DNA of 63,485 nucleotides, filler included, from Perkinsus chesapeaki ATCC PRA-425 (GCA_013115145.1; 6 parts of 6 records of this genome joined end to end with filler, not necessarily neighbours in it); one strand, 5' to 3'; shown: positions 1 through 63,485, counted from the first letter of the whole stretch. The notes: generated from the sequence alone by a model not told the origin. Numbers and translations: made by a program.

Positions 1-73
<73 letters not shown>
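1..73. repeat. (TAA)n microsatellite at contig start; reads as poly-Asn in the frame of the SpoU gene
   Basis: Perfect TAA run; frame starting at 2 (AAT...) is open into the SpoU ORF. Confidence 0.95.
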
Positions 74-77
<4 letters not shown>

Positions 78-718
78 TCATTAATAAAGTTATATCAAAT
101 AGAGATGATGGTTTGATAGTTATATTAGATGGTGTTAGAGATATTCATAATGTATGTGGTATGTATAGATTGTGTGAGGCATTAGGTATTAATAATATTT
201 ATTTATTACCACCACAACAACAACAACAACAAAAACAAGAAGGAGAGGAGGAGAAGGTTAATAATAATATTAAATTGCGAAATAAAAAGATGGCTAATGG
301 TATAAGTAGAAGGTCAATAAGATATATTAATGTTAAAAGATATAATAATCATAATAATGTTATTAATGAATTACATAATAAGGGTTATATTATATGGTCA
401 GCTGATCTATCAACAAATGATACTTGTATACCTTATTATGATATAATAAATAATAATAATATGTTACCTAGTAGGTTAGCAATTGTATTTGGTCAAGAAT
501 CATATGGTATATCAAATATTATGCGGGATAATAGCGATATTAAATTATATATACCTTTATATGGTGTTGTTGAAAGTCTTAACGTTTGTACTGCTGCTGC
601 TATATTATTACAATATATTATGATAGAAAGACGTAATAATAATTTAATAATACCTTTAAATAATTATGATAAAGATAAATTATTAAAATCACTTACTAAG
701 ATAAATTATCATGACTGA
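2..718 (+). CDS. SpoU/TrmH-family RNA 2'-O-methyltransferase (5' partial)
   Basis: Motifs VILDGVRDIHNV, AIVFGQESYGIS and IPLYGVVESLNVCTAAAILL are SpoU motifs 1-3; frame open to contig start. Confidence 0.9.
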
Positions 719-797
719 TATCGCTTTTTATAATAATTAGTGTTATAGTTAAATAAAACTCAATAATAATAATTACAATAACAACAACATCATCATC

Positions 798-2430
798 CTA
801 AGTAGTAACATTATTATTATGATCATGATGTTTAACCAGCTCTTTGCTTAATAATTCTATCCTCTGTAATGTTATTTTAACATTACCATCCTTATCCTTT
901 TTCTTATCCTTCTTCCTTTTAATCCTCTTATTAGCATTAACTTCTACCCCTGTTGATGTACTTGGTCTTGGTCCTTGTTGTTGCTGTTGTCGTTGCTGTA
1001 TCCTATTTAACATTATTAACCTTCTTTGTTCCTTTTCATCTTCAATATGTCTTATATATGATTCATGTGTTAATAATGCTTTATTTGTCAATTCCTTTAT
1101 ACTATTATTATTATCATCATTTAATGATATCACCTTACGTATCAACAATAACATATTTTATGTGTATATTATAATGGTATATTATTACCTTATTATTATT
1201 ATCAGTACAACAGTATAACAACCTTTCTTCTCTTAAACCTATTAAACCTGTTATACACTTTCTATCATCATCATCGTGACACTTTTCTTCTTTATTTATT
1301 ATATTATCATTCATTGCTGTTTCATATCTAATATTATATATTATATTATATTATAATATATTATTACTCTTCATCATCATGCTCTTCATCATCATGCTCT
1401 ATTAAGGGTGGTGCTTTCATATTACCTTTATTTTCATCATCTAGATTCAATATCTATAATATTAGCCCCTATCCCTAGATCCCCCTCCCCTACCACCCTT
1501 GTATTACCTCAGCATCAGCCTGGTCCTCCTCCTGCTCCTGCTGCTGCTGCTCATCATGATCACCAAATCCAGGTGTATGATGGCTACTATTACTACTCAC
1601 ATCATCCTCATTATAACAACCATTATTACTATCACAATCTATACAGGAGGAGGAGCAGGAGCCAGATGTTAGATAACCTTTAACTTTATATTGTACTATA
1701 CTATTTAATATATCCGGTAATATATAATTATTATCGTCATTATCCTATATATAAATATATATAACAATATATTAGTATCTATTATTATTACTATTATTAT
1801 ATTATATCTATTACAAGCCTCTTGTAATACATTATATTGAATAATATGTATATATTCAGCATCTATCCTTGGATCATTCCATGAACTAATATTATTATTT
1901 GAATTTATATAATAAGCCCCGCCCTCCCCTTCTACTGCTCCTCCTCCTTGTTGTTGTATTGGACCATGCCAAGCATTTAATTCATCCGATATATGCTCTC
2001 TTAAGGTATTAATAATAATATCAATATATTGCTTATATATTATATTATATTTCATTATTTTAATAATATTAATTAATTGTCTATAATAATATTTAAATGG
2101 ATGGTATGATATAGTATTATTATCATCATTATTAATATAATAATAATTATTATTATATATATATTTATACCATCTATTAGGCAACTCATACTCCCATAAC
2201 ATAACAATACACCACCATAAATCACCAATATCATCAATATTATCCAATCTAATAGAAACAAAAACAACAATCATAATAATACTACTACTACTTTAAATCA
2301 TTGTGTATAAATCTATCCATCAAATAGAAAAGAAAGAAGCCGACAAGCCCAACAACACCAACACCACTTACCAATATAATATATCTTGCTACACTTGCTA
2401 AAACTTGCTGTTTCTTAACGATCTCCAACC
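798..2430 (-). CDS. Multi-exon protein with two degenerate WW domains and a charged/coiled C-terminus (gene model approximate)
   Basis: Exon 1705-2274 contains LPNRW..YYYINN..TISYHP and W..YYINSNNNISSWNDPR; further protein-like exons at about 1400-1680 and 798-1154. Confidence 0.5.
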
Positions 2431-2543
2431 CCCCCACCACGCAGGCTTGACGAGTCAGGTTGTTGTTGTTGGCAATGAGTGATGAGTGAATTGGTAATAT
2501 TAGAATGGGTTATGTTGTTGTTGTTGTTATAATGTTATATTAG

Positions 2544-5254
2544 GATAATATAAGAAGATCATTACCAGTTGCTAAATATGAATATAATATAGTTAATTCT
2601 GTTATTAATAATAATGTAACTATATTAGTAGGAGAGACAGGTTCAGGAAAAACAACACAAGTAGTATATAATAGAGGTAATATATAGATATAATATATAG
2701 GTACCACAATATTTATATAAACATAGAAAAAATATAATATCTAATAATAGTAGAATATTTAGAGAAGTTATAACACAGCCAAGAAGAGTTGCTGCCATAA
2801 CAGTTGCTAATAGAGTTGCTGATGAGATGGGTGTGGTTATTGGTGATAAAGTTGGTTATGCTGTTAGATTTGATGATAATACTAATAATAATACTAATAT
2901 TAAATTCTGTACAGATGGTATATTATTAAGGGAAGCAGTAATAGATTCAACTTTATCGCGTTATAATATTATTATTATAGATGAGGTAATAATAATAAAG
3001 GTAATAGGATAATAAGAGATAATATATATATAATAGATTCATGAGAGATCATTATATACTGATACAGTATTAGGTTTAGTATCTAATACATTAAGCGATA
3101 ATAAATTAAGACAGAATATAAAGGTAATATTAATAATAGTGTAATATTATTATTAATAGGTTGTATTAATGTCAGCAACAGTAGTAGCTAATAAATTTAA
3201 AGATTATTTTATTAAGTCTGGATGCAGTGTTAATACTGTTGTTGTGCCTGGTAGAACTCATCCAGTAACTATATATTATACTCCAACACCAGTAATAATA
3301 ACAACATTATATAAATGAGTTTAGGTAATATTATTTAGGAAATTGACTTCTTAGAGGCAGCACAATTAACAATTATACAGGTAGTAGTAGTACTAATGAT
3401 GATATTATATATAGTTATAATGTTATAATATATAGATATTATTGGGAATAGAAGATAAAAATAATACTGGTAAAAGGAGGGATGGTGATATATTAGTATT
3501 CTTACCAGGTATTAGTAGTAGTATTATCAACTAGATATGATATTGGCACTATCGTTATTAGGTGTTGATAATATAATATCATTACATGCATCGTTAGATA
3601 GATTAATACCAACAATTAATAGAATATATAAAAATAATAATAGTGGTGGTGGTGGTTGTTGTTGTTCTTCAGTAGATGATAATATGGTTAATATTAAAAT
3701 ATGTGATTTATATAGTAGTCAAAGTCGTGATAAACAGAAGGAAGCATTTATACCATCTAAAAATAATGAAGTTAAAATAATATTATCAACTAATATAGCA
3801 GAAACGTCAGTTACTATATCTGGTATAACTACTGTTATTGATAGTGGTTTAGCTAAAACAAGAGTATTTGATACATTACGTATATCTCCAATATCACAAG
3901 CCTCAGCAGCCCAAAGAGCTGGAAGAGCTGGAAGGGAAAGGCCTGGAGTATGTTATAGATTATATACTGAATTAAGTTATAATAATGATATGATAAAATA
4001 TAGTATACCTGAGATATTAAGAAGTGATATGTCCTATGTATTATTACAATTATTAGCAATGGGGGTTATTGGTAGTAATAATAATAAATGTAAAGATTTA
4101 ATAGATTTCCCATTTGTTGATAAACCTTCACCCAAAAGAATACGAATGTAATAATAAGGATTACGTTGTATTATTAATAGTGGTGCTGCTGCTCTTTACA
4201 GGGCATCGCGGTTATTAAGACGTATTGGTGCTATTGGATCTGATCTATCATCTCCAACATTAACAATTAAAGGTCATAGAATGGCACAATATCCATTAGA
4301 ACCATTAATATGTAATATATTGGTAACAGAGGAATTACGTATTAAAGACGGGGAAGGAGGAGGAAGAGGAGGGGCTGCTAATAATAATAACAACTGTTTA
4401 GCTGAAGTAATAATAATGATTAGTTATATGTAGTAGTAGTTGTTGTTATATTGATAGATACTTACACTAGTAGCTATGTTATCAACTGATAATATATTCA
4501 TATCATCTGGTAATATTAAAAATAATAATAAAATATCTTGGTTTAATGGATTAAATACAAGAATACAGAGTAGTAATAATAATAAGAATATTATTATTAT
4601 TAATGATTATTATTATTATTTTTAGATGTTGATGGTGGTGGTAGAGCAGAGTGTCGAGGTGACCATGTATGTTTAGTTGAATTATATAATACTTGGAAGA
4701 ATATATCAAATGATAATAATGCTAATATTGTATGGTGCAATAAACGTGATGTATCACACAATGCATTATTAAAAGCTAAATATATAAGACAGCAAATTAA
4801 AGATATATTAACATCATCATCATCATCAGGAAGAGGAGGAGGAGAAGGGAGAAGGAAGGGAGGTTGTTGTTATATTGATACATGTGGAAGTGATTGGTCA
4901 TTATTAAGACATGCTATATGTAGAGGTTTATGGACTAATACATATCAACGTATAACTGATATAACTAATAATAATAGTAGTAGAGTAGTTAATGGATCAT
5001 TATCTGGTATATGGTATAGTAATATTAATAATAGTAATGATAAAGTACAAGTATCACCTATGTCTGTTAGTTTTACATTAACACCTAATGAATCACCAAA
5101 TGCAGTAGTTACTAATGAGATAATATCAACAACTAAACCATATATGAGATATATAACACCAATTAATATGCAATGGTTAATACAAGATCAACCTAAATAT
5201 TTTACCACACCACCTTCACCACCATCGCCATCAACAACAACAAGAACTAGTTGA
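2544..5254 (+). CDS. DEAH-box ATP-dependent RNA helicase (Prp22/DHX33-like), multi-exon
   Basis: Exons give GETGSGKTTQ, TQPRRVAA, TDGILLRE, DE/IH, MSAT, STNIAETSVTI, SAAQRAGRAGR, and HA2/OB-like C-terminal segments; start uncertain. Confidence 0.92.
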
Positions 5255-5517
5255 TTAGTATTATTATTATTACTTCTACTTGTTCCTCATTATATTCAAC
5301 GTACATTAATAATACTTGTTGGTATTGTGTTATTATTATTGTTAACTAGTATTAACTACAAAATAATAATATAAGAGGATAAAACCATCTAAACGATGAA
5401 TACAAATGATGTTTATATAACAAAAGACATCAATAAAAAATTAAAGTACGACTACGTATTATAGTCGGACTACATGATAGGCTTTAACTTATTATTTACT
5501 AACTGTTGTTGTTAAGA

Positions 5518-7209
5518 CTAATGGTGGTGTTGTTGTTGCTGTTCAAGCTCACGTTCAGTTGATGAATGCGCAACTTGTGATGTAGTTGTTGTTGATGATG
5601 AACCACCTGTTATAATTGATATTGCTTCATCAATATAATCTGCACCAGACCATTTTTGATGATATAATAATTCATTATCATTATCTCTTTCAATTCTCTG
5701 TATTTGATTCATATATGCTAACATATTATGTTTAATATAATCTTTAGCTAATAAATCCATATATAAACCAGATACATGAAAACCAGCTAAAGGGATAAAT
5801 TGCCATACAAAACCAAGTTGACCTATTTTATTTTGAAACTCATAAATATCATTATCAGACATTCCCATACTATCCCAATAAAGGCTTGGGAATAGATTAT
5901 AACCAAATAATATATCCTTATCACATATGGATTCATTACGGACACCATTAGTGAATTGACAAGCTTGTTCATAATCAGGTTTTTTAGCTTCCATCCAAAC
6001 TATATCAGAATATGGTGCAAATGATTTAGCCCGATTAATACACATTTTAGTACCACATCTGATACGATAATAACCTTCTCTTGTACGTGGGCATTCCCAA
6101 CACCAATAAGGTAATTCATTATCATCTTTATAACCAAGTAATCTCTTAGCTTCTTTTTTCATCTCATTAATACCCATATTTGATGATACACTATCCCATC
6201 TTTCGTGCGGTAAACCCATTTGTTTAAGTTTATTAGATATTAATTCAGGATAAGTACATAATTTAGCTTTATTAGTCCACTCATTTTCAATATCTGATAT
6301 TTTATATGATTCACCTTTATTAATAGCACCATCAATAAGGTATCTTATGGCTTTATCATCATTAACAACATCAGGATTAGATGCACCTAATATAAATGGA
6401 TGATCACGTTCATCAATATTATTATCAATTAAATTAGCTATTTCAGCATCAGTTCTAGCAATAATAATAGTATCAGTTCCTAATATATCACACATCAATC
6501 TAGCTGCTATTAATCTATCAATATGTTCTCTTGTGGATACCAATACTTTACCACTTAGATGACCGCATTTCTTAGTTGATGCTCTTTGATCTTCAAAATG
6601 TACACCAGCGGCACCTTTTTCAATCATCATTTTCATTAAACGCATAACAGAACTAATACCACCATGACCACTATCACCATCAGCGATAATCGGTTTCATA
6701 TAATCAACTAACACTCCAGCATCATTATTATCATTATTATAGATTTCCAGTTGTTGTTTTCTATCATGAAATGTTTGTGCTTTAAATATAAGATCAACTT
6801 TATCTGGTACAGTATTTGATGGATAATCACCAAAATCAGGCCCAGTCTCATTATTAGTTGTTGATGTTGTTGAACATTGCCAGCCAGATATATAAATAAC
6901 ATTAACATATTTACTAACTTGTATAGCTTGAATTGGATCTATAACACCTAATGTATGTAGGAAGGTATTATTATCTTTAGCATTATTAAGATACGACCAT
7001 AATTTCTTAGACATATTATTAGATGGATATGATATACATCTACTATCTTTACTCCCTCTTAATTTAGCAACATCTTCAGCAGTATATGGTCTATGTACAC
7101 CTTTCCAACGTGGGGATGACCACCATTTATTAATATTATTAATATCTTCATTTAATAAAGTTATCCTATCCTCCTTATTATTATTATAATATGATGACTT
7201 CATCATCAC
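5518..7209 (-). CDS. ICL1: Isocitrate lyase (long eukaryote-type), single uninterrupted ORF
   Basis: RWKGVHRPYTAEDV, YISGWQ, PIIADGDSGHGG, HFEDQ, catalytic KKCGH, ARTDAE, HQKWSGA. Confidence 0.95.
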   Translation of the reverse strand: MMMKSSYYNNNKEDRITLLNEDINNINKWWSSPRWKGVHRPYTAEDVAKLRGSKDSRCISYPSNNMSKKLWSYLNNAKDNNTFLHTLGVIDPIQAIQVSKYVNVIYISGWQCSTTSTTNNETGPDFGDYPSNTVPDKVDLIFKAQTFHDRKQQLEIYNNDNNDAGVLVDYMKPIIADGDSGHGGISSVMRLMKMMIEKGAAGVHFEDQRASTKKCGHLSGKVLVSTREHIDRLIAARLMCDILGTDTIIIARTDAEIANLIDNNIDERDHPFILGASNPDVVNDDKAIRYLIDGAINKGESYKISDIENEWTNKAKLCTYPELISNKLKQMGLPHERWDSVSSNMGINEMKKEAKRLLGYKDDNELPYWCWECPRTREGYYRIRCGTKMCINRAKSFAPYSDIVWMEAKKPDYEQACQFTNGVRNESICDKDILFGYNLFPSLYWDSMGMSDNDIYEFQNKIGQLGFVWQFIPLAGFHVSGLYMDLLAKDYIKHNMLAYMNQIQRIERDNDNELLYHQKWSGADYIDEAISIITGGSSSTTTTSQVAHSSTERELEQQQQHHH

Positions 7210-7989
7210 CCTTATAACTATTAAAACAGAAGAAGAGTACTTGTGTTGTTATAAGGGAGCACCGTGAGCAACAATATCATTGATGGAGCACCTGGAGCCT
7301 ATTTGCTCCATAATCTTTCATACCAACTAATAACCAACTTATTCATCAACATCACAGCAGCACTTATAATCACCCAAAACTGCTGCCCACAATTCAGTAA
7401 CAGCCCCCCATACTGACCATCTTAAAACAAGGCTCATCTACATCGGCTACTGCCTCCCAGAGATATAGCCCATCGTCGGCGGGTATTTGCTGCGGTGTCT
7501 CACTACCTCCTTCTACGCCCTGGAGGAGGAGGCCAGTATTAAGGGATTGGCAGCAAGGTTAGATTAACAGGGGTTCAACAAGGGACTACTATTAATATCT
7601 GGATAATACTTATGAATATGGGATAATAATACGGACAGCATGGTAGCAGCCCTTGTGCCGCGCGGCAAGTGTAAGTTGTGCGGAGGGAGGGACCGACATC
7701 ATCAGCCTGGCGCCGGCGTCATAGGGCGTTGTTGATGATGATGGCAGCGGAGGGGGCGGTGCAAAGTGGGTCCACACAGAAGCAGCCATTGATCCAATAT
7801 AGCTGTATGAAAGTGTATAGTGATTAACGTGGCAAAGCATGATGATGATTTTCATCCATACATTGTTAAGATATATACTGTAATTGTATATGATCGTCGT
7901 CGACACCAGCATTACTGCTTGAGGAAGTGCTTAGTTGTTGTTGTTGTTGTTTAATAATAACAAGTATTAATGTTAGTGTGATATAACAT

Positions 7990-8760
7990 AGCTTACACCT
8001 TTAACAGAACAAGGTTCATTCTTGGTCTCATATTGTTATATGATAATGATCTTTTCATAGTTCACAAATTGATACTGGTAGTACTTAGAAGAAGCTTAAG
8101 CATCAGCATCAATGGTTGTTGTTGATGGCATGCTGCTGCTGCTTTTGGTATTATTAACACTCATTAAAACAACAACAACACATATAATATTAATAATTAA
8201 TAAATCACACTGCTGTTATTGTGAAATTACCACCGCAATCACATGCACCGCCACTAATACTGCCTCCTCCTCCTCCTCTTTCTTCTTGGTGTATTATTGT
8301 ATTATTATTAATCTAATATAATATAATTATTAATATATTATTAATATTACTGGTATATTATGATTTGTTAATGCTTTTATTATCCATTTATCTCTATTAT
8401 AAGGTAATGCTATCATTCCTCTTTTCGTTTCACGTGTTATCTTATAAGGTTTATATTGTGATGATGTTTCTAATGGTGCTTCTTCTTCCTGTTGCTGTTG
8501 TTGTTGATATATCCATTTTTGTTTCCAATAAGACCATTCACCTTATATTATTGATTATAACTACATTATTATTATATTATTACGTAATGGTCGTCGTCTA
8601 TGATGATGTATTGGTGGATATGTTCCCGAATGACAAGTATTCTGTATTATATTGTCCCCTACTACTCCTTCTTTTTTATGTAATGTTATTAATGAATATT
8701 TATTACCCCCTAATGGTCTTGATATAGTATTATAGTATGTATTACCACCACCATCATCAT
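7990..8760 (-). CDS. Probable exons of a hypothetical low-complexity protein
   Basis: Open protein-like minus-strand segments (ISRPLGGNKYSL..., EWSYWKQKWIYQQQQ...) bounded by intron-like AT tracts; no family recognised. Confidence 0.3.
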
Positions 8761-9106
8761 CATGGTGCTTGTAGTGGTAGTCATATACTGTCGTATTATG
8801 GTCATGAATTAAGGGCGGTATCTAGTATATTAGTAGTAGTAGTAGTTAATGTTATATTAATATTACTAATATTGTCATTTATACCTACAGTAATAGATAT
8901 ATAACTAATATTAATACACTATAACACACTACAATTACTAATAGTATAGAAACATTTACGTTGTTGGTAGTAGTAGTAGGACTGGTACTACTATTATTAA
9001 TATTGTTGTTGTTGTGGTGGTGGTTAGGAATAAGTATTGTTGTTAGTATTATTATTACAGTTATTATTGCGACGCAATAAGAGCAATACTACCTCCTTGC
9101 TCTTCA

Positions 9107-10410
9107 TTACTCGGCAACCTCCTCCTCCTCTTCATCATCTATCTCAATATGCTGTTGCAGCTGTTCCTCTTTCTTCTTACTACCAAATATCTCATCAAGA
9201 TCATCTTCTTCAAGATTAGCAGCAATCTTCCGCATTTTAGATTTCTCATACTCCACCACTTTAGCTTCATGTTCAACAGCTCTAACCCTTTTCATTTGCC
9301 TTCTTATTTCAGTTGGTGATTCATAACGTATATTACGATATATAACATCACCACTAAAGCTACCAGCTAATATTAATATCGGCTCCAATACCATTCGAGG
9401 GCCTATTTCGGTTAATGTCTGCTTATTAGGATTATTAATAGTGGACTCAGGAGAGGACTCCGGTGATATCTGATAATGTCTAATCCATATTTTATTATCC
9501 AACCAATAAAATGACATTATATGATCATAGAAGGGTTTAGATTTAGGATGGTTTCGTGGTATACCAAACATTCTAATAAACATTTGTTTATATATTGATA
9601 ATTGTGGATACTCATTATTATTATCAAATACTTTATCAAAATGTAATAATGGTCTTGAACCATGTAAACAGTTACCAGTTAGTTTCATCTCACCAAGAGT
9701 ATGTACTAAAGAAGGAAGAAGGGTATCATAATCATGTTCAATATCATCAATCAACAACAAGTAGCTGATATTACCGTTATATACTTGAAATTTAGCAGTA
9801 GGTCCATTAGGCATCGCTCCCATCCACATATAACAATATTGTGATTTACGACATTCAAAGTATCTAATACGACCACCACCACCACTATTACCACCCAAGT
9901 CCATCCTCCTCCTCCTCTTCCTCTTACATGCAATTGTTGCAGCTCTTCAATTCACATATTTCCTTCAAATCTTGTAATCTTTGTTTCTTTTCAAATTTAG
10001 GTTCGCTTTTACTATGTACACACATTCTTTTAATATCCTCCATTAAATGGCGATATCTACTACTATGATGAGTTATTATACTCTATTACTATTACCTTGA
10101 TGTTATACCTCTACTACCAAATATTAATACCCTTTGTCTATTACGCCATCTATGTTCAGTATTAATATATCTAATACCATGACCATAATACCATTATAAC
10201 ACCTTTATTATTACTCAGCCTCTTCTAAATAATATGGATCCTTATTAATATCCTCAATTGATTCGACCGCCTCCTCTTCGATGGATTCTTCCTCCACCTC
10301 CTCTTCGACTATATAATTATAATATATTAATATATAGTATTATTATTACCCTCTGAGAACTTAGCAGTAGGTCCTAATTCCTTTGATGCAAATCTAACCC
10401 TTTTAACCAT
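9107..10410 (-). CDS. BRX1: Ribosome biogenesis protein BRX1 (Brix domain), multi-exon
   Basis: Exons give RNRQRVLIFGSRG, RYRHLMEDI, ICELKSCNNC, PNGPTAKF, EMKLTGNCLHGSRPLLHFD, IWIRHYQI, EIGPRMVLEP. Confidence 0.92.
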
Positions 10411-10528
10411 AGCAACAACAACAAAGAATGAAACTACTACACTTGTGACGCTTGTTCTGTAAAAAGCGCATGCCATTCTAATCGATATATTGAGCAGCAG
10501 CAGCGGCAGGAGCCTATTACGGTGTAGT

Positions 10529-11956
10529 ATGTCATCAATATTAATAAGAGATATAACCACATTATATACCTGTTGTGGTGGTGATGATGGTATAGGATAT
10601 AGAGAGAATGCTGCTATTGGTATTAATAATGGTAATATAACTTATATTGGTGATAATATAATAGATGATAATTATGATATAATAATATCTGGTAAAGGTC
10701 TAATAGCATTACCTGGTTTAGTTGATTGTCATACACATTGTGTATGGGCCGGTAGTAGAAGTAATGAATTTAGTAATAGATTAAAGGGTATGAGTTATAT
10801 TGATATATTAGAACGAGGTGGTGGTATATTAAGTACAGTTGCTGCTACTAGAAAGGCAACTATAGAGGAACTAACAATGACATGTAAAAGAAGATTAAAT
10901 AATATGTTAAAGATAAGTGGTGTAACTGCATGTGAGGTTAAATCTGGTTATGGTTTAAATACTATTACAGAAAGTAATATGTTAATAGCAGCTCGGCAAG
11001 CAGCAGCAGGAGCAGGAAATGATGTACCTAGAGTAACTACTACATATTTAGGGGCCCATACGGTAATATAGGGTAGTAATTAAGGTGGTGATGGAGGCTG
11101 TTGTTGTTATTGATAGATACCTGTTGAATATAAAGATAATAGATATGGTTATATAAGGGATATTATTGAGAATCAATTACCTATATGCGCACCATTGTCA
11201 GATAGTATTGATATATTCTGCGACAAAGGAGCATTTACATTACAAGAAGCTGATACTGTAATGTTATAATAATGGATATTAGTCGATCGTATTATTAGAT
11301 ATTATCATTTGGTAAAGATACGTATAATTTGGAAGTTAAAGCACACGCTGAGCAAATAGAGCACAGTGGTTGCGCTGAATTAGTTAGCAGATTGAATGGC
11401 ATATCAGCAGATCATTTAGAAAGATTGGATATAAATGGTATTAATGCTATGAAAGAGGCTAATGTAGTGGCTGTTATGTTGCCTGGTGCACAATTATATT
11501 TAAAAGATATATCACCACCAACAGCATTATTAAGGGATAATGGGGTACATATGGTAATAATAATATTGATAATAGTAAATATTAATAATATTAGGCAATT
11601 GGTAGTGATTTAAATCCTGGTAGTAGTCCTATACATAATTTATTCACTTGTGCAACATTAAGTTGTATATTACAAGGTTTAACAGTAACAGAAGCATTGT
11701 TAGGGATAACTAAACATGCAGGGGAAGCTATAGGTATGCCAAAAGCTGGATGGTTAGGTATTAATAGTTATGCTGATATAGTAATATTAATAGGGATAAT
11801 TATAGTAGTAAATATGTTGATAAATAATAGGTATTAATACAACCACCAATTGGAGAGGAATGTAATATTGAAAGTGTTATACAACATATTAATGGACATA
11901 TTATAAGATTAGTTATTAAAGATGGTATTATCGTTTATAATGAGACATGTTATTAG
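10529..11956 (+). CDS. hutI: Imidazolonepropionase (amidohydrolase), 4 short introns
   Basis: PGLVDCHTH, RGGGILSTVAATR, EVKSGYGL, TYLGAH, DIFCDKGAF, HAEQ, ADHLE, DLNPGSSP. Confidence 0.93.
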
Positions 11957-12037
11957 TTTCTATACTATCATTATCATCATCCATATTGTCCATATTGAGT
12001 TAATAATAAGTAATATATAGTGGTACTAGTTATTATT

Positions 12038-14355
12038 ATGGTTAAACGAAAAGGATCTAATAATAAAGCTATAACTATTGATGATATATCTGATAGTAAA
12101 TTAAGTAATAAACATAATATAACATTAACACCAAGGTAATAATAGCATTGTAATTAATTTAAATAATAATATGTGAATAGAAATAATGTAGGTCATCATA
12201 TGCCTGTTCATCAGAGGGTATTGATATACTGGATCTAATGTAGGTAGTTGTTGTGATAATAAAAATAATATTAAATAGATATAATGTTGTTATTATTACT
12301 ATTATTATCAGATATAAACCAATCGAAGCCTTTACTGATGGACAATTATCACCAAGATTAGTTAAATTAAGGTAATAACGGTTATTAGATAATAGGGAGG
12401 ATGGTGATGATGATGTTATAGGTATGACTTTTATGAAGCTAAAAGGAAGGATCTGTTGACAGCAGTAAAGAGGGCAAGGGATAAAATAATAGAAAGTAGT
12501 GATAGTAATGATAATAATAATAAGTTGTTATTATAATAATAAAGGGCAAACGACAAGAAGAACTAATGCTGATGGTGGTGGGGGTGTTATAATGATACCT
12601 GGAATAGATGATGATAAAATGTTAGGGAGATTAGATGAGTAGTGATAATAGGTATATAATAGTAGTAGTTGTAGTAGTAGGTATTGTACTGTACAATTAG
12701 AACGATACAAACTTAATAGGATACAAGAGCATGAAAGGAGGTGGTTAGAGTCAACATTAGGACATGAATTGCATATGTTAAAGAGGATGGAGAAGGGTGT
12801 GGCTTATATGGAAGCAGTAGATGATAATAGTGCAGAGAAGATGGCAAAGGATGCAGCTAAAATAAAGGAATTAAATGATAAAAGGAGAGAGAGGGAAGAA
12901 GAAAAACAAGCTGAGGCTGAAGCACAATATAGATTAGAAAAAGAAATGGCTAAGAAGGAGTTCTTAAAACAACAAGAAGAATTAATGGAGCAACAAAGGA
13001 AGGAGGAAGAAAGGAAACAAGTAATATGGGATAGAGGGAGGGGTAGAGGGGGGTGGGGTTATTAGGAGATGCATGAGAAATCATTAGCAGAGGCAGAAAG
13101 AAGAAAAAAACAGGAATATGATAAAATGATGCAACAGGAGTATGCATGGAGGTAAGGGTGATTGTGGTAGGGGTAGTAGGGGTAGTAGAGGTTGTTGTTG
13201 TGGGGTAGTAGGGGTAGTTGTGGGGTAGTAGGGGTAGTTGTTGTTGTGGGGTGGTAGGGGTTGTTGTTGTTGTGGGGTAGTAGGGGTAGTTGTTGTTGTT
13301 GTTGTAGGTTACAACAGGACAAACTGGATGAGATGAATAGAAAGGATGAAGAGAGGTTAAAGTTACAAGAAGAGCAAAAAGAACAAAGACAAGAATATAT
13401 GAGAATGGTAATTAAAAAGAAAAATGATAGGGTTATGGCCTCTATTAAAAATAATGAAGATTTAGAAAATAAAAGAAAAGAAGAGTAATAATGATAAGGG
13501 GAGTAGTAGTATGGTTCAAGGTGGTGATGGTGGTGGTATTAGATATTTACAAAGGTTAGAGGAAGAACAAGCAAGAGAGGATAGACTAGAGGAGAGGAGG
13601 AGACATCATTATGAGGAGGGAGTAAAAATAATAATAAGAGGAACCATTACTAGTATGGTGGTTATTGTTGTTAGAGTAAACGATCATTAGCATTGACATT
13701 GAAAAGAAAGCATATAATAAATGAGGCAGTAAGGAGACAAGAAGAGAGGAGGAAGGCTATATTAGATCATCAACAAGAGACAGAACAAAGGTTATTAGAA
13801 CATGAGTTAAAAAGGGAGAGGTAATAATAATAATAATGTTGTTGTTGTTGTTGCTGTTTTTATAGTTGTTGTTGTTATAGTTGTTGTTATAGTTGTTGTT
13901 ATAGTTGTTGTTATAGTTGTTGTTGTTGTTGTTATGGTTGTTGTTGTAGGTATTTAGAGTTTAAGAGGGAACTAGATGCGTTAAAGGAGAAGAACAAAGA
14001 GATGAATGTGATGAGGCAAAGAAGGAGGGAAGAGCATAAGAGAAATACATTTGCATTACAATCTAAAATTAAAAATGATAAAAGTAATAATTTAATAGAA
14101 GAAAGGAATAGATTATGGGAGGAGAGGAGGCAAACTGGTATAGAAGCACATAGGGCAAGGGAATTAATAAAGACAACAATAATGGATATGAAGGTAATTA
14201 GGAAGGGTCGTAATAGGGCGAAGCTGATGATGATGTAGGTTAAATCAAGATTAAGTTCAAGTAAATTGGAGAAGATTATCAAAGATATATTAACAAAAGA
14301 AAGATTTCGACCAACAACAACAGGGGCAGGAGGAGGAGATGTAATAGGAATATAA
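12038..14355 (+). CDS. Hypothetical coiled-coil (E/K/R/Q-rich) protein, multi-exon
   Basis: Series of charged helical exons separated by 40-100 nt GT-AG introns. Confidence 0.6.
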
Positions 14356-14536
14356 GAATAAGTAATACTTAGTAATAAGCTAAGCATTATTAGGCTAAAG
14401 CAACAACAACAGTGATGCAAAAGATGATGAAATAACATGTTAATAATATTGATGTTAGTAATAATAATGTATTTAGTAGTTGCAGTTTTTGTTGTTGTTA
14501 ATAAACATGATTAGTATATTTTAGTAGGGAATAGTA

Positions 14537-17500
14537 ATGACAGGATTTAAGACAATAAAAGGGATGGGGGGTAGGTCATCATTAATAACAACAATTGAAG
14601 TTGAAAGATATAGAGAAGCATTAAAGAAGGAAGATAGGAATATTAAACATAATAATAAGGGATGGGATGATAACAATCAGAGTTATTTCAGTATATTAGG
14701 AAAACAGTAATAATAATAATATGATGATGATGGTGGTTGTTGTTGTTCTGACACTGTAGATAGTATTATTATTATTGTTATTATTGTTAGTGTTATTGGA
14801 TCAAGAGATAGTTATATTAATAATATTATTAAATATACATATGATAGATTGAGGGATGATAAAGAATATAATAATAAGGTTAAAGTAATAATACTACTAC
14901 TACTACTGAGATGTATAATTATCTATCATTTATATTATAGTCTGATACATTATTACCTAGTACTAAATACAGGACATTATCAACTAATAATAAAATAATA
15001 ACAAGTCAGGTAATAATATATTAATAAATAAGGTTAGTAATATTATTAATATATATCTAGGATTATGGATGGTATTTAGTATATAAGGAAAATAAAGATA
15101 ATAAATATGTGATAGATGATATATTAAATGGTAGTAATATAACAATAATAATAATTTTATAAATAGGTAATAATTATACAGCAAGATGTGAAGAAGTAAG
15201 TAGAGTAGGGTATTATTAATACAGCATAAATAATAATGATAAATATGAATAACATGATAACAACTAATTATTACTCTATTACTTCCCATCATCATCCTTG
15301 TTGTTGCCGATGATGATGATGATGATGGTGTTGTTGTTGTTTTATTATTGAGTTACAGTATTAGTAAATGAAGTGGTTGTATCAAGAAGTATAGACCTTG
15401 TTATTATTATTATTCGTTATTATGGATTTAACAAAAACAGAATCAGCATCATCAAGTAGTATGTTCAATAATAATAATGATAAGTCACCATTCGTTGTCG
15501 TTGATGGTGGTGGTATTGGTAGTAGTAGTAGGAATGGTGGTACAGTATTAGACGATAATATGAATATATTAAGAAAAGATATAGAATATAGAATGAAGGA
15601 TGTTATTGATATTATTATTAATAAAACATATGATTTGTTATATAAAACGATAATAATAAAAGAAGAAGAGGAAGGAGGAAAGGAGAATAATAATAATAAG
15701 ATAATAAGGGATAATAAAGAGGTATAATAATAATATATCTCATATCATCATCATTACTACTACTACTGTCAAGCAGAAGTAATGATGATAGTATAAATGT
15801 TGTTGTTATTCCTTAGTTTGCTGATAAATCAACAACTACAACAGCAACAACAGCAGCAGTAGCAGCAACACTACCTCATCCTCCTCCTCCTTCTTCTACC
15901 GTAAAGGGTAATAATATGGCGTTATATAGTAAAGCTGATGATGATTTAAAAGAATATATAATAAATGTATTAATAAAGAAAGCTAATAAAAGGGAAGGAG
16001 GGAAGGGCCAATTATCGAATAATACAGATGATGATGATGCAGATGATATTGATAAGTTATTACGTAAATGGTTATGTTATTCATTACCATTAAATGATAT
16101 TGTTATTAAAGCATTAATTAATGGTAATTATGATTATTGTAATAAGATATTAAATTGGTTATCATACAATGATATACTTGATATATTATATACATTAATA
16201 ACAAGAAGAAGAACCTCAATAAGTGTAGATATGGTTGAGATATTATTACAAAGATTAGTTAATAATGATGATAATAAAAGTATGGTTGAGGTATTAAAGA
16301 AATGTATTGAACATCTTATTAATAATAATAACACCGCCGACGCCGCCACCACCGCTACAACGAACAATAGTAACAATGGTGGTGGTGGTTATGATGATAT
16401 ATGCGATCTATTAAAGTCACAATTAATAGTAGCAGAATCATTGGTTGGTAATACTTGTTATAGGGAAGGTGACTATAAAGGCGCCATTGATAGTTATTCA
16501 ACAGCAATAAATACAATTGTTACACAATTGTTACCATCATCTAGTATACCACCATTACACCATCATCGTGATAATATAGTTAAATTAAGGTATAACTTAG
16601 CAAGAGCATTATATAGACAAGGAGAATGGAGTAGAGCTATTGAAGAATGTGATAAATGTTTAATAATAGATAATAGCTATGCCAATGCAAGGGTGCAAAG
16701 GGCGCAGTGTTATACAGCTTTGTTAAGATTTAAAGAGGCAGCACAGGTAGTAGTAGTAGTAATGATATAGTTGATATTATTAATATTGGTAGGATTATCA
16801 AATATTAGGATGGGCATCAAAGTCAGCTGAATTATTACGGTTAGACGAGCAATGTGATCATTATACTGTATTAAGGTTACCACATTATGCTGGTGATAAT
16901 GATATTAAATCATCATATAGAGATTTAGCTAGATTATGGCATCCTGATAAGAATGGTCATAGAACTAATGATGAGATTAAAAGATGCCACACATGGTTTC
17001 ATCGGATACAGGAAAGTTATAGAGTATTAACTGATCCTGGTGAAAGGATGGAATATGACTTATTATTAAGAAGGACTGGATCAGGAGCAGGAGCTGGGGG
17101 AGGGATTAATGATAATATTACTATATATAATATAACACCAACACCACCATCAACACCTAGCCATTATTTTAATAAAAATAAAGGAAATAATAATGATATA
17201 ATAAAAGGAGGATGCAAGGAACGAAGGTGGTGGTGGTATATTAATATGTGTTTATTAGTAATGATACTCAATAGTCAGATATCATATATTTACAGTGAAC
17301 AATGAACAAGAAGATGAACAAGATGAAGAGAAGGGAACGGGGACAGGTAAGGAAGGTTATAATAATAATAAAAGTTATAATGAATATAAATGTAATAATC
17401 ATATTAATAATAAATTAATATATTTTATTGTTATTATTATTAATAGATACCGGTATTAATCGTAAAGTAAATGTTGGTAGTAGTAGTATACAAGGAACGT

Positions 17501-17864
17501 TATCTGGTTTTAAAGCAAGGTATTATTATTATCATTATTATTTATATAATAATTATTGTATGATAGAATGTCTGAAGCTTTCTCCAATCGTAATGAATGT
17601 GGTGGAGGTGGTGGTGGAAGAAGTAGTAAATGGATTGTTGGTAGAAGTAGAAGGAAAAGGAGTGGGATAAATAACATGAATAATAATAATAACCGCCCAT
17701 TTCATAATCGATATACTGGAAAACAAGAAGGGGAGGAAGAGGAAAAGGAGGAAGAGGAGGGAACTATTAGAAGTGATGATGATGAAGTTATGATGAATGT
17801 GATGATGATACTGGTTTGTGTATATTTAATATTATTATTAATGTCTTTTAGTCGAATGACATGA
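14537..17864 (+). CDS. TPR-repeat plus DnaJ-domain co-chaperone (DNAJC7-like), multi-exon; ends approximate
   Basis: TPRs (GNTCYREGDYKGAIDSYS, YNLARALYRQGEWSRAIEEC) then a J domain with HPD motif (LARLWHPDKN...SYRVLTDP..RMEYD) at about 16860-17060. Confidence 0.7.
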
Positions 17865-18563
17865 ACATTAATGATGATGATGCTGTTGATGGTTTTTGTA
17901 ATGAGAATAATGATGGTGGTGAAAATTTAATATTTCGTCAATGGTGGCAACCATCATCACCAATAACAAGAACAACAAGGCGTCGTGAAACTATACATAC
18001 TAATAACAATAATAATCCAACATCATCAACATCAAACATTCGGTTTAGTCGGGTATTTGATAATAGACGACAAACATCAGGTGGTGCAGTTGGTGGGAAA
18101 TATAATGATGATATGAAGGATTAATAATAATGATTAATTGAACATAATTAATTAATGTTAATGAGCATCAGTATCAGCAGCAGTAACATCATCTTCTGTA
18201 TTACCACCACTATTAACCAGTATTTTGTTATTATAAACACAAAACAACAACTACAACAAAATATATTAATAAAATATTTAGCGCAACTTAAAAATGAAAA
18301 CGATGACTACAACGTAGTGAATCTTGACAACAACACCACAGACAGCAGCACCAGCACCATCGTATGCTGTTTTTCGTCGTTGCATTCAACAAAGTTTATA
18401 AAGACCGCAATTAGATGTTTTAATGACGAATAATGACGGTATTGGGTACAAAAGAGTATCGCCGCCGCCGACGGTGATATCCTGATAATATTAGTCAAGA
18501 CTTATTGTTAAAGTAGTAGTAGTAGTAGTAGTAGTAGTTGGACATAACAATAATTATGTATTA

Positions 18564-19001
18564 TTAAGTTGTATTACAGCCACTACCTTTAGTTATAGTT
18601 ACATCACCTAGTCCAGTAGAAGCTTTTAATTCATCATTATTATAACTTAAATGCTCCAAATCTTTAATACTTATTGGAGCATGTAAATCATTAAAAGCCT
18701 TTATCAATGATGGATTACTTATATTAACATTTACATCATTAGCGTCAGGCATACTAAAGTCAACATTATTAGCAGTAGCTTTATTAGTAAGATAGAACCC
18801 TTCAAAGTTGAATGTACCTTTATAATATTCATTTACCATATCATCATCACCACCATCATATTTAGGAGCAAAGGTTAATGTCAAACCATAAATGGGTTTA
18901 ACACCGGCACAATACGCTCCATTTGGTACTTGCTTTTGTCCAGAAACAACAACAATAAGCAAATAAATAACGATAAGTGCCGATTTGATGATGGCAAACA
19001 T
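18564..19001 (-). CDS. Small secreted protein (signal peptide), lineage-specific, intronless
   Basis: 145-aa ORF with hydrophobic N-terminus MFAIIKSALIVIYLLIVVVSG and two Cys. Confidence 0.75.
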   Translation of the reverse strand: MFAIIKSALIVIYLLIVVVSGQKQVPNGAYCAGVKPIYGLTLTFAPKYDGGDDDMVNEYYKGTFNFEGFYLTNKATANNVDFSMPDANDVNVNISNPSLIKAFNDLHAPISIKDLEHLSYNNDELKASTGLGDVTITKGSGCNTT

Positions 19002-19269
19002 AGTTTAAACCACGAAAGATATCTTTCAACACTAAAGATGGATTAAGGTGCTGCACCGCTGAGGATAAGCTAAATCACCGAATATGGAGCAAAAAGTGTC
19101 ACCACCATCAAATGAACCCTGCGATCATCATCATCGGATACTTTTTCTTTCAAATCATCATTCCCTGTTATTGGTTATATAAACCCACATTGCCGTCCAT
19201 GAAGAAGTCATTCACTCTAACTTGTATAATTATCGTTTATTTCAAGCGTCGCCACCTTAGCAACATCTT

Positions 19270-22200
19270 AACTTACGTGGCTCTCATATGTGACAGGGAG
19301 TTCTGTCACCTCATATTATCAATAAAATAATAATAAAGGTACAGGGAAGTAGATAATGTCATTTTATTAGAATAGGCTATGTCAGGCTTCTATGTGGGCT
19401 TCTAGTGTTATGATGATATCAGTATAACTTAGTCAATGTAGGTAGCTGAGAATGGTTATCTTTTCACTGTTCTTTATAGTTGCACAGTTCGCTATTAGCT
19501 ACACGGTGATCTGCACAGTTGCACGCATACGTTACGGTTTACATGCTTTACCTTGGAAGGTTACTTATACCACACCACCACAACAAGACAGATGATAAAA
19601 TATTCTCTTCGTCGTGGTACGTGCGCTCGCTCAACTGATCATCTTTTGAAAAAGAAGAGTCACACTGACTACATCAGCTGTTGAGGCTTGCTGCTGCTGC
19701 TGCTGCTGGTGTATGTAGCCGTTGTTAACATAATAAATTCACATTTACGGAAGGTATACAGAATAATAATACAAGTATTGAATAACACCCCAGCCTCCTC
19801 CTCCTCCGCACATCTAATTATATCGAAGAATGGGTTGTTAGATCTTGTCTACCAATAGTATGCTCTTAGTATCCATTAAGGTAATATCTCATTATACTTA
19901 GCAATCTTGGGCCACTTTAACTGTATGATAATGTCTTCTTCACTTTTATGATGTAAATAAACTCTACATTCCTACTCCATCACTCCACGGCTCGGTTGAT
20001 GGCTGATGATGATGTCTTGTTGTTGTTGTTGTATAATTGTTTAATATGGTGTATGGCACGACATACGACTAGTATCAGCATCAGCAGACAGCACTTCATA
20101 ATTTAATAAATAGGTGATCTATCACTAAGCATTATTGATGATGTGAACTCTGTAACTATTAAACTAAAATAGGTATTAGTATATATGAAACCATGAATAG
20201 GCAATTAAATGAATAATAGTAGTGTTATGATTATCAAACACATGACCTATGTGTATGATAAAATAATAATAAAAATAATTTAAGTATCGATTATGATGAT
20301 ATACAACAACAAAAATAATAATGAACTTAGACCTTATCATTATTATTATCAACCCATACTGTGAACCAATCAACATCTGTATGTGGTGGGCATGGTGGTA
20401 TATCTCTGATCTCATCTTCTCTAACACCAATTTTGATATTAGTCCTTTCATGACTATATACTAATAAGTTCTGACATAATGCACCAAGACGGAATAATAA
20501 ACCATTAAGTCGATACCATGGAAATAGCATATATCTAAAATATGGCAGAAACAAATACAACAACACATATTATCATCATTTATATTAATTATTATTATTA
20601 TCATTATTATTATTACGTGCATAATGTGGACCTTAACTCTTTACGTTCTCGAAGCACAACTAATTGAAATACAGCAACAGCTATATATAATACTGTATTG
20701 AATATCATAGTCATTAATATTAGACCTAACCAATCACGTAATAATAAACCACATAATAAAAATACTCTTAACCAGTCTAATATAACAGCAAGTAACTGAT
20801 GATAAGGAGCAGCAGCAGCAGTACGATAACAACAACAGTGTTATGCGTTATTATTCACTTTTTTACTTCTTGTAGGAAATATGGTTTTAAAGCCAAACTA
20901 GCTTTATGACAAAATGACGCTGGATGAAATACTTCAAAGAAATATGAGAAAGTCTTCTTGTGTGATGTTAACTCCCAAGACTTAACACGTTGACGGAATA
21001 ATACCTAATAATAGTAATGGGTAGTATCAGCGTTAGTGTGGCAGCAGCAGTAGTTATTGATAATAATAATAATTACCATCCATGAATCTGGTGCATATGT
21101 TGGTACTATTGCTTGGGCACATGATATAATCTTAGAATCATCTCTTTTACGTAATAATGATAAACCCATATACATATCTTCACCATTAAATACAGTATCA
21201 TGTTGATAGAATATCTCATCTAATGTTTCCCTATCCCATAATGCTATAGCACCGTGACATGATAGACACCTTGCCATTTTAGCCTGGAATAGTTTATGTA
21301 CAGCAGCCATCTTATATTCAATATCTTGACATTTAACTAATATATTAGGATTACCATCTGGTGATGCTGCTGTTATAGGAAAGTGTACCTTAATAATATG
21401 TACCATTATTATTCTTAGTGTTCTTGTTGTTGTTGTTAGTATTACAGCTTTAATAGTAGGATCTTTCATAAGCTGCTCTTGAGGTATATGTAAATCAGAT
21501 GGTAATGGTACATCATCATCAATAATAACAGCATACCTATCAATAATAATACCGTAATATAATAACACTTATTAATACGTGAATGTCGGTATCCTGCCAT
21601 TAGCTTCAAGATATGGTATCCAATACTTATTACACCAATAAAATGCAAATGTTTTATTCCCTTCAGGTGTATATAAATAATTAATATCTGGATGAACTTC
21701 CTGTGTTGCCCATTGCGTCTGATCTTGCGGTAATAGACTAGGACCATTATCACATACAAATATATGACTTGGTGGGAATACATTCATAGCTGATCTTAAT
21801 GTATTAGTGAATGTATTATATCTTTCATCTGTCATAGTTGATAAGTGACAAGCTATCATTAAACAACAATTGCTAGTTATATTCTGTTCCAATACCTGAT
21901 CACAATTATTATTATCATCATCGTCGAATGAGTATTACAAATTCAATGCTTTTAGTATCTGTACTATTACTACTACTATTAACATCAGACACCTCATCAT
22001 CATCACCATCAATGATTGATAATATATCATCATAACCACCTTCACTGGGTATATCATCATCATTAGTTGTTGAAGAGCTATATGTTATCTTATTATCCTC
22101 TCTCGCGGCTTGACCAGCCTCAGCAACTTCAGCAGCTGCTGCTGTTTTTAATACATCCTATACAATAATAATGCTAATTTATTATTATAATAATAATTAT

Positions 22201-22378
22201 ATCATTACTACTTGTATATGTCTACTAAATAGGGGAGCACTGGGCCATTTAACAACAATACATGCTATTAAGAATAACATAACATCTAATAAAACATCAA
22301 TAAATATAAGTAAATCTAACCATGTTGATACTTCCCATATAGATACATTACCAATAACTGCTTCTAATACCTATAACA
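19270..22378 (-). CDS. Processive-type family-2 glycosyltransferase with transmembrane segments, multi-exon, probably 5' partial
   Basis: FVCDNG, EGNK, IIDDDV (DxD), GED, and QRVKSW (QxxRW-like, about 20960-20990); TM segments on both sides; ends approximate. Confidence 0.75.
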
Positions 22379-22427
22379 ACAAGATCATCATCAGCTACTG
22401 TACTTCACAATAAAAAGGTGGTATAAC

Positions 22428-22493
<66 letters not shown>
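22428..22493. repeat. (TTA)n microsatellite at contig end
   Basis: Perfect TTA run up to the gap. Confidence 0.95.
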
Positions 22494-22593
22494 NNNNNNN
22501 NNNNNNNNNNNNNNNNNNNNNNNNNNNNNNNNNNNNNTTAATTAATTAANNNNNNNNNNNNNNNNNNNNNNNNNNNNNNNNNNNNNNNNNNNN
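22494..22593. other. Assembly gap with artificial TTAATTAATTAA linker; same structure at 42283-42382, 52801-52900, 57629-57728 and 61079-61178
   Basis: 100-nt N blocks with a central six-frame stop linker. Confidence 0.97.
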
Positions 22594-23989
22594 TATTACC
22601 GGGCCTGGTGTTGAGGACCAGTCTTTGACTGATCACTCGAGAAACAACCCACACACCCGAGCCTGGTACAGCCGGGAGATTAAGTCTCAAGTAGAGTCAA
22701 GTTATCTGTACTTTCCCAAGTATTGAATTAAATTAATGTCACGAGGGGAGTTAGGGGAGTTTAATCTTATGAATCGAAGCCACGTGAATACAATGCATTT
22801 GCGTTTGTTGGGTAAGTGGGTTAAAATTTAATCTTTTTGGATGAAGGTGTCAAGTACGCTCAGATCTCCGACAATTTTGCAATGCACTCTCGTTCGTTGG
22901 GAGAGCTGGTGGAAATTGAGTATCACATGTATGCGTAGATCATCAACCTCGAAAGGAGGAGAGAGACTCACTTTTATGCAAAGGATGTGATGTGGAAGAC
23001 CAACCTCATATTGATTCGAACTGCTAATAATCTTAAAGATAGTGTCACCTGACGGCAACCTTCGTTTAAGGGAGGGGGAAGGCCGAGGGTAAGGTATTAT
23101 ATTCTTAACGACTTTATGGCGACTAAGAGTAAGCTTGAGCGTATAATTTCAAACTTGAATGTAGCCATTTTTGCCATTGTGTCAAACTTAGATCTAACAC
23201 TTCAGCGAGGTGTCAAACTTGAAGCTAATACAGTCAATCTCGGAGACATCTGAGAGAGTGTCAAACTTATCGCACACGGTGGTATTCTTGAATTTGTCAG
23301 ACTCGGCTGGGAGGAGGTTTCGAGCTAGGAGAATCGGATTAATATGAATTTCGTGGCGTAACACCTTAATTATTTTTGTTATGAAGTATACAAGACTATT
23401 GTGGATCAGAAATTAGGGGACAGTAATTCCTGCTGTCATCTCATATGGAGAGGTATCTTTGTTAATAGTTTGTTTATCACCATGTTAAATGCCTTATATA
23501 AAAGTGTAGTATCAACTGTGGGGAATGTAACAGGAATTGGAGGATTACCAAATACAATGAAGTTTCATATAACTAATAAAGTGGAAGGTAATATCTGAAC
23601 GGGATGACTGTAGGATGATGCCAGCTGTGTTGGACTTGTTAATAAAATATATATCTCATTCAACTGGTTTTGATAACATGTACAATGGTCGAGATGATAA
23701 TATTATACAGTACTTACCAGCACTTTTATAATAATGGTATTCTCCTTGTATGAGTGGCATACCCCCCGTAGGGAACGAAGTGACATGCGTGCCGGTCAAT
23801 CCATGCCACTACTCTTCAATTCCCTGTATATTATGCCTAGACTCTCATCAAGCTGCTGCTGCTGCTGGAGCTATAGGTGATCGGAGTTCAATATAAAAAC
23901 AATCACCTTCAAGTTCGCCGTATCGACATTATTGCCATACTTTCCATATCGCTCGAAATGAGGCACACCAGAATCGTCTGCATTAATTC

Positions 23990-26900
23990 GCTCTTACGAG
24001 TAGGTAGAGGCAGTCAGAGTAGCTTTTGGGACGTTTATGAGGGCACATCGAAGAGTGATGGATCGGAGGTTACAGCTTTGGTGTTGCTAAAGAAGCATGC
24101 TACTTATGCTGAAGTTAATTTGGCAAGGAATGCGATGAACAGGATGCGAGCTTTGAGGCATCCGAACGTTCTTAAAGTAGTTCGGGATTACTGAGTCATC
24201 ATCGAAGTAGAACCGTACAAGTAATGAGTCAATTTTCTTGAGATGTGAACTTAACATCTGACTCACGTGATCCACGTTGTGAAGGTTCTTCGCGCGAAAT
24301 TCTTAAAAATGCAATATGCACCTAACTCTGAATTACTAATGCAGCAGCTCATTCAGGAATATACTACTTTCCTCGTTTCCAATTTTCCGCCGTTCGACTC
24401 GCCGTGTCGTGGCGTGGGGGATAAGTTTGTTATTAGGTATATGATGCTGTAGAGAATGATACTGGAATATATGTAGTTGTTGAGAGATGTTCGAGGTTGA
24501 CGGATTTACCGTGGCGGCAGGAAGATAGGAAACAACCGTGTGTTTGGGGACTGTAATACACTGAATGGTCGGGGGAATGGCTGGGCAAGTCGTTGGGTTA
24601 GAGTACAAATAGTGAATCTACTTTACTTTAATCAAATGAATGGATAAAAGAGTAGTTGTTGACACCGAGAGCATGTTAAAATAAAGCACATTTACATCGC
24701 TTCAAGCTGTGTATTATTTTACCCTATAATTTCTATCTGTTCGACATTAGTATACGTTAGTTTTATGTCTCTACTTATAAGGAATAATCGATCCATGAAA
24801 CTCATGTTACATTTAAGCATATCTTATTTCGGACAATTGTGACTCATATATCAAATGTTCATTAGCCCATCATAATAATATCCATACCTGATACACTGTT
24901 TTGACATAAGCATATGTTCGTTCGGTATATAATAAATAATAATATTCATATAAGTCCCATAACAGAACTTCCTGGGCTCTAAACGTGGGGGGTAAGTATC
25001 CCCATTTACACCCTTCCTCTGCACTGTGGTTGGTAATAGGACTCCCTCATGCCTATCGCCGTACATTTATTACCGTTAATGTAGGTATTCTATTATATCA
25101 GCCATGCGGTTTTTGATAGTGGACGGGAAGCTTGTTCATGGTACTACTGGGGGGCGAAGGGGAAGATTCTGAATACAAACCATGAAGGGGTGGTAGATAA
25201 TTCAGAGAGATTTATAAGCAAATACAAAAGTTCTGTATTCACTTCGCGAAGAAATATGCAAGAATGCTGATGCATCTTTATGAGATGGTCACCTAAATAG
25301 TATGCGTGCAGGAATCCTCGTTAGACTCTTCATCTCGCATTTATAAGAAATCGGTAACTTCCTGGCATCCGAAGGCAATGAAAGGGAGATGAATTCCGAC
25401 AGAGAGTCGTGGGATGGGCTCGGAAGGGAAAAACGTTCGGCATCGGTAGCACTTTTTAAGGCCTGACGGACGGGTTTCATTGCTTGGTCATGTTATCAGG
25501 CTGGATGATAGTATAGTCTTTGCGACTATACTGTCTGACTTGGCCTTCCTTGATGGCTTTGCTGGGCTGTATGGATTTGTATTTAGGTAACCTGGGTCCA
25601 CAGTCAGTGTTTGTGACACCTAAAGGAGAGTTCCGGCTTGGTGGCTTTGAACTAGCTCGGCCCATATCGGAGGCAGATAGCAATAGGCTAATGTCGGATA
25701 TTAATTCAGCAGGCTTTACTAGGTTATACAGGGGGTGTCTATTTTATTATTTTCCGCTTAATCCTTCTATTCTGCTCCTCCGGGATGCCGTCTGTAGAGG
25801 GTCAGGGTATCGACCGCATTCCACATCTCTAGATGGCATCGCGTATTGTAGGGCTTGTAGGGTGTCTCGGAAATGCGACCCGTCAGACGGCGAAACTGTC
25901 AAAATTGGGAGACGAACGAAGATAGTTTCGGACGCAAATCTCCTCGTTTCGGTGTGGTGGCAGTTAATTCGTAGAACTAGTGTATTGGTGATCACTTGTG
26001 ACGGCCTTACCGTATCGTGCCGGATAAGGTTTCTTCTTGATCGTTCATCCGACATTGAGAGTTAGTCAATTCCGGTGAACTGCATTGTGCAACCGGCGCA
26101 ATTCTAAAGTCAGTTTTATCTGGAGAGAGGTTTCCATGGCTCCATGGAAGTATTTTTTCGAAAATAATAATGAGATACAGGAGCATTACTTTAGCATTAT
26201 ATATAAAAGTCTTAACGTATCTATCACAAGTCGTCCCTCGTCAGATTCCCACCGCCGCGAAGCCTTGCATCTGTTGCGAATCCATCGGTTTTGGATCTCT
26301 ACGGTTTAGCATTGGTATCAGCTTATCTTATGAATGGTGAAGTGCTTTATAAGGGGGAAGGGTCATTCAATCCAGGAGAGGATCCAGCGGCAACTATACC
26401 AGCTGAAGTGGGGAAAGATGTTCGACTTTGATGGGTTGTATTTTTATTATTAGTTCCGGGGGGCATTCAGGAGTTTGTCGCTTCATGAGGTTTCTCGGGC
26501 GCGTGACGCTGGAGGAGTTGTCACGAGATTGGCCAATAGCGGCTACTTCAAGGAGAATCCACAGGTGAGTATTTCTTGCTCTTGGTGCTAATCGATCGTT
26601 CGATCGATATGTAAAGACTTTAAGTCTGATAATTCGTCCTCGCACGCGTGCCTTTGTAAACCATAGCCGTCGCACCTATTCGAGTGCTTCGGAGTACAAG
26701 AGCCATTTTTTCAAGTTGTCAATGAAAAAAATGGCCTTGAGAATATTTCTGCAATATTGTCGCGGTTCATATGAACCGTTACATTCTACGGGACGCTCCA
26801 AGAGATTTGGATCAGCTGAGTTATGACTTCCCACCATGTAGGTGACGATACTACATTTTTTGGATTCGCAACTTCGGCTGGCAACAGCGGCGGCACAGGA

Positions 26901-29900
26901 CGAGTTTTTTGATGGTGAGTCTGATGGCGGCCTCGGGGCGGACGAGTCAGCGGGTGTGCTATAAGTGTTTATGAAACGGCGGGCAAGATTCTTATTAGGT
27001 TAAGTATGGTATGATAGCAGGTATATATAATAAATTAGTAACACAATATTATTAATAATACTGTCTTACTAATTTATAATATATTATAGACTAACGCCTG
27101 TGTGATGGGAAGTCATTTGTGATGATAATTTGGTTCATAAAATGTGACCACAGAAATTTTGATATCAGGTGAATTGAATAGTTTGATTTAATACTTGCAA
27201 AAAGCGAACGGTTGATCGATTTGTATTGTATGATCACACATATATGTATTCTGACCTAATGTTCATTAGACCAATTCTGGATTCAGAATCGATTCCAGCT
27301 GCATCGAATTTTACGTGTAAAAGGAGTTCTGGAATCGATTCTGAATTTAAAAAAACTGTTTATTGAACGATCCCTGAAACGGCGCGCTGGAAAAAGGTTT
27401 TTTGATGTACAGTGTCTTTCTGTTAGCAATCCTTCCGAAGACGTTACCGTCCTTACCGGTCACAATGCAAGTGACGGTATTATTGTACAGTCTAGTCCAG
27501 GTAGGGAGGAGGAGTATCTTTATTCGATATCTTTCCAGTAGGTTGTAGATGATGTCCCTCGGTTGGCTGCACCAGCTTTGGTTAATTTGACTAAGATAGG
27601 TAAGTGTGGGTAAATGTTACTGAGGTTTTGGCGAACATGTGAACTACCTGACTATGGTTGGATATTGAGCAAATGGCGATTGGCGGTGTATTCTTATTAT
27701 TATTTTGTTGTTGTTGTTGTTGTTGTTGACAGGTACATATTTGAGTGCGGAAGAGTTCAAGCGGGATTTGCTGCCGACTGTACTTAAGTTGTTTAGTTCA
27801 CCTGATCGTAAGTGGATTTACTCACTAGCTGTTACTCGGGACTGTTATTTTAATCAACTATCATCATCATCATCATTCAACGACTAAGAACATCTCCTCC
27901 GCGGATAATACTTAACAGCCACGGCTCAAGNNNNNNNNNNNNNNNNNNNNNNNNNNNNNNNNNNNNNNNNNNNNNNNNNNNNNNNNNNNNNNNNNNNNNN
28001 NNNNNNNNNNNNNNNNNNNNNNNNNNNAAGTCTATTAATACCTAACAGCCACGGCTCAAGTCTATTAATACCTAACAGCCACGGCTCAAGTCTATTAATA
28101 CCTAACAGCCACGGCTCAAGTCTATTAATACTCCCTGAAATACATCCTTGCCCTAAAGTTGCCCAGCTAGATATCTTCTCCAGAAAGATAGTGAATAATA
28201 GGTCATTTTTATGCCCACTTTTATCGGTGCGCAGTTCGGACATGCAGCGTTGATTCCCTTAGGAACCATTCGGTATCGTCTGTTGTGCAATATGGAGGTC
28301 TACGTCGACCATATGGACAATAAGGTCGTGGAGAATACACTGTAAGGGGGCGGGCATCTAGTTTCGTGGCGCAGTGACGGAGCTTTCTTCTTCTACAGTT
28401 ACCCAGAGATTTCTAGTGGTTTTAATGACTCACATAGTGCTATACGAGAACAAACGCTGAAGTCTATTGTAGGTGGATGATTTCGTGGCGCGTGAGAAAT
28501 GGTGTGCGTTAGGTTTTACTGGCGCCTAAATTAAAAACGTCAACGGTCACTAATAAAGTGCTCAAGAATTTGACCAAGCTCCAAGGGGATCCGGAGCCAT
28601 CAATTCGTAAGATTCCTAATAGGTTACTTGGCAACCCATTTGATCGATTTGTTTCCAGGCACCAACACAGCAATTTGCATCGGGAAAATATCTGATTATT
28701 TCGATCCTGCCCAGAAACCTCAGGTGGACTATGGCGACGTTTTTGCAGTTTTTCTATCAGAAATTATTCATAGATACTCCTGAATGCCTTCGTGACCGGT
28801 ATGAAGGACAGCTTCCCTCCGTGCCGTATTGCGTGTATTCAAGCGCTTCAGGCCACGGCTAGCATTTATAACCCTGCTGAGCTCGGCGGAAAGGTAAACT
28901 GTCTTACTCTGGGGTTGAATTTACTGGGATATTTGAACTCGGAGTGTCGCTGTCTAACTTGGGACACTTAATTCGATCCAGTGAAACGGAAGCAACTTCT
29001 GTGTTGGCCCCCCGTCACTCGTTTCTCAGGCGCTACCGCTGTTATCTCTGCGATTGGTAGATCCAAGCCCCGAAGTTGAGGATGCTGCCTTTGAAGCATT
29101 ACAGCCGATAGTCAAGTAACGTGCCTTTATTGGTGGTAGCATTTTTATTCAGGACTGTCCGAGATGGTATGATGGAGGCTAGGAGGATTGCTAAAATGAA
29201 GCAAGAAGAGCAAGAGGATCATGGTGAGGCATCCGCGGTGTCGCACGGAGTTCCGGGTTCCACGGCCAACAGCAATGGTGTACAAAGCGTGTTTGGGAGG
29301 TCGGTCGAATGTGACGTCGAGATGGTGATTATTTCTGGACAGATTCGGCATGGGAATGTCTAAGAGTGGGCCGACTTCTGGTCGTATCGGTGATGACAGC
29401 CATGGAGTTTATTCTAAGATAGATGCCATGCCCGAAGGGTCGAGGCCAGCTTATACTAGGGATGATAATATCGAGGTGAGGGCGGAGGGATGGCTAAGAC
29501 CTCAACGGAATTGACACTAGGAATGCTCGGTCGTGTGGTTTTTATAGTCTTTACTGAAGACTTGAATTTTTTAATTGATAAAAAAGGTCGTTGAAGACTC
29601 TTCAGCGACCTCTCTTGGCAATAAAAAATGCGTAACTGGACACTCAAGTCCTCACGCTGTAGATTCCTGGTGCAGCGGAGAGCATGTTATTGTAGTTTGC
29701 TTAAAGGTAAATATATTACCGTCGAACTAGGCAGAAGCGTTTGTATCTTCGGACTCCGCGAGCTTCCCTAAGTAAGAGTGTTTAACACATACAAGCCAGG
29801 ATTTCGCAGCTCACAATTCTATGCTCATGTGCTGCCAGCAATGCATATCATTTCAATTCTATAACCAAGCCTCAGGTCATATCAACACGGCGAAAGCCTG

Positions 29901-30226
29901 CTCCAACAGAAAGCACAACGGCGGTGCCGGCAGCGGCACCCAAAATTGATCTTGATTTCGATGACAACCTTGACAACGTCGGTGATGATTTTTGGGGAGA
30001 CTTCGACGACGTACCCCTCCCCGAGGAGAACCATACGAGTAGCCACTATGTGCCGGAGAGTACAGACCTGCTTGGTGAATTAAATGGCGCGCAAGAAACG
30101 AAGCCGGTCGTGAAGAAGCCCGTTGAAGCTGGCACGGCGAGTGGAGTAAAGCCGACGAAGCAAAAGGAAACGAATCGGAAAATCAGCGAAGGCTGGGGAG
30201 ATGACTTCGATTGGGACAACTTCTGA
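23990..30226 (+). CDS. SCY1-like (SCYL1/CEX1) pseudokinase with HEAT repeats, multi-exon; start uncertain
   Basis: ARNAMNRMRALRHPNVLK, KLVH|GNLGPQSVFVTPKGEFRLGGFEL, LLPTVLKLFSSPDR, IRANTAICIGK-like exon, acidic C-terminus WGDDFDWDNF. Confidence 0.85.
27908..28131 (+). repeat. 30-bp minisatellite (AACAGCCACGGCTCAAGTCTATTAATACCT), spanning a 97-N gap inside a SCY1 intron
   Basis: About 3.5 identical units after the gap and a partial unit before it; no spacers. Confidence 0.9.
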
Positions 30227-30424
30227 TAATTGTAAACTGTCAATTATACATACCATTTCTTATCTTTATCAACGGAGATGCGTTATATTAATCCCGAATT
30301 CCATACCGCTCTTTTCTTTACTCTTTTATGTTCTCAACGTTTGCTACCTGTTCTAGTCGTTACTTCATACCGCTCTTTTCTTCATCTAGCGTTGTTTCTA
30401 CCATGACTCCATTCATTTTTTATA

Positions 30425-33400
30425 ATGAATAATCGCCCCTCAGCATCCTTTTCCTCAGCATCATATACCACCAATTTTCTTCCCTATATTATACCGGGGC
30501 CAGGCGGTCTCCTACGGACGTTCAGTCGTAGAGGAGGAGGAGCCACCAGTGACAGCAGCGACAGTGGGGCGGCAAGCGACCAGGATGATGACGAGTTCAG
30601 TGTGCCTGCTGGCTCCAGCTCTGGGTGAGTTCACAACTGTTGTTGGGGTATCTGCTGATAGTCTTCCTTACTTGGACGCGGTATTGAGGAAAATACGTTT
30701 TTTAGGAGACTAATAAAAAATCAATCGGGATTTTCGTGAAGATTTTGTCATTATTTGTTTCCTCGCCAGAATGTGTGGGCGATTTCATATGTGTATTCTA
30801 ATACGTGTTGCTATTCTAATGCTGTTCTATCAGGCGATATCACTCCTCTTCTGAGTTGTTATTCCGATCTATGTCGGGTGTATTGAGCGCGGGTCAGGCT
30901 ACCCCACGTGGAGGGGCATACAGTAAGAGGGAAGGTTGCATACTAGTTATCGCACTCTCGCAACTGGTATTTAGTACGGTGCCGGATTTAATACTTCCCA
31001 CGAGAAAAATGTCAAAATCTCAATTTGTTGACTTCACAAATGGCGAATGTAAAAAATAGTAAATTTCAGATTTCGGACGAAAACTTAATTTCCTAATACG
31101 CAGTAGTCGTCGAGACTATCATTAATCTGAAAATGAACTCATTTTTCTGAGACCCCTTAGAGTGTCTATTAAGGCGATCATTTGTTCAATTTTATTTCCT
31201 GTAATGATAGTATCGTCTTTTTCTTTTAATTGATATCATCCGAGCCTTGATGCAAGTATCCTTGATTTCCACGTCGACTCATCGGCAAATTTAATATACA
31301 TATTTCGAAGGAAGGTTATAAAAACCCCCTCGATGGTCTGAATAGTGCTGTCAATCTTACCTATCCGCGTAAAAATTCGGTCGATAGCGCGGAAAAAAGT
31401 ATCAAATAGTCGATGGCGGAATGTTATTATCTATTCTGCTGTTGTTCAGTGTTTCCTTTTCGTCGACGATCGAAGGTTGTTGAGTCTTCGGGAGGCGACA
31501 AGAGGCATCATGTAAGCAGCCATAGCAGCTGTCCATGTTAAGGCTGTTATTACTACCTCAGACAGGATCGTCCTCTACCAACCTCGGTGAGCCTCTCCTA
31601 CCCACCGTATCGGAAGGCCGAGCGCTTGAGAGCTTCGACAACGATGTAGTTCTGCCGAGGCGGAGGGCACATACAGGAGATGAGGCTGATCTGTAAGCAT
31701 TCCGCTCTCCTGTGGACACGGTAAAGTTCACGGTGCCAGAGTGTTGACAATGGCAAAAGGTCGGGCCAGCGCAAGTTGTTCGAGAATTATACTTCACTCT
31801 TCCGAGAGCGCAAAGTATTATTCATACTCATTGAATTCACTGTTCGTTCTGTGCGTGTGAGTATACGCACATTCACAGTGCGATACTCTGGTCTTTAAGC
31901 AAGGAATTCTGTGATAGGAAGTCCTACAGAAATTCCGATGCCCATATTTCAGGACGTATCTTTACGGCAGCTCGGATGCCTTATTTCCTCCCCCACGGAG
32001 TAAGGAAGATGCAGTGCGCAGTATGAGGACCACTTTAATGTCTACACTTGTACATTCTTATCGCTGTTTTGTCTGGGTATACCGCTCCTTCCTCTAACAC
32101 TCTTCAATTCAACCATTAGGTTGTCGTCAGCCTTGTAGTTGTATTAACTGTATCATATGCAGCGCTATTCATATGGGCGTTTGCAGAGGTCCTTACTGTT
32201 CATCGAGTAAGTCTATTATGGTTCATACCGACTTATCCATTATTTTATCCGCTTCAGTCTGATTGCGATCAACCTCTGCTGCCTTGGGTGGAAGTATATG
32301 TGCTGATAACATTTATTACTGATCCCCTACAGAATGGCCTGGAGTGGATCTATTGTAGACTTGTTCGAGGGGGAAGACCTCTGGCAGAATCAGGTAAGTC
32401 CTTGGAAGCTGAGATGAAACCGTTATGCATGATGAATTGCAGTGTGAGCAATAAAAGATGTTTTAAATAGTCGCGAGTGACCTTGAACTCTCATGAGTCA
32501 GCAAGTGCTTTATTCGTTGAACTGGAAAGCTCAATGGGGACCAAAACATCACCAATAATATGAACTAGCAAAAGGGTCGATGGTCTGTGGCTGCTCATGT
32601 GACTCTTAATCACAGCCACGCCGCCATTTGGGCAAAATTGCGTAGATACTAATGATGACCTGGGTGACCGCAGGGCTCGTTGGGCATTGATGTTTCCCTT
32701 CTCAGATGCTCTACCTCCTTTACTTGTATTATTCCGCAGTATCATCTCATTATTCTACCCTATATGGTTCGGGTAGAACTCTCGTGCGCATACGTGCAAA
32801 AAGATTCTTTTCAGATACGGTCTCCATCTTATATCGCAAACTCATACCTGCTATAAGACAGCCCCAAGCCTGTATGTTTTAGTGCAGTGCTTTGTATGGG
32901 TTGGTCTTCTAGTATGGACCCTTGCTGTGGTCGTCTTGTTCACAGTAAGGCTTTGAACATGTCAACTGTTATATTTCACATCTTCTCAGGTCCCACTGAC
33001 GCTCTGTTTGGTTAAGACGGGCTGGATAGAAGGACCAAATGCCGCTAAGAAAGGTAAATGAAGGTGTTCATGTGGCTTAGATTGAGCACCAAGATTCGTC
33101 TTAGAGGTTTTGTGGCTGGTGACTGCTCATATGTGACATTGCATTTTTGCGAGTAGGGTGTCAGCCGCCTAGCCCTGGTTACAAATTGCAGCCACGCGTC
33201 TTCTTGATTTTTTACACGTGATCGTCGATGGCATGGGTTTGGAAAGAAATCTCAGACGTCATCGCGGTATCTCGTCTGAGCAAACTTGTGGGATATTGTT
33301 GTTCCAGGTATTATCAATCGGATCAGATTGGTGCCGGCGGGGCCAAACGAGGGCACTTGTGCGATATGCGCCAAGAGTATGAGCTACTATGGAGATGAGG

Positions 33401-34004
33401 AAGGGGTTACCAGAACAGACCTCAGAACGTTCTTCAGTGACCATAATGAGGACTCCTCTGTACCGCCTACTGGTGGATTTGTTAGCGGCGATGTAAGCTA
33501 CGGTGTTTGACTCTGGGGGGGGGGGGAATCATGCAGTTTGTAGGGGTAGAAGGTTAACGCGATCTCATGTATTTGCGACTCGATTCATCATCCGCTACAT
33601 CGCACCCAATTTTCAAATACTGTATACGCTCAAGCTTGTGTACATATCGGTGAATCCTTTGTAGTGTCGCCGCCACCGTTCAGCATTTGGTATTATTATT
33701 ACAGTAAAACGGTGTGCTTTGTGCTTGGCTTATAATAAATAAGTTTATAATTGCAACTAATACCAATTTATGATGATACCAGGCATGGTGAAAGGTTCAT
33801 TAGACTTTAGTACCTTCCTCTTAGGCCTTCCTATCCCCATCAGATGGTCAGGCAGTGGACTCTCGATACCCTATGTTACGTGAACTCATCTGTGGTCATC
33901 GCTTCCATAGAGCATGCCTCAGTAGATGGCTTAATGCATCTCACACTTGCCCAGTGTGCCACCTTAACCTCGACAGAGCCTACGATCTCAACTATGATGT
34001 ATGA
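30425..34004 (+). CDS. Membrane-anchored RING-H2 E3 ligase, multi-exon (5' exons tentative)
   Basis: Exon 33286-33492 has CAIC; spliced exon 33852-34004 gives CGHRFHRACLSRWLNASHTCPVC; hydrophobic exon near 32885-32945. Confidence 0.7.
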
Positions 34005-34482
34005 GCCCTAGTTAGGGTTACCTCACTGCGATTAGAGAAAGGAGCGGTACCATTAATACCATATGTGGTCTCGAGACCGTTTATCTATAAAGTTTGCATC
34101 GTTACTGGTACTATTGCAGTTTCGTAATACCTCAGTGTGTTGATTTGAGTACATGTCAATTCTCTGTAGTCACTTCCTTTACATGCTTCCTCGACTTCAT
34201 CCAGCAGCAGCAGCAGCAGCTGCCGTGTCACATGCTGTAAGTTCTCCAGTAGGGATTCACAGATTATCTCATTTCCTAGTGTGCATAATTCCTGTGATGG
34301 TATGTATAATACATCTCATATCGGTATTCCGCATTCGAGCTTCACCATTCCCTTCTGAGTAACCGACGCAAAGCAAGCGAGTTGTGGAGGCGCAAAAATA
34401 GTCTTTTCTCCATTACCATTAAGCAACAATTTTATATTACCTCTTAGTAGGAATTCTAATCATATCTCCTCAGGTTGCCGAC

Positions 34483-37400
34483 TTGGGGAGACTAACCGTT
34501 CGGGCGATGGCCACACAGGCCGCCATTGTGGTCATCCCAAAGGACAGAGATTTTCCCCAGGAAAATGAGTCCGGTAAACTGTGGCACATGAAAGATGTAA
34601 AAACGAATCGCTTCGCTCCGCTTGTTAGATATATTAGAAGCTGGTTACGAGGCAGCCAGATTTCCTAAACCAGTGCTTCCGGAATTAAGGCGGATACACG
34701 AGCTAGAGCCTGACCGGATTCCTGCGGTACCAAAAAGCCTGCTTCGCACCGCTAAGAATTGTTTTTTATTAGGTATACAGAAAGTTGGCAGAGATGGCGA
34801 AAGCGGACCCCTCATCTGTTGAGATGCACTTTGCCGATTGGGAGGCTATAATGCGGTAAATCATGAGTTGCTTCGCTCCGCCTGCTTCCTACAGCTTTTC
34901 GAAGGTACACCATTAAAAACCAGCATTGCCTCCTACCTGAAGAGGTGACGGAAATTGTCGCGTGCCTCGCCAAAAGTAAAGTCCGCAACAAGGAGCTCGT
35001 GCAGGCTCTTAATCACAGGGTAACCGAAGCATAGCTATTTGCACTCAAGAGGGTTCTGATAGATACGGCGGACAGTACAGGGCCTTACTTCGGTAGAGCC
35101 GATGACAGAGATGGTGTACGCTTATCAGGAGATGGGATGGCGTGCAGCTACGACCATCAGGGCGTTTGCTAAGGTAGGCATGAAGTATGGCTTTGTGGAA
35201 ATTCGGTCAAAAACCTGGTATGGTTGTGAGTGTTCAGTAATACTTGAGAACGTTATAGAATTCTCATAAACGAGGTTTGCAGTATGACGCCAGCAAATAA
35301 GTAATGCTATATTTACAGTAGTAGGAGTGCTATTTAGTACTGTATCATGGCGGTCCTAGAGCAGGATAAGCAGTACGTTACTTACTGTAAGAAGTGCGAG
35401 CGTCAGATTCCACCTGCTGTCCTTTGCCCGTGGGTGAGATTATCCTTTGTATGGGATTGATAGTTCGATAAACAATGGACGTAAGCGAGCTGAGGGCAAC
35501 ATGGTCTTTAACACCGGTCATAGTGCAGGAGAGTTGCACTGTGAGTTGTCGCTTGTCATCTCCACAATGTGATGATTATTTAATATTGAAGTATTAGGGA
35601 GCGCTCAGTGGCTCCTATTTTCCTACACAAAACAGGTTCAGAAATAGCATCGAAATCATGCACTGTTCCCATGTTCACTTCCCTTCAGTATCTCTACGGC
35701 ACAAAAGCCGGTGTCCCGATTCGTCAGAGTTTCGGCCCACATGACCTCACTGGTTTCACTTGCGCATTTTCAAGGTTGCATATCCAACCCAAAGGCTGCA
35801 AGGTATGGCATCTTCCTTCGGGTTTTTGTTACATCTCCTTTGCCAGGCGTTCGAGAGCATGTGGAAGGATTTTGCTACAAGTCAGTTACCGAGGCTTGCT
35901 AGGCAAATGAACCCTCGACAGCTCGCTGCCACGTTAAACGCATTTGTTCAGGTAGGGGATTTGAGCTGTTGAAAATAGCGTAAAACGCGTAGTGTCTAGT
36001 GTCTAGCAGACAGTGTTTACTTTAATAGTGCATAATCAACATAATATTATATTGCGCATTGTATAGTTATTATAATACGTAGTATCATTCCGCGTGTTGG
36101 CCTAGTCTGTAGTCTCGTTCCTCACTAACTCCGTATAAGTGGTAACTCTGGATCCGGGGGTACTCAGGGTAGTAGAGATTATCTAGTTGAAAAATCGATC
36201 AATGTGTCCATGGTATTAAAAACTGGCGAGGTTGAGTTGGAGTTTTCCAACGCCTGCCTATGACAAGTGCTGTTCGAACTAGCAGCAGCAGCCTGACAGA
36301 TATTTCACCGCTCCGCCATGTGCCATTGAGATGTATCTTAGGTTGATTATCGAGCTGATAATGCATTTGAGATAGTTGCCAGAAAGGCTGCGGCCAAACT
36401 CGGTATATATAATAGTGAAGGATCCTCCAGTGATAATGGTGAGATTCACGCGCCCGAAAATTACCATGTTATCCACCTGTCAGATTGGCGACCGAAAGAT
36501 GTCGCGCTGCTCATCAATTCATACCATAAATTTCGCATTCGTCCTCTCCCCCTGCTGGCTGCAGTCTCCGATTACACAGTTGCTAACGCGAAGCACTTCT
36601 GTTCGCATTCGACGGCACTGGTGGGAAGTTCTTTGACATTCCAAAGGCTCAGCGACTTGGCAGGTTGTTAGCGCCCTTTGTCAACTGGACTACAATGACA
36701 GTCGCGTCTTCGCTGCTTTAACACCATTCATTTGCCGAGAAGTCCGCTACTATGATGCACAGGTGATTAAAATGCATCATGTGGGAATCGAACCTGCGCA
36801 TTGTTCTCAGGAGGTAGCGATGGTTACGCATGCATACGCCAAGATGGGATATCGGGAAGAAGTAAGCCGCTTAATGGTGCTTCGCTCCGCCTTATTTTCA
36901 TGAAGGTGCTTTTCGAACGCCTAGGGTCTATGTTTCTTCGGCTTATAGGAGAGGCAGACGGCAAGGCGCTCAGCATGGTTTGCTACGGGTATCTCTGCTT
37001 CTCTGACCTACTTTGTATCTTACTTGGTTCAACCTTAGATTCGCCCGTGCTGACGTTCGACATCCAGCTTTAGTGAAGGCTCTAAATGATGAAATCATAT
37101 TCAGAGGAACTGGTAAGCTTTACACTTGCGATCTACTACCACGGAGCTCCCCTGCTTGTTCGCACCATTTGCCCTTCAACAAGACCTTCAAGTTCCGTGC
37201 GTTTATATAACTGAAATTCTCCCATTTTTCCACCCCTGCCAATGGCGATGTGCGTTCCACCAGCCTTTGCTTTGAAGTGTTCCCCTCCATCCGAGTCTCT
37301 CGAGCATACAAGCTTTCCCTGGGGGCTGCCATGGTATACTGCCTTCCTCAGTCGGAGTTCGTTATCCACATCTTGCTCTCAAGTTGGAGTCCCTGAGGCT

Positions 37401-40330
37401 TATCGCCTGGGGTATGTCCAAGATGGCCATCGAGCACGATCAACGAATGTACCGCGGGCTTCAACTAGCGAACTTTAAGCGTTCCCGACCATCACGGTTC
37501 ACATAGTATACTGTTTGAAAAACGTCTGCAACGGTGGTGGACATATATATTCTTAATCCCCGTAATTCTCTTTATCGGATAGTGAATTAGTTTTGTGTAA
37601 GAACTTTCCTGACTTCAGCGCCACCAATTATACCAGTTAGTAGTCGTACGCTCATCGATTCGAACCTTGGACAGGCAGCAGAGGCACGTATCTAACTGCA
37701 GTGTCTTGGATCACCGGCCATAATATCCTATTAGGCTTTATTCCTATTAGAGCTGTCAACGTACTGTACCGTTCTTCGTGCAACACGACTGCTGCTGTCT
37801 TTCATTTTTCAGCAGCAGATGGTGTTCCAGCATTTGTTAGGTATTTTGTGCTTTATAATATGATTAAAGCAAGAGTGTATGAAGCTGTGTCGAATGAGCG
37901 ACTAAGGGAGAGAATAGAGTTATCCAAGGCTCGCAGGCATGCACGGAAACAGCGCTTGAAGGAGCCTAAAGAAGGCGACCGCCTGCCTGCCGACGCGATG
38001 CTGGCCAAAACTGATGTCAGTCTATCTTGCCATCCCAACAGCTGACAAAGCATATCTTTCAGGTGTCACCAAATGATCTTTCTGCAATTTTGGCAGCGTA
38101 CGCCCGTTCCAAAATGAACATGCACGGTAGGTTGCATCGAACCACTCGCGTGCAAATTGGAGCCTTATCAGGAATCAGTCAATATTTCTCGAATCGGCTG
38201 TATCACATGGTTGAGCGGACCTCTACATATAACCTTGGTTCGATCATGGTGGCGTTGGCAAAGTTTGAGCATAAGGACAAAAGGCTTGTGGATAAGATAC
38301 TTAAGGAGGTATCCAAGGTTGAAGCTTGCCTCTATTACTTTGGTGTGTAAGGTTCGTGCAAGGATTGCTCAGTGTAGCTGCAGCACTTTATCAGTGATGG
38401 CAATGTCATTGGGTATGATGAAGGTGTACAACAGGTACGGTTACTTCCAATAGCCTTCGGCTCTGCTATTGATCACGCAGGGCTTTCATGAGGGCGGCTA
38501 CCAAGCAGGCCACGTTGCAGCTGGCCAACTTCAATGAGACAGATTTGACAAACTGGTTTCTGTGCATCGGTGATTTTATGCAACTTTCCTACCTTTAACC
38601 GTTCTACATAGGTTCGCTTAATTACCGGGATGAGATTTTTGCTCGTCGCCTGGCCCAGACTGCCGCCCATAGGCTCCACGCCAACCTTTCAGTAGGCGGC
38701 GTCACGATGTGTATTGTGAACTACCAAAAACTAAGGTAAGTGTCATCTGAGCTTCGCTCCGCCTTCTTTGTAACATTTTCAGGATTCATGATCCAACTTG
38801 GTTCGATGCAGCATACAGGATGATTTTCGAAAAACAACACCAAATTTCTGACCCAAAACTGGCACCTGTTCTTCTCTACGGCATCGCCATCACTGATGTT
38901 GGGAAAAGCAATCCTTGGCAAGAGGCTGCCGTCCACGCACTACTCGGGGTTGCTAATCAATTGAGGTACCTGTCATCAGCGTGGACGCGTTATTGAGCAT
39001 CTCGGCCGCAGGAAGGATATGAGTTTCGCGTCTGTGGTTCAACTGCAGATCTTCGATCTGTGGGCGAGGCTGCTGGCACCGAAATCAATCATGGAGAAAA
39101 TGGAACGAGATGTGATGAGCTGATTATTAACTCGGCAAGTTGTTGTATGATACTCCTCAGCATCAAGATCTGTTGGCTCGAGCACGATCCTATAATACGG
39201 CAACAGATGACGTTATGGGACAGACGTCACAACTACATCGGCAAGTATCGAAATTCTTCACAATGGTTGGTCTGAGGCATCGAAATGAAGTTATCATTGG
39301 ACCCTACTCGATCGATGTGATATCGCTCATGCGTCGTTACTTGTTCGAAAACGACTGATGTTTTCAGATATTGGTTGGAGAATCTTTTGCTTTTGAAGTT
39401 GATGGTCCACATCACTTTTATCGTGATACCAGCATGAGGACAGCGTCGAGCCTTTTGAAGCACAAAATATTGGAAGCACTTGGATTCACTGTCATTCGTG
39501 TGCCCTATCAGGAATGGTCACAATGCGGTAAGAACAGCGGCGGTGGCTTATCAACAGATCCGTGCATATCCGAACTGCGGAATTATATTGATTATATAAT
39601 ATTCAGGCACACGAGAAAAACGGCTACGTTACGTCGGTTCCTTCTGGAAGCAGTTAATCGACGCCAAAGTGGTCACAGAAGAGATGCCTAAGGATGTTGC
39701 ACTAGGAGACATTTTGGAAGTCGCGGTAAGATTGGCAAGGTCGTGGCGGAAAATACTGTCACCACTGCTGTTAGATAGCAGATAGTCAAAGCGTTGAATC
39801 AGCCCATGATGTGATACAACGGCTTGCGAGACAGTTGAAGGACGACAACAGTACCAACAATAAACCATTCATTGACGACGCCATCGGTCAACAACCTATT
39901 CAAGGTCGTCATTCTAACGAGTGCTATCAGAGATAACTGAGCTGTTTTGTTCAGGAAATGATATTCCGTTACCTTCTCAATCCATCGATGATGAACCGCT
40001 TTTCTACAAGGTGTCGGAGGATGCTGACCTAGACGAGCGGATGAGAATTAGAGATGAAGCGGAGAAGGCAAGGATGAAAATAATTAAACAATTTGATGGT
40101 GCCGAAAGTCTAATGGAGTTGCAGCGTAAGTTGGCCGATGACAGCGCACACAAGGGCTATTGGCAGGATCGAAAGGCATTCGAGGGAGCCGAGAAGTCAA
40201 CTATGCATCGGACAATATCACAGAAGAGGTGGAGCATGACCTCTTTGACCGACGAAAGAGAGTAGGTGTCGGCGGCAGTCGTATAGATTAGGTATTTTAT
40301 CACTTTCAGAGCTGCCCCAGAAAGATGCGA
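34483..40330 (+). CDS. RAP-domain (OPR/HPR-like helical repeat) RNA-binding protein, multi-exon; ends approximate
   Basis: RAP motif FAFEVDGPHHFYRDT..SSLLKHKILEALGFTVIRVPYQEW at 39371-39530; helical-repeat exons (QLAATLNAF, DLSAILAAYAR, LGSIMVALAKF). Confidence 0.85.
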
Positions 40331-42115
40331 GACCACGATGGATTCCAATACAACATAGATGAAGATGAAACTGATGATGACGATGATACCGTTAATACTG
40401 TTTAAATTCAATTTTGCTGCGTGCATGCACGTTTCCGTTTCAAACGTTTCAGCACATGACTGGATAACTTAGTTTTCATTCTTCAATTACTCCATACAAT
40501 TCATCTTCAATCGAGCGTGGTCCTCAAATGTCCTTTCCTTGCACCTGAAACCTCTGAATTTGTATATTGGGGGCTTATCATGCGCTAGCTTCGTTGCTAA
40601 GACTGTACGTATCAGCTAGATAAGCAGCTAACAGAATTCCCAATATTTCACTTTCGCGACTTGATACCTATGAAACCGATCTATATGCCAAGTTGGCACA
40701 GAGATATCAGCATGTTGAAGCCAGCTGAACTTGCTACGTAGTGAGCGTGGTATTACTACTGCCAAGTGTGATCGAGGAGCTAGCACAAAGTACGATCGAG
40801 AACACGAGGATTGTGTCACGAGCTCGATACCAAGCAACAAAGCGACATGTTGACAATCTTTGGCGTGTTTTAGTTTAAGGTTGACATTTTAGTACTTGCA
40901 AACGCAATCGCGAGATTTACTAGACAAAAGTGTCGACCTAGTATCCGACAGACGAGAGCCCATGATAGGTTGGCCTTTTCTGCTGATTGGTAGTGAGTTA
41001 CTACCAGTGACTAGTTGGGTTAAGAGCGACCATGAAACGGTAGCGACCTACACAAAATACCAAAATACTTCATGTATATCCAGTTTATGCAGGGTGTGAC
41101 TACCTTGAGATAGATGGTCAGAAGTTCCGACTCAGAACGGGCTTCAGTTCGGGAAGTAGCATGTGTCACCGGGTAGATTTGTTTCCGGGTCTATGCAGTT
41201 GGCGCCCTCGAGACAGCCCTAACAAATGGATGATTCGCCGTTCATTCATGCATTCCCACATACCGTGTCATCCTGGCAAGTCATCATACACAGGCCGCCT
41301 ATACATCTGATCGTCTTCCCTTCGGGAGGAGCAGGGCAGTCAAGTACCGTAGAACACACCTCGGCACATACAACCCTTGGGATCTCATCATCTTCACCCT
41401 GAAAATAGAGTCATTGTGTGCCTCACAGAAGCTGGGCGCCCCACAACCGCTAACCCACTTTTATATACGCAACAGCGACACCGAGGTCGCAGTCGCAAGG
41501 GTTCACTAGGTTGGTGGCGGGGTCATAAACGCATTTGCCCCCATATGGAGCCGCATAAGGGGCACCTAAGCTTGAGGTGTATACTTATCATCACGGTGTA
41601 TTATTCAACCTGCTGGTAAGGAGTTGTCCTGAAGATGGCGCATGTTCGGCCTAACAATAATACATTTGCTCTTTGATAATAAATATGAGAATGGAGCTCG
41701 TCGAGAGACGAAAAGATGCAAACAAGAGGTCTAACCGTATCTTACGAGCTTTCTTCGGCGTTTCGGAAGAGCTCACCCTCCATAATAGCCCTCCCTCATA
41801 AGAGAAGCACAGCAAGGGCATAATACTGATGGTTGCTTTCATGGTGATGAAGACAATGTTGAGAAGATTCTACTCGGTGGAGAGCTGATAGGATGGCACT
41901 TCTTACGGCTGCCAGCCAAACTCAGCTAAATGAAGGTTGTCCTGCGGGGACTCCTCGTGTGACCCGAGTGCTTGTAGAGTCGACGCAGAGAGATGAACCG
42001 ATATACCCCTAAACAATAAATCAAGCACTTCCCTCGTCGCCTGGGTACCTGGCCAGCGCTCAGTGGTTAAGTTGTAAATGAATGGTCTACCCGTTACTAT
42101 ATATGTATTACCATA

Positions 42116-42137
42116 TTAATAAGTTATTAATAATAAC
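42116..42137. repeat. 22-nt excision-type footprint TTAATAA-GTTATTAA-TAATAAC (site TTAATAAC)
   Basis: Exact N1-7/rc(N1-8)/N2-8 match; AT-rich, so weaker than the others. Confidence 0.7.
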
Positions 42138-43015
42138 CATAGCTAGGACCGCTGTAACAGCGGTTGAACGGTTTGAATTTCACGCCCCATCCTTCATTAG
42201 GGTGGTGGTAGGTCAGTTAAAGTTCTAGTTGCACAGAATTGCCAGTAACGGTAGACCAGTCGAACCAGCCGCCTTCAGTAACNNNNNNNNNNNNNNNNNN
42301 NNNNNNNNNNNNNNNNNNNNNNNNNNTTAATTAATTAANNNNNNNNNNNNNNNNNNNNNNNNNNNNNNNNNNNNNNNNNNNNGCTAGCCTAGCTCTGTCC
42401 CTTAGTTGTGTGCTGAAAAGTGCGCGCGCCACAAATCTCAACACCTCTCCATGCGTAGTCTCTTTGGAAACAACACTAGTGGTCGGGGACCACTCTTAGT
42501 TATTCAATTTCCGATATACATCTGAACCAGTTGTGTTCGAAAAAAGATGATGTTGGCGGACTCGAGGAGCAGGTCGATAAAACGGTGATAATGGCCGCAT
42601 TTCAAAGTACTATGCAGCGGGATGGGGAAGTGTACCATCACCCTGACTAAGACCTTATTAAGGGGTGTCATTAGTATATTGAGTAAGGCATTTATATATG
42701 ATTCTGATCCACGCCGTCCTCTCATAACTTTGATTGTGTGCGACTCGAAAGGTGAGATTTGGCGGCCTGAATTTACCACTCGTAATTTCGTACTAGACCC
42801 CGAAATAGGTTGATTATACTATATTAGTGTGACCCAATCAACAATTAGTTATTACTATCCCATATTACAGACTGATATTAATATATAACGGTAAGATATG
42901 TACTACTTGACTACTTTTAACGCACGGGGAGCACATCAATCTGGGAAGTATAAATACACATATATTGTTTGTACTTATTCGCGGTGACCGAAATGAGTGC
43001 TGAACTAATACAAGA

Positions 43016-43214
43016 AAATCAGTGGTCTTATAGGAAATCAGTGGTCTTATAGGGGATCAGTGGTCTTATAGGAAATCAGTGGTCTTATAGGGAATCAGTA
43101 GTTTTATAGGAAATCAGTGGTCTCATTGGAAATCAGTGGTCTTATAGGGAATCAGTAGTTTTATAAGAAATCAGTGGTCTTATTGGAAATCAGTGGTCTT
43201 ATAGGGTATCAGTG
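43016..43214 (+). repeat. 19-20 bp minisatellite (AATCAGTGGTCTTATAGG[G]A), about 10 units
   Basis: Head-to-tail degenerate units, no spacers. Confidence 0.9.
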
Positions 43215-46200
43215 AAAAGTGGATCCGGTGGTTATTCATTAGAACAAATATCATTAAGATATATACTACTGTTTGAAAGCCAAGCTACAAAATTTCATAT
43301 TTAACAAATAACTTAAGAAGTCGAGGGCATCGAAAAAATGATTGGCTTCGATGCAGCGGAATCGTCTGGGGAATATATCTTCTATCATGCGCCATGTCAA
43401 TGTCTCATGGTTCCGTGGTGCATTTCACTTGATATGAATAACAATATTTCGATCATCGATATATGTTCGCACACTGTTTGGTATGAAGTGTGTAGTGCGC
43501 TGGAGTGATACTTGTGCGGTGGGCGAGTTATTCGAGGCAGTGCGGATAGTTGGTGGTTGGATGGTTGGAAGTTTCTTGCTTGAACTGGCCATTTTATGTA
43601 AATGGCCAGTTTAACAGTTTTTGTTTACAAGCCTGGGGGTTTAATACTTATACTGTTATTGCATGGTCCACCGAATGGCAACGCGACTCCCACATTTGAG
43701 CTCGTAATAGTGTAACATCGGCACTACTAGAGCGAAGCATACAAATAGTGCACCTCTGATGGTTCTTTGAAAATCTCGACTTTGGCAGCAATGTCATGAA
43801 CTTCATGACATGAAGGGGAGCTGCCCAGCGTTGTGCAGTGAAACTGTGAAGCGGAATGGGAACATTATACGTATATGGGGACACAAATTGTGTCGACGGT
43901 CCCACGGAACTATGCACGACGGCTAATGGACAACGGGAAACGATGAGGAAATGCAAAATATCATTCCTGAATCTCTTTGAATGAACTTCGGTTCGGCGCG
44001 TCCTTTCTACGACTTGGTGGTCATGCATTCTCTTTTAAGGTGGCGGATTTAGGGAAAAGTGAAAGCAGTGGTACCAGTTGTTGTCCTACTTTATGATTCT
44101 TGCAATCCAGCTCTGATGCTGTTGGTTTGCGGGGGCGAACCATGCTTTCGCATCCTCAGAGCATGCACCACGCTATTCCCCTCAAAGTCCCTTATGCACG
44201 CATTATAGCATGTACTATGCTACTTTTCCATCTCTGGCTGCCTATTTCCACTGTGGCCTGGAAGCGAGTGCCTGCATGAGGAAAGGAAGCTCCATGACTT
44301 GTGGTAAGCTAGAGAGTCCTACAGGAGAACTCCAGCAGGACCAGCAGTTGGTCATTTGCGTAACGGACTGCCGCTTACCGCAGCACATACGCCTTTGAGA
44401 ATACACTCATTAGTTACGCTACTTGTAGCCAAGAGGGTTGGCCAAGAGGACCATATCATGGTCTCCTCCACAATCTCCTCCGCGGTGCCAGGGATCCTGT
44501 CACAGAACTACTGTGACCGCAGTGCTGTCACCGTAACGCTCTTCGACTCGCAAAGCACAATCGAGCCACCGCTTTAGTATGGTTAAACTTCTTGCAAAAC
44601 TCGATCACACGGTGTGAGTTACGCTCAATCCTTCCGTACATTGGTCTTGGCCAGTAGCAGCATTATCTCCAAAAAGAGACAATCCCCAAAGGAGTGGCTC
44701 GTTATTCGGCAATATCGTTGTGTCACAACCGTTTCGGTCTGCGAACGGAGAACGAGTTAGAATTGATCGTTCGGACCACGAAGCGCACCATTACAGGAGG
44801 CACTCGGAGTGCCACACTCCCCTATAACGTGTATGAATGCACATGTGGACAAATGCATGGCAAATCACTATCGGCACCCCATCGTTGTATTTGTAATGAA
44901 TTAGGATCTAGCTTTACGTTGAAGTTCTCTTCCTGTTTCCCGCGAAATAAAATGAGCATTGTTGGATCGTCTCCCTACCAGCGTCTCATATGAGAGAGTC
45001 TCTCAGAGAGACTCTAGAGGAGCTCCGCCAGGCCATCACCGAAGCGATCAATAAACTTAGCGCTGTGAAGCTTCGCAACGGTAAGCAAACCTTCACCGGA
45101 TCCATTCGCGTGCTCTTTAACACGCATTCCTCTCGTCGAAGTTCTCGGTAAAACTGGAGTCTAAACTCTTAGCACTTAATGCCGGCGGCCGTGTCCTCGT
45201 CGGGATTCTTTCCTGCTTGGATATATGTGTAGATAAACGCCGCCATTCTACGGCATCGACGACTGCCAGCAGCGTGACCGGGCTCGAAGTGAAGGAGGAA
45301 TTCTCACAGCCTCGCGAAATCCCTGAGGGTCACCATCCCATCACGAGTCGGAAAGCATCCACGGGCCAGAAGCGCGGGAATCGAATGATGATGATCGAGG
45401 ACCTGAGAGTAGGCATGACTGGGTGAGTCTTGGCTTCAAGCTACAGTACTTCATATTTTCGTGCTGTCTCACATGATTCTGCCCAGTTGGTACATCGAGG
45501 CCAGGATACGCCTGTGGATACGAAGACGGAGGTGCGACCTATCACCGCTGGTGAACTCTTCTACGTAAACGTGCACGACTAATGTGGAATCCACGTTAAA
45601 TTGCTGTTCTTCGATGAGGTGGGACATCAAATTATGTGATTCACATATCTCTTGGTTTCAATAACCATGCAGTTTTGTTGATCTTTGCGACATGGAAATA
45701 TTAACAATATCTTTTTTGCGATCTTTGTCATATACCATATAATATGTCAGGGGCGGATCCAGGCCTGTCAGTCGAGGGGGGCGTAGGGGTACCAGGGTAT
45801 CCCACTCAGGGGGCGCGAAGATCAAACAAAACAATCGAATTGTTTTTTATGAAATGATTATTATTGGACCAATAATATTGGTGAGAAAGTCTATTGCGGC
45901 CTTAGGAACCTGTAAGAGGTCTGCAAATCGGTAGGTAAGTGCTCTCCGCCTCTTTCCAGAACATCACGTAGCAAAGCGAATCGCTTTAAGCGATCTCTAG
46001 TTTCAGGGCCTGAGTTGGCGTTCCTTCGTCGGGTTTTTTTCTCAGTAGCTCGTAGCGGACGCTCTTGCATAACGGTACGAACATATCCTTACGAAAGTCA
46101 TCACGACCAACACCAGCTTCCTCATAATCAACACGTGCTCTTCGACGGGGACGCTGAGCTAGCGGGGGAAGTTCCAGTGCAGGAGTTCCAGTTCCTTAGA

Positions 46201-46545
46201 GTTCCAGTAGTTTAATTCGGCGATAGTCACAATTTGTGACTCACAAAAAATTTCAAGAAAATTTGACGTCGAATTCCGATCATTCCCTCTCAACTTTCTG
46301 CGCGCATCAGAACAGAGCGGGCTGCAGTACATTCATATATCCCAAATCGGGATATTGGGATTCCCAATACGGCATTTAATTTTGACTTCCAGGCGGCACA
46401 CAAATACTACAGCGAAATGGAAGAGTCGGCCTCATACCTGTTCACTGGTGGACGGATTTGCAAGGCACACAATGTGTACAAATAAGAGGGCACGGATTGA
46501 AGTGAGTTAATTTCCAGAAGCCGTGTTACTCTGGTAAACCTTAGA

Positions 46546-48194
46546 TTGAGTTCGACTGCAATGCTGATATCAGAAGAGTGCCCCATACCATTGATTCAAC
46601 ACAAGCCTAATCTTGAAAATGAGGTAGCAAAGTGGTCCTTGTTGTTAGATTATTCAGCCTCTCCCAGAGTCTCGGCTTCAGGTGAGTTGAAGCCTGTCGA
46701 AGCTATATACCTCACAAGTCAGCTGTCCTCCTTTTTGCTTCTTATTCGGGTAGGTACCGAACTATATCGCAAGGAGTAATGATGCATGCGAGGCGGTAAA
46801 TCGAGCCCTGAAATACGGTAACAATTGCTACAATTGAATTGTAAGCGTTGTGAACCCTTGTTGCAGGACTAATAAAAAAAGGAACCTCGATAGCCTGCCT
46901 CACGAGCTCATGAAGGTGTGCACCGGCTATAGTCGAAGGATCGAAGCTAATCTCAAAGCCTTCAACGATGATGGCAAGCTTGAGCGAAAATATGTGATTG
47001 AGGGTGGAAAATGACTAGACCAAAAACGGCCAAAAATATCTGGATGAATGGAGCCCAGACGAGATATTACTTACCTTCACACCAGATCATCATGGGATGG
47101 AGGAAGAACGAGTTGGAGGCAGTCATCAAGGGTTTCCACGTGCGATACGAGAGCAACTCTAGCGACTCTGGGCGATCTTGGGATGAGTATCAGTATCTAA
47201 TGCGGAATATACTTGTCATTGAGCGATGCCGACCTCACTATGAATGCAGCTGCCCAGAAGGACGCACTGGGGTAATACCCCAGGGGTATGTGAACATGTT
47301 ATCGGGGCGTATCTGCTGGAAAACAAAGTCAAAGGGTATAATTGGAAAGAATTTACCTTGCCAGGAGTATCTCCAGAAAGAAGACCCAGGTAATAACCCT
47401 TAAATCCTGAAACTTCGGCGACCAATTCTCAGATACAACTCGACGCCTGCACGAGGAATAGACTCGTCCCACCAGGAACGGAGCATGGGCCTAGTAGCAT
47501 TCATACAACTACCGAACTCTCTCTCGTTACCGGGCATGGCCTAGATCGTGAAGGAATCTAATCACCCGGAAAATCCAGTCCATACAATCAATGATAACTA
47601 CAGTTATGGTATGCAGACTGGCAACTCTCTTGAGACTCTCAAGTTGAGAGATACTTCACACCCTAAGCGGATGGGAAGAAGCGTCGCCACCGAAGAAAAG
47701 TACAACAAAAGCAATGCCAAAGCAGTGAGAGAACGAACCCTGATGTTGAGGAGGCCGTTGAGATGATGGACCATATTGCCGGAGAGATCGTTAAGATGAT
47801 GGACCATAATGGAGGAGAGGTCGCTGAGATGATGGACCATAATGGAGGAGAGATCATTGAGATGATGGACCATAATGAAGGAGAGGTCGTTGAGATGATG
47901 GACCATAATGGAGGAGAGGTCGGTGAGATGATGGACCATAATGAAGGAGAGATCATTGACATGATGGACCATAATGAAGGAGAGGTCGTTGAGATGATGT
48001 ACCATGATGAAGCAGAGGTCGTTGAGATGATAGAGCATATTGCCGAAGAGGTCGTTGAGATGATGGACTATAATGAAGGAGAGGTCGTTGAGATGATGGA
48101 CCATAGTGAAGGAGAGGTCGTTGAGATGATGGGCTATAATGAAGGAGGGATGTTAACGATTGGTACAGGTAAAACACGTACACCTAATGTTTAA
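46546..48194 (+). pseudogene. Decayed SWIM zinc-finger (MULE-transposase-like) gene with a C-terminal 11-aa repeat
   Basis: YECSCPEGRTG[V]CEHVIGAYLL emerges after removing the 14-nt insert at 47268; several stops and frameshifts; MULE assignment rests on the SWIM motif only. Confidence 0.65.
47745..48145 (+). repeat. 33-bp coding tandem repeat (GAGATGATGGACCATAATGAAGGAGAGGTCGTT; MMDHNEGEVVE), about 12 units
   Basis: Direct reading; ORF 47763-48194. Confidence 0.9.
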
Positions 48195-48985
48195 TCTCCA
48201 TAAATCACGTTCATACTCAACTCGATTGCTGGAAACACGTACACAGTCGGCTCGTTCGCTCCTACTCAGATCATCGGCAGTTTGACTACCAAAAGTACGT
48301 GCATTATTATATCGTATCCATAAGCTCGGTACACTTGCATTCAGTACACTAAAAGTTCGTACACTTTCACTCCGTACACTCGAAAAATTTGAAAAGGCAG
48401 TTGCTCCGGCTCCGCCGGCGCTTTAACTCCCAGCTTACTCACCCCAAGCTTTCAGCTCCTCACACTCCCGTGAACTTAAAATACTCCGGGTCAGGCTCGA
48501 ACGGAGAGCCATGCGCTTGCCAGATGTCCCTTATACCACTAGAGCAATCCGACTACACGATTCAATGTCGCATTGACTCGGTATTGATCCCCCAAAAAGT
48601 GCTTATCGCTTCGCCGGACAGATAAAGTTTGCCAGTTATGTCGCCTCTGGGAATTGAACGCTCAGCCTCTGGATTAAAAACTAGTGATCTCCCTACTGAA
48701 CTGGAAGAATATCGCGTAAGTGTACGAGCCATCGGGTATACGAGTTCGAGGAGTACGAAATCAAACTGAACCAAATCTTCGTGTACGACACTTATATGAA
48801 CGAGATTTTTGTGTACTACTTGGCTCTGAACCTATTTTTGGTGTATCACATTTTGTCGACAGAGACTTGAGTGTACGGGAATTTGGTGTACCAGCTAAAG
48901 GTCAAAAATTCCGTGTACGAGTTTCATGTGTACCGTACACAAGTGTACACAGTGTACGTAATTTGTGTGTACCAGTCGTTATACA
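48170..48985. mobile_element. Candidate non-autonomous DNA element with opposed (C)GTACAC / GTGTAC(G) subterminal motif arrays
   Basis: About 6 GTACAC copies at 48170-48385 and about 10 GTGTAC-type copies at 48720-48980; no clear TIR or TSD found. Confidence 0.45.
48641..48709 (-). pseudogene. Degenerate tRNA-Lys(UUU)-like sequence or SINE head
   Basis: Minus strand AGTTCAGTAGGGAGA (A-box-like), TTTTTAATCCAG (anticodon arm-like), GTTCAATTCCCAG (T-loop-like); stems pair poorly. Confidence 0.35.
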
Positions 48986-49533
48986 CCCGTTCCTATGAGG
49001 ACATCCCTATGAGTCCTGCGAGGTTCGAATTCAGATAAATCAGTAGAATGAGCCGTATCTAGCTTGACTCTCAAGTCTCTATTTTCCTCAAGAATTTCAA
49101 GGTATTGTTTCTTAATCAATTCAGCAAGAGTCCTGGCGGACTCTTGCAATCTGGCGCCGAATGAATCAGAAAGAATCCGATCGCTATTGAGACATTCATT
49201 CACAACGTCCTCGATCTCGCGTACTAAATCTTTAAAGGGCACATAGCCATTTGCTGAACTATGATAGTTCAACTATCCGACCCATCGCTAGCGGCCCTGT
49301 CGTTTGCGATACTACCATTTTGCTCGTTAGCTTCTCCGGATTCAAGGTGATCCTCATCATCCGAGTCTTCCTCATCGGCCCAGCCTAGCTTGTTCTTCTT
49401 CAATCCAGTAACATTCGGCGACGGGGGGCACGGGAGCGTTTGCCGCGCTGGGTTGGAGTCTTCCCAGACGGCGGAATTGGCATGGTTTAAAGTTGTTAGT
49501 TGAAGAAAAATCCAACTTGGGCCAGATGGCTAC
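48979..49533 (-). pseudogene. Processed (retroposed) pseudogene beginning with a relict spliced leader
   Basis: GTAGCCATCTGGCCCAAG at 49533-49516, short pyrimidine-rich UTR, ATG, intronless frames joined once the 49256 footprint is removed. Confidence 0.65.
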
Positions 49534-50186
49534 TTGCGTTGGTCAGGAATAGGGATAGATTGTACCGCCTGCAGCGTGCGCGACATAACATGGATATCAT
49601 CAATAGTACGATCATCCCCAGAAGCAAATGAAATAACACTACGGTTACTAGAAGGCACTATACCATGATTAGCAACCGTCCTCTCAGAGGACTTCTCTGC
49701 GAAGTAACTTAAGGCCGAAAAGCCAATAACTCTTCGACCTCCAAAGAACCCTTATCAATAAGTGTACCACAATACTTTTGGAGCTGCCAAAATGTAGTTG
49801 AATAGACTCGGCCTGAGTCACTCAGGTACCTTTAGCGCAGGGCGTATCGTAAGGGCTATAAAAATATTTTTTACGTTTTTCTCGTGATATAAAATTGCAA
49901 ATGGGCCAGATGATAGCCATAAAAATATTCTTATGAATCATGGTGACACCATGATGGTGTGTGCTGCACACAGTGTGTATGGTTTTTATCATTGAGGTGT
50001 GGATCGTATTTTACAATTCGGGCTGTATAATTAAATCTTATTTCAGGACAGTTTAGGTAGTACTGTAGAGAAGCTTGTAATATCGACTCGAATATTGTGA
50101 TTTATAGCCCCTGGTTTACCAAGTAAACGCCATATAGCTCTTATTGAGACTGAAATAAAAGAGTCTTATTGCTTACTCTCCAGGAC

Positions 50187-51715
50187 TTAACTCCCTTCGT
50201 CCTCATCCTCGTCGTCCACCAGCTCCGTGAAACGCGCCACAGCCTTAGTGTACGCCTTGCGCCTTAGCCGACCTGGGCCATCGCCACCAACATCATCTTG
50301 TTGAATATCAACCTCCAGTTCAGGAGATTCATCAACGGACGGACATGTTTTAACCGATCCTTGTGCAAACCTCTTTATCCCCTTAGGCCTCTTCCTTCGA
50401 GCTTTCGCATTCATCCAATGCTTAACCATATCGGCAATTAGCTCATCGTTCCTAATATTCCTGCTATAAGACTGAAGTGTACGCGTGCACATATTCTTCC
50501 ACAAGTGCTTGTCAGGCGCCGTGCTAAAACTCAACATTTTTTAAGTATGTATGAAAATCCAACTTGAACCCATGCAATTTCTTCGCCCGTATAAAAATGC
50601 GCTTATGAAATGCCCTGCTTTAGCGCTTCATATAACCTCGTCAATGACAAAATGTTCGGTGGTAACTAGGTCGAAAATGACTTCTCCACCTTCCCTGTAT
50701 GCCAACTGGACGGTCGACAGTTCGCCGAGCACTTATGCTCAACTTGCTAACATCATACTGGGCATCCACTAACTTACTTAGTGAACAGTTGCTGATTCCG
50801 GGAATCAGATTCCCGCTGCAGGACTCCCACATGAGCTATAATGCGCAGTCTTCATATGCACTCACGTACTGCTGAGGTATACAGCAGCTGTATTGCAGCT
50901 TGCTATGCCTAGATTGCGTATGGGTCCTGGCAAAGTATACTCATCCTCAGTATAATCTGGTCCAGATAGATCATCGCAATGTCCGGTAGATTTGATGAGA
51001 GCTCGTCTGACTTTGATAACTTGAACAGGAAAAGCATTCATCAGTCGTCCGAAGGTGATATCTGTGACGTTACAGCGTCCATAATATGGACTACATATAA
51101 GCTTTCGCCTTTGATGTCGTATCTTTCAATAAGACCCCTGATGTAAGTCTTAGCTTCCGCCTTGAGGCCCTTCTTCGATGGTTCAGCAAGCTCTTAAGGA
51201 ACTGCTGGTTGAATGCTTCTGTGTTACTGAACTCGGTGCGAGAAGGTGAGATTCTCACCGTGAGAATCGATTGCGCTATACAGTTCGGCCCTAACTGATC
51301 GTTGGACGACTGTCTATAAAAGACAAAAAAAACACCTGCCACAGCTTGAAGCTGTCAGCTTCTCGACTATCCGACGCAATTGGTTGTCTGATTGATGCGA
51401 TTGGCAAACACTAACCCAAGTCTGCCCCAAGCACTGTTTCGCCGTTCGCTGCTTGGCAAGCAGCTAACGGCAAAACACAGTCGGTGATGGAAGCTTTGGT
51501 ATTGGCCGTGCCAATTCGTTCCGCGAGCGGGGCGTGAGCATATTGACTGGACAAAATCGATTGGAATTATTCGAATAACCAACACATTCAGACAGAAGAT
51601 CCCACTGGCAGATTAGCAGTCGTCCCCCAGTAGAAATATTCCGTCTCACTGAGACAGTCTCGGTACACACAGAAGCCCCGTTGCAGAGTACTACTCTGAG
51701 AGTATTCGGTTCCAT
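50187..51715 (-). pseudogene. Fragmented long ORF of unclassified, probably transposon-derived origin
   Basis: Collinear protein-like minus-strand fragments (50187-50537, 50641-50832, 51091-51342, 51367-51715) broken by stops and at least five footprints. Confidence 0.45.
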
Positions 51716-52900
51716 TTCCGAACTATCAATGCCAGTTCATCTAATTGAATCCGTCACGTAATGACTCATTAATGAGCCGCATCAAGTGCGGCTCACGGCC
51801 TGATGGAACATCATTTTCACGATCACGATCACACTACTGGAGTTGCTCGTGAATCACGAGTCGTGATCACTGATCTTGGATCTTATCGCAGACGCCTCTT
51901 GGAATCCGACTCGGAATGTCGGATCGTGGATTTTATGATGGCGGCTGCCCCGTGGGGCAGCCACAATTCTAAACCTTTTCAATATCTAGTTCGTCCTCCG
52001 GTGAACTCGGGCTCAGATTAACTCGAAGTTTTGAAGTTCGAGTAAAGTTCTTCTTTCCTTATAAAGTTCAACTTCATAACCACGCAGACTAGGAGGAAAT
52101 TGATTGTCCGAAAACGAAATTAAGTGGGCGAAAGGGACAGTTCTAAAACGAAATTGAATCTTCGTATTCGGACCATCAACTTCGCTCACCGCAACGAAAT
52201 CGATGTTCTCAAGGGCAAACTAGATATTGAAAAGGTGTTGTATGTTCCCATATATATTACTCTAGATATTTACACAGTGTAGAGCACATGATGTTGTGAT
52301 ATCAACAGCGCCCTAAACCTCACTGGCAGTGAGTCACTGCCCTATATTAACAGTGTTAATTAAACACAACTCTGTTCATATTAACTGAGCTCCCGTATAA
52401 TTCGATACAAAAAGCAGGAGTATTATGTTAGGTAAGCGAATGTCGTGATCCAAGTCACATTACCACATACAGAATTGTATCACTGGATCTACGATAGACC
52501 ATGTGTGAAGAAGGTGTCATGGATACCTGTGCTTCGAATGCATCAATTCAGAGGGAGCCTTTGAGAGGCTAGAGTAACTCTACTAGAGCTCAGAATGCCC
52601 TCGACATGCTAGCAGATGACAGCGGGACTTCACAATGGCTACAGTAGCCAGGCTACTGAACTTTCGGGTTTGAGGTCATGCCTCGGACTGAAGCTCTACG
52701 ATATGGCCCGTGGTGGTCTACGTCATGCTCGTAAAATCCCATCGAACACGGGAGTGCGGGAGGAATACTCAAACCCGAAACCCGAACACACTCCAAAAGT
52801 NNNNNNNNNNNNNNNNNNNNNNNNNNNNNNNNNNNNNNNNNNNNTTAATTAATTAANNNNNNNNNNNNNNNNNNNNNNNNNNNNNNNNNNNNNNNNNNNN

Positions 52901-53848
52901 TCGGGAACTTACAATTGCCCGAAAGGGATCTGTAACCTTTACCTTTGCCTTTGTACCCTTACCCTTACCCTTACCTCCACCACTCGCCATCGGACCAGAA
53001 TACCAGTTGGAGGCAGCCGAGCTCATTGCCGATATACAACATAGATCAGAGGTTGCGAACTCCTCTGCCCTCGATAGGACAGACACCACCGCCTCAGTAT
53101 ATGACATATTCTCCTTGGCAGCAAGCTGGTGCGCTAGGACCCTTAGACGACCACGAAAGTTACGGTCAACCCGAAGGCACACCGAATCGCCGGACATCAT
53201 CGACACCTTCGCCAGATAACATATATACTCCGCCATAGCCGCTCCTTTCTGGGCCGAACATGCAACTTCGACCGCTACCAGCCAACCGCATAGCGGGAAC
53301 ACCAGCTCGCTGAAACAGCGGGGCTCCCTGGCCCCAGACCTGATCCGCACTTGGACCATTTCACCATCCAGACGCTCTCTAGTCTCGGTAGAGTCCTCCG
53401 CGTTAGCCTGATCACTTGGGACACGAAGAGTTCTGTACACACCTGGGTCAAGCATAATAGCCGCCAACATAGGCGGGTCAACCAACAGATTATTAGACAG
53501 GCCACCGCCATACCTTGTTGTGGATCTCGACAAGAAGTCAACCCTCAGTTTGGCAGGGGGTAACCTTTTACCACCGGTAGCGTCCACCACAGCTTGCAGC
53601 TCAGTCTTCAGACGCATCAGCGACACCTGACGGCCCAGCTTCTGATCCTCCGAAGCGTCTGCGACCTCCGGCGAGAACTTCTTATAAAGAGCTTCACGAA
53701 GCTCCTGATTAGCCAGCACACCTTCAATATCACCTAGGCGGTCCAGGCCCATGCTCTTCAGAGCCTGTACTGCCTGCTGAGCAAGCTCAGCTGTGCACCC
53801 AGCAGTTGCCAACTCCTTGAAAGCCTCCGATGACAAGGAGTCACTCAT
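52901..53848 (-). mobile_element. Gag-like ORF1 of a DIRS/tyrosine-recombinase-type retrotransposon, truncated by the gap
   Basis: EYICYLAKVSMMSGDSVCLRVDRNFR resembles the DIRS gag Y..LA...W....YD..FR motif; G/K-rich tail; RT and YR not in the contig. Confidence 0.55.
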
Positions 53849-54041
53849 TACTGTTAAGGAGGGGGAAAAATAAACTGAAAATGAGACTAAAAAAAGGATA
53901 CAAATCCATCGAACCTCCTCCCGGAGCCAGCCGACCTAACTGAGTCTTATTCAGCAAGTTTTACAAACGGACGCTACATGTCAAATAAAAATAGCTTAGA
54001 CATGCGAATTCAACACTTGAATTGGAAGACACCAGGAGGCG

Positions 54042-54741
54042 ATTAAAGTGAAATGGGCTTCCGAGTTCCGAGTCCGAGTGCTCGGACCCGAGTTCCGAGC
54101 TCGGACACTTCCTCTCCCGAGTTGCCGCAATTAAAGTGAACTGACTCGGAAACACCACTTCTCCGAGCTCTTCTGCCGAGGACTCGATAAAAGGCATTTC
54201 AAATGAATTAAAGTGTTTAAACTCGGTGCCGGACTTAACTCGGGAAACTGACGCTACTCGGAAACTGCTACTCCTACTGGTAACAGTGCACTTCACTCAG
54301 ACTCGGGGGACTCCGACTCCGTATCGGATTCGACATCGGATTCAATATCCTCTTCTTGCTCAATTTTGTTGACAATGATGTAATTGCGAAGCGCAGCACA
54401 AGCTCTTACGACATTGGCATTGCATGCAAGTAACGTAAGATGTTTGTGAGGCGATAAAAGTGTTTCTTGGGGAGAATTGATGTTGTGTATGAAGAATCTG
54501 CTTTACTCCGAACAGTTTTCGGAGTCTACAATTACTCCGAAGAATTGCAGTACTCGGGATGGGCTTAACTGAATACTTTAACGCATTGCTCGGAAAATAA
54601 GGTCATTTGGGTCGTTTCTCCGAGACCGAGTACTCGGGTTTTCACTTGGGATTATGAACGCACTTTAATTCCAACTTTTAACCCGAGCTCGGGAAACGCC
54701 CTTTTCCGAGTACTTAGACTCGGAAAATCGAGCACTTTAAT
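54042..54741. mobile_element. MITE-like element rich in CCGAG/CTCGG motifs with inward-facing ATTAAAGTG / CACTTTAAT repeats
   Basis: ATTAAAGTG at 54042, 54130, 54207; CACTTTAAT at 54661, 54733; many CCGAGT/ACTCGG copies; no coding potential. Confidence 0.55.
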
Positions 54742-54833
54742 TGGCTCTAGATGTAAGCCAGGTCGAACTGCAAAAAAAGACAGTTGTGTATGTTCCTATT
54801 TCTATTTTCCTGCAGGAATACTGCAAATCGCTG

Positions 54834-54925
54834 TGCAACTCTACTGTCATCGATATTTGTGCTGGCGTAGGGTCATATTGCAACTCTACTGTCATCGATA
54901 TTTGTGCTGGCGTTGGGTCATATTG
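54834..54925 (+). repeat. 45-bp tandem duplication inside a small Cys-rich ORF (CNSTVIDICAGVGSY x2)
   Basis: Two near-identical 45-nt units. Confidence 0.9.
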
Positions 54926-55214
54926 TAAAGACTTTGGTCCACCTGGCACCAAGTTAGGAGTTTGCCAAGTCTGCCGTTCCTTTAGTCATAGCGCAACAAA
55001 GGATAGGTAAACCAAAAGTTATATATAGTTTTTTGATGACTCTGTTACGATCATGAGTATCCGAAACGGTTGCAGTTTCATACACTGTTTCAGATGAGGG
55101 CGATCGCTAAATGCACTTCGCTTCGGTCATGTGAATGACACACTCCCGGGGACAGAAATATTATGAATTAATAGTAAAAAATATACGTGAAATTGCACAC
55201 ACAAAAACACACTC

Positions 55215-57053
55215 TCAGTCGTCACTATCATATAGGTCAGGGTTGTCTCCTACAAAGTTGGTGATGAAGTTCTTAATGGATCTGGTCATCCGCAAAGGGG
55301 CCTCGTAGTGGGCGTCGACGTCACACATATACTGGGAATCGACGTGGTCAGTTAGGATTTCAGTAGATCCATCGGAGTGAACTCTCCTCAGACTCATCCT
55401 TCTCAACTCGGCGTCGTACTGGCCAAAGGCACGATGTTCATGTCCTTGACTGTCAATCCATCGGAAACAATAGAAGTCACCGTCTTTCAATTCCAAAGTC
55501 GTGCCATCTTCGGAGGTAGTCGATTTAGAGGTTGGTGACTCGACACTCACAATGTCGCTAGCATGATACTGCTTAAGATTGAAATAGCACTCCTGGAACT
55601 TGAGCTCAGCGCCGGTCTCGATCTCTTGTAAGCGGTATAGCATTTTGTCCTTGGTGACGGCGATAACTCTGTAAGGGCCCTTCCATGACACATCTTGCTT
55701 GAGGGGAGGAGGTACAAGACGAAGGACGAGTGATCCGACATCAAAGGTCTTGAAACCGGGTTGATGAGGAAGCTTGGAAGCTCTAGCTCGGATTCTATCC
55801 TTCGCTTCTTTCACTAGTGTGAAGAAGTCGAGTAAGCTTCGAGTACGGCGTTCTCGTAACTCATCATAGATGTTCTTAAAGGTAGTGGGCATCGGCGGTG
55901 GCTGACCTTCCATGATACTCGGAATCCATACCTCAAGCTTAGATCGAGACCAATCTTCTAGGTCCTCCGCAGGGGCGAGTAGTCGGGGTCGACGACAGTA
56001 AAACAGTTGAAAGGCTGACAAAGTGCCCAGGTCATGACGAGGTGAGCAGTTTATAGCATACACAGCTTCCGCGATTATGTCTACTAGGAGACGTGGTTGA
56101 CCTTGTTCTTGTAGTAAGCGGTGACGTAGTTGGCTCAGTAGAACTCCATGCCCTCTTTCGTAGACCGCGGCGATGAACTTGGACTGCCGGGGAAAGACCG
56201 TAAATGCGATTGATCTCGTCACACAAAAACCTTCGACAGCGCGACTGGTCATGGCTGATCCAGCATCAACAGTGATGCACGCCGGGTCGCCTACGATGGA
56301 GAATAGCTGGGTTAGAGAAGAGCATATAGAGGTGGCTGTAGGGGACGTCGTGGTGTCGTACAGTAAGAAGCCGGATACCGGATCGGTACAGGTGAGAACC
56401 CACACCTTTTCACCGGAAACAGGGCAACGGTATGGGCCAGCGTGATCAAGGCACCAAACTTGACCGATGTCGAAACAAAGGTGAGCAGGTCGAACACATC
56501 CGGCGCGCTTCTTGTAACCTGATTGCTTCTTGGCCAGCTGGCAGGTATGACATGTTTTCAGGAGACGGAGTAGCGCGACTCGCAGTTTGGGAGTGTAAAA
56601 GGCTTCATTGTAGAGGGATCTCAGCTTGGGCGTATTATCGTGACCAAGCTTGTCGTGTAAGAGACTGAGTACTTCGTCGCATCCTTGTCCACGTGGTAGC
56701 ACTGGTCGAGATATGGTATTGCCATTGCTGTCGCTGACGCCACTGTATAGGAGTAAACCGGTAGCCGGGCATAAGTGGTATAATCTCAAATTATGAGCGA
56801 CTTCACCAGATGGTGTTGAGTTGAGGGTGTCGATGGTGGCCTTGGTTCGCTCGTCACTCTGTTGAAATTGCATCAGTTGGTCGTTGCTGAAGTGATTAGC
56901 CACAGAAATTGTATCATAGGCGAGGATATTGATGTCGGCTGATGCTGTCGGTGTATGCACATAGGAGAGGTTCTTGATTCGAGCCGCCTGCAGCCCACTA
57001 TCTATAAGGGAGTCTTCGAGAAGAGTAGGTAGTGTGATGAAATGTGCACACAA
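55215..57053 (-). mobile_element. Ty3/gypsy LTR-retrotransposon pol C-terminus (integrase)
   Basis: HHCC zinc finger (LHDKLGH...CHTC), rve core (CLDHAGP, TVDAGS, YERGH), GPY/F motif WKGPYRV; upstream frame broken by stops. Confidence 0.92.
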
Positions 57054-57176
57054 TTGGTATCTTTTATTGTGCGCGCTGTCTCCTTTTCCTTAGCCTAGCG
57101 CAACCACTATTATTGTATGTATTAAAACTTTATTAGAACCACCTTTAAACGGCTCTTGTTGAGTTGTTTATTCTAC

Positions 57177-57628
57177 ATGGCGCTCCCCGAAGGAATTTTC
57201 GTTTCGCTTGCCGAGACACTCTTTGACAAGGTCATTGTTTGTAACGAGACCATCGACTTAGGACAACTTTAGAATGTTATAGCCGATGAGCTTGTGTCTG
57301 GCTTTGAGGTACCGGACAAAGCCCTTAGCCTCGAAGAGTTAGAGACCTTGGTGAAAAAGGGATTGGAGGAGACGGTTATTCTGCTCATTGGTTCTCCGTC
57401 TGAGTCAGAGTTTCTTCAGAAGTCTGTTGAAAACTTTATGCTTTTGGTCCCTTATGTTCTTCCTGCCCTGCTGAGTAAACTGAGTGCGAAGGGCATTGCT
57501 GTTGAGGCCTCTGAGAAGGCCAAACGAGATTGCCGCGTCAGGAAGCTCAACGCAGGAAGGAAGTTACTTGCAGGGAACTATAGCATATTTGTGAGTGGTT
57601 TCAGTGATAGACTTCGATCAAGTAGTTT
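57177..57628 (+). pseudogene. 5' part of an unrelated ORF with one internal TAG, running into the gap; probably another element
   Basis: MALPEGIFVSLAETLFDKVIVCNETIDLGQL*NVIADELVSGFEVPDK... in one frame. Confidence 0.45.
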
Positions 57629-57846
57629 NNNNNNNNNNNNNNNNNNNNNNNNNNNNNNNNNNNNNNNNNNNNTTAATTAATTAANNNNNNNNNNNNNNNN
57701 NNNNNNNNNNNNNNNNNNNNNNNNNNNNTTATCTAGTCTACTATGAATTTAATTCTCAAATTGTTCGATGAACAAATATAATGAATGTTGTGTTGTTTAG
57801 TATATGGGGGTTGAAGGACGCCACGTAGCCTTGCAGAACTGTGCTG

Positions 57847-57868
57847 CTCAGGAGTCCTGAGTCAGGAC
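57847..57868. repeat. 22-nt excision-type footprint CTCAGGA-GTCCTGAG-TCAGGAC (site CTCAGGAC)
   Basis: Exact match to the pattern, in a different contig. Confidence 0.85.
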
Positions 57869-58329
57869 ACACCTGCAATGCAGGAGGTTTTCTGAGGCAG
57901 TATAATAGCCTTTGTAACTTGCAGGTCCACGACCAAAGTCGAATGTGTGCTATTCTGCTGTCCTCTCCTCGATTTTGGAGAATACCACCTCCGCAGCCTT
58001 TTGCTACAAGCCATACCAAGACTCGACGAACTATCCAGGAATTCTGAACCACGAATCCAGATTCGTGACTGCCAAGGGCATCGCTCCCGAAGTTGGCGAG
58101 AGAATTTGTGATAAATATCCCATATCTTCCCGGCTGATGTTAGTGATTGATTCCAGTTCACTGCCATACCGACACTCACTGGTACCACACAACACTCTTT
58201 TAATATACGTGAGACAATCAAATGAGCCTATCGGCCGTTGCTCACCAGTCTGTTTCCAAAATTTGTCGCATGCACGGAAAAGATCAGTCAGTACGATTAC
58301 GGAACTAAATCTAATCTAGTGATGCCAAG

Positions 58330-59238
58330 CTACATTCTTCTAAGTCTAAAACCAGTGGTCTCAGTAGACTGAGATATGGAAGGCTGTACAGTCGTTGAAA
58401 GAGGAGCCTGAGTGATATTCACTCCAGTAGTGCTCATTGAGGTAGTTGATTCTCCGAGCGTAGTATATTGACCAGAGGTGCCAACTGCCTCAGTTGAATT
58501 AAGTGGTACTTCAGCTGTGGTATTGAAGGTTGGCGCCGTTGTAGTCCAGTCATCAGTAAAGTTACCGGGAATGGCCGTTGTTGTCACCAAAGGACCGGTA
58601 GTAGTTGCTGATTGATTTGTCGGGTAGACAAGTGTAGTCACTGTACCATTGGCCTCCGTCGTGGGGGAGGTAGTGGTAGTGGCATTGATAGGCTGCGTAA
58701 CTTCCTCCCACATCGTAGTATTCGCTGGTGTAGCGGTACTTAAAGTCGGATCCGCAGTTGTCAACACCGTGGTCTCATTATAACCTATAGTTGTCGGTGC
58801 AGATGTGGTTGTAGAGTTGTACGATGCAGTGGTGTAATTATCAGCCGATGTGAAATTGGCATTGGTAGTAGTAACGGGCACAGTAGCGGTCGTCGGATAG
58901 GGGGAGCTACTACTATCAGGAGTCTTGCAAGTGCAAGGGACGTTAGTAGCGGAACATACACTTGGCCTCTGCCAAAACTTGCAATATGAGCCTGTCCTGA
59001 TCTTATCACAACCAGCATCACATGCAGCAGGCAAATCCAAAGGTACGGCGATAGCCACGTTACACGAGCACTTTACATTCGTGCCGATACAAGTCGGCTG
59101 GTCTTGCCAGTACCTGCAGTATGACCAAGAGTATATTGATGAACAGTTGCTGAGACAGAAGCTAATAGGCACCGGGTCGCCGGACGAGAAGACACCGAAG
59201 ACGGTAGAGACGGCAACGACACTGCGAATGATGAGCAT
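58330..59238 (-). CDS. Secreted protein: signal peptide, two Cys-rich modules and a Thr-rich mucin-like tail
   Basis: 302-aa intronless ORF; SYCRYWQDQPTC and SYCKFWQRPSVC modules; many N-x-T/S sequons. Confidence 0.85.
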   Translation of the reverse strand: MLIIRSVVAVSTVFGVFSSGDPVPISFCLSNCSSIYSWSYCRYWQDQPTCIGTNVKCSCNVAIAVPLDLPAACDAGCDKIRTGSYCKFWQRPSVCSATNVPCTCKTPDSSSSPYPTTATVPVTTTNANFTSADNYTTASYNSTTTSAPTTIGYNETTVLTTADPTLSTATPANTTMWEEVTQPINATTTTSPTTEANGTVTTLVYPTNQSATTTGPLVTTTAIPGNFTDDWTTTAPTFNTTAEVPLNSTEAVGTSGQYTTLGESTTSMSTTGVNITQAPLSTTVQPSISQSTETTGFRLRRM

Positions 59239-61178
59239 TGAGAAATGTTGGCAAAGCTAAGGAACATAAGATACATTGAATGTTCACGCGATCCTTGTAA
59301 TGTGGGATGAGATAAGAACATTTGTCGATGTGTCACGAAACGGCTTTCCGTTTTCCTCTGAAGGGATCCTTGCTCTCGCGTGCTTGTCATGCAGTGATTG
59401 CTGGTACGGACACAGAATGGGTTCTTTGAGATGCGATTATCCTCGAAGAGTACATGGTGGGATTGAAACCCACACAAAAAGGGACGGTGCGAACTCATTT
59501 CCCAGTTTTATATCTTCCTAACACGCGAGGAAGCATGAAAGACGGGACATCTACAAAAAATATTCAGCTTTGATGGGGCCGAGCAACTCGAAACTGTCAG
59601 ATCCACGAGGAACTTTCTCGGACGGAGAGACCCTCGGGTGAAGAGACTTTTTCGACATGTTCAGTGATATCGGCTTTAAAATCAAGGCTGCCGCCAGAGA
59701 GTAGATTGGCGCACTCGAGGCTGCTCAAGCTGATCTTCAGTAACTGAGAGAGCATTTGTCAGCCTAGTAATAGGACTTCTCCCACTGTCGCCGACACAAA
59801 AGAGCGGATGTCTACTAAACACAAAACCCAGTAAACTAAGTTGTTTGTGATGCTTGCTGCTCTTTAAACAAACACGGATCCCGCTCTCTATAGAAACACT
59901 GTCTACGCCTTCGCGATCCGATCCTCGATAAACACAACAGCAAGACGACTGCATGGGTAAATCATCTGGTTCCAACGGATCTAGTTGAGTAAGATAGATA
60001 CCGCTGAACACATCAATATGTCAGCGATACGAGCATATGTAAAGATAGACATCGACATATATCGCTATACGCTTGAGTTTCAACACAAATAGGCAAGAAA
60101 GAAGCAGACTCTGGCTCCAGCTGTACCTCCATCACTTGATTTTTTCAATTTAGTTTTGAAATTGTTCGATGGACCAAGTTGTCAGCGCGTTTTTCAGTAA
60201 AGGATGCCATGCATATGGTATGACTGCATGGCAGTAATGGATAACATTGTTGACCAGAAGGTGTTTTTGGGATGAGTCGCATAAGAATCTATATCCTGCA
60301 ACTTCTCGACAGATATACAGAACTATTCAAACAAATAAGAGATGCTTTTGTTATAGAATGGTACTCGACCTGAAAGTTCTGTGCGTTATGTTGTGGACGA
60401 TGCTACTTGCCCAGCCTGCAGCCTAGCGAGCTTCAACATGGACTTCTAGTACTATTCCATGACGAGTCCTGATTCAGGATTGCCAAACGCATCAATTGAT
60501 TAGATAAAGTTACTCCAGAGTGGCAAAATAGTGGTACCCTCCAGCAGGTTCCACTGTTTATCTCTGCATCGCGAAGTCTATGAATCTCACCCGAGGATAA
60601 CAAGTTCGAGATGGGATTTGTAGTTCGAATTTTGTATCACATAATATTAATCGTCTTCCCGGCTGATATTAGTGATTGATCCTCGTTCACTGCCTTACCG
60701 ACACTCACTAGTACTATGCAAGACTGCTGGTGCAGTTCTAATACAAATGCGCCTGTTTTGTTGTAAGTATTGAAACAAGTATCCCACAACGACATAGAGA
60801 AACGTGGTTTTTCGTACAACAAACACGCTGCCTTTGATACCACAGTGACCAATAGCAGCAAAGACTCGGATCGGTGAAATAATGAGAGCGACAAATATTC
60901 ATTGACCGGTTGGGCTTAAAGTTGGACTCGAGTTAGGTGCATTGTTGTTGTAAATGCGCCTCCAGTATATTCTAGTGAAGTTAATAGTTTACAGTTATTC
61001 GGAGAAGCTTAACGGTACAGAGACAGGCATGCTGTGATATTGTGTGACGATACACCAGCTCAGCTTTGCGTTGCAGGANNNNNNNNNNNNNNNNNNNNNN
61101 NNNNNNNNNNNNNNNNNNNNNNTTAATTAATTAANNNNNNNNNNNNNNNNNNNNNNNNNNNNNNNNNNNNNNNNNNNN

Positions 61179-63485
61179 ATAATTTATCATATATCATTAG
61201 TCTATTAAATCTATTTATATCTCTATAATTATTAATATAAATCTAGATATATTCTGAATCTATATATAATTATATAATTATAAGATAATATGTATTAATA
61301 AATAATATAATCTCATTAGTGTAATAATGTATACTATTAGTGTATAATATATTAATATAAGTCTTATCTATAGATTATATGTAGTCTATATTAATTAATC
61401 ATATAATAATAATAGTTATATCTTAATATAATCTAATGTGTATATATATTCATAATAATAAGTATAATAATAGCTATAAGATAACTAATAATATATTGAA
61501 TATAAGATATAATTATAAATATATATATTAATGTTAATAGTTATAACCTGTTAATAATTTATAATTTAATATCATAACTTTATATTATATTTATAACAAT
61601 ATATACAGATATATATAATTAATACATGTAATAATATAACTATATATAGATCAATATTATCTATTTAATACTATTATATATATATATCTATATTTATTAA
61701 TACTATATATCTTTATTAACTAATAGCCCATGTTTATCATATTATATAGAATTATTATTAATATTATGTATTATTATTATTATTATAAGTCTAGCATATA
61801 TATTATTACTTAATATTAGATATATAATAGTAATTTATAAGTGTATTAATTCATAATAAATAGGTATAATTTATTAGTAATATTTATCTTATTTATATAT
61901 TATAATAATACCAAGATAAAATATAGTATTATATATGTTTATAAAGGAATAAATTATAGCTTATCAATATTATATTTATAAATATCAATATATTCATAAT
62001 ACTATATATAATCTAATGTATTAATATTATATAATTGTATATGTATAGTTTAATAATAATATGTAATATAATATCTATTTAGTGTATATTAGTAGTTTAT
62101 TATCTATTGAGATGAATACCAATATATAGATCTTATGAGATGAAAAACTCCTATTATATTGATATATAATATACGTTATAGCTATAAATATATTATAATA
62201 ATTAATATATACATTATACCTTAATATTTATAATAATATACTATATACCAATAATAGCATTAGGAATAGATATAAATAAATAGTTAATATTACATATTAT
62301 CTACAGCTATGGATTACAGGTTATTATTTAATATATATCTATATAATATATCCATAGCTGTTGATAATATGTAATATTAACTATTTATTTATATCTATTC
62401 CTAATGCTATTATTGGTATATAGTATATTATTATAAATATTAAGGTATAATGTATATATTAATTATTATAATATATTTATAGCTATAACGTATATTATAT
62501 ATCAATATAATAGGAGTTTTTCATCTCATAAGATCTATATATTGGTATTCATCTCAATAGATAATAAACTACTAATATACACTAAATAGATATTATATTA
62601 CATATTATTATTAAACTATACATATACAATTATATAATATTAATACATTAGATTATATATAGTATTATGAATATATTGATATTTATAAATATAATATTGA
62701 TAAGCTATAATTTATTCCTTTATAAACATATATAATACTATATTTTATCTTGGTATTATTATAATATATAAATAAGATAAATATTACTAATAAATTATAC
62801 CTATTTATTATGAATTAATACACTTATAAATTACTATTATATATCTAATATTAAGTAATAATATATATGCTAGACTTATAATAATAATAATAATACATAA
62901 TATTAATAATAATTCTATATAATATGATAAACATGGGCTATTAGTTAATAAAGATATATAGTATTAATAAATATAGATATATATATATAATAGTATTAAA
63001 TAGATAATATTGATCTATATATAGTTATATTATTACATGTATTAATTATATATATCTGTATATATTGTTATAAATATAATATAAAGTTATGATATTAAAT
63101 TATAAATTATTAACAGGTTATAACTATTAACATTAATATATATATTTATAATTATATCTTATATTCAATATATTATTAGTTATCTTATAGCTATTATTAT
63201 ACTTATTATTATGAATATATATACACATTAGATTATATTAAGATATAACTATTATTATTATATGATTAATTAATATAGACTACATATAATCTATAGATAA
63301 GACTTATATTAATATATTATACACTAATAGTATACATTATTACACTAATGAGATTATATTATTTATTAATACATATTATCTTATAATTATATAATTATAT
63401 ATAGATTCAGAATATATCTAGATTTATATTAATAATTATAGAGATATAAATAGATTTAATAGACTAATGATATATGATAAATTAT
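61179..63485. repeat. Whole-contig inverted repeat (arms 61179-62314 and 62350-63485, 35-nt loop), extremely AT-rich; possibly organellar
   Basis: First and last 22 nt are exact reverse complements; long stretches checked by eye match; one T:T mismatch at 62302/62362. Confidence 0.95.

What the first reader, a model, noticed from the sequence alone, without database searches (positions are those of the whole stretch)
43794..52590. Dense field of stereotyped 14-nt 'inverted-target' insertions: a hairpin-excision scar system
Seen: about 25 sites share one architecture, the first 7 nt of an 8-mer, then its full reverse complement, then its last 7 nt (e.g. TGGGGTA-ATACCCCA-GGGGTAT, GAACTAT-GATAGTTC-AACTATC, CATGGTG-ACACCATG-ATGGTGT). 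Each site has a different 8-mer. Fifteen are exact. With 14 constrained bases, chance expectation is about 4^-14 x 63 kb, or 2e-4 exact hits at uniform composition. Twenty-three lie in one 10.4-kb contig (about 1 per 450 bp), and I saw none in the gene-dense contig 1. Established: hAT transposases (Hermes, Ac, Tam3) make 8-bp TSDs and nick 1 nt into the flank, leaving flank hairpins that read N1-7+rc(N1-8) on the left and rc(N1-8)+N2-8 on the right. Inference: opening both hairpins and annealing through the shared 8-nt inverted copy gives exactly this product. hAT footprints are normally heterogeneous, so near-uniformity suggests one dominant, microhomology-based repair route, possibly without classical NHEJ. 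The density means either an extreme insertion/excision hotspot or, more speculatively, a domesticated hAT-like activity that stamps frameshifts into mobile DNA.
Basis: partly seen in the sequence, partly recalled or inferred. Interest (0 to 1): 0.92.

Follow-up and report, generated by a model that had tools for sequence, protein, structure and literature searches.

The report
Transposon excision scars littering Perkinsus DNA
This Perkinsus chesapeaki contig is peppered with 22-base scars, each an 8-base site rewritten as forward, reverse and forward copies; they are best read as footprints left when hAT-type jumping genes cut themselves out, and the same scar fills non-coding DNA of three Perkinsus species.

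Summary
The piece is a whole 10,418-bp Perkinsus chesapeaki contig. It holds 30 sites of the form N1-7 / rc(N1-8) / N2-8: 15 exact, 10 with one substitution, 5 with two. Shuffled sequence gives about 0. Independent read sets reproduce the sites exactly, so they are not assembly artefacts.

Paralogous copies carry the plain single 8-mer at about six sites. The extra 14 nt are therefore insertions, made repeatedly and at different times.

Several features fit hAT-type transposon excision:
- only an 8-mer geometry is enriched;
- palindromes have one unpaired centre base, which is the complement of the terminal duplication base;
- the targets show T at position 2 and A at position 7, as for Hermes;
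- rarer variants carry classical P-nucleotide tracts, one 22 nt long.

The dominant product is what annealing of the two opened flank hairpins through the inverted 8-nt duplication would give.

The scar is not confined to this contig. It occurs at 1-3 per kb in gene-poor DNA of P. chesapeaki, P. olseni and P. marinus, and is rare or absent inside genes.

I did not find the responsible element or its transposase. The "frameshift stamping of mobile DNA" idea has no support. I rate this a new variant of a known kind.

The parts
43794..43815 (.). canonical scar, target TCATGAAG, exact
44508..44529 (.). canonical scar, target CTGCTGTC, 2 substitutions
44799..44820 (.). canonical scar, target GGCACTCC, 1 substitution
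44991..45012 (.). canonical scar, target TGAGAGAC, exact
45626..45647 (.). canonical scar, target ATCACATA, 1 substitution
45861..45882 (.). canonical scar, target TTATTGGT, exact
45973..45994 (.). canonical scar, target AAAGCGAT, exact
46226..46247 (.). canonical scar, target GTCACAAA, exact
46339..46368 (.). 30-nt variant ATCCCAA ATCGGGAT ATTGGGAT TCCCAAT. The inverted 8-mer is present twice. Either the two P tracts joined without annealing, or a second insertion and excision occurred in the inverted copy.
46822..46843 (.). canonical scar, target CAATTGTA, 1 substitution
47268..47289 (.). canonical scar, target TGGGGTAT, exact
47629..47650 (.). canonical scar, target CTTGAGAG, exact
49256..49277 (.). 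canonical scar, target GAACTATC, exact. A diverged paralog in run X1 has the empty site. Removing the 14 nt joins two reading frames into 178 codons.
49678..49699 (.). canonical scar, target GTCCTCTG, 1 substitution
49805..49826 (.). canonical scar, target GACTCAGG, 1 substitution
49830..50625 (+). Candidate resident non-autonomous element. Exact 8-bp duplication CTTTAGCG at 49830-49837 and 50618-50625. 780-bp body at 49838-50617 with imperfect inverted ends CAGGGCGTATCGTAAGGGC / CAGGGCATTTCATAAGCGC. Weak: homology with paralogs stops inside these ends.
49939..49960 (.). canonical scar, target CATGGTGT, exact and young. Two paralogous copies (contig 181 and a contig of run X2) have the empty 8-mer.
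49958..49979 (.). canonical scar, target TGTGTGCA, 1 substitution. Older: shared with the contig-181 paralog, including the substitution. Overlaps the previous scar by 3 nt.
50793..50814 (.). canonical scar, target TGATTCCC, exact
50879..50900 (.). canonical scar, target ATACAGCT, 1 substitution
51077..51098 (.). canonical scar, target GTCCATAT, 1 substitution
51245..51266 (.). canonical scar, target GGTGAGAA, exact
51341..51362 (.). canonical scar, target ACAGCTTC, exact
51427..51463 (.). Non-canonical footprint: CCAAGCA + C + a 22-nt reverse complement of the right flank (20/22 matches) + CAAGCAG. This is a 1-nt left P tract and a 22-nt right P tract around the duplicated CCAAGCAG.
51554..51575 (.). 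canonical scar, target AATTCGAA, 2 substitutions
51642..51663 (.). canonical scar, target CGTCTCAG, 2 substitutions
51684..51705 (.). canonical scar, target CAGAGTAG, 1 substitution
51758..51776 (.). Non-canonical footprint GTAATGA CTCAT TAATGAG: a 5-nt left P tract. Chance expectation 0.07.
51846..51867 (.). canonical scar, target CTCGTGAT, exact
52319..52340 (.). canonical scar, target CTCACTGC, exact
52346..52367 (.). canonical scar, target ATTAACAC, 1 substitution
52549..52570 (.). canonical scar, target CAGAGGCT, 2 substitutions; overlaps the next scar by 2 nt
52569..52590 (.). canonical scar, target CTAGAGTT, 2 substitutions

Best explanation
Each 22-mer is the footprint of one insertion and one later excision of a cut-and-paste transposon of the hAT type.

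Step 1, inferred from the 8-mer geometry and the target bias. The element inserts with an 8-bp target-site duplication (abcdefgh on both sides), at sites weakly matching GTCnnGAC with T2/A7.

Step 2, inferred from the odd palindromes centred on h' and a'. This is established chemistry for Hermes and Ac. On excision the transposase nicks 1 nt into each flank, and the flank 3'-OH attacks the opposite strand. Both donor ends are then closed by hairpins that read abcdefg-h'-g'f'e'd'c'b'a' on the left and, in top-strand reading, h'g'f'e'd'c'b'-a'-bcdefgh on the right.

Step 3, inferred. Host nucleases open the hairpins 8 nt or more from the tip. This turns the inverted copy of the duplication into a 3' tail on each end.

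Step 4, inferred from the sharp peak at an 8-nt insert. The two tails are complementary over exactly the 8 nt of the duplication. They anneal as in microhomology-mediated joining, flaps are trimmed and gaps filled. The result is abcdefg + rc(abcdefgh) + bcdefgh, a net +14 nt.

Other openings and joinings give the rarer variants. Precise repair leaves no trace.

Shown directly:
- the 14 nt are insertions into pre-existing 8-mers;
- they arose independently in different paralogs, and at different times;
- the process has run for a long time and is recent in at least one case;
- it occurs in three Perkinsus species;
- scars accumulate in non-coding DNA and are rare or absent in genes, as expected for neutral frameshifting scars removed from exons by selection.
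For: Statistics and geometry.

Reality in reads and in other assemblies.

Polarity, meaning an empty 8-mer in paralogs:
- window site 49939 against contig 181 and against a contig of run X2;
- window site 49256 against an X1 contig;
- four private insertions among three old paralogs in contig 181, two of them with exact 14-nt gaps in automatic alignments.

Age structure: site 49958 is shared by 96%-identical paralogs, and one scar is shared by 75%-identical paralogs.

Hairpin signature: odd palindromes 28 against 0.7 and even palindromes 0 against 0.6. The centre bases are complements of the terminal duplication bases in 30 of 36 sites. Published Ac/Ds footprints are likewise centred on the complement of the base next to the transposon end (PMC5873905).

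Target bias: T2/A7 is 44% against 27% background in 71 sites (p = 7e-6), with G1/C8 and C3/G6 at 32%. Hermes prefers T at base 2 and A at base 7 (PMC8721813).

Heterogeneous minority consistent with hairpins: 1-nt + 22-nt P tracts, a 5-nt P tract, 3-6-nt classes 9 observed (8 after removing one that is a sub-alignment of a canonical site) against about 0.9 expected, one 15-nt double tract, and 7-nt tandem duplications 8 against 2.1.

One candidate resident element with an exact 8-bp duplication and CAGGG... inverted ends.
Against: - No site was seen still occupied by an element.
- No hAT transposase or other transposon domain was found in the open reading frames scanned from about 24 kb, the window piece and the gene-poor part of contig 181.
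- The one TSD/TIR candidate has a chance expectation of about 0.1, and its paralogs share only the inner 615 bp, not the ends.
- The density of 1-3 scars per kb of gene-poor DNA requires a very large number of insertion and excision cycles.
- Opening both hairpins at least 8 nt from the tip in most events is unlike the mostly short P tracts reported for Ac/Ds in plants and Candida.
- The state of the end-joining machinery in Perkinsus was not examined.
Confidence: 0.8

Rival explanations
1. The scars are excision footprints of a cut-and-paste element of another superfamily that also makes 8-bp duplications, rather than hAT. Candidates are Mutator-like (MULE), Merlin or an undescribed one.
For: MULEs make 8-10-bp duplications and also form flank hairpins (PMC5499845). 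Merlin-related transposases with 8-9-bp duplications exist in P. marinus (PMC8101967). No hAT transposase was found here.
Against: Only K = 8 is enriched, with no 9- or 10-mer versions. The T2/A7 target bias is the Hermes/hAT one. Muta1 excision in yeast is more than 90% precise. Merlin ends start with GG and its cleavage chemistry is unknown. The one candidate element here starts with CAGGG, which is hAT-like.
Confidence: 0.1
2. The insertions arise without any transposon, by a replication or repair error. Examples are a short template switch to the complementary strand and back, or snap-back synthesis during polymerase-theta-type end joining.
For: Template-switch and templated-insertion mutations do create local inverted copies. 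No element was caught in place.
Against: Such processes give variable lengths and need microhomology at the switch points. Here the geometry is fixed at 7+8+7 in 30 of 36 core-exact sites, and both centre bases follow the hairpin rule. The target shows a symmetric transposase-like bias. Variants with long one-sided palindromes still retain both 7-nt arms of an 8-bp duplication. Two copies of the 8-mer are needed to build the product, and that is what a target-site duplication supplies.
Confidence: 0.04
3. A host-controlled, domesticated hAT-like activity makes the scars. It would act either as a defence that frameshifts mobile DNA or as junctions of programmed elimination of inserted sequences.
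For: Alveolate relatives (ciliates) use domesticated transposases for programmed DNA elimination (my own knowledge). The density is very high and the product is uniform.
Against: Scarred DNA shows no transposon protein domains. An LTR-retrotransposon pol gene in L006 carries none. Scars simply fill non-coding DNA and avoid genes. Their ages are spread from very recent to older than 25%-diverged duplications, as for a neutral mutational process.
Confidence: 0.04
4. The structures are sequencing, library or assembly fold-back artefacts.
For: Short inverted repeats can be created by polymerase template switching during library preparation.
Against: Contigs of up to 2,320 nt assembled from other runs, from two studies, are identical at normal single-copy depth. 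The signature is present in assemblies of three species, including the separately produced P. marinus ATCC 50983 assembly. Scars are shared between paralogs with the same later substitution. They avoid genes.
Confidence: 0.01

Closest known systems
Excision footprints of hAT elements (Ac/Ds, Tam3, Hermes; hairpin model of Coen et al. 1986)
   Same: 8-bp duplication retained on both sides. Palindromic P nucleotides are centred on the complement of the base next to the element. Microhomology is used in joining. Long palindrome arms (up to 20 nt) are reported for Ac/Ds in yeast (PMC5873905).
   Different: In the experimental systems footprints are heterogeneous and mostly short. Here one product, with the whole 8-nt duplication inverted between its two 7-nt arms, makes up roughly three quarters or more of the recognisable footprints. 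They are preserved at 1-3 per kb of non-coding DNA in wild genomes of three species.
P nucleotides at V(D)J coding joints and Transib/RAG hairpins
   Same: Hairpin-capped flanking ends are opened off-centre and give palindromic additions.
   Different: By my own knowledge, RAG/Transib hairpins have no 1-nt offset, so they give even palindromes, and Transib makes 5-bp duplications. Here the palindromes are odd and the duplication is 8 bp.
Short template-switch mutations and polymerase-theta templated insertions
   Same: Local inverted copy of adjacent sequence inserted at one point.
   Different: Those are variable in length and position and have no target consensus. Here the geometry is fixed, two overlapping palindromes follow the hairpin rule, and the target bias is transposase-like.
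MULE (Muta1) excision
   Same: Flank hairpins, 8-9-bp duplications (PMC5499845).
   Different: Repair in yeast is mostly precise and duplication length is variable. Here no 9-10-mer versions are seen.

Membership tests
hAT transposon excision footprint | 8-bp target-site duplication flanking the scar | tested here: met
   Only K = 8 with offsets 1/1 is enriched among K = 6-12. Direct 6-mer repeats peak only at spacing 14.
hAT transposon excision footprint | Flank hairpin with a 1-nt offset: palindromes with one unpaired centre base that is the complement of the terminal duplication base | tested here: met
   Odd palindromes 28 against 0.7, even palindromes 0 against 0.6. Both centre bases follow the rule in 30 of 36 core-exact sites. 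Literature description in PMC5873905.
hAT transposon excision footprint | Target preference nTnnnnAn | tested here: met
   T2/A7 is 44% against 27% in 71 sites from three species, p = 7e-6. The Hermes bias is cited in PMC8721813. The bias is weaker than reported for Hermes.
hAT transposon excision footprint | Scar is derived: related copies carry the single empty 8-mer | tested here: met
   About six sites have the empty 8-mer in paralogs.
hAT transposon excision footprint | Resident elements with YARNG inverted ends and 8-bp duplications in the same genome | tested here: inconclusive
   One candidate at 49830-50625 (CAGGG... ends, exact CTTTAGCG duplication; chance expectation about 0.1). Paralog homology stops inside its ends. 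Nothing convincing in the other loci scanned (about 77 kb).
hAT transposon excision footprint | hAT transposase (DDE core plus hAT dimerisation domain) encoded in the genome | not tested
   Only open reading frames from about 24 kb were scanned against Pfam, without a hit.
hAT transposon excision footprint | An allele or strain with the element still in place at a scar position | not tested
   No occupied allele appeared in its output.
Microhomology-mediated joining of opened hairpins | Product length set by the length of the complementary tract, with a minority of other joints | tested here: met
   Insert length 8 between the arms occurs in 29 exact cases against 0 expected. Other lengths (3, 4, 5, 6, 15, 23) are rare.
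Template-switch mutation | Variable length and position, no fixed geometry, no target consensus | tested here: not met
Intron or other RNA-level element | Conserved boundaries or a known RNA family; removal from transcripts | tested here: inconclusive
   Each site has a different sequence with no boundary consensus. There are no Rfam or tRNA matches. No RNA run holding the region was listed, so removal from RNA could not be examined.

The most novel reading that the evidence does not exclude
The scars are not by-products of ordinary selfish transposition. They would instead be junctions made by a host-harnessed hAT-like excision system. That could be a domesticated transposase, or programmed removal of hAT-derived insertions, loosely comparable to transposase-driven DNA elimination in ciliates. 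It would be active across the genus Perkinsus.
Probability: 0.05. Interest if true: 0.9.

Novelty: new variant of a known kind. Interest (0 to 1): 0.62.

Why it matters
If the reading is right, Perkinsus genomes keep an unusually legible record of transposon excision. The sampled density suggests thousands of dated scars per genome; this is an extrapolation from under 90 kb, not a count. Each scar reports one insertion, one excision and one repair event.

- It points to a very active hAT-like element, past and probably present, in parasites of oysters and clams for which genetic tools are scarce. Such an element could become a tagging tool.
- It shows which repair route these alveolates prefer for hairpin-capped breaks: distal hairpin opening, then annealing through 8 nt. 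This makes the question of their end-joining machinery directly testable.
- In the gene-poor DNA sampled, the inserted 14-mers alone make up about 4% of the sequence (30 x 14 nt in 10.4 kb). The process is therefore a noticeable source of indels and small palindromes there.
- The scars are also a practical marker. They frameshift pseudogenes, can mislead gene prediction, and provide presence/absence characters for strain and paralog dating.

Tried and rejected
- Removing the 14 nt does not restore long genes across the contig. It only joins a few frames: 178 codons across 49256, 109 across 50879 + 51077, and 125 across 47268.
- I suspected a SWIM zinc finger re-formed across 47268. Pfam did not support it, so I dropped it.
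- Pfam scans of 112 open reading frames from the window and 50 from contig 181 gave no transposon or other credible domains.
- A protein search with the 48982-49272 frame found nothing. A search with the 151-aa neighbour found only itself.
- The excess of direct repeats at spacing 15 and 30 comes from a 15-nt GTGTAC satellite, not from footprints. The excess at spacing 8 is not significant and does not follow the hairpin rule.
- TSD + TIR scans of all fetched loci gave only chance-level hits besides 49830-50625. The P. marinus hit lies in a CTTAAG-rich repeat.
- The 278-bp inverted-repeat element (51966-52243) and the 119-bp one (52662-52780) show no 8-bp duplication.
- The contig of run X2 that lacks the 14 nt at 49940 has the same homology limits as the contig-181 paralog. 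I therefore treat it as a paralog, not as proof of a strain polymorphism.
- Folding the 22-mers shows only two alternative weak 6-bp hairpins; two of the three 22-mers fold no better than shuffled sequence, so nothing suggests an RNA or DNA structural role.
- Literature searches found no description of this signature in Perkinsus. They gave no statement on Ku or ligase IV in Perkinsus.

Full report
**Observation.** The piece 42383-52800 is a complete 10,418-bp contig of Perkinsus chesapeaki, assembly GCA_013115145.1. The exact look-up of its only catalogued protein gives a longest contig of 10,418 bp, and the nearest relative is a P. chesapeaki protein. A scan for N1-7 + rc(N1-8) + N2-8 finds 15 exact sites and 25 with at most one mismatch. 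Counting the minimum number of substitutions gives 30 sites: 15, 10 and 5 with 0, 1 and 2 changes. Order-2 Markov shuffles give 0, 0.003 and 0.07, and there is no excess at three or more changes. Of all geometries tried (K = 6-12, offsets 0-3) only K = 8 with offsets 1/1 is enriched. Direct 6-mer repeats peak only at spacing 14. Palindromes with a single centre base are 40-fold enriched, while palindromes without a centre base are not enriched.

**Not an artefact.** Contigs assembled from other public runs, from two studies, reproduce the scars. A 2,320-nt contig matches 50438-52757 with no difference across 13 of the listed sites, and a 1,556-nt contig matches 51202-52757. The signature is also present in the separately produced P. 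marinus ATCC 50983 assembly and in P. olseni (names).

**Polarity: the 14 nt are insertions.**
- A 96%-identical paralog of 49852-50467 on contig JAAPAO010000181.1 has the plain CATGGTGT where the window has the 22-mer at 49939. It shares the neighbouring scar at 49958, including its later substitution.
- A contig of run X2 with the same homology limits also lacks exactly these 14 nt.
- A diverged X1 contig reads straight through GAACTATC at 49256.
- Inside contig 181 there are three old paralogs, 75-80% identical. Each carries private scars where the others have the single 8-mer. Two of these show exact 14-nt gaps in automatic alignments, and one scar is shared by two copies.

The process is therefore recurrent, old and still recent.

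**What made them.** The structure is two overlapping palindromes. Their unpaired centres are the complements of the last and first base of the 8-mer, and this holds at both centres in 30 of 36 sites with an exact core. Published Ac/Ds footprints have this property: P nucleotides centred on the complement of the base next to the transposon end, explained by flank hairpins (PMC5873905). hAT, Transib and RAG all use flank hairpins (PMC5499845). An 8-bp duplication is the hAT norm. The one-nucleotide offset rests on my own knowledge of Hermes.

Pooling 71 sites from three species, the target shows T at position 2 and A at position 7 in 44% against 27% background (p = 7e-6). G1/C8 and C3/G6 are weaker preferences. 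Hermes has the same T2/A7 bias (PMC8721813).

A minority of sites are other hairpin products:
- 51427-51463 keeps both 7-nt arms of CCAAGCAG around a 1-nt left tract and a 22-nt reverse complement of the right flank;
- 51758-51776 has a 5-nt tract;
- classes of 3-6 nt occur 9 times (8 after removing one sub-alignment of a canonical site) against about 0.9 expected, and there are two "double tract" forms;
- 7-nt tandem duplications are mildly enriched.

The sharp peak at an 8-nt insert (29 exact cases against 0 expected) is what annealing of the two opened hairpins through the inverted 8-nt duplication predicts. Blunt joining of randomly opened hairpins would give a broad distribution. This step is inference.

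**What is missing.** No occupied site and no transposase were found. The only candidate resident element is 49838-50617, with an exact CTTTAGCG duplication and CAGGG... inverted ends matching at 15 of 19 positions. Its chance expectation is about 0.1, and its paralogs share only the inner 615 bp. Pfam scans of open reading frames from about 24 kb were empty. A few highly active elements with frequent excision and local reinsertion would leave many scars and few resident copies. Overlapping neighbour scars (49939/49958 and 52549/52569) fit local or repeated targeting. This remains inference.

**Distribution.**
- Contig 181 has 44 candidate sites in 15.6 kb. That is about 3 per kb in its gene-poor part and about 0.3 per kb in 12 kb holding a kinase gene, the start of an aminotransferase gene and smaller genes, with none inside the kinase gene.
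- P. chesapeaki contig 97 has 13 sites. Nearly all cluster in an intergenic stretch, and none lie in a retrotransposon pol gene or a 483-residue gene.
- P. olseni has 10 sites in 10.6 kb and none in 8.6 kb of a giant gene.
- P. marinus has 6 sites in 8.6 kb.

The field is thus a genus-wide property of non-coding DNA. It is not a hotspot of this contig, and there is no sign that mobile DNA is the target.

**Comparison and novelty.** The mechanism class, hAT excision footprints with P nucleotides and microhomology, is known. I did not find three things described in the searched literature: the near-uniform 7+8+7 product, its density in natural genomes, and its presence across Perkinsus. I rate it a new variant of a known kind. 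Rival readings are another 8-bp-duplication superfamily, transposon-free template switching, a domesticated or programmed activity, and an artefact. They are weighed in the Rival explanations section, and together they hold about a fifth of the probability.

Noticed in passing
window 47751-48147: Twelve copies of a 33-nt tandem repeat (86% matches), open in several frames (e.g. ...EMMDHNEGEVV... repeats). No scar lies inside it.
   Followed up: partly
window 43016-43214: Tandem array of a 19-nt unit AAATCAGTGGTCTTATAGG, 10.5 copies, with a 57-nt higher-order period.
   Followed up: no
window 48200-49400: Very high read depth (up to about 380 times single copy) over a degenerate 15-nt GTGTAC-containing satellite and adjoining sequence. 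Other runs hold versions lacking 298 nt (48271-48568). No canonical scar lies between 47650 and 49256.
   Followed up: partly
window 51966-52243 and L001 7829-8067: A 278-bp element with 32-nt imperfect inverted ends. A truncated copy (about 88% identical) lies on contig 181. No 8-bp duplication is recognisable at its borders.
   Followed up: partly
window 52662-52780: A 119-bp unit with inverted ends TTTCGGGTTTGAG at the contig end. Read depth is about 250 times single copy, so it is a high-copy MITE-like repeat. No 8-bp duplication was seen.
   Followed up: partly
L001 2930-3403, L001 4916-5365, L002 14860-15315; L004, L005, L006, L007, L008: A Perkinsus-restricted family of small (about 108-180 residue) proteins, at least one with a signal-peptide-like start. 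It has several paralogs per genome in P. chesapeaki, P. olseni and P. marinus, and no Pfam match.
   Followed up: partly
L003 8625-9166 (scar at 8652-8673): A 136-residue Peptidase_C1 gene model, much shorter than the usual papain-like protease, carries an exact scar within its range. It is possibly a pseudogene or a model distorted by the scar.
   Followed up: no
L006 2766-2787: An exact scar lies within the range of a DEAD-box helicase gene model, near its 3' end. Whether it is in an intron, the UTR or coding sequence was not checked.
   Followed up: no
C181 record about 53271-53411 (L001 about 11918-12058) and L001 6041-6076: Clusters where several scars and palindromes are nested or repeated at the same 8-mer (e.g. 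CATATTAC; the palindromic target CTCATGAG gives a 7-nt tandem run). This suggests repeated insertion into earlier scars.
   Followed up: partly
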